DNA of 34,734 bases, from IMG/VR virus record IMGVR_UViG_3300032237_001402, positions 1-34,734 of that record. The stretch is one strand, 5' to 3'. This stretch comes from a virus (taxonomy: Duplodnaviria; Caudoviricetes). The position numbers were made by a program, and so were the translations under genes. Below are positions 1-34,734 of this stretch, piece after piece (the stretch's first letter is position 1; each line of letters starts with the position of its first letter). The notes under the pieces are model-generated. The model was not told the origin of the DNA. It searched no databases and saw only the letters and a list, made by a program, of their open reading frames with translations.

Positions 1-111
1 CAATGACCGCTAACTACCGGCTGAGGATGATATTATCATCCTTAGCACTCCATTTCGGACTACTATCGTCCTTTTTGAAGGGAAAATATTTTTAAAATAA
101 TTTACTTAAAA

Positions 112-143
112 GTTTGCGAAACGCAAACAAATGATTATCTTTG
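112..143 (+). promoter_or_regulatory. Bacteroidota primary-sigma promoter with overlapping palindromic operator
   Basis: TTTG (113-116), 19-bp spacer, TATCTTTG (136-143); perfect inverted repeat GTTTGCG-AAA-CGCAAAC (112-128) covers the -33 element. Confidence 0.75.
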
Positions 144-182
144 AGTATTATTAACCGCCGAAGGGCATAAACAGTACTTAAA

Positions 183-509
183 ATGGAAAAACAAATCCTA
201 CAAATCGCAGCTCAAAATCCTTACGGGTTTACGTTCAACTGCAAAACCAATTCACTTGTAAAGTATGGTATCGTTGTATCATACGAAGAAACTCAAAACT
301 GTTTCGGAGAAAACGGTTTGAGAAAAGTTATCGAACATGCGATGAATCATGACAGCATCATTGGAGGTTGGCTAAATTCAGAAAATGGTCACTTCTACTT
401 TGACAGTTGCAAGGTGTTCACAAACTTAAAGGAAGCAATTGAATTTGGAAGAGCAAACAAGCAAATTGCAATCTTTGACCTAACCAACTTGAACGAAATT
501 AAATTGTAA
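183..509 (+). CDS. Hypothetical phage protein (108 aa)
   Basis: Clean ORF directly downstream of a promoter and followed by a hairpin; GFT...GGW...YFD...QIAIFDL pattern. Confidence 0.8.
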   Translation: MEKQILQIAAQNPYGFTFNCKTNSLVKYGIVVSYEETQNCFGENGLRKVIEHAMNHDSIIGGWLNSENGHFYFDSCKVFTNLKEAIEFGRANKQIAIFDLTNLNEIKL

Positions 510-511
510 AC

Positions 512-537
512 AAAGCAGGGGCTTCGGCCCCGCTTTT
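512..537 (+). terminator. Intrinsic terminator or attenuator hairpin
   Basis: AAAGCAGGGGC-TTCG-GCCCCGCTTTT: cUUCGg tetraloop, GC stem, T tail. Confidence 0.7.
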
Positions 538-550
538 AAACTTTCATATC

Positions 551-1045
551 ATGACCACAAAAAAAGAAATTGAAGTATTATCCTGGTTCGTAAACGAAGA
601 GCCGGCTAAACAACTTATTCAACGCAGAGATAAAATCGCGGCCACAACCGGCGTGCACATATCAATACTTGAATTTGATGCTGCAGGAAAAAAGATTAAG
701 TTCCGCGTTGAGCAAAAGAAACTCATCAATAATTGGATACTTAGCCAGCACCAACTTGTAACACGGGTAAAAGAGCTTTTCAAAGATGTTATTCCTGCAG
801 ACTATCGCACCTTTTACAGTGCTCTCACATTCAATCCAAATTTGGATGAGATTGACTTCGATTGGATTACTTCAAAAATGGGCGAGTTTGGAATTACCAA
901 TGCAGATATCATCAAGCATCTGAACATTGACAAATCTACCTTATCACTTATGTATAACGGGGAACGCGGCTTGACAAAATCACAGAAGTCAGCTTTTTAC
1001 TATTACTTTATGGTGTTTGAGATCAATAGAGATATACGATCGTGA
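551..1045 (+). CDS. Protein with C-terminal XRE-type helix-turn-helix domain
   Basis: MGEFGITNADIIKHLNIDKSTLSLMYNGER fits the XRE/Cro HTH pattern. Confidence 0.7.
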   Translation: MTTKKEIEVLSWFVNEEPAKQLIQRRDKIAATTGVHISILEFDAAGKKIKFRVEQKKLINNWILSQHQLVTRVKELFKDVIPADYRTFYSALTFNPNLDEIDFDWITSKMGEFGITNADIIKHLNIDKSTLSLMYNGERGLTKSQKSAFYYYFMVFEINRDIRS

Positions 1046-1118
1046 AACGTAATGAATAGGCGTATATAAAGGAAGTGAATAAATATTTTGTTCATTAATT
1101 CAAGGAATTAACACCCAA

Positions 1119-1150
1119 CAAAAAGCCCGCTCTTCTCCAAGCGGGCTCTT
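1119..1150 (-). terminator. Intrinsic terminator between convergent genes
   Basis: AAAAAAGCCCGCT-CTTCTCCA-AGCGGGCTCTT; T-tract on the minus strand. Confidence 0.7.
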
Positions 1151-1165
1151 AAATATTGTAAGGTT

Positions 1166-1537
1166 TTAACACCAATTATGTGTACAGGCTCCTCTAATGT
1201 AGTGAAAGCCTAAATCCGGTATTCGAGACATATTTGTTGCACCATCGTATGAGAGAACGCCCAAGCCATCAACCGACTTAATCGGAGATGTAGGGCAAAC
1301 CAATTGTACCATTGGTTGAGGTTTTGCATCGGTGAAACAATAATCTTCGGCAAGAACTGCAGCGCAATCATACGCATAGCTTGTAATTGCCATTCGTGAA
1401 ACCGGTTTGAAATCGGCTAGACTCTGTTTGATTTTCGATTCGTGAATGCCAATGTGCTTTGGAGGGCTGGCATCTGCAGAAACGCTTGATAATGATAAGC
1501 ATGATACCATCATCAAGAATAAGAATTGTTTTTTCAT
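1166..1537 (-). CDS. Secreted hypothetical protein (123 aa, Sec signal peptide)
   Basis: Start moved to ATG 1537: MKKQFLFLMMVSCLSLSSVSADA; divergent from terS; terminator downstream. Confidence 0.7.
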   Translation of the reverse strand: MKKQFLFLMMVSCLSLSSVSADASPPKHIGIHESKIKQSLADFKPVSRMAITSYAYDCAAVLAEDYCFTDAKPQPMVQLVCPTSPIKSVDGLGVLSYDGATNMSRIPDLGFHYIRGACTHNWC

Positions 1538-1555
1538 AGAACGAATATACATATT

Positions 1556-1600
1556 AGTAATAAAATTTATTACTATAACCAAAACTAAATTTTAACTTTG
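1556..1600. promoter_or_regulatory. 19-bp palindrome copy 1 and terS -7 promoter element
   Basis: AGTAATAAA-A-TTTATTACT (1556-1574); TAACTTTG (1593-1600) 4 nt before the terS ATG. Confidence 0.7.
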
Positions 1601-1604
1601 TTTC

Positions 1605-2174
1605 ATGGCAAAGGCAGGAAGTAAGAAAATAGGTGGCACAACTGTTCAGCAAAAGTTGTTCGCTATTGAGTATTTCAAAAATGGTGGCAATGCCACACTC
1701 GCAGCCATCGAAGCCGGCTATTCGAAAAAGACAGCAACGCAAACCGGTTCGAGGCTGTTAACTTATGTTAAGGTAAAAGAGTATTTGAAAAAACTCACTG
1801 ACGAGCTTGAAAGTAGAGCCATTATCACAAAAGAACGCGTGCTTGAAGAGTATGCCAAAATAGGCTTCTTTGATCTCAGAACCATCTACAACGAGAACAA
1901 TTCACTCAAGAACATTAAAGACTTGGATGATGTAGCCGGCGCAGCCATTGCAGGAATCAAAGTGTTTGAAGAATTCGAAGGAACCGGAGATGAAAGATAT
2001 CATATTGGCAACACGGTCGAAATTAAACTCAACAGCAAGCTATCAGCCTTAGATTCCATCCGGGATACAATGGGATGGAAGGCACCAACCAAGCTAGCAG
2101 CCACGGACCCGGATGGCAAAGCCGTTAGTCAAAAAATTCAACTTTCGAACGGTCAAGAAATAGATTTATCCTGA
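1605..2174 (+). CDS. terS: Terminase small subunit
   Basis: N-terminal GNATLAAIEAGYSKKTATQTGSRLL HTH typical of the Terminase_2 family; coupled to terL via TGATG. Confidence 0.92.
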   Translation: MAKAGSKKIGGTTVQQKLFAIEYFKNGGNATLAAIEAGYSKKTATQTGSRLLTYVKVKEYLKKLTDELESRAIITKERVLEEYAKIGFFDLRTIYNENNSLKNIKDLDDVAGAAIAGIKVFEEFEGTGDERYHIGNTVEIKLNSKLSALDSIRDTMGWKAPTKLAATDPDGKAVSQKIQLSNGQEIDLS

Positions 2175-3496
2175 TGGAGATAACTTTCAAAGGCAGGCCC
2201 ACACAAGAAAAGTTGTTTAACACAATTATTCAGAGTGCAGAGGGCATACTGCCTCATAACGTAATTTATTCGGGCGGTGCCATTCGTGGTGCAAAATCGT
2301 TTACAAATTCTTTAGCCTTACTCACGCTTGCAAAAATGTATCCGAATTCGAAGTGGTCAGTTCATCGAAAGGACATGACGATACTTGAAAGCACAACCAT
2401 CGAGACTATCGGTAAGATTATTCAAGGGCAAAAGAATTGGCACTGGAGTAGGAAGCCCGGTAATTATCATCTCACTTACAAACCAACAGAATCAAGGCTA
2501 CTATTCATAGGCGCCAATGAAAGTAGGGATAAAGGATTCACAGATACACTAGGGCTTGAGATTAATGGGTGCTTTTTTGATCAGCTCGAAGACGTGTCGA
2601 TGGAATATCGAAATGCGGTCCGTCAGCGTCTTGGGTCGTGGCATATACTCAAAGAGCCTCGACCCATTGAGCTTGCAACCTTCAATCCTCATCCGGGATG
2701 GATTAAAAAAGAAATTTATCAGAAGTATAAAGACGGCACACTACCAAAGAACCACATTTACTTTCCACTATCGCCAATTAACGAGCCATCAAACACTAAG
2801 AGCCAGTGGGAAATTTGGTCAAGCATGCCCCCGGATGTAAGAGCGCGAATGATTGACGGGGATTGGAATAGCTTCGATAATAAGAATCCATTCTTTTACG
2901 CTTACGACGAATCGAAGCACGTGGGTACGGTCCAAAGAATCGAAGGTTATCCCATTATCCTTGCTTGGGATTTCAACATAGATCCTGCTACTTGTACGGC
3001 ATGGCAGTTGGCGCCACGTTCATTTGTCCATTGCCTAAAATCGTACAAGATTCATAATTGTACGGTCCGTGATTTATGCAGGCGCATTATGTCAGACTTT
3101 CCAATGGCCGTATTTCGAGTCACCGGTGATCCTTCGGGTAATAGTCGTAATCAGGGGTACAACAGCCCTAACGAAACGATGTACTCGATGATCAGAAACG
3201 AACTCAACATCAGCATGATGCAGGTTGATAAGCCCGAGATCAACTATGCAGGCGAAAACTATTGGAGAGAGATGCGGACCTTCTGCAATACCGTGCTCCA
3301 AAATCATCCAAACTTTATCCTCAATCGGGATACAACAGAGGACCTGAGAAACGATTTACGGATTGCCACAACCGAGGAAGGTAAGGATAAGCTGTACAAA
3401 ACATCGGGCAATACGGAGTACGGTATGCACCTTGTAGACACCTTCGTCTACCTGATGCTCACCTATTTTAACGATTATGTAAAACGTCGGTCATAA
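2174..3496 (+). CDS. terL: Terminase large subunit
   Basis: Walker A GGAIRGAKS, Walker B variant CFFDQLED, motif III ATFNP, nuclease motifs AWDFN, GDPSG, HLVD. Confidence 0.93.
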   Translation: MEITFKGRPTQEKLFNTIIQSAEGILPHNVIYSGGAIRGAKSFTNSLALLTLAKMYPNSKWSVHRKDMTILESTTIETIGKIIQGQKNWHWSRKPGNYHLTYKPTESRLLFIGANESRDKGFTDTLGLEINGCFFDQLEDVSMEYRNAVRQRLGSWHILKEPRPIELATFNPHPGWIKKEIYQKYKDGTLPKNHIYFPLSPINEPSNTKSQWEIWSSMPPDVRARMIDGDWNSFDNKNPFFYAYDESKHVGTVQRIEGYPIILAWDFNIDPATCTAWQLAPRSFVHCLKSYKIHNCTVRDLCRRIMSDFPMAVFRVTGDPSGNSRNQGYNSPNETMYSMIRNELNISMMQVDKPEINYAGENYWREMRTFCNTVLQNHPNFILNRDTTEDLRNDLRIATTEEGKDKLYKTSGNTEYGMHLVDTFVYLMLTYFNDYVKRRS

Positions 3497-3511
3497 AATT
3501 TATTACTTTTG
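3489..3511 (+). promoter_or_regulatory. 19-bp palindrome copy 2 overlapping a -7 element
   Basis: GGTCATAAAATTTATTACT (3489-3507); TACTTTTG (3504-3511); ATG at 3516. Confidence 0.7.
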
Positions 3512-3515
3512 TAAC

Positions 3516-4034
3516 ATGATACCACAACATCCAAGACACCGAGCCAAGCCGATAAAAGAAATAGGCGAACACAAATTTTATCTGATCAGCAAGGCAGATG
3601 AGATTCTGCATTCGCGGTATATGGTGGCAGAGGTCCAGGAGTTATATATACGCGCAGGATTATCGCAGGACTTCTTGTTGGCTATATCGCAAATACTCAT
3701 TGATAGAGCACTGGAGGCGAAAGACTTCAATAAGTTTAGAGAAGACGTCATCACTATCGGGCAGAACGTGAAAGGTCGCATCGGGTTCATGGCATCAAAG
3801 GAGATGTACGAAGAATTAGCATGCGTGTACGTGATGATGGACGATGAGCCTGCAGAATATCTTCCTGAATGGCAGGAGAAAAAGAAAGAAGTGTGGAAGG
3901 ATGAAAAAGATTTTTTTTTGTATGCGGTTTGGAAGCAAATAAACGGATCTCAGAATATCTCGATCAAAGATATTTTAGCCGTATTCCAAGCCGCAGAAGA
4001 AAGGATAGCACAATTACCGACATTGATAGATTGA
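3516..4034 (+). CDS. Probable tail assembly chaperone (gpG-like, 172 aa)
   Basis: Acidic helical ORF upstream of the tape measure gene with slippery T TTT TTT and an overlapping -1 frame ORF. Confidence 0.65.
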   Translation: MIPQHPRHRAKPIKEIGEHKFYLISKADEILHSRYMVAEVQELYIRAGLSQDFLLAISQILIDRALEAKDFNKFREDVITIGQNVKGRIGFMASKEMYEELACVYVMMDDEPAEYLPEWQEKKKEVWKDEKDFFLYAVWKQINGSQNISIKDILAVFQAAEERIAQLPTLID

Positions 4035-4222
4035 TAAAAAACTTTATCGAAGAGCGGAATTATCTACTCTTTACGATAGCGAATAGAGTACCATCAGAGT
4101 TAAAGGAGTTGATGTCGTGGAGCTTGGAAGGTTTGTATCAATTCATTTATGCCAATAACGTAGATGCAAAGAAAATTGAAGCCAGAAGAAAAACAGATGA
4201 TAATCGCAAGAAAATAAAATAA
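3911..4222 (+). CDS. -1 frame extension (gpGT-like, ~235 aa fusion)
   Basis: -1 frame opens after TGA 3902-3904 and runs to TAA 4222; heptamer 3911-3917, then a 5-nt spacer and a long hairpin (3923-3995). Confidence 0.65.
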   Translation, partial: FFFVCGLEANKRISEYLDQRYFSRIPSRRRKDSTITDIDRLIKNFIEERNYLLFTIANRVPSELKELMSWSLEGLYQFIYANNVDAKKIEARRKTDDNRKKIK

Positions 4223-4238
4223 GTACTAAATTTACATT

Positions 4239-4526
4239 ATGAAATTAACTACATCCTTACTACTGTTCGTTGGCTTAATGCTATCGCTTACTGCATTTGA
4301 GGGCTGTAAGAAAGCATCAAAAACAAGGCTGCAAGGCTATAAATGTTATCTGTGGGAGGATGTGATGGACAGTGTGGTTATCGGAAAAAGAGATACGATT
4401 CTTGTTTCAGTCGCAGATTTCCCTTACCCTTCAGCAAGCTATTTGCCTACACCACAAGCCGCGCATGATACATTTTATGCCCACAATAAGCTTTACTCGT
4501 GGATGTGGTATGAGTGCCATTACTAG
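4239..4526 (+). CDS. Putative lipoprotein (95 aa)
   Basis: Hydrophobic N-terminus ending AFEG-C followed by KK. Confidence 0.75.
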   Translation: MKLTTSLLLFVGLMLSLTAFEGCKKASKTRLQGYKCYLWEDVMDSVVIGKRDTILVSVADFPYPSASYLPTPQAAHDTFYAHNKLYSWMWYECHY

Positions 4527-4594
4527 AAGCGTTTAACACATATTGTTGGCTTACCTCAAGCCTATTTGAATTGAGTACTTAACACTTAATTCAA

Positions 4595-7261
4595 ATGGAA
4601 ATACTTGATCTGATAGCAAAAGTAAGTTGGGAAACAAATGAGAAGGCGCTTAAGGGCTTGTCTCAGGAATTATCTAACCAGGACAAACATCTTGAAGAGC
4701 TCAAACTCAAAGGCGCAAGGCTTAACGATCAGATGTCTAAGACCAATGATCCTAAGAAAGTTAAGACCTTAAACGATGAGCTTGGTAAAACAAAAAAAGC
4801 GGTAGATAATATCACTGAAGCCCACAAGAAACAAGCTACAACGGTTGATACGCTTCGCAAAAAACAATCCGACCTTTTAAAGGAAATCACCAAGACCAAT
4901 GACCCGAAGACGGTTGAGGGCTTGCTTAAGAATCTAAAGAATGTTGAGAAGCAGATGGACTCTCTCGCAGCTAAATCAAAAGGAGGTGGTTTAGGAACTT
5001 CGCTGCTCGAAGGATTTGGATTAGGAGCAGGTGTATTTACGTTTACTGCCGCCATCGAAGGTATCAAATCGTTTGTAGGCGACTCTATCTCAGAGTTTGA
5101 GGATGCCGAGAAAACAGCGTTAAACTTACAACGTGCTCTCCACGTTATCGGCAAGGATAAATACTTTGAAGGATTAAAAACAGAAGCAGATCAATTAGCA
5201 GAACAGTTTCACGGTTTATTTGATAACGATGATATTATCAAGGCTCAAACGGCTTTGGTTCAATATGGTAAGTTGAGCCGTGATGAGATTTCAAAAGTTA
5301 CCCCTGTTATCCTTGAACTTGCAACCAAAATGGACGGCGATTTGGTTGGGGCATCCGAAAAGGTGGTGAATATTTTAGAAGGACGCGGAGGTCAAACCCT
5401 GCGAGATTACGGTATCAGTGTAAAGGGCATTAAGACCGAACACGATCGTTTGAATGTGGTGCTTGGAGAGTTTGCAACTAAGTTGGCAGGAAGTGCAGAT
5501 GTTTGGGCAAAGACTGCAGAGGGGATGGAGGCAATCAACAAAACGTCGCTTAAAAACATAGAAGAAAATTTGGGTTCTACATTTGAGAGAATCAAAATAA
5601 AAATCCTTCCAATAATCACAGGGGCATTACAGGCTTTAAACTATGCGCTAGAAACACCTGCAGAAAAAGAAAACAGGCAGGAGACGCTTGTGAAAAATAA
5701 ATATGCGGGCTTGATTAAAAATTTCACCAAGGATCAAATTGAAATTGAAAAACAATCCTTGCGTGATAAAGAAAGAGAGTTGGACAAGTTGCGCATTGAG
5801 ATTGATCATAAGCAGAATGACTTATTGAAGGCTATGAATGACGACCGATCCGCAGCCTTGCAAGCTTCTTTGGAAAAAGATATTGAGAAATCGAAAAAAT
5901 ATCTTGAACAACAAACCACAATCCTAAAAGGGAAACATTTAGCCCTTCTCGGATTGGCGCCAAACGATAAAGGCGCTTTAAATCCTAATGCAAAAGATGC
6001 CGACCCTGAAGCAGAAGCAAAAGCAGCGGAGGAGGCAAAGCGAAGAGCAGAGGAAGCGAAGAAATATGCTATTGATCAAGCCAAGGTTATCAATGATGCC
6101 AAGCTCGCACTCATGGACGCACAAGACCGCGAGGAGAAACTTTTATTTCAGAAGAACGAGGAGGATAAAAAGAAACTCAAAGGCGCCAGCGACCACGATA
6201 AGCTCGTAGTTGAACAGGCTTACCAAAAAGAACTGAAAATGATTCGTGATAAGTATGCGAAGGCTTATTATGATGGATTGTATGATCAGGACCTAAAAGC
6301 GAAAAATGAAAAAGAGCAAGCCTACAAAGATTCAGAAGCTAAGGAAAAAACACACCAACAACATATCGCAGATCTTATTAAAAAGGGTGGTGCTGAACTT
6401 GTTCAAGGCGCAAAAGACGAGAAAGCAGAAAAGAAGAAGCTGGATGATGCGGAAGCTGCAGCCGAAAAAGAACTGATTGCCAATGCCAATAGTTTAGAAA
6501 CTCAAATTTCAAGCATATACACCACTGAGATCAATCATATCAACGAATTAATTTCAGCACAGGAAAAGCGTGTGGAGGTTGCAAAAACATCAAGCAATGC
6601 GAGTCTGAAAATAGAGCAGAACCGATTGGATGAGCTGGTTCGCAAGCGTGATCGGTACGAGAAGCAGCAACGAACAATAGATGCGGCAACCATTGTGGCA
6701 AATCAAGCCGTAGCCATATCGGGCGCTGTTAAAACCATAGCAAGCGGAGGCAATCCGGTGCTCATTGCAGCTAATGTGCTGGCTATCTTAGCCGGTATCG
6801 CAGCTTCAGTAAGTGCAATCAGGTCCATCAACCAGGGAGGGCAAGGATTTAGAGATGGAGGTTACACAGGCGATGGAGATCCGACAGATGTTTCAAACTC
6901 TTTGGGCAATAGAGGCTACAAATACCACAAAAAAGAATTTGTGATGAACGAATCACTCACATCCAAACATCGAGATATGTTGGAGGGCATGCACACAGGC
7001 AAGCTCATTGCTAAAAAGATGGGTGGAACTTACGTACTGATGCCTCGAACGCTTGATGTAGATAGCGCCATTGCCGACCACAACACTGTAAAAACAAATT
7101 TGAATACTGCCAGTATGGAAGGCTTGCTGAAATCGATTGATGATAAACTATCGGGCAGAGAAGTGAATGTGCATTTCAATGCCGATGCCGATGGCTTCAG
7201 CACACGTATTGCTTCTCAACTTGGACGCTTAAGTATTATAAACCAAATGAGAAACTCCTAA
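4595..7261 (+). CDS. Tail tape measure protein (888 aa)
   Basis: Long helical/coiled-coil protein, Gly/Ala hydrophobic segments, C-terminal FRDGGYTGDG...HKKEFVMN motif common in TMPs. Confidence 0.88.
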   Translation: MEILDLIAKVSWETNEKALKGLSQELSNQDKHLEELKLKGARLNDQMSKTNDPKKVKTLNDELGKTKKAVDNITEAHKKQATTVDTLRKKQSDLLKEITKTNDPKTVEGLLKNLKNVEKQMDSLAAKSKGGGLGTSLLEGFGLGAGVFTFTAAIEGIKSFVGDSISEFEDAEKTALNLQRALHVIGKDKYFEGLKTEADQLAEQFHGLFDNDDIIKAQTALVQYGKLSRDEISKVTPVILELATKMDGDLVGASEKVVNILEGRGGQTLRDYGISVKGIKTEHDRLNVVLGEFATKLAGSADVWAKTAEGMEAINKTSLKNIEENLGSTFERIKIKILPIITGALQALNYALETPAEKENRQETLVKNKYAGLIKNFTKDQIEIEKQSLRDKERELDKLRIEIDHKQNDLLKAMNDDRSAALQASLEKDIEKSKKYLEQQTTILKGKHLALLGLAPNDKGALNPNAKDADPEAEAKAAEEAKRRAEEAKKYAIDQAKVINDAKLALMDAQDREEKLLFQKNEEDKKKLKGASDHDKLVVEQAYQKELKMIRDKYAKAYYDGLYDQDLKAKNEKEQAYKDSEAKEKTHQQHIADLIKKGGAELVQGAKDEKAEKKKLDDAEAAAEKELIANANSLETQISSIYTTEINHINELISAQEKRVEVAKTSSNASLKIEQNRLDELVRKRDRYEKQQRTIDAATIVANQAVAISGAVKTIASGGNPVLIAANVLAILAGIAASVSAIRSINQGGQGFRDGGYTGDGDPTDVSNSLGNRGYKYHKKEFVMNESLTSKHRDMLEGMHTGKLIAKKMGGTYVLMPRTLDVDSAIADHNTVKTNLNTASMEGLLKSIDDKLSGREVNVHFNADADGFSTRIASQLGRLSIINQMRNS

Positions 7262-9033
7262 TGAAAGTAGAATTCAATCTAAATTGGGATAACATTACAT
7301 CATCCGGATGGGTTGATTATTCGAAGTACGTGAATATACAGGATATGAAGTTATCCAAATCACTCAATAGCGATAACGATCCGCAAAAACATGCAACCGG
7401 TGAAATTGAGATTTGGGAGGACGCCTATGTTGAAGTAAAATCTCAATTAATAGACAGTGCAGACCGTTACGCAAACTTTTTTGTTATTCGTGTAACTGAT
7501 CAGGATTGTGGAGATGTTGAGATGTACTTTAAAATTGAAGATAAGAATCTTTCGTGGTGCGATAATGGCGAGTGTAAGCTCCATCTCACACTCATCGAAT
7601 ACAATCCGGTACTCGATTGCATACACCAGTACCCAATTGGTACAAATAACAGTGGTGAGTTTCAAGATTACCCGGCAAGCGGCATGCCTCACCCTCGTTT
7701 CAGATACTGCGATGTGGTAAAACCTACGTTTTTATACGGCGTATTGATCACATTTGTGAACGCGGTATCTGCGGCAATTCTGTCTATCAATATTGCCATC
7801 GCCAGCATGACGGGAATTATTGTATGGATAGTTAACTTTCTTGGAGGGTCCTGGTCCGTGCCTCAAATCGGATACGGATTTGCCGAAAGCTTGATGGGGT
7901 GTTCGAGAGGCTTCCCGGCTCCGTTTATACGCACCTACATCGACAACATCTGCAGCATCTGTGGCACAACTGCAGACAGTGCAACCATACCCACATTTTA
8001 CCTTGCTGTGGATGCAAACGGGTACACCAACCAGTACTATTACGCTTGCCTAGTGAGTGCATTTACCAAGAAGGGTGTTGACATGGATGGGGGCAAAGAT
8101 TACATTCCCGCAAATGAGGTGAGTTGGACCTTGGACAAATTTCTTTCCATTCTAAAACAGCCGTTCAATGCAAGATGGTTTATAAAAGACAGCGTTGTTT
8201 ATTTTAACCGGTTTGATTTAATTGGAGAAAGCATTTGGGGCACAGGGAACGCTGTGGATTTTAGTACAGGAACGGACTCAAGTTACCTACTGGGCGATGT
8301 GTGTTATACGTTTAATGGCCAAGGCAAACCCAAACGCATGACGTTCAAATGGGGCACAGATCCAAGCGATAATATCGGCAACGAATTACTATCACGCTTC
8401 AATGGCATTTACGAAGATGGTAGCAACAACAAGAATTTCAACGAAATCATTGAGCAAAATAATTATGAGCTAGGCGTGGCCGCTTGTGTGCTTGATGGCC
8501 AGGATGGAGCCTACGACGTAAACATAGATAAGGCTTTGAGTAACACGCTAACAAGCTCTGATTATTCGGGCTGCTTGAAAACACAAGGCGATACTTTTGC
8601 ATTACCAAAGATTGTAATTTACGAACCCACATCACCTATAAAGGATGCAAGGGTTGCCGGTGCAGAGTATGACATTTATGGAGAGGATGGAGCCGATATA
8701 CAAGCCATGAAAGATGATGAGCCGAATTTTTGGCCATTACTTTCATCCGATTGTAAGAATTACAATTACCCTATGTCGTTTGACCCGGATGCGAATAATA
8801 TTGGCAGTAATGGGTTTAAAAATCTATGGGAATATCAATCGGCCAGCATACCAAGTGCATCAAAGAAATCAAACATCGATGTTGATTTTACCCTGGAGTA
8901 TTGTTGCAGATTTAGCAGCCTCAACATCTACCAAAAAGTAATGCTAAAGGACGGAGTACAACGAGCCGAAATATACTCGGTTGATTTTGATTATCAGAAA
9001 AGAGAAATAAAAATTAAAGCGAAATTAATATGA
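7261..9033 (+). CDS. Putative tail tip/baseplate protein (590 aa)
   Basis: Coupled to TMP (TAATG); Cys-rich; position-based call. Confidence 0.6.
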   Translation: MKVEFNLNWDNITSSGWVDYSKYVNIQDMKLSKSLNSDNDPQKHATGEIEIWEDAYVEVKSQLIDSADRYANFFVIRVTDQDCGDVEMYFKIEDKNLSWCDNGECKLHLTLIEYNPVLDCIHQYPIGTNNSGEFQDYPASGMPHPRFRYCDVVKPTFLYGVLITFVNAVSAAILSINIAIASMTGIIVWIVNFLGGSWSVPQIGYGFAESLMGCSRGFPAPFIRTYIDNICSICGTTADSATIPTFYLAVDANGYTNQYYYACLVSAFTKKGVDMDGGKDYIPANEVSWTLDKFLSILKQPFNARWFIKDSVVYFNRFDLIGESIWGTGNAVDFSTGTDSSYLLGDVCYTFNGQGKPKRMTFKWGTDPSDNIGNELLSRFNGIYEDGSNNKNFNEIIEQNNYELGVAACVLDGQDGAYDVNIDKALSNTLTSSDYSGCLKTQGDTFALPKIVIYEPTSPIKDARVAGAEYDIYGEDGADIQAMKDDEPNFWPLLSSDCKNYNYPMSFDPDANNIGSNGFKNLWEYQSASIPSASKKSNIDVDFTLEYCCRFSSLNIYQKVMLKDGVQRAEIYSVDFDYQKREIKIKAKLI

Positions 9034-10118
9034 TACACTTATGGGAACAGTCGGACGTATCCGATTTCTGCAGTAACGGTGGCGATAATGACCAACCTTT
9101 CTACATTCCGGTTAAACGCACCGATTTGATATCGCTCAGATTCCAACTTCCTTACGGGCTTGTTGACATGAATGGTGGTGGGCTTCCTATTGGCGATAAG
9201 GTATCACTCTCCATAGTAAGCGGAGATACGGCAACCACGCTATGTGATTACTCAAATTCAACAATCAATAAATTTAACTTCGGTTACATCAACGATAGCA
9301 CAAACAGAATTGCCGAATATCAATTTTTATTAGGTCTTGGATTAGCAGATGCCATTGGTGATAATCGAGAGATCTACACATTCGATGTGGGTGAAGGCGA
9401 TTTGGTTTATCTTGATTTCGCTGGCACCATATACGTGTTTAAGTATGGCACAGATAGTATTCCTGCACCTTTGATTGAATGGAAATCGGGTAGCGTTTGT
9501 CTATCCATGACAGCCCTAGAGGTAGCAACGGCTTCTTTGACAATTAACGGCTCGCCCAATTTATTCGATGCTATATTCTCAACGCCCGTTTGTGCTCATG
9601 AAGATTTTGCGTGCTTCAGATTCAAGCTCACCGTTGAATTGGTTACTTATGGAACAACACAGGAGTACTATACAAAGCCTTTTCGTGTTGTGCAGTGCGA
9701 TGAGCCTACAATTTTTGTAGAATCAACGTATCCTTCAGGCGTTATCGATTGTTCGGGCCAGATCCATTCATCCGGAGGCGATGCTATGGCCGCAAATAAG
9801 TTGTACATGCGCATACCTGCAGAAATAGAGCGAGTGCCATCAGTGTTCGAGAAGTCTTATAACTCACGATCACGCAGCTTCAAATCATCCGTAACAAAGA
9901 AATATTTGTTAAAAAGTTTGCCCATTCCGCAGTGGTATGCCGATGCTTTCGAAACGTGTATGGCTGCTAAGACAACGAAACTCGACTGGGTAGAATACTT
10001 GCAACCGGATATTAATTCGCTCTTTGAAACAAATAATGAATTAAATGGCCATACATATCCAAACATATATTTATATTTGCAATCAAGCAAGTGTGAAACA
10101 GTTTTTGTTTGTCAATAA
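9030..10118 (+). CDS. Putative minor tail protein (362 aa)
   Basis: ATGA-coupled, beta-rich and Cys-rich, in the tail block. Confidence 0.55.
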   Translation: MIHLWEQSDVSDFCSNGGDNDQPFYIPVKRTDLISLRFQLPYGLVDMNGGGLPIGDKVSLSIVSGDTATTLCDYSNSTINKFNFGYINDSTNRIAEYQFLLGLGLADAIGDNREIYTFDVGEGDLVYLDFAGTIYVFKYGTDSIPAPLIEWKSGSVCLSMTALEVATASLTINGSPNLFDAIFSTPVCAHEDFACFRFKLTVELVTYGTTQEYYTKPFRVVQCDEPTIFVESTYPSGVIDCSGQIHSSGGDAMAANKLYMRIPAEIERVPSVFEKSYNSRSRSFKSSVTKKYLLKSLPIPQWYADAFETCMAAKTTKLDWVEYLQPDINSLFETNNELNGHTYPNIYLYLQSSKCETVFVCQ

Positions 10119-10163
10119 TAAGGTTTGCAAGACACGAATTATTAACAATTAAAACTCTCACAA

Positions 10164-10820
10164 ATGTTATCAACATGCGATAGCGCCTGCGTAAACGCCT
10201 TGGTATTAAGCCAACAATCGCAGTGCGACATAGGTATTCGATCGGAGATTCCGGTACGTTTACTCATTGCTAATTGTGATACTGCTTTCCCAACAGGAAC
10301 TTATAACGACATTGCACTTGCGACGGCATTAGCCGCTCTCATTACTGCAAATTCGGTGTCAGCAACTTTTGAGCTTGCAGAGTTCCAATGGTCCGACCCG
10401 GCAACTACAAAGAAGTCTTATTTATCTAAACGCACGCCACCTAAAACTATCACTACCGGTAGAACGTTGACTGCGAAAGATTATTCGGCTACTGATGTAA
10501 AGTCCGACGGTTCATCATCTCCATACGAGGACAGATTGTTTTACAAAAACATCATTCAAAATAAAGCCTGCAAAATTCGCGGCTATATTACCGATGAGGG
10601 TAAAATTTATCTCTTCTTGAATTCGAAAGGTGAGTTTTGTTCATACGACATCAACTACTTCATTGGTTACGACCATGATGTGGAAGGTCAAAGCGTTGAA
10701 TTCAAAAACTACATCATCGATTTCGTTGGCGATCCTTTGAGACAAATCACAACTCCATACCTCGATATTATCGCGGCTGGGGCTCAATCTACATTGGGCT
10801 GGCTTTATCAACCAAAATAG
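10164..10820 (+). CDS. Probable major tail (tube) protein (218 aa)
   Basis: Size, Thr/Ala-rich beta pattern and A-rich leader; no better candidate in the window; function inferred. Confidence 0.5.
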   Translation: MLSTCDSACVNALVLSQQSQCDIGIRSEIPVRLLIANCDTAFPTGTYNDIALATALAALITANSVSATFELAEFQWSDPATTKKSYLSKRTPPKTITTGRTLTAKDYSATDVKSDGSSSPYEDRLFYKNIIQNKACKIRGYITDEGKIYLFLNSKGEFCSYDINYFIGYDHDVEGQSVEFKNYIIDFVGDPLRQITTPYLDIIAAGAQSTLGWLYQPK

Positions 10821-10838
10821 GTAATAAAATTTATTACT
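10820..10838. promoter_or_regulatory. 19-bp palindrome copy 3
   Basis: GGTAATAAAATTTATTACT at the stop of the 218-aa gene. Confidence 0.7.
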
Positions 10839-10899
10839 TATCATTCAAAATCACACATTTAATTATCACGCATTTAATCATTGTAAAAAAGAAAAACAA

Positions 10900-11460
10900 A
10901 TGAAAAAGTTTCGTTTATTACTGATGCTGACAGTTTTAACAGCAATGACATCGATGAGCGCCAATGCGCAAATCACGATGTACAAATCGACCGACGGATA
11001 CACAGTCGGAACAGCCACTTTTGATACAAGTACGGCAGCTTCAACAAAGTATTTCCTCACTCCTTTAAACTCATTGAACGCTGCAACATCGGGCAAGTAC
11101 CGTATTGCAGTTTCGTACCACGTGTTCAATGGAGCTTGGACCGGAAAGATCATCATCCAAGGTCGTGTTGTGGGTTCTGCCGATTCATCCTGGACTAATT
11201 TAAACCAGGTTGTGGGCACAACAGGAATCAACTGCGATACGCTACAAGTAACAGCCTCTAGTACAAGCTCGGGATGGATATTCAATGCTTATCCGGGAAT
11301 GGTGACGAACTTAACAGCCAACGGATTGGGTAATGGTGCAACAACTACCAATGTCATCCAATATTCGGCTGCAGGTAGGGTCACGCAGATACGCGTCAAG
11401 ATTGTAGGCACAACCAATTCGGCGCGGATAGATAATGTGCGGGTACTAACGGCGTTGTAA
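10900..11460 (+). CDS. Signal-peptide-bearing beta-sandwich protein (186 aa)
   Basis: MKKFRLLLMLTVLTAMTSMSANA/Q; Thr/Ser/Gly-rich mature part. Confidence 0.75.
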   Translation: MKKFRLLLMLTVLTAMTSMSANAQITMYKSTDGYTVGTATFDTSTAASTKYFLTPLNSLNAATSGKYRIAVSYHVFNGAWTGKIIIQGRVVGSADSSWTNLNQVVGTTGINCDTLQVTASSTSSGWIFNAYPGMVTNLTANGLGNGATTTNVIQYSAAGRVTQIRVKIVGTTNSARIDNVRVLTAL

Positions 11461-11476
11461 CGTTAAAAATCAAAAG

Positions 11477-13135
11477 ATGACTCACGAAGAATTCTTCCGA
11501 AAGTTTGATGAAAAGCAAGAAGGTCTCCTACCCGCAAAACATAGTCAGCGGGTAGGGGCTTCCTTGTCTGTTCAGATCCACAGCCGCGGAGCTAGACCGA
11601 AGTATAATGTAGGTAGAGAAACCATCATACCCGAAACATACGATTCGCGCTTTGATCGCTTATTCAAGACCCGGTTATTAAACAGGCATGCCAACGAATC
11701 GGATGCTTTGTATAATTGGCGCTTGTCAATCTATTCGCCGGTTGCTAAAGAAATTTTCGACCGCTTCTTAAACTTCGCCAGAGGATCCATTGTTCAACCA
11801 AACAACTACAACATCATTGTGGATCCAAAAACGGATGAGTATTTTGACCAATACGATATCCATGAAGAAATTTGGGAAGCAATAGAGTTTCTGTTAGAGA
11901 ATCCAAACGGTTACATGGCTGTAATCATTGGTGATTACGATGGCGATATGACTAAACCGGTTGGTCCATCAATTGAGATGATATGCCCTTCGAAAGTGTT
12001 GATGCAGGACAAAGAAAGCATTGCCTTTGAAGATGATTGCAATATCTATTTCCTTGATAAGTTTCAACAGGTGAAGCGCGATAAGTATGGAGTTATTCAA
12101 GTAATCGTTCACAACTTCGGTGAGATACCTTGCTGGCAAATTGATAATAATTTCATTCAGCCCTTCGTATTTTGGGCAGATTTGCTCGTAAGAAATATGT
12201 CTGATGATGAGATGATGACCAAGCAGTATTCTTACCCAATTAAGCAATCTGTTGAGCCCTCATGTGTGGCCTGCAATGGTGTTGGCCGCATAAACGTAAA
12301 CAATACCGAGAAGTATCCAGGTGGATGGGGCCTTGAAGTATGTAATACTTGCAACGGATCCGGTATCATGTCAATTAATCCGGGTGAGATTTACACTATC
12401 ACGGAAGAGAAGCTCATGAAGCTCGGTAATGTAATGCCTGACATGGCAAAGTTCATCACGCCTGATGTTGCTATTCCTGAGTATCACTTTAAACGATGGC
12501 AAGCGTTTTATGATCGCTGCGAAAAATCGCTCTACATCAACAAGGATATTCCGGTAACAAATAAAAGTGGAGAGGCTAAGAAGGAGGACCGCAAGGATCA
12601 GTACACCTACATGAGTACCATTTCTCAGTTTTTGTTTGTTCAAATAAAAAAAGCAGTTGAGTTTATTGCAGCATATAGAAACTACAACGGCGCTACCCAA
12701 ACTTACGAAAAGCAAGAGGTTATAATCTACCCTCCAAAGCAATTAGATTTGATGACTAACTCTGATCTCGTGAACGAGTTGGTTGACGTTCAAACGAAGA
12801 CGGATGATGCGATGATTCTTGGAGAGATGCAATACGTTGTTACCAACAAGATTTATCGTGATGATGCTGTCCAGTCAAAAATAAACGAGATTCTGTACGA
12901 CACCGATTACCTATATGGTATTTGTGGCGATGGATTGAAATTAAAATATTTGAGTGGGCTATACACCAGTGAAGATAAACTCATTCATGAGAAAGGCTAT
13001 AAAATACTCATGCGTATTGCAAAAGAGATGTCGTATGATGTATTTGTGAATACCGACAACACAGTCTTGATTGAGAAATTAAAAACTGAAGTGGCTACCA
13101 TGGTTCCACAAGGAATTTACAACCAAAATGGCTAA
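11477..13135 (+). CDS. Portal protein with inserted DnaJ-type zinc finger (552 aa)
   Basis: Size, SGEAKKED portal-like motif, position before the head morphogenesis gene; CVACNGVG and CNTCNGSG. Confidence 0.8.
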   Translation: MTHEEFFRKFDEKQEGLLPAKHSQRVGASLSVQIHSRGARPKYNVGRETIIPETYDSRFDRLFKTRLLNRHANESDALYNWRLSIYSPVAKEIFDRFLNFARGSIVQPNNYNIIVDPKTDEYFDQYDIHEEIWEAIEFLLENPNGYMAVIIGDYDGDMTKPVGPSIEMICPSKVLMQDKESIAFEDDCNIYFLDKFQQVKRDKYGVIQVIVHNFGEIPCWQIDNNFIQPFVFWADLLVRNMSDDEMMTKQYSYPIKQSVEPSCVACNGVGRINVNNTEKYPGGWGLEVCNTCNGSGIMSINPGEIYTITEEKLMKLGNVMPDMAKFITPDVAIPEYHFKRWQAFYDRCEKSLYINKDIPVTNKSGEAKKEDRKDQYTYMSTISQFLFVQIKKAVEFIAAYRNYNGATQTYEKQEVIIYPPKQLDLMTNSDLVNELVDVQTKTDDAMILGEMQYVVTNKIYRDDAVQSKINEILYDTDYLYGICGDGLKLKYLSGLYTSEDKLIHEKGYKILMRIAKEMSYDVFVNTDNTVLIEKLKTEVATMVPQGIYNQNG

Positions 13136-13991
13136 ATCAATCTTCGCACAGAACGAAGCTCTCAAAGACAAGATCATCGAAGAGCTGACTATCGGAATAC
13201 CATCGATAGAGTCTAAGGTTTATGATGAGATCATGAGCTTTATTGATCAGTTTGATTCCATAGGAGGCAATTTTTCCGATATCATCTCTGCCGAACATCT
13301 CAACGAAATAGAACAGCGAATCAATGACATCTTGGTTCGATCGGGCTATGTAGACCAGGCACAAATATTTATTCGTGACTTCGGAAAGATAACCATAAAC
13401 ACTACAACCATACTCAATGCCGGTGGTTTTGATGTAAATACAACACAACTATCGGCCATGGAGAGTAAGTGGCAGCAAGCGGCTGTTACAACGCTATTAC
13501 AATCAGGGATACGCGAAGATTTCACGCGCCCCATACAGAAAATAATTGACGATTCCATTACTTACGGCGATTCCATCAACACAGCCAGGCAAAAGTTAAA
13601 GGATTACGTGATAGGTGGAAAGGATACCGGGGGTAAATTAAAATCATACCTCACACAAACCGCTCGTGATTCTATAAGCCAAATGCAAGGACAGCAGATG
13701 CAGTCGGTTGCAAATGCTTTGGATTATGTAGGCATCACCTATACAGGAGGATTATTGAAAGACTCACGCGGACAGTGTACACACTGGATTAATGACCTGA
13801 ATGGTTTCATCCCTAAAGAGCAATTACGCGAAGAGATTAGAATGGCCTATGCCAATCAAACGGCCAAGCGTGTAGATGGAGGTAAGCATAAATGGGGAGG
13901 CATGATGCCCGATACAAACACAGATAATTTTTGCGTTAAAAGAGGTGGCTACAACTGTACACATACTGCAATCCCAAAAAGAAAGAAATGA
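13128..13991 (+). CDS. Minor capsid/head morphogenesis protein (SPP1 gp7/Mu gpF-like)
   Basis: Follows portal; DSRGQC and C-terminal RGGYNCTH motifs. Confidence 0.75.
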   Translation: MAKSIFAQNEALKDKIIEELTIGIPSIESKVYDEIMSFIDQFDSIGGNFSDIISAEHLNEIEQRINDILVRSGYVDQAQIFIRDFGKITINTTTILNAGGFDVNTTQLSAMESKWQQAAVTTLLQSGIREDFTRPIQKIIDDSITYGDSINTARQKLKDYVIGGKDTGGKLKSYLTQTARDSISQMQGQQMQSVANALDYVGITYTGGLLKDSRGQCTHWINDLNGFIPKEQLREEIRMAYANQTAKRVDGGKHKWGGMMPDTNTDNFCVKRGGYNCTHTAIPKRKK

Positions 13992-14083
13992 GACTCTCAC
14001 CCGAAAAACAAGTCATTGTAGGGCTGATTATCGCAGTGCTATTTTGGTTGGGTACCTTGTGGTATATAGCAACAAGCTTATAA
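13988..14083 (+). CDS. Small membrane protein (31 aa), not in the ORF track
   Basis: ATGA-coupled; MRLSPEKQVIVGLIIAVLFWLGTLWYIATSL is a single TM helix. Confidence 0.55.
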   Translation: MRLSPEKQVIVGLIIAVLFWLGTLWYIATSL

Positions 14084-14102
14084 ATATATCCGAATAAATT
14101 AT

Positions 14103-14132
14103 TTTGTTCAGTAATAAAATTTATTACCTTTG
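14103..14132 (+). promoter_or_regulatory. Promoter for the capsid unit containing palindrome copy 4
   Basis: TTTG (14103-14106), 18-bp spacer, TACCTTTG (14125-14132); AGTAATAAAATTTATTACC at 14110-14128. Confidence 0.72.
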
Positions 14133-14157
14133 TTATGTCTCTTAAATATCATTAGTT

Positions 14158-14550
14158 ATGGCAGTTACAAAAAAACCACAGCCTGCAGCAACAAGTAAGC
14201 AAAAACCACAGCCTGCAGCAACAGATGCAGGAGTTGTAAATGTGGACGAAACGGAACAACAGCAACCGGTTGATATTCCGGTTGAAGGTGCAGCACCTGA
14301 AACGCCAATTGATGGAGCCAATCCCGATAGCCCTGAATTGGACATCCCTTCGGTAAATGCTCCGGTTGCTCCAATCACATTGCCCGGCAAAGCTGTTTCG
14401 GTTAGTATGGCCGGTAAGGTCCGATTAAGAAACGTACAAACCAATCGAATCATTACCGGATTTATTGATGTGAACATTGCACAAAAGCAGGTAGAAAACT
14501 ATCCGGGAGTTGTAGAAATTATCAACGAAAACGAATTAGGAAATGGCTAA
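14158..14550 (+). CDS. Hypothetical protein with disordered Pro/Ala-rich N-terminus (130 aa)
   Basis: First ORF after the promoter; low-complexity N-terminus. Confidence 0.75.
   Translation: MAVTKKPQPAATSKQKPQPAATDAGVVNVDETEQQQPVDIPVEGAAPETPIDGANPDSPELDIPSVNAPVAPITLPGKAVSVSMAGKVRLRNVQTNRIITGFIDVNIAQKQVENYPGVVEIINENELGNG
14171..14223 (+). repeat. 23-bp direct repeat, two copies, 30-bp period
   Basis: AAAAACCACAGCCTGCAGCAACA at 14171 and 14201, encoding KPQPAAT twice. Confidence 0.9.
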
Positions 14551-14764
14551 GGCTGATAAAAATACTTTAACCGAGATGCCGGCAGTAAACAATGCCGTTG
14601 AACCGGTTATCGCCGAACGAAAGCTCATTAAAAAAGATCACATCGGTCTTATTCATAAAGCATCTCCAAACATGCTGCAGATTCATAAATCTATGAGACG
14701 GCATTATGAAAATTCGGATGAGTGGACCATTGTAGAAGAATCGGATTCAACTAAAAAAAAATAA
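14543..14764 (+). CDS. Hypothetical protein (73 aa)
   Basis: Overlaps the previous stop; co-oriented in the head operon. Confidence 0.7.
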   Translation: MAKADKNTLTEMPAVNNAVEPVIAERKLIKKDHIGLIHKASPNMLQIHKSMRRHYENSDEWTIVEESDSTKKK

Positions 14765-14825
14765 TCGCTTCAAGCAAAGTATATCAATCAAACCCTTGTA
14801 AAAACTGTAAATAAAAACTCAAAAT

Positions 14826-15701
14826 ATGTCTAAAAATCTTAAGAATTATCTAGCGTCATTGAAAGTTCAAAACATTGATCAGTTGGTAGAAGCATTGCTT
14901 GCCGATGATGATCGACCGGAAGATGTTCAAACTTGTCTTCGTGCTGCTCAGGAGTATTCTAAGCCATTCCTCGAAGCAGATTTCAACGCCAAGATGAATG
15001 ATGAGCGCAAGACCTGGAAGGGCAAATATTTCAAAGATGCTGCACAAAAGGTAAATAAGATTTTTGGAAACAAACTCACCAGCGCTGAGTTGGAAGATGT
15101 GATGAAAGACCCTGAGAATGATGGGAAAACATTTGATGCCGTAGTTGATGCAATCCGTGAAAAAGTATCCATAAAAACAGGCACCAGCGAAACCGAGTTA
15201 CAGAAAATGTTGGATGCTGCAAACGGTAAAATCTCGGAGTACGAGCAAAAGCTTATTGATACCGAGAAGAAATACAAAGAAGATTTTGACAACTATGTCA
15301 AAACAGGTAAGTTGACAGCAACGCTTCAAACCAAGCTTGTAAAAATTCTTCAAGGAGTTACCTCAATGCCTGCAGAGAAAGCCGCAAAGCTTCTCATGGA
15401 TCCATTGACAAAAAAAGCATTAATCAAGCTCAACGATAGTGAAGATATCGAGTTGTTTGATTTGACAAACCCTGAAACAAAGCTTCGAAAATCTGAGACC
15501 GAATTCCAAACACTCGAAAACGTGGTGAAGGAGTTAGCCGAAGAATACGAACTTCCGAAGATTGCTTCAGGTGGAGCTGCATCAGGAGGCGTAGGAAACC
15601 CACCACCGGCACTACCGGCACAACCCATACACACACAACCAAACGCTTTAGAAGGTGCTAATAAATTAGCAGAAGCCTTCGTAAATGCGTCTGTTGTATA
15701 A
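14826..15701 (+). CDS. Capsid scaffolding protein (291 aa)
   Basis: Charged coiled-coil with Gly/Pro-rich C-terminal tail, directly upstream of the capsid gene. Confidence 0.75.
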   Translation: MSKNLKNYLASLKVQNIDQLVEALLADDDRPEDVQTCLRAAQEYSKPFLEADFNAKMNDERKTWKGKYFKDAAQKVNKIFGNKLTSAELEDVMKDPENDGKTFDAVVDAIREKVSIKTGTSETELQKMLDAANGKISEYEQKLIDTEKKYKEDFDNYVKTGKLTATLQTKLVKILQGVTSMPAEKAAKLLMDPLTKKALIKLNDSEDIELFDLTNPETKLRKSETEFQTLENVVKELAEEYELPKIASGGAASGGVGNPPPALPAQPIHTQPNALEGANKLAEAFVNASVV

Positions 15702-15851
15702 ACATACTTGCAAACCTTACGCGAGGGTATCGCGGACAACAAAAACCCTTGGCTTTGATTCGTGAGCCTTAATAAATCAGAATCACTTTAATTGGTGTCA
15801 GTTCCTACCTATGCAAGTGGACAAGAACTAACTTATTTCCAATTAATTACA

Positions 15852-16937
15852 ATGGCAAATAATAATGCAACGTTTATTATTCAGAAAAAACTTTCTGATA
15901 TTTTCTCGGGCAAGCCTTATCGTAGTAATGTCGGAACGTTAGACTTTTTATTCTCTCCAGCAAATGGCTCGCAAATGCAAGCCAATTTGATAGGTAAGCC
16001 TAATGGCAAGAATACAAGATACGTTGTGACACGAAGAAAGACAGCTTGTACCGCAGTTGTTACGGCTGAGCCAGCCTGCACAGATGCAGGCACAGACGTA
16101 GACATGACTGACTACACCACGTATGACTCGTTTGACTATGCAGGATCTGCATGGCATAACGCACCAATCTCATCTTTCAGAGACCTCGGATCATTGGACA
16201 TTCAAGATGTAATGGCCGGATTCGCTTACGACCAAATGGGTAAAATCAAAGATGCCGTTAGCTTGGCAGGTTTGTTGGCGCTCAACACCAACGCAGGGTA
16301 TGCTTCTGCTTCAGCTCAAACTAAAAAATTGAAGTTGATCGACGACGCTACAAAATCTCCTGTTTGGAATGTTGATACATCAATCAAACTTGATTTTGCT
16401 GATGCCGGTTTCCCTGACATGCCAATCCTTATCGGTAACCGATCTATCGCTTACTGGAAGGATACGGTAAAGCGTGCCAGTATCAACAACAACGGATTAA
16501 ACGTAGGTGCTATTGATACGCTGAACGCGTTCTATGACATCAACGTAAACGCAACAAACACAGCACCTACTGAGGTAGGTAATGATGTATTGTTCGCCGT
16601 GTTACCACAAGTGGCAAATATTATCACTTGGTCAGCTAATACCGGAATTTTCGCATCTCGTACAAACAGTATCAGCCTTCTTGATATGAAAACTATCAAC
16701 ATGGTAAATACCGATAACACAACATTCATGTTCACAACAATTGCCGACCCTGCAACGGGTATGGTGTTTGATTATGACATTGTGTTTGATCCAAAATGCA
16801 AAAAGTTCCAATGGCGCGTTGGATGTTACTACAAAGTAGTAATGCTTCCCTTAATCGGATGCAAGGATTCAAACTTCAACGGTATCGTTAAGTATGATGT
16901 GTGTCCGCTTTCTGACGTGTTCTGCAACAATCCGTAA
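15852..16937 (+). CDS. Major capsid protein (361 aa)
   Basis: Start moved to ATG 15852 (MANNNATF); size, position after scaffold, followed by a strong terminator. Confidence 0.78.
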   Translation: MANNNATFIIQKKLSDIFSGKPYRSNVGTLDFLFSPANGSQMQANLIGKPNGKNTRYVVTRRKTACTAVVTAEPACTDAGTDVDMTDYTTYDSFDYAGSAWHNAPISSFRDLGSLDIQDVMAGFAYDQMGKIKDAVSLAGLLALNTNAGYASASAQTKKLKLIDDATKSPVWNVDTSIKLDFADAGFPDMPILIGNRSIAYWKDTVKRASINNNGLNVGAIDTLNAFYDINVNATNTAPTEVGNDVLFAVLPQVANIITWSANTGIFASRTNSISLLDMKTINMVNTDNTTFMFTTIADPATGMVFDYDIVFDPKCKKFQWRVGCYYKVVMLPLIGCKDSNFNGIVKYDVCPLSDVFCNNP

Positions 16938-16952
16938 TCGTTTTCATTCATT

Positions 16953-16982
16953 AAAAGAGGGGTGTAAAAAGCCCCTCTTTTT
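16953..16982 (+). terminator. Intrinsic terminator after the capsid gene
   Basis: AAAAGAGGGGT-GTAAAAA-GCCCCTCTTTTT. Confidence 0.8.
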
Positions 16983-16994
16983 AAAATTACTCCT

Positions 16995-17969
16995 ATGTCC
17001 TGCTTGGATAATATTATTGGAATCAAAGCCCCGTGCTCGCCTGATACGGCTCCATTAAGTGGTATGTTTATTACGGATTATCCCGGAATAACCTTGAAGT
17101 CTGCGTCCAATGTTGCAGACGAAAGAACGATGACCGGATACGCGTATCTTGTTGATTTGCGACGAAGAGCGATGCAGAAGTTGAACAACGATGTGCTTGC
17201 CTTTATCAATAAGGAGTACAAGGTCAACACAATTGCCACAAACAGATATCAATCCGGGTCGTATAACACACCCTATACAACAATTTCTGCCGGTTCATCT
17301 TCTCAACGAAGAGGCATTGTCATTGGCAAAATAAAGACGTGGTGCAGATTTCACAAGATTATCGTGAATAAGGTGCGTATTTACGCTGCAGAATCAAAGG
17401 ATGTTATTTTACACATCTCAGACGTAGGTGCAGGAGTAACTTATCCTGCAACTGTTTCATTGGAAGCAAATGTAGTGAACGAGTTTGTGATCAATAAAAC
17501 CATTGTGGGGAATGAGGTGCAAATCACCATTCCATCCGATACGATTGTTTATAGCAATAAGCCTGAATGTGGTTGTGGTGGCCGTCCAAAAAATGAGTAT
17601 CTTATTTTCAATGGCCTCAGTAATTCAGCCATCATCCCGACTGAAGGATACGGCATTGAAGCAGATATTACTTTGAAATGCGATATCAGTACACTGGTGT
17701 GTGATCTTGCCAATGATCAAATAATCGGACAAGCTGCTTATGAATTGTGTGGTGCTATGTTTTACGATGATATGCTTCGTAATAACCGAATGAATTATCT
17801 GACCATTTACAAGGGTGACGAAATGAAAGATCAATCTTTAGCAGCCTATGCTGCATACGCCAGTTATCTTGAATCTGCCATGGATGGATTAACCGGGTAC
17901 ATTGCTCGAAACGACGGTAATTGCAGATGCGTTGATTGTGGAGGCATGCAAATAAAACCAAACATCTAA
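16995..17969 (+). CDS. Putative head-tail adaptor (324 aa, Cys-rich)
   Basis: Position after capsid; helical ends around a beta-rich insert; function inferred. Confidence 0.5.
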   Translation: MSCLDNIIGIKAPCSPDTAPLSGMFITDYPGITLKSASNVADERTMTGYAYLVDLRRRAMQKLNNDVLAFINKEYKVNTIATNRYQSGSYNTPYTTISAGSSSQRRGIVIGKIKTWCRFHKIIVNKVRIYAAESKDVILHISDVGAGVTYPATVSLEANVVNEFVINKTIVGNEVQITIPSDTIVYSNKPECGCGGRPKNEYLIFNGLSNSAIIPTEGYGIEADITLKCDISTLVCDLANDQIIGQAAYELCGAMFYDDMLRNNRMNYLTIYKGDEMKDQSLAAYAAYASYLESAMDGLTGYIARNDGNCRCVDCGGMQIKPNI

Positions 17970-18518
17970 ATGTCATTTGAGGCTTTAAATACCAGGCTCA
18001 AGGAAATTGCTTCCAATCTCGACAGATTAATGCCGGATGTGATTGCTCAATCCGTGATGCTTGAATTAAAGGCTATGCACAATCAACGAATTTTTGATAA
18101 GGGCCTACGAACCGATGGAAGCGACATTGGTACCTACTCAGATGCTCCGGCATATTTTGCCAAAGAGCAATTTATACGAAAGTCTGTTTTTAAAGGAATA
18201 GGCAAACCAAATAAAATTGGGAAGCGAAAGACAGGAAATAAAACCATGTTTATTGCCACCGGTTATGCCGGATTTAGAGATATGCAGGGTAGAAGATCAG
18301 ACCGAAAGAATCTGAAGTATTCCGGCTCGCTGGAGAAAAACTTAGAGGTTCAAAAGTTTGGCAACAGTGTGCTATACGGAACCACCAACCTCACAGAATC
18401 AAAGAAATTCGAAGCGCTTGAAGAAGAGTATGATGTGTTTGGTTTGTCCGGGAACGAAAAACAATTTGTAAAAGAAGAAATCAAAAATCAAGCAGTCGTA
18501 GTTGCTAAAAAAAGATGA
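17970..18518 (+). CDS. Putative neck/virion morphogenesis protein (182 aa)
   Basis: Basic protein with NLKYSGSLEKNL, resembling the L-x-x-[ST]-G-x-L motif of neck/tail-completion proteins. Confidence 0.55.
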   Translation: MSFEALNTRLKEIASNLDRLMPDVIAQSVMLELKAMHNQRIFDKGLRTDGSDIGTYSDAPAYFAKEQFIRKSVFKGIGKPNKIGKRKTGNKTMFIATGYAGFRDMQGRRSDRKNLKYSGSLEKNLEVQKFGNSVLYGTTNLTESKKFEALEEEYDVFGLSGNEKQFVKEEIKNQAVVVAKKR

Positions 18519-19618
18519 GTTCAAAACTAGAAGATATCAAATCCTTTATTCTCGACAAGTATCCAACTTTTCAGAAGGGCTTTGCCAATGTAAGCATACC
18601 CAATGGGAAGAATATCGTCATTGATGAATACGAACAGGAGTATGCCGGAATAAGCGATACAAACGGAAATCATTTTTACATACGGTCTACTAAGAACTCA
18701 AACTACACAGGCGTTAAACGTGGAGCACGAATCGCTTTCTACAAAAAAATAACTCCTTGCAGAATTGTAGCCGTGCATGAGGATGCGAACGAAGATGATG
18801 TTTTAAAAATACTCGTCAATGCTATCTCCAGGCTTGGCCATACGGTGTTGAAATCCGATATCGATAAAACTCGTGTTTTTAAAGAAGAAACAGGTACCGA
18901 TATTACAGATAAACAGTTTACAATTGTGGCTGTTGATTTCGACACGATTGAAGTAACGAACGGTATTAATTGCACAATAGATCCGTGTGATTGTCCTCCA
19001 TCAGGATCAACCGGCTGCGTTCCACTGCATGAAGTTGGCTTGTTGGATATGATAAACGGTGCGAGCTTATCCGGTATTGGAACCACTACTATAACGCTAG
19101 TAGTTCGCGGAACAACTTTCATCAATAACATACCGGGATCCAATGCAGAGAGACTCTATTATGTAGATTTTGGAGATGGGGATGCCTCGACCTACGACAT
19201 TACCGTTCCCATTAATCACCAATTGCACGACATGTCAGATGGCGTGTATAAAGGCATCATCACGTCAAACTATGGCGCCAAATTAGAATTCGAGTATCAG
19301 ATTGTACATAGCACAATCGCTTCGTTCTGTAGTATCGATAATTTGAGTATTGATTATGGCGATCTTGATTGCAAAGACACATTCCATTACCCAATGGCTG
19401 TATCGCATGATATAACTGGTCGCAATGAAGATTTCACGTACATGTCTTTTGCGAATACGGATGGGGATGTGTTGTTTGATCGTAATTACTCCGGCGCGTC
19501 CAATGCTTCCGAATCCTATACCGTGCATATTGTCGAAGCCAGTAACCACTTCAACATTTCCATCAATGCCGGAGGCACTATCGAAAACATAATTGTTCTA
19601 AACCTAAAACCTCTTTAA
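18515..19618 (+). CDS. Structural protein, two parts joined by a Cys/Pro linker; C-terminal Ig/PKD-like region
   Basis: CTIDPCDCPPSGSTGC linker; YYVDFGDG resembles the PKD WDFGDG motif. Confidence 0.55.
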   Translation: MSSKLEDIKSFILDKYPTFQKGFANVSIPNGKNIVIDEYEQEYAGISDTNGNHFYIRSTKNSNYTGVKRGARIAFYKKITPCRIVAVHEDANEDDVLKILVNAISRLGHTVLKSDIDKTRVFKEETGTDITDKQFTIVAVDFDTIEVTNGINCTIDPCDCPPSGSTGCVPLHEVGLLDMINGASLSGIGTTTITLVVRGTTFINNIPGSNAERLYYVDFGDGDASTYDITVPINHQLHDMSDGVYKGIITSNYGAKLEFEYQIVHSTIASFCSIDNLSIDYGDLDCKDTFHYPMAVSHDITGRNEDFTYMSFANTDGDVLFDRNYSGASNASESYTVHIVEASNHFNISINAGGTIENIIVLNLKPL

Positions 19619-19619
19619 G

Positions 19620-19892
19620 ATGTGCTGCGATTCTCCAATAACACTACCCTGTATAACCAAGTGCGATAGCCTGGTGATACCCATGGCAATTACTGATCAA
19701 CATACAATCAAAACATCCTTCAATGGCGCGATGTTCAATATTGCCTTTTTACTCAATGCATCCGATTACGCAGTCTGCAACATGGAGAATATGAATGAGG
19801 ACTACACATACATCATTGGTGTGTATGACTCAACAGGATCGACTGTTGGATGCTATAAAATAGAAATTAAACCCAACGCGCTGTGTTGCTAA
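19620..19892 (+). CDS. Small Cys-rich protein (90 aa)
   Basis: 8 Cys, with CC at both termini. Confidence 0.7.
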   Translation: MCCDSPITLPCITKCDSLVIPMAITDQHTIKTSFNGAMFNIAFLLNASDYAVCNMENMNEDYTYIIGVYDSTGSTVGCYKIEIKPNALCC

Positions 19893-19903
19893 AAACTTAA
19901 AAT

Positions 19904-20287
19904 ATGCTCGAATTCATCCTTCTCTACATCATTTTATGCATTGCCTCGGTTGGCACCGGACGGCTGTACCTCTACCTGATACGTCCGGGCAATCTCTTTG
20001 ATTTCATACAGCCATTACTAGCAGATTTGAAAAGAGAAAACACTTTTTTGTTTAAGTCGCTCGGAGGTTGCGACGTATGCTCGCGTCAACGATTCACAGA
20101 GCTCAGTTACATTTTACTTCTTGCTGTTGCCCCAAGCATCTTCAATAATTACAATGTTTTCATCGGGATAGGCTTTCACATAGTTCTATTCTGTTTCTAT
20201 GGAGGACTTGCATTCTACTTCGATTCATTAATACATAATCAAGCCGGATCCGGACCGGAAATCAAATCTCAATCGCTCGAATTATGA
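19904..20287 (+). CDS. Membrane protein with CxxC motif (possibly DUF1360-like)
   Basis: Three hydrophobic segments; LGGCDVC just before the second. Confidence 0.6.
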   Translation: MLEFILLYIILCIASVGTGRLYLYLIRPGNLFDFIQPLLADLKRENTFLFKSLGGCDVCSRQRFTELSYILLLAVAPSIFNNYNVFIGIGFHIVLFCFYGGLAFYFDSLIHNQAGSGPEIKSQSLEL

Positions 20288-20634
20288 TACTGAACGCGTC
20301 TGAATTATTGAAACTCACAAGCAGCTCAACTGCAGGTCTTGACGTGTCAATAGGCTACGACTTATTCAGCGACAATATTTTTTCATTGACTCAGAATACA
20401 AAAATCTCAACGGCAACAACGACTCCGATACTAACTGCACCCGGAACTGATCAGATGAGTCGAGTTGATGAGATCTTCATTACCAATACCGATGCATCTG
20501 TTTCTAATACTGTAATCGTAATCAAGTATGACGGCTCTTCTAATTACGAAACAAGCATAACCATGACCCTGGCTGCAGGCGAAACACTTTATTACTCATT
20601 CAAAAACGGCTGGTCGAAACAAATCTTATCATGA
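20284..20634 (+). CDS. Beta-rich structural protein (116 aa), paralog of the next gene
   Basis: Shares NTDASVSNTV with 20631..21308. Confidence 0.7.
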   Translation: MILNASELLKLTSSSTAGLDVSIGYDLFSDNIFSLTQNTKISTATTTPILTAPGTDQMSRVDEIFITNTDASVSNTVIVIKYDGSSNYETSITMTLAAGETLYYSFKNGWSKQILS

Positions 20635-21308
20635 TATTAATTGAATCGCTATACATCACAACAAGCAGCGCCACAGGTGTTGATGTAGTCGTTCATTATA
20701 ATTCATCAACAGCCGGCATTGGTAGTTACAACAGATCGCAACAAACGCGAATTACTTCCGTTGGTGACACATCAATACTTTCTACTCCGGTGGCACCGAC
20801 TTCAAATCGGGTGAAAGTCATTTCGATAAAAAACACAGATGCGTCTGTTTCAAACACAGTTGTTGTATATAAAAATGATGGTACCAACTCTTACAAAATC
20901 ATCAAATCAATTGCCATACCTGCAGGTTACGAGCTACAGTATAATGAAGGTAAAGGATTTGTAATGGTTGATACTACAGGAAAAATTGTAGGTACATCAT
21001 CTTCAGTCGCTGACATCACCCGTATGAATATCAGCAACGTAGTACAGGTGAATAACGAAGATATAGTTGCCGTAGCCGGTACAGCGTATTACTATCCTGC
21101 AGGTGGGTTAACCTCTGATCATTCAATCAACCTATCCAACCTCAATATCGAAGGTGATTATATAGAGATAGCCGCTGCCGAATCGCGATTCACAATAAAA
21201 TTGGTTGGGGCTATAGAAGATTATTACAACGAGACGTATGCTGCGGTGAACTGGAACCAAAAAACAGCCATCCGACTTGTAAAAGGAACATTAAGAATAT
21301 TTAATTGA
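20631..21308 (+). CDS. Beta-rich structural protein (225 aa), possible fibre component
   Basis: ATGA-coupled; N-terminal half paralogous to the preceding gene. Confidence 0.65.
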   Translation: MILIESLYITTSSATGVDVVVHYNSSTAGIGSYNRSQQTRITSVGDTSILSTPVAPTSNRVKVISIKNTDASVSNTVVVYKNDGTNSYKIIKSIAIPAGYELQYNEGKGFVMVDTTGKIVGTSSSVADITRMNISNVVQVNNEDIVAVAGTAYYYPAGGLTSDHSINLSNLNIEGDYIEIAAAESRFTIKLVGAIEDYYNETYAAVNWNQKTAIRLVKGTLRIFN

Positions 21309-21309
21309 T

Positions 21310-23103
21310 ATGAAACAACTACTTTTTGTGATACTGACACTTATTTCAGTACAAAGCTTTGGACAAAGTTATGGTGGCGAAATACGCGCCAAACGTTATA
21401 CAGGCGATACCATACCGGCTAAACCTATTTACCGCAGCGATTCATCGTTATTTGTGTATAATACAAATCCGCATGTGAAAGTCGATTCCATTGGATCTGT
21501 GGTTGCTGTAGTGGATAGTAACTCACAACGTAAGTACATTCTTATACCTCGCTTAAAGCCAAATACAGATACCGTTATTTCTCAACTCTACGGCATCAAA
21601 GTAGATTCGATTAATACAAATCTAATTCTCACCAACGCAGTGCTTAACGATATCGATGCCTATGTAACCAACTTGGCTACTATCGAAACCCATACACAAC
21701 ACAGCTCGGATATTTTAGATTCGATTAAAGGCTATTACTACTTACCCGGACGCACTACACTTACATCCGATAAGGGTAAAATAATGATGGGCGCGGTAAC
21801 CGCATCTGCACCTGCATACTCTACAGGTCAAACCAACTATTTATCGCTCGATGCAAAAGGCAATATACGAATGGTCCAAGATACATCGCTTGTTGCACGC
21901 AATCTAAATGCTAACATTACGAGGTTCAAATCAAGTACCGATACTGTTACAACCAATACCACACAAGTGATGGATTTGTTTGTAACCGGGCAAGGTTCGC
22001 AAACTACAGTTGGTAATAATGTAATACTAGCCACCGCTGGTGCAGCATCGTATAATACTTTTAATGGCTCTTCAAATTCATATCGGTCATTATCGTTGCA
22101 AATAGTAGTATCGGGTACCGTTAGTGCCGGAGCTATTAATTTTGAAGGGTCAAACGATTCCACAAACTATTCATCAATCTATTTATACGATGCCAATAAT
22201 CCCTTAGTGGCACCGGTTGCAAGTTATAGTCTTGCTACAAATACCACGCGCTATTGGACAGGTACCATTCCCTTTAAATTTATACGGGCTCGTATTGCAA
22301 CAGGTATTACGGGTGGTGCAACATGCCAAGCCTTCACCGTTCTGCGAACTGTACCTTATACACAGCCAACAATTTCAATAGCTGCAGGAACGCAAACCAT
22401 CGGTCAGGTTAATACCAATGTAAACTCAGCTACAGCCCTCGGCGATTTATCTCAAATGACTACCGAGGATGCTGCAAGTGGAAATGGTTATTATGGATTT
22501 AAAATTGTAGATGTACGAGCGGATACCTTAACCCCAAACGGCACATCAAGTGCCAATGGCGATTGGTCGCAACGTTCTGTTACAAAATACGGATCTAGTT
22601 TAACAAAACTAGAATCTACGCATAAACGTAGCTACTCGGCAGCTTTTACGGTAGTACCTGCATCAAGCTGCACCGATTTGGTTGAGATCATTGGCAGCTC
22701 ATCCAAAACCGTATCCATCAATAAAATTATCATCTCAGGTACCCAAACCACAGGAGGCGAACAAACATTTTATTTAAAACGAAGGTCCACCGCATCCACC
22801 GGAGGCTCATCAACCACAGCCACCTTAGTACCACACGAGGCAACAGATGTTGCGGCAACTTCAAGCATAAAAATATTTACAGCCAATCCTACCACAGGCT
22901 CTGCGGTGGGCGATATACGTGTTTTGGGTATACCTATACCGGCAACTACGGCAACAACAAAATACCAAGAGGTGATAGATTTTGGCGAGCGAAGCAAACC
23001 CATCATTCTTTCGGGTACCTCGCAAACCCTTTGCATTAATTTAAACGGTGCCACGCTTACAGGTGGCTCTATCAACATATCAATCGAATTTACTGAAGAA
23101 TAA
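21310..23103 (+). CDS. Fibre/adhesin-like protein with Sec signal peptide (597 aa)
   Basis: MKQLLFVILTLISVQSFG/Q; Thr/Ser/Gly-rich multi-domain beta protein at the usual tail-fibre position. Confidence 0.65.
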   Translation: MKQLLFVILTLISVQSFGQSYGGEIRAKRYTGDTIPAKPIYRSDSSLFVYNTNPHVKVDSIGSVVAVVDSNSQRKYILIPRLKPNTDTVISQLYGIKVDSINTNLILTNAVLNDIDAYVTNLATIETHTQHSSDILDSIKGYYYLPGRTTLTSDKGKIMMGAVTASAPAYSTGQTNYLSLDAKGNIRMVQDTSLVARNLNANITRFKSSTDTVTTNTTQVMDLFVTGQGSQTTVGNNVILATAGAASYNTFNGSSNSYRSLSLQIVVSGTVSAGAINFEGSNDSTNYSSIYLYDANNPLVAPVASYSLATNTTRYWTGTIPFKFIRARIATGITGGATCQAFTVLRTVPYTQPTISIAAGTQTIGQVNTNVNSATALGDLSQMTTEDAASGNGYYGFKIVDVRADTLTPNGTSSANGDWSQRSVTKYGSSLTKLESTHKRSYSAAFTVVPASSCTDLVEIIGSSSKTVSINKIIISGTQTTGGEQTFYLKRRSTASTGGSSTTATLVPHEATDVAATSSIKIFTANPTTGSAVGDIRVLGIPIPATTATTKYQEVIDFGERSKPIILSGTSQTLCINLNGATLTGGSINISIEFTEE

Positions 23104-23114
23104 AACCCACCATT

Positions 23115-23522
23115 ATGAAACTACTTTTTTTAGCACTATTCAGCTTCCTTGCAGCTTTCTCAGATGCAGAATCTAAAATTAAAATTCTCGAAAACTCAAA
23201 GATTGAAAACTCAGACTCTATCGAGGTGCGTTTTCAGTTTAATGTACAAGTGCCTCCGCAGTTTACCTCATTACCAGACAAGGCAAGTACACTTAATTCG
23301 TACCGGGCATTGTTCCCCGGCTTGGAGCGTTTAGATGGCGAGTCTGTCGTATTCATCTTTACCGAGCGGTTTGCACAAACGATTGATGAAGCTACCATCA
23401 AAAACTATTTCATTACCAAATACAATAATTACGCAAACGGACTAAATGCCATTCAACTACCCACTATCGATTGGATTAATGGGCAGGTATGGGATGGTAC
23501 TCAATGGCAATGTGATCATTAA
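23115..23522 (+). CDS. Signal-peptide-bearing hypothetical protein (135 aa)
   Basis: MKLLFLALFSFLAAFSDA; C-terminal WDGTQW. Confidence 0.7.
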   Translation: MKLLFLALFSFLAAFSDAESKIKILENSKIENSDSIEVRFQFNVQVPPQFTSLPDKASTLNSYRALFPGLERLDGESVVFIFTERFAQTIDEATIKNYFITKYNNYANGLNAIQLPTIDWINGQVWDGTQWQCDH

Positions 23523-23534
23523 AACAACAAGATT

Positions 23535-23645
23535 ATGACCGGATATTATCGTGATTATGAGTATTCGCAAAGAATGGGAAATGGGTTCAAATTACCTGAA
23601 TGGCTTAAGCGATTGGTTAACCACATAAAACAATTATTAAAATAA
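23535..23645 (+). CDS. Small protein (36 aa), not in the ORF track
   Basis: MTGYYRDYEYSQRMGNGFKLPEWLKRLVNHIKQLLK fills the gap exactly; amphipathic C-terminal helix. Confidence 0.45.
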   Translation: MTGYYRDYEYSQRMGNGFKLPEWLKRLVNHIKQLLK

Positions 23646-23646
23646 A

Positions 23647-23988
23647 ATGGAGACAGCAATATTTGAAGCATTGATTAAACAGGGCGCGTTAGTAGCCTTA
23701 TTAGCTTTCTGCGGATGGATACTATGGAGACGGTATGATAGGTTTACCGAACGAACATCCTTGGAGTTAACACAGGTAAGAGGTGAAATAAAACGATACA
23801 TGGAAGAGGACAGGGTAAAAATGCAAGATATCATAAGCAATAATACTCGCTCACTTGATAGGCAGACGAATATGATGGATCGCTCATCTCGTATTATGGA
23901 GTGCTTGATAGAAGAAATTAAGGATTTCAAAGAAGGTGATTTGTATAAAGAACATAAGGAACGCAAATCACAAGCTGCCTCTCGTTAA
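23647..23988 (+). CDS. Holin-like protein (single TM plus coiled coil, BhlA/UviB-like architecture)
   Basis: KQGALVALLAFCGWILWRR followed by a charged coiled coil; end of the late region. Confidence 0.55.
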   Translation: METAIFEALIKQGALVALLAFCGWILWRRYDRFTERTSLELTQVRGEIKRYMEEDRVKMQDIISNNTRSLDRQTNMMDRSSRIMECLIEEIKDFKEGDLYKEHKERKSQAASR

Positions 23989-24014
23989 TTCGTCACCATT
24001 AAATTTTAAATAGT

Positions 24015-24266
24015 ATGAAATCGAAATTCTTAAGTCTTAATTTTCAAGACATCTTGCACACCGGAGTAACCGGCGCCATTGCTTTCGTAGGAACTGCAGT
24101 ATGGAAAGCTGCGGAACCTGCAATAACAAGCGGTCATTTCAATGATATCACTTTCCCGAATTTAAAAGCCGCTGCAATGCTCGGAATAGGTGCCTGGGTA
24201 TCCAACCTTGCAAAGCGATATGTCACCAGCTCGGATGATAAAATACTTACGGCCGAGAATGCTTAA
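24015..24266 (+). CDS. Putative holin (2 TM, 83 aa)
   Basis: Two hydrophobic helices and a charged C-terminus; last late gene. Confidence 0.55.
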   Translation: MKSKFLSLNFQDILHTGVTGAIAFVGTAVWKAAEPAITSGHFNDITFPNLKAAAMLGIGAWVSNLAKRYVTSSDDKILTAENA

Positions 24267-24267
24267 A

Positions 24268-24495
24268 TTTTGTTTGCTGCACCTATTTATTGAAACCCAA
24301 TGAATACGGTGTTTGCAGGGCTGTAAGAAGTCCTGTTCTGGGCACGACTTAAAAACACGCAAAACCCCTGTAATTACTGCATTACGGGGGTTTTTGTTTG
24401 TTGCACCTAATCGATGGACGTACAAAAAAAGTACAATGTTTGTACATATCTGTGTAGTTTTGTTGCACCTATTGTTACACCCAATGTTGCACCTA
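24268..24495 (+). other. attP: tRNA 3'-end core plus arm-type repeats
   Basis: Core AAGTCCTGTTCTGGGCAC (24328-24345) reads as T-loop end, T-stem, acceptor strand and discriminator A; TGYTRCACCYA repeats at 24275, 24399, 24461, 24473, 24485. Confidence 0.8.
24361..24395 (+). terminator. Terminator downstream of the att core
   Basis: AAAACCCCTGTAAT-TACTGC-ATTACGGGGGTTTTT. Confidence 0.7.
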
Positions 24496-25620
24496 AGCAA
24501 TTATTCCCTCTCCATCATCTTCACCGAAAAGAAAAACGGATCCGGGATCGTGTATGTCCAAGTCCTGGTTAATAGGAAACGATTACTAAAGACAACAGGC
24601 ATCAATTGCCGCAAAGAGAATTTTATAAAAGGTGCTGCAGATTTCAAATACATTTCTCGTAAGGATCCACAGCACGAGTACAAGAATCAACAAATCCGAA
24701 TGGCGTATAATGATGCCGAAAAAAGTTTGCTGGAGGTGATCAGGTTGTATGGAAACCTAAACATAGACCTTGCTAAAATTGCCATCGATAACAAGTACTC
24801 AAAAATTGATACGCTGGCAGAATATGCCCAGCGCTACATCGATACCAAACCTTTAGCCGAGAATACAAAAAAGCGATACGGGGCGATTTTAAGAACGAAT
24901 ATACTGCCCGAATACAAGAATACCGGCATAGTAGAAATCACGCCCAAATGGTTAGGATTATTTCATCAGAAGCTCATTAAGGATGGATATGAAGGAACGA
25001 GTATTTGGACCATATTCAAGTTCATAAAATCGGCGCTCAATCTTGCTGCAGATAGTATCGAATTTCCTTTCCCGATAGGTAGTAAGAAAGGGCAGTACAA
25101 GATGCCTCCATACAAGAACCCGGAGCGGCATTTTCTGAGCCTGGAGCAAATCGAAAAAATTAAGGAGTACCATAACTCAACAGATACAACCTGGAGAAAT
25201 GCGAGCCGTTGGTTTGTGCTGCAGATTTATCTTGGATGCAGGGCCGGAGATTTACAAAACTATTCAAAACATCAAATCAAAGATGGCCGGTATTATCTCA
25301 CAGACGAAAAGACTGAGAACCCGCATTACATACCTATGTATCCCAAGCTGCAGGAAGCGATAGACAACATAGAACGACCGATAAGCAGCTATGACAAATA
25401 CAACAAAGCTGTGAAGGCAATTGGGCGCGATATGGGGCTACCTTTTGAGCTGACAACCCATGTGGCCAGGCACACATTTGCGGTAAGTAAATTAAATGCC
25501 GGTGTAAGTACAGAAACCACCATGAAAACAATGGGTATTAAGAAGCACAGCACCTTTGCCGTGTATGGTAAAATTACGGATGCTAAGATTGATCGAGAGT
25601 TTGGAGAGAAGATGAATTAA
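24484..25620 (+). CDS. int: Tyrosine integrase (arm-binding, SAM-like and catalytic domains)
   Basis: Start moved to ATG 24484; GIVYVQVLVNRKR arm domain; GCRAGDL, HVARHTF, catalytic Tyr in FAVYGK. Confidence 0.92.
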   Translation: MLHLSNYSLSIIFTEKKNGSGIVYVQVLVNRKRLLKTTGINCRKENFIKGAADFKYISRKDPQHEYKNQQIRMAYNDAEKSLLEVIRLYGNLNIDLAKIAIDNKYSKIDTLAEYAQRYIDTKPLAENTKKRYGAILRTNILPEYKNTGIVEITPKWLGLFHQKLIKDGYEGTSIWTIFKFIKSALNLAADSIEFPFPIGSKKGQYKMPPYKNPERHFLSLEQIEKIKEYHNSTDTTWRNASRWFVLQIYLGCRAGDLQNYSKHQIKDGRYYLTDEKTENPHYIPMYPKLQEAIDNIERPISSYDKYNKAVKAIGRDMGLPFELTTHVARHTFAVSKLNAGVSTETTMKTMGIKKHSTFAVYGKITDAKIDREFGEKMN

Positions 25621-25855
25621 GCATCTTGCGCGATTTGGTAATGCCCATGATGAAATTAGCGTCGTACTTGAACGTTTTACAAAATCTATAAATCTGCTCG
25701 ACGGTAAACGAAGCCACGCCATCTTGTTTGCGAATGAGTGATAAATTTTGCTTTTTCATTCCAAGTTTTTCGGCAATTTCTTTATCATACTGATACACAC
25801 CGGAAAGCTTTATTTCCTCAATAGCAGCAAGTATTCGGGCATCAATTTCAAGCAT
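25583..25855 (-). CDS. XRE-family HTH regulator (90 aa)
   Basis: DKEIAEKLGMKKQNLSLIRK...YDANFIMG; start moved to ATG 25855; overlaps the int 3' end by 38 bp. Confidence 0.8.
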   Translation of the reverse strand: MLEIDARILAAIEEIKLSGVYQYDKEIAEKLGMKKQNLSLIRKQDGVASFTVEQIYRFCKTFKYDANFIMGITKSRKMLNSSSLQTLDQS

Positions 25856-25877
25856 AGTAATTATTTGGCGCGTGCGG

Positions 25878-26126
25878 TTATTTATACCAGCAATCGTAAA
25901 AAGTATATCCCGTTTGCGTTGTTCGTATACCCCACCAATTCTCATAGAATTGAGGTGTTTTATCTGTTGCGGTATATGTGTCCAGGTCTTCTATTTTCGT
26001 GGTATCATTTCCGGGCATAGTTACTTTGTACGCTTGGCATTGCACGGTATGCAATCCGGTACTTGCCGGATTTTGCACGCATGAGAATAGTGAAGTTGTT
26101 GCAATTAGAATTAGTATGTATTTCAT
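25878..26126 (-). CDS. Lipoprotein (82 aa), candidate superinfection exclusion factor
   Basis: MKYILILIATTSLFS-C lipobox; located in the cI operon; function inferred. Confidence 0.75.
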   Translation of the reverse strand: MKYILILIATTSLFSCVQNPASTGLHTVQCQAYKVTMPGNDTTKIEDLDTYTATDKTPQFYENWWGIRTTQTGYTFYDCWYK

Positions 26127-26158
26127 AAAATTTTTTTCTAAATTTATTGCTTTTCGAA

Positions 26159-26368
26159 TTAAGATCTGTTTTCGTTTAGTTGTTTGAGTTGAGAAATCAC
26201 TTCATCGAGTTTAGTATTTTGCGCTTTCTGAGAACTCACTATTGTATCAATTCTGAATACCCATCGAACAATAAGCACATAGATGGCAATGCCAAGTATG
26301 AGTAAAAATAAAATTGGAATTAAACTAGCCATCGCATTGATTTCTAATAAAGGTGAGATGATTTTCAT
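26159..26368 (-). CDS. Small single-TM membrane protein (start may be 26332)
   Basis: LIPILFLLILGIAIYVLIVRWVFRI followed by a short coiled coil. Confidence 0.7.
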   Translation of the reverse strand: MKIISPLLEINAMASLIPILFLLILGIAIYVLIVRWVFRIDTIVSSQKAQNTKLDEVISQLKQLNENRS

Positions 26369-26388
26369 GTTTATAATTTAGGTTTTAG

Positions 26389-27045
26389 TTACTGGGTCTT
26401 CTTGCTCATCCAGCCATCAATAAGCCACACGGATCGGATCATCTTGGTTGGTATCTCAAAGGGTTCGTAAAAAGGGTTAGCTGATTCGAGTAGAAACTTA
26501 TCGGGATCCTGTGATTTGCGGATGTACTTTAGGTATCTTCTATTGTCATCCATACTGATGGCATAAATCTGCCCAAACTCCAAATGATCGCGCCAATTCT
26601 TTAACTTGGAGCAAAACATTATGTTGCCGGCTTTCATGAGCGGCTCCATGCTATCACTATACACATTAAACGCCGCACAGCCTTTAAAGATGGGGATGTC
26701 CATCATGTACGATGGTTGCACATTATCGGTGCCTAGCATCTCAATATTACCGGCTGCAAAATCTACATCATAAAAAGGCACTTGATTGAATTGGTCTAAT
26801 ACTCGCTGCTTTTTCACCTTCCCTTCAGGGGATAGGGTGATATTGGAAGGAATAGTGGGCTGAGATGAGACACTTTGTAATATATCTCGATACTTCGATT
26901 TAAGTAATTCAACTATCTTACCGTTTCCTTTTGTCTTAGCTGTATTTAAATAGGGTCTAGAATAGCCTATTCTACTGGCTATCTGCTCAATGCTTTCATT
27001 TGTTCGGTACTGGATTTCTTTTAATAACTGCTCAAGTTCATTCAT
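26389..27045 (-). CDS. cI: CI-like repressor with S24 autopeptidase domain
   Basis: N-terminal HTH (SIEQIASRIGYSRPYLN), Ala-Gly site FAAG, catalytic Ser in DSMEP and Lys in YLKYI; start moved to ATG 27045. Confidence 0.9.
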   Translation of the reverse strand: MNELEQLLKEIQYRTNESIEQIASRIGYSRPYLNTAKTKGNGKIVELLKSKYRDILQSVSSQPTIPSNITLSPEGKVKKQRVLDQFNQVPFYDVDFAAGNIEMLGTDNVQPSYMMDIPIFKGCAAFNVYSDSMEPLMKAGNIMFCSKLKNWRDHLEFGQIYAISMDDNRRYLKYIRKSQDPDKFLLESANPFYEPFEIPTKMIRSVWLIDGWMSKKTQ

Positions 27046-27197
27046 CTTACATAGTGTTAACAATACGTTTGCAAATAAATATTACAAAGTGTTTGATAAT
27101 CTTACAAATTGTATTTATCATTGCATTGTGATTCGGTTGTAAATCAAAAGTACACAAATAATTCACAAATAGAACAAAAGTAAAACACATTAACAAA
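27046..27197. promoter_or_regulatory. Lysis/lysogeny switch region with promoters and operator repeats
   Basis: TTTG (27092) N20 TATCATTG (27116) rightward; TACTTTTG on the minus strand at 27145 and 27175; TTACAWAKTGT at 27047, 27082, 27102. Confidence 0.65.
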
Positions 27198-27410
27198 ATG
27201 AGCCACTTACAAAAATTGAATGATGAGTTGAAAAAGTTGAAAAAGGACGTGACAGGAAAAGACAAAAAAGAGTGCGAGCGAAAGCTGGATGTCCACCACA
27301 ACACAATTTACAATTACCTGAATGGCGATGGGAAGGATGCCGATTTAGCAACCAAAATGATTGCTTTTTATCGAAAGCAAATTGACAAAAGAAATTCAAT
27401 AATAGCCTAA
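27198..27410 (+). CDS. Cro-like HTH protein (70 aa)
   Basis: Divergent from cI; KKECERKLDVHHNTIYNYLNG HTH. Confidence 0.8.
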   Translation: MSHLQKLNDELKKLKKDVTGKDKKECERKLDVHHNTIYNYLNGDGKDADLATKMIAFYRKQIDKRNSIIA

Positions 27411-27435
27411 CCTCTGTTTTTGGTTTTTAATGATG

Positions 27436-27481
27436 AAAGGTCGGGAGGTAGTAAAGTAGGGTTTGTTGCCTCCCACCTTTT
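27436..27481 (+). terminator. Hairpin/terminator after cro (tR1-like)
   Basis: AAAGGTCGGGAGGTAGTAAA pairs with TTTGTTGCCTCCCACCTTT. Confidence 0.55.
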
Positions 27482-27499
27482 AAAAACAAATTGATTCAA

Positions 27500-27727
27500 A
27501 TGCAAATAACCTGGCAACAAATAAACGAGATCGCTGAACTAGCCGCAACCAAAGCGGTTGAGAAGTACAAAGCCGAAGAAGCGCCTTTGTTGTTCAGAAC
27601 AAAAACAGGACTAGCAAAGCATTTGAAGTGCGACAGGCGAACCATTTACGCCATGATTGAACGAGACGAAGTAGTTATTACCCAAGACGGACGATATAAA
27701 ATAAACTCATCAAAACCCACAAAATAA
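27500..27727 (+). CDS. Excisionase-like winged-HTH protein
   Basis: TKTGLAKHLKCDRRTIYAMIERDEV...GRYKI. Confidence 0.65.
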   Translation: MQITWQQINEIAELAATKAVEKYKAEEAPLLFRTKTGLAKHLKCDRRTIYAMIERDEVVITQDGRYKINSSKPTK

Positions 27728-27736
27728 AAGCATCTC

Positions 27737-27952
27737 ATGGAAACAAATAAACACATCGGAAAGTATGTACAAATTGATTTCAGCTTAATCCCACGATGGG
27801 GTGTTATCAAGATCAATATAGAGTTACAAGAATCAATGTTGAACAAAGAACTACAGCGAGAAGATAAGAACGCATACATCATTAGTCAATGCCGCTCAGC
27901 CATCCACTACAAAAACGAAGAGCTTAAATTATACACTCACCTTTTTAATTAA
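27737..27952 (+). CDS. Hypothetical protein (71 aa)
   Basis: Packed co-oriented early ORF. Confidence 0.65.
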   Translation: METNKHIGKYVQIDFSLIPRWGVIKINIELQESMLNKELQREDKNAYIISQCRSAIHYKNEELKLYTHLFN

Positions 27953-27957
27953 ACACC

Positions 27958-28110
27958 ATGGAACAATCTCTATCCTCAGCATTACTGCTATTAATAATCA
28001 TCGGCATAGTAGCACTTATCCTTCTAGTATGTAAACTCAGCTACCAAGCAGGCTACATGACAGCCGTTGAAGAAAGATTCGAAGAAACAGATCACAATCA
28101 AGACTATTAA
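27958..28110 (+). CDS. Small membrane protein (50 aa), not in the ORF track
   Basis: MEQSLSSALLLLIIIGIVALILLVCKLSYQAGY...; fills the gap between neighbours. Confidence 0.65.
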   Translation: MEQSLSSALLLLIIIGIVALILLVCKLSYQAGYMTAVEERFEETDHNQDY

Positions 28111-28113
28111 AAT

Positions 28114-28350
28114 ATGCAACTCATCAATCAAACACTAGCAACAACAACAGATCAGATAAAAGAATTGGTGCAGCATTGTATCATTCACGAAATCGAAGGA
28201 CCTGTAAACCTTACGTTCCAAAATAATGGTGATGTTCATGTTTGGCAGCCAGATAATATGCCTATTGCCGAATCTGTAGCCCCCACATATAATTCGCTCG
28301 TTGGAAGACTTATTTCTGAACCTACTCAATCCATTGATATCCCCGAATAA
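28114..28350 (+). CDS. Hypothetical protein (78 aa)
   Basis: Packed co-oriented early ORF. Confidence 0.65.
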   Translation: MQLINQTLATTTDQIKELVQHCIIHEIEGPVNLTFQNNGDVHVWQPDNMPIAESVAPTYNSLVGRLISEPTQSIDIPE

Positions 28351-28378
28351 AAAAAGCGGAGTACCCAGCTCCGCTCTT
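28349..28378. terminator. Hairpin with T-tract on the minus strand
   Basis: AAAAAAAGCGGAG-TACCCAG-CTCCGCTCTT. Confidence 0.5.
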
Positions 28379-28405
28379 CATAAAAAATTACCAATACCAA
28401 TTAAG

Positions 28406-28705
28406 ATGCCAAAATTAAATCACAAAAAATTAAGTTTCAAAGAAACTTTTCGAGGCTTCCACCTCCGTATCGAATTTGATTGCATACCCCTGCATGACAA
28501 CCCGATCTGCATACATGATTACAATATCATGGATGCCAATATCCTAACCGCCGACGACAACATCGACTTGCGCCTCATCGTAGCTGCGTATGAAGCCATC
28601 TGCTTTGATGTTGAACGCGCGGTGCTTAAGAAAGCTCATGGCTTATACATGGATGAGCTGAAACGAGAAAAACAATATTCTTCACAACTTCAACACCAAG
28701 ACTAA
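28406..28705 (+). CDS. Hypothetical protein (99 aa)
   Basis: Start moved to ATG 28406 (MPKLNHKK) to avoid overlapping the upstream gene and hairpin. Confidence 0.65.
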   Translation: MPKLNHKKLSFKETFRGFHLRIEFDCIPLHDNPICIHDYNIMDANILTADDNIDLRLIVAAYEAICFDVERAVLKKAHGLYMDELKREKQYSSQLQHQD

Positions 28706-28709
28706 TATC

Positions 28710-30680
28710 ATGCAAATCAAAATACGCAAAATCAAACTGACTAATTTTAAGGGGATCCGTTCGATGGAGATTTCCTTTAATCAATTAACCAATATCTATG
28801 GCGAAAATGCTGCAGGTAAAACAAGCATATTCGATGCCTTCACATGGTGCTTATTCGGAAAGGATTCGTGCGACAGAAAAGACTTCGAGGTGAAGACATT
28901 GGATGCTAACAACCAAGTAATACCTCAGATCGAACACGAAGTTGAAGTTGAACTACAGGTTGAGCTGCAGGTAATAAACCTCAAAAGAATTCTTCGCGAA
29001 AAGTGGACCAAGAAACGCGGTGCACCCACAGCAGAGTTTACAGGCAATGAGAATGTATTCTTTTGGAATGATGTTCCTTTGAACGCAGGAGAATTCCAAG
29101 CCAAGGTTTCGGGCATAGTAGACGAGAGTCTTTTTAAACTGATCACCAACCCACTTTATTTCAATACCAATATGAAGTGGCAAGATCGCAGATCAGTACT
29201 TTTTTCAATGGCCAATACGATAGATGAAGCTTCGATATTCGGTAAAATAGCAACACCGGATAATCAACAAATGATTGATGACATACGTACAATGCTCAAT
29301 CAAGGTAAATCGATCCTGGAGTACAAAAAAGAAATCGCTTCTAAAAAGAAGAATTTAAAAGAAGCGCTTGATGCCATCCCTACCCGAGTTGATGAGGCGA
29401 ACAGATCCATGCCACAACCGGAAGATTACGCTGCCATCGAGCAAAAGATTCAATACTTCAAAGATCAGATCAAAATCATCGATGATAAGAAGGATGATAT
29501 TACCAAGGCGCATACTGAAGCCAATCAGTCCATACTTGACAAGCAGAATGAGTTGAACGCCATGAAATCAAAAGTTCAACAACTCAGATATGAATTATCT
29601 AATTCCAATACAAGTGCCATCAATACACTTAAGCAACAGATTCAAGAATTGGAATATGCAATATCCGGAGCCAAAGGATCTATTCAAAGAAATGAAAATT
29701 CGATCCACGAAAACCATCAACAGATTTCACAGTTAGAAATTGAAAATACGAATCTGCGTAATCGATGGAATACTATCAACGAGCAGGAATTTACAATGGC
29801 CGATGATAAGACCGTATGCCCTTCTTGTTTGCGCAAATTGGATGAAAATAAAATATTTGACATTGAGCAAGAACTTAGAAACAACTTCAATGCATCAAAG
29901 ACTGCGCAACTAGATCAGATCTCTACGTCCGGGAAGTACAATGCCGGCATCATAGAAAAAAGAAAAGCAGATTCAGCACAGTGTAACGACGCTATTTCGA
30001 AGTTGAATTCTAGTATTGAGGCAAATGAAACGGCTATCAGAATTAAACGTGGCGAGCTTTCCAATCTTCAAAACAATATACCACAACCTACTCAGGAAAT
30101 ATTAGACCTTGAGAACAAGATTAGCACATTTGTTATTCCTGAAGCAACAACAAAAACCGATTTCACAGAACTTAATAATCAGCGAGCACAATGTCAATCA
30201 GAAATTGATGAACTAAACAAGAAGCTTGCCGGTAAATCTTTAATCGATACCATCAAGCAAAGAATTGATGAGCTCAATAAACAAGAGGCTAATTACGCTC
30301 AACAACTTGCCGATTTGGAGGGGCAAGAATTTGTGCTTGATTCATTCAACAAGATGAAAATTGATAGCATGGTTGAGTCTGTGAATAGTAAGTTCTCAAT
30401 CATCAAATTCAAATTATTCGAATCTCAAATCAACGGTGGCGAGGTTGAGTGTTGCGAGGCTCTCGTGAATACGAATGGCGCCTGGGTACCATACTCATCG
30501 GCAAATACAGCCGGACAGATTGTAGCCGGTATTGATGTCATAAATACATTATGCCGCCACCATCAGGTGTATGCTCCAATCTTCATCGATAACAGAGAGT
30601 CAGTGAATGAACTGATCCCATGTGAAAGCCAAATCATCAACCTCATCGTATCTACCGACAAACAATTACGCATTAATTAA
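28710..30680 (+). CDS. SbcC/Rad50-like coiled-coil ATPase (656 aa)
   Basis: LTNFKG, Walker A GENAAGKT, long coiled coil with zinc-hook CPSC, C-terminal PIFIDNRE. Confidence 0.88.
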   Translation: MQIKIRKIKLTNFKGIRSMEISFNQLTNIYGENAAGKTSIFDAFTWCLFGKDSCDRKDFEVKTLDANNQVIPQIEHEVEVELQVELQVINLKRILREKWTKKRGAPTAEFTGNENVFFWNDVPLNAGEFQAKVSGIVDESLFKLITNPLYFNTNMKWQDRRSVLFSMANTIDEASIFGKIATPDNQQMIDDIRTMLNQGKSILEYKKEIASKKKNLKEALDAIPTRVDEANRSMPQPEDYAAIEQKIQYFKDQIKIIDDKKDDITKAHTEANQSILDKQNELNAMKSKVQQLRYELSNSNTSAINTLKQQIQELEYAISGAKGSIQRNENSIHENHQQISQLEIENTNLRNRWNTINEQEFTMADDKTVCPSCLRKLDENKIFDIEQELRNNFNASKTAQLDQISTSGKYNAGIIEKRKADSAQCNDAISKLNSSIEANETAIRIKRGELSNLQNNIPQPTQEILDLENKISTFVIPEATTKTDFTELNNQRAQCQSEIDELNKKLAGKSLIDTIKQRIDELNKQEANYAQQLADLEGQEFVLDSFNKMKIDSMVESVNSKFSIIKFKLFESQINGGEVECCEALVNTNGAWVPYSSANTAGQIVAGIDVINTLCRHHQVYAPIFIDNRESVNELIPCESQIINLIVSTDKQLRIN

Positions 30681-30700
30681 TAAAAACCAATACTAGAATT

Positions 30701-31606
30701 ATGACAAATGTAGCAGCGCCGGTGCAACCGGCACAAAACCAAGCAGTACAGGCTCCTCAACAACGCGAGTTAGTGGATGGAGTACTTTCAAGAATATCTT
30801 CATTTCAAACTACCGGAGACTTAAAGCTTCCAAAAGATTACAGCGCTGAGAACTCGGTACGGGCCGCATGGCTCATCCTTCAGGAAACAACAGCCAAGCA
30901 GGGCAATGACTACTTGCCAGTGCTACAAGTGTGCACCCAGCAATCAATTGCAAATGCACTCCTAAAAATGGTACTGCAGGGATTGAATCCAAACAAACGT
31001 CAATGTTCATTCATTGCCTATGGTAACAAACTGACCCTTCAACGTGAGTATGCCGGTTCCATAGCTATCGCCAAGCGAAACGGAATGAAAAATATATCTG
31101 CAAATGTGGTTTATGAAGGAGACGAATTTGAATTTATTATGGATGTGGAATCGGGTCTAAAAAAGATTACGAAGCATGTTCAATCACTTACGACCATGGC
31201 AAGTGGTAAGATCGTCGGGGCCTATGCTTATGTGGAGATGGAAGACGGACGTAAATCGGTTGAGGTGATGACCATGGCACAAGTACAAGCAGCCTGGAAC
31301 CAAGGACCAAACAAAGGACAATCACCGGCTCATAAGAATTTCCCTGATCAGATGGCTATGAAGACAGTTATTAATCGAGCTGTGAAAATATTGATCAACT
31401 CATCAGATGATAGTGATTTGTTTACCGATGAGGATGAAAATACCACTGTTGATGCTAAAGCAGAAGTGGTTCGCCAGGAGATTATTGAACACGCGAATAA
31501 AGTAGAAATTGGATTTGAGCCGGAACAACAAGCAGAGATCAATTCGAATCCTGTTACAACCGATACAGTTAAAGTAGAAGAACAAACTAAAGGTCCAAAT
31601 TTCTAA
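30701..31606 (+). CDS. recT: RecT-family single-strand annealing protein
   Basis: GLNP...IAYG...YAG, VYEGDEF, IVGAYA, MAMKTVINRAVK motifs. Confidence 0.9.
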   Translation: MTNVAAPVQPAQNQAVQAPQQRELVDGVLSRISSFQTTGDLKLPKDYSAENSVRAAWLILQETTAKQGNDYLPVLQVCTQQSIANALLKMVLQGLNPNKRQCSFIAYGNKLTLQREYAGSIAIAKRNGMKNISANVVYEGDEFEFIMDVESGLKKITKHVQSLTTMASGKIVGAYAYVEMEDGRKSVEVMTMAQVQAAWNQGPNKGQSPAHKNFPDQMAMKTVINRAVKILINSSDDSDLFTDEDENTTVDAKAEVVRQEIIEHANKVEIGFEPEQQAEINSNPVTTDTVKVEEQTKGPNF

Positions 31607-32349
31607 TGAAACTCAAAGTACTAGGCAGCTCATCCAAAGGCAATTGTTACATTCTTGAGAATGATAGTGAAGCGCTCATTATTGAGTGTGGTGTGAAGTT
31701 CGATAAGGTGAAGCAAGCCTTAAATTATAATCTACGCAAAGTGGTGGGCTGCCTATTAACGCATGAGCATGGTGATCATTCAGACTATACGATAGATTTT
31801 ATGAAGGCCGGAATCAATGTATGGTCCTCACAAAAAACACATACTGCAATAGAGTGTATAAATCATCATAGAGCATCAATCTTAGAAGCTGGTCATTGTC
31901 GGTTAATGGGTGGATTTTCGGTGAAAGCATTTGATGTACAACATGATGCTGCATCACCTCTTGGGTTTCTGATTAACCACAACGACACAGGAAATGTTTT
32001 ATTTCTTACAGATTCATTCTATTGTAAATACACTTTTCGTCATCTCAACAACATTATCGTTGAGACCAACTACTCAAAAGAAATCATCGAGAAGAAACGT
32101 TCACAAGGGTATTTACCACAATTCCTGAACGATCGCATCATCAAGTCGCACATGAGCCTGGAGACGTGCAAGGAATTGTTAGAGGCAAACGATTTAAGTC
32201 AAGTAAACAATATCGTGCTTATTCATCTGAGTGATGGCAATTCAGATGCTGCGCACTTTCAAGAAGAAATTAAAAACCTAACCGGTAAAACTGTACATGT
32301 TGCAGATGCAGGAGTGGTTATTGAAAACTTTGGAAAGACACCTTTCTAA
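31606..32349 (+). CDS. MBL-fold metallo-hydrolase (probable exonuclease)
   Basis: LGSSSKGN, THEHGDH, HD, ETNY, HLS motifs; coupled to recT. Confidence 0.9.
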   Translation: MKLKVLGSSSKGNCYILENDSEALIIECGVKFDKVKQALNYNLRKVVGCLLTHEHGDHSDYTIDFMKAGINVWSSQKTHTAIECINHHRASILEAGHCRLMGGFSVKAFDVQHDAASPLGFLINHNDTGNVLFLTDSFYCKYTFRHLNNIIVETNYSKEIIEKKRSQGYLPQFLNDRIIKSHMSLETCKELLEANDLSQVNNIVLIHLSDGNSDAAHFQEEIKNLTGKTVHVADAGVVIENFGKTPF

Positions 32350-32427
32350 AACGGCCAAGCGGAATCTTGGATTAGATCTTAATTAATGTTAATGAATGAG
32401 GGAGCAGATTAGAGGCTGCTCCCAACT

Positions 32428-32564
32428 CGGGAAGTGGCGGAATTGGAAAGACGCTCAAGAATGGTGATGTAAATCGGATAGATGTGGCCTTGGAAGATAT
32501 AGCAGCCATTTGAGATAAATAAACAGACCACGATGTTTTGCAGGTTCGAATCCTGCCTTCCCGA
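32428..32564 (+). tRNA. Atypical tRNA-like gene (137 nt) with no assignable anticodon
   Basis: Acceptor CGGGAAG/CTTCCCG plus discriminator A; D-arm TGGCGGAATTGGAAAGACGC; T-arm GCAGG-TTCGAAT-CCTGC; 85 nt between the D and T arms. Confidence 0.75.
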
Positions 32565-32582
32565 CAACCTTTTATAATGGAT

Positions 32583-32745
32583 CCCGAATTGAGTTCGGGT
32601 AGGTGATACCACCGAGAGAACCGATTGCACGAAGGTATCAAATGCAATCTCCTTCAAGCTGCTTGGTAGACAGCGAAGATGACAGAGATAAGGATTACAC
32701 AATTGAGTGACAAGTTACCTGACAGGCTGGAAAGACAGCCATTTT
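32583..32745 (+). ncRNA. Putative structured RNA downstream of the tRNA-like gene
   Basis: Hairpin CCCGAA/TTCGGG, crossing helices TGATACC/GGTATCA and GATTGCA/TGCAATC, hairpins GCTG/CAGC and GGCTG-GAAAGA-CAGCC. Confidence 0.45.
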
Positions 32746-32775
32746 AAAAAGTAACCAGTAAATTATATATACAAC

Positions 32776-33021
32776 ATGAGCGGAAAAATATTAAAAAAAC
32801 TATGGGCAGTAGCTAAAAACTGCGGAGCGTTTACATTCTCCTTTTGGATTCTTGAAACATTATTCTTTTTAGTAACAGACGGATGGCATTGGAAGGCTTG
32901 TAATGTATATGAAGAAAGATGCGATACGATTGTGGTAACATTTGGATTTATAACTTTCCTTATCACCCTTTTTGTTATTACCGAAATAACATCCTTGATT
33001 CTTGACGAAATAGATGAATAG
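32776..33021 (+). CDS. Membrane protein (2 TM, 81 aa)
   Basis: Two hydrophobic segments around GWHWKAC...ERC. Confidence 0.7.
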   Translation: MSGKILKKLWAVAKNCGAFTFSFWILETLFFLVTDGWHWKACNVYEERCDTIVVTFGFITFLITLFVITEITSLILDEIDE

Positions 33022-33286
33022 GACACTTTTATTAAATCACCCAAAAAATAAACCAATGACACAAGATCAAAAAGACTACATCACGGCTAACTCAGCCACA
33101 ATCGACATCAATACAATGGCAGTTCATTTAAAGATTCGATACTTCGCTGTATGGGAGTACTGCAATCGACACGGATTACCAACCGTAAAAAGCCCCCGAT
33201 CAAACCGAACACGAACCAAAACAGCTCCTCAACGCATTGCAGAAGGATGCTTTAACGTAAACAAATTTTCTAATTGGGTATTATAA
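33014..33286 (+). CDS. Small HTH-like protein (start may be 33056)
   Basis: INTMAVHLKIRYFAVWEYCNRHGL resembles an HTH. Confidence 0.55.
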   Translation: MNRTLLLNHPKNKPMTQDQKDYITANSATIDINTMAVHLKIRYFAVWEYCNRHGLPTVKSPRSNRTRTKTAPQRIAEGCFNVNKFSNWVL

Positions 33287-33295
33287 AAATAAATC

Positions 33296-34734
33296 ATGAG
33301 CAAAGCTAAAAAACAACAACAAGCAAGCAAGATTGTCGATATCGAAGTGTTATTCATATCAAAATCAAAAACCAATCCGCGTAAATCATTCGATAAAGAA
33401 TCGATACAAGAGCTCGCAGATTCAATGAATCAGTTTGGGTTACTTCAACCCATCACTGTGCGACCTGATGGTGATTGTTTTGAACTGGTAGCCGGTGAGC
33501 GAAGACTTCGAGCTGCCGAGTTATTAAAATGGGAACGCATACCATCCATCGTTCGAAATGTGAGTGATGATGAGGTACTTGAAATTCAGATCCTCGAAAA
33601 CTTACAGCGCGAAGATGTCAGCCCGATGGATGAGGCAAATGCCTTCCATTCATTACTGAAGAAAGAATCTTTGGACTGGCTCACATCACGAATTCATAAA
33701 TCAAAGAAGTATGTCAGTGATCGACTGAAGCTCACAAACTTAAATAAAGTTGGGCAAGAATTATTATCAATGAATCGACTACCCCTTTCTCATGCCGTTC
33801 TCATTAGTAAACTGGATCCGGCAGAGCAGATTAAAGCCCTTGATAATTGTTTCCCATACGTTGGGTTTGAGGATGATGATACCAATTCTTTTGACGAAGA
33901 TGATATCTGCAAATGCACCTATGATGACCTGAAGGAATTTATTGATGATTCATTCATCTATTTGGCAAAGGCGCCATTTAATACGGAGGATACATTATTG
34001 AATCAAGATGCCGGAGCTTGCACCGATTGCCCTTTTAGAACTACCAATCAACAGCTACTTTTCAATGATATCACCGAAGAAGATAAGTGTACCAAAAAAT
34101 CGTGCTTTGATCAGAAAACAAAGGCTCATATTGAGCAGAGACTAAAATTTGCGAAGAATCTTTATAAGGATGCCAAGCTAGCCACCATTGATTTTAATGG
34201 CTCTGTAAAAGTTGGAGGCCAAACAATACGACAATATGAAACAGATCCCGGTAAGGACCTAACACCTGTTATTATCAACAAGGTTGATAGATTTGGCAGA
34301 AACGAAGATCTTGGGAAAGTGGTGTACGTGAATTTGAAAGAGAAGGAGCAAACTGCAGTAAAAAATAATCGAAGAGAAGAAGATCATTCGAAGCAAGCTG
34401 CTGAAGATTATAACAAGAACATTGTTCCAAGATTAACTGCCTATTTAAAGCATGTAAAGCCTAAATCACATCTGCTTGAAGATGATGCGCTGAGAATGGT
34501 TCTTGCAAAAAATCTTATGATGGAGAATATCGATCACCTGGTTGCATGTGCTAATCATTTGAATATTGAAGTGGGCGTTCAGAATCAAGATGTTTATGCC
34601 CTCACGCAAAAAATGAATTATGACGCTCGCCAAGTGATGAAAAAGGAAGTAATAACAAAACTTCTTGCAGATTTGGATGTGAAGATGCTTGTACAAGTTT
34701 ATCTGATTTGCACGACCATTGATGAATATGATGA
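33296..34734 (+). CDS. ParB/RepB/Spo0J-family protein, truncated by the window end (not in the ORF track)
   Basis: NPRKSF, GLLQPITVR, AGERRLRA, ENLQRED motifs; later CTDC...CTKKSC; frame reads open at the window end. Confidence 0.9.
   Translation, partial: MSKAKKQQQASKIVDIEVLFISKSKTNPRKSFDKESIQELADSMNQFGLLQPITVRPDGDCFELVAGERRLRAAELLKWERIPSIVRNVSDDEVLEIQILENLQREDVSPMDEANAFHSLLKKESLDWLTSRIHKSKKYVSDRLKLTNLNKVGQELLSMNRLPLSHAVLISKLDPAEQIKALDNCFPYVGFEDDDTNSFDEDDICKCTYDDLKEFIDDSFIYLAKAPFNTEDTLLNQDAGACTDCPFRTTNQQLLFNDITEEDKCTKKSCFDQKTKAHIEQRLKFAKNLYKDAKLATIDFNGSVKVGGQTIRQYETDPGKDLTPVIINKVDRFGRNEDLGKVVYVNLKEKEQTAVKNNRREEDHSKQAAEDYNKNIVPRLTAYLKHVKPKSHLLEDDALRMVLAKNLMMENIDHLVACANHLNIEVGVQNQDVYALTQKMNYDARQVMKKEVITKLLADLDVKMLVQVYLICTTIDEYD

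Follow-up and report, generated by a model that had tools for sequence, protein, structure and literature searches.

The window, by which we mean the whole 34,734-nt stretch of the viral record IMGVR_UViG_3300032237_001402, holds a real and intact member of a class of phage RNAs in which the acceptor, D and T arms of a tRNA-Leu form a shell that has no anticodon arm. The class is apparently uncatalogued and large; ARAGORN misses it and Rfam files it as plain tRNA. We propose, with about an even chance of being right, that these RNAs are natural tRNA scaffolds, in which the host's tRNA-processing enzymes would cut out a stable RNA that displays an exchangeable cargo. The evidence comes from the anatomy of the window's shell, from its many relatives, and from genome positions at which the shell is kept and the middle replaced.

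All the canonical elbow and acceptor features of a tRNA-Leu (7-bp acceptor, 5-bp T stem, D arm with GG, U8-A14, 15-48 and A73) are present in the window's shell, much as a reading made from the letters of the DNA alone had described its acceptor, T and D arms. Sequence and constrained fold agree on an acceptor stem of 7/7 Watson-Crick pairs (32428-32434/32557-32563) that begins with C1-G72 and includes G3-C70; the T stem (32540-32544/32552-32556) closes a canonical T loop, giving a 7/5 acceptor branch, and the D stem (32437-32439/32452-32454) is accompanied by U8, A14, A15 and a loop with GG (G18G19). With A73 at 32564, U48 at 32539 and a U at position -1, both tertiary-type pairs, U8-A14 and A15-U48, are kept, and no stem of the shell holds a mismatch. 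CCA is not encoded, the bases after A73 being CAA, and beyond position 26 the RNA has no anticodon stem, 7-nt loop, U33 or Leu anticodon; the earlier reading was right on both counts, and on the excess length of the RNA (137 nt against 80 nt for a Flavobacterium tRNA-Leu). The cloverleaf with a long arm lies 0.2 kcal/mol above the minimum. With the Rfam tRNA model the shell scores 32.3 bits (cut-off 29; E 0.004), which is the sole Rfam match above cut-off in the window; a weak TD-1 match at 15791-15903 on the minus strand (29.6 bits against a cut-off of 64.5, E 0.43) is probably due to chance. ARAGORN, which had been suggested as a check, returned 0 genes at the locus, and when run with introns and a lowered score it made 56 calls over the window, which amount to noise. 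A Logan contig covers 31600-33300 with 0 differences, and as it is possibly the window's own source it is not an independent confirmation; two further runs from the same study matched the locus over short parts or not at all. An att-site remnant was considered and rejected, the integrase being 7 kb off and both shell halves being able to pair.

Table 1. Features of the window that bear on the shell RNA and its surroundings
Feature	Coordinates	Strand	Details
Integrase	24313-25620		
cI-like repressor	26389-27063	-	
Upstream early genes: SbcC-like ATPase, RecT, metallo-beta-lactamase-fold hydrolase	28710..32349	+	Context, outside the RNA
8-bp hairpin, ending 4 nt 5' of the shell	32400..32423	+	-16 kcal/mol, z -4.2, 0/200 shuffles as good
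tRNA-Leu-type shell RNA gene	32428..32564	+	137 nt (predicted 140 nt after CCA addition)
Shell 5' half: acceptor 5' strand, U8, D arm (A14, A15, G18G19)	32428..32454	+	81.5% identity to L429 shell half
Middle (putative cargo) replacing anticodon and variable arms	32455..32539	+	85 nt; helix 32459-32465/32505-32511, weak hairpin 32521-32538
Shell 3' half: T arm, acceptor 3' strand, discriminator A73	32540..32564	+	Sequence, Rfam tRNA match, constrained fold
3' trailer (11 nt same in L429) and companion structured RNA, at least 3 hairpins	32565..32700	+	Alignment to L429, fold
UGAC-stem-GGAAAGAC-stem hairpin, motif accompanying shells	32720..32740	+	1 window match against 0.04 expected

Of the long irregular hairpin that the sequence-only reading had drawn at 32455-32514, one 7-bp helix stands, with pair probabilities of 0.77-0.85 when the shell is held in the fold, and the hairpin as a whole is no better than chance. 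The outer TCAA/TTGA register is absent from the shell-held fold, the inner pairs reach a probability of only about 0.4-0.5 in it, and the segment as a whole folds at -7.9 kcal/mol (z +0.66), a value that 147/200 shuffles equal or better. The stem likened to a variable arm (32521-32525/32534-32538) is indeed present, but it is weak (-1.8 kcal/mol, 18/200 shuffles as good), and the complete middle folds no better than its shuffles (z +0.4). By blastn, no homologue of the middle was found among 50,697 phage records, in which the shell region gave no match at E 0.01 and no place with 80% coverage at E 10. Patterns specific for the window's acceptor gave 1 match and then 5 matches in viral contigs, all with other middles, and 0 matches in metagenomes; the best identity of the window's middle to another middle of the class is 0.61, against a median of 0.49. 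Being weakly folded and without a homologue, this middle lends no support to selection on the window's own cargo. An antisense role was tried and rejected: a 14-nt perfect complement to 22445-22458, inside a 597-aa ORF, is matched by 28/1000 dinucleotide shuffles and equalled by 24/405 other genome windows, and the best duplex with the 39 annotated start regions is matched by 77/100 shuffles.

The class was delineated with a first pattern that joined a D arm to a T loop across 70-100 nt and left the acceptor unspecified except for G7. This pattern found 46 viral stretches, 2 matches among 185,579 prokaryote genomes, one in a Flavobacterium and one in a Chitinophagia MAG, and, when slightly loosened, 113 metagenome matches. 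The 160 matches with full flanks, the window included, reduce to 107 unique sequences and 65 families at a middle identity of at least 70%; one candidate, L178, proved to be a true tRNA-Leu with a duplication, of the att-site remnant type, and was dropped, leaving 64 families. Though outside the search pattern bar G7, the acceptor is paired 7/7 in 57/64 families, and U48 is found in 60 of them, C74 in 58, U-1 in 50, A73 in 48 and an encoded CCA in 3. The middles are mutually unrelated across families, with the median identity given above, and an anticodon-like canonical hairpin occurs in 1/64 middles against 1.7 expected. With middles of 43-70 nt added (64 stretches), the set grows to 156 unique shells in 98 families, 89 of which have a perfect acceptor. 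Their 47 distinct acceptor stems, tallied with 3 misregistered rows left out and with statistics that ignore kinship, hold 252 Watson-Crick, 20 G-U, 3 A-C and 7 other pairs; the excess of G-U over A-C (p 0.0005) points to an RNA on the shell's strand. The discriminators of the 98 families (A 79, G 11, U 6 and C 2, with 19 families lacking A73) are variable, which makes a class-wide synthetase identity or leucylation unlikely, and because acceptor sequences turn over so freely the Pro-like C1-G72 pair of the window carries little weight.

A second scan was anchored on the 3' end alone, for the commonest acceptor type, which is not that of the window; it returned at least 137 loci, and the number of IMG/VR stretches with this acceptor type is estimated at about 1,900. 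Of the 168 matches listed, 6 lie too near the end of their locus and 6 are without an acceptor partner, the remainder representing 154 unique units. Among these listed units (n=154), U8 is present in 149, A14 in 133, a 3-bp D stem in 143 and the D-loop GG in 134; position 15 pairs as A15-U48 in 122 and as G15-C48 in 5; U-1 is found in 129 and C74 in 150, CCA is encoded in 4, and an anticodon arm occupies its canonical position in 3. Since the D-arm features are kept even though they lay outside this search, their conservation is not an artefact of the pattern. The lengths of the listed units form a continuum from 70 to 190 nt, which a neutral spacer would give as well. The window falls squarely in this class, with its D arm, T arm, paired acceptor, U-1, U48 and C74, its lack of CCA and of an anticodon arm, and its unrelated middle. 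Several shells may occur on a single contig, with middles that differ (L222; L010/L230/L231). In cultured phages the whole shell was not found by blastn, and the Rfam tRNA model returned only 72-79-nt units from four cultured records and G003. Tenacibaculum phage pT24 carries a pair of 79-nt genes (L282:5790-5868 and 6157-6235) that are near-identical, are labelled 'tRNA-Undet' and have an abnormal anticodon arm; they are a possible relative of the class among cultured Bacteroidota phages.

The new evidence is that middles are exchanged as blocks at fixed genome positions, as deduced from comparison of related phages. In the pair L428/L430, the 400-nt flanks are 93.5% and 95.5% identical and both shell halves 96%, and the middle is 50% identical, a level that 44/500 shuffles reach; this pair lies inside an 8-kb block that is 92.7% identical between the two 36-kb temperate phages G005 and G006. 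A wider comparison took in 390 flanked units, collected with a descriptor that admits canonical tRNAs too, and yielded 64 pairs in which both 60-nt flanks are at least 80% identical: 54 have a common middle, 7 have unrelated middles and 3 are intermediate. The 7 unrelated pairs are few and not independent, and represent five genome positions; for four of them longer flanks could be compared, and these are 77-94% identical upstream and 71-85% downstream, against 32-45% in the middle. At one position (L423 against L415/L319), the middle is in one case close to that of tRNA-Leu(UAA), with an unusual anticodon arm, and in the other a 69-nt cargo; this alternation is possibly a trace of the origin of the class from tRNA-Leu.

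Elsewhere in the class the middles look selected, to judge from their folding and from pair changes in alignments. Over the 64 families the mean folding z is -0.85, with 8 below -2. RNAalifold, applied with kinship ignored to the nine largest families, finds compensatory middle pairs in four of them (5, 1, 4 and 6 pairs; L001 has 5, L039 has 4 and L002 has 6) and none in five, mostly because those five hold too little variation. In the L004 and L039 families the middle stays constant while the acceptor sequence changes with full compensation, and L172 has a middle near-identical to that of L004 and a changed acceptor. By eye, a second middle helix is changed on both strands between L022 and L168; it is absent from the RNAalifold result and suggests a pseudoknotted cargo. 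L006 (1483-1629, minus strand) has a middle in common with L218, L233 and L245, with compensated T-loop-like hairpins, and an extra 5' hairpin of its own; middles thus also grow by insertion of modules.

The closest relative of the window's shell is L429, which lies in the temperate phage G004, whose cI is 46% identical to that of the window over 158 residues, and which occupies a similar site, behind cI and an exonuclease gene. The two shells have C1-G72 in common, pair 2-71 is compensated between them, the 11-nt trailer is identical, and the middles are unrelated (137/300 shuffles as good). Behind the trailer the resemblance continues as a companion RNA: the local alignment of window and L429 beats 300/300 shuffles, the fold of 32578-32745 has a z of -2.2, and 4/16 predicted pairs have changed on both sides with none broken, a count from two sequences only and a covariation argument made weaker by the position of the G004 copy inside a frame open from an upstream ATG. 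The companion RNA (32565-32720; L429:740-890) has no Rfam match, and a model built on the two sequences recovered only its two training copies from 99 sources; a pattern for the downstream hairpins gave 23 matches, all of them unrelated on inspection. Two loops of the companion RNA, at about 32606-32609 and about 32634-32637, are mutually complementary and could form a kissing pair.

Hairpins of the kind that precedes the window's shell abut the shells of 15/94 families against 1.9 expected, with 3 at a site 50 nt further upstream; they also stand before 8/92 canonical tRNAs of the same loci. A second element, the UGAC-stem-GGAAAGAC hairpin, occurs in 27 copies in 651,616 nt of shell loci and in 0 copies in 392,376 nt of control loci, a contrast that is inflated because the controls are mostly coding DNA. 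This hairpin often stands 4-6 nt before a shell (L004, L008, L011, L020, L044, L105 and others), and the D loop of the window holds the same eight letters as GGAAAGAC. Flanking ORFs favour the shell's strand in 33/39 loci, and an ORF start lies within 40 nt of the shell in 14/36 shells.

The window itself is the 34.7-kb record of a temperate phage, with a terminase small subunit, a tape measure, an integrase and a cI-like repressor. Its rightward operon runs from the SbcC-like ATPase through RecT and the hydrolase (ending at 32349) to a 426-nt gap, two small ORFs and ParB, and the shell sits in this gap, on the same strand as the operon. Among cultured phages, RecT and the hydrolase find their best matches in those of Cellulophaga, Porphyromonas and Bacteroides (46-50% identity), and phages of Marinitoga and Clostridium come nearly as close for these two proteins; the host is probably a member of the Bacteroidota. 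The hydrolase (31606-32349) shares 50% identity with a Porphyromonas phage protein whose annotation is Apyc1-like anti-Pycsar nuclease, but its gene stands in an ordinary SbcC-RecT-hydrolase block. Of its 27 relatives found, 4 are near-duplicates, and 0/23 inspected loci carry a shell within 520 nt behind the gene, which leaves a functional link between hydrolase and RNA unsupported; a neighbour search guided by ParB found no relatives. The closest hydrolase relative (74%), L047, carries an ORF with a 66-nt tandem repeat after 3238 and a tRNA-Met about 1 kb on. A type II hammerhead ribozyme (L074:3891-3961) lies about 1.8 kb downstream of the L074 shell.

We propose a model for the window RNA that most reasonably fits these observations. 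The RNA would be transcribed together with the RecT operon, and RNase P would then make the 5' cut at 32428, behind the U at -1, followed by 3' trimming and CCA addition, all of which are established steps of tRNA processing. After this cut, the hairpin at 32400..32423 would be left to protect the upstream RNA at its 3' end. The product would be a stable RNA of about 140 nt that displays its middle as cargo, and middles would be exchanged between phages by recombination in the near-identical shell halves. Most speculatively, the cargo might act early in lytic growth as a decoy or aptamer that binds a protein of the host or of the phage, and conflict with hosts might drive the turnover of cargoes. 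The sequence-only reading had argued against random decay, and the retention of the shell with compensation over a large class, with middles replaced wholesale, bears this argument out. For the same reason, among the three options that it had offered (a scaffold with cargo, a decoy, or a tRNA with an unusual small intron), the scaffold with cargo is the best, and the intron goes unsupported. A bolder form of the scaffold model, which we put forward tentatively, is that Bacteroidota phages may have reused one Leu-tRNA frame thousands of times, both as a processing and stabilising tag and as a recombination handle, with cargoes swapped like cartridges. The cargoes could then be unrelated structured RNAs, perhaps decoys or aptamers against host proteins, with the window holding one such cartridge, a suggestion that we regard as possible rather than probable.

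The conserved RNA directly behind the shell and the strong hairpin that ends 4 nt before it, together with the frequency of such hairpins in the class, the nearby ORF starts and the weak folding of the window's middle, would also fit the main rival reading, that the shell marks a site at which the early polycistronic RNA is cut and insulated, the middle being a tolerated filler. RNase P and the 3'-end enzymes would here leave the upstream recombination-gene mRNA with a 3' hairpin and free the companion RNA. We consider this reading rather unlikely, as canonical tRNAs of the same loci have the abutting hairpin too and single contigs hold several shells with differing middles; moreover, a cutting mark has no need of a middle of 45-140 nt, yet the middles of some families carry compensatory changes. 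It is unlikely that the shell itself is the active part, as a tRNA mimic that can be neither cleaved nor used in decoding and that titrates proteins which bind the elbow or the acceptor, such as LeuRS, EF-Tu or the tRNA-sensing and tRNA-cleaving proteins of host defence, with middles that vary to avoid a recognisable anticodon. Discriminators vary and acceptors turn over, so that no single synthetase identity holds, and an anticodon-nuclease decoy should have retained its anticodon loop. In its favour, all elbow contacts are kept among the listed 3'-anchored units, many copies per genome would raise the dose, canonical anticodon hairpins are as scarce in the middles as the counts above indicate, and the window has A73 and A15-U48, both of which are relevant to LeuRS.

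We regard it as quite improbable that the gene is a remnant, decaying or selfish, of a repeat present in many copies and homogenised by gene conversion, with neutral DNA trapped inside. One acceptor type is near-identical in dozens of families, the window's middle has no homologue and none of the 23 inspected hydrolase loci has a shell behind the gene, all of which speak for such a remnant; but the window's copy is free of mismatches in every stem, its pair 2-71 is compensated relative to L429, the acceptor stems show the bias of G-U over A-C, and the shell is the sole T-loop motif in the window, which therefore offers no conversion donor. A small intron, removed by splicing to give a decoding tRNA as proposed for Lak phages, is very improbable indeed. 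Introns in phage tRNAs have been proposed before (PMC6784885), and under relaxed rules the removal of 32469-32508 would restore a 5-pair stem with a GGU triplet, four neighbouring cuts giving 4 pairs. However, the 5-pair solution arises in 27/100 shuffles and a 4-pair solution in 93/100, no solution is left when a pyrimidine is required at 32, and the 5-pair cut falls inside a stem, leaves a 27-nt variable region and puts a Thr triplet on a Leu body. Furthermore, one Lak sequence in the accessible part of that source (PMC6784885) keeps both strands of the anticodon stem around its insert, just 3/154 of the listed units have an anticodon arm in place, and Rfam gives no group I or group II intron match at E up to 1 for the 85-nt middle.

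If the scaffold model is true, phages evolved the same trick that biotechnology uses for RNA expression, and each middle is a ready-cut candidate for a regulator or an anti-defence RNA. The natural middle-only pair L428/L430 makes the role of T4-type 'stable RNAs of unknown function' directly testable. Furthermore, a phage tRNA that is oversized or of undetermined type does not have to contain an intron or be a pseudogene.

The window RNA is outside the families of tmRNA, allo-tRNA, intron-tRNA and T4 RNA C, and no published description of the class was found in the full-text literature covered. In tmRNA, acceptor and T arms close a large domain that replaces the anticodon arm. The G3-U70 pair of tmRNA is absent from the window and from the class stems (0/47), the window RNA measures 137 nt against about 350 nt, its middle has stops in all three frames and no tag-like end, its D stem is kept, and neither Rfam tmRNA nor ARAGORN gives a match. 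The PeSL cassettes of T4-type phages are short conserved frames that let variable DNA be swapped by recombination; those frames flank protein genes, whereas in the window's class a single RNA supplies the frame with its two halves. The tRNA-associated theta ribozyme is HDV-like, with its G1 at most 5 nt from the tRNA 3' end according to the portion of the report available (PMC10879173), and in the window the first G after A73 comes 14 nt downstream. Allo-tRNAs and irregular tRNA polycistrons are likewise tRNA-like, in some cases non-translational and in some cases found in phages; the allo-tRNAs and selC* described in the available portions of the reports have an 8/4 or 9/3 branch and an anticodon arm, in contrast to the 7/5 branch of the window and its missing arm (PMC5389517, PMC7609411). 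The 'enigmatic intron' tRNAs of Lak megaphages are also oversized, come from Bacteroidota phages and defeat classification by standard tools, but those in the accessible part of the paper are typed as Tyr, Phe, Thr, Gly and one low-score Leu, with an anticodon, and their inserts are near-identical across genomes, whereas in the window's class middles are replaced and the anticodon arm is lacking (PMC6784885). Five tRNA-like RNAs are among the candidate viral RNAs in the available part of another survey, whose models could include such shells (PMC10690425).

Two systems come closer. In the engineered tRNA scaffold, as given in the available part of its description, the acceptor, T and D arms are kept and the anticodon stem-loop is swapped for a cargo, which yields a processed and stable RNA in E. 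coli (PMC3753655); the same arms are kept in the window. The engineered scaffold is man-made and, in that description, retains a hairpin at the insertion site, whereas positions 26-48 are free in the window's class and hold 1-4 helices (PMC3753655). T4 RNA C (species 1 RNA, rnaC; AF158101 70908-71046) is likewise a phage RNA; it is stable, measures 139 nt and carries a T arm at its 3' end, and as in the window a long arm and a second hairpin replace the anticodon and variable arms. It differs in lacking U8 and a D arm with GG and in its imperfect terminal stem, where the window has a full Leu-type D arm, and it is strongly folded (z -4.6), unlike the window's middle; furthermore, its gene is classed as late and stands among the tRNA genes of a lytic phage, whereas the window's gene is part of an early operon of a temperate phage and belongs to a class in which middles are exchanged. 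Sequence homology between the two is likewise absent, the blastn of the shell region against the 50,697 phage records having returned no match at E 0.01. The functions of T4 RNA C and D are given as unknown in the available parts of two reports (PMC3014915, PMC9697503). The window RNA most likely works in the manner of the tRNA scaffold and of T4 RNA C.
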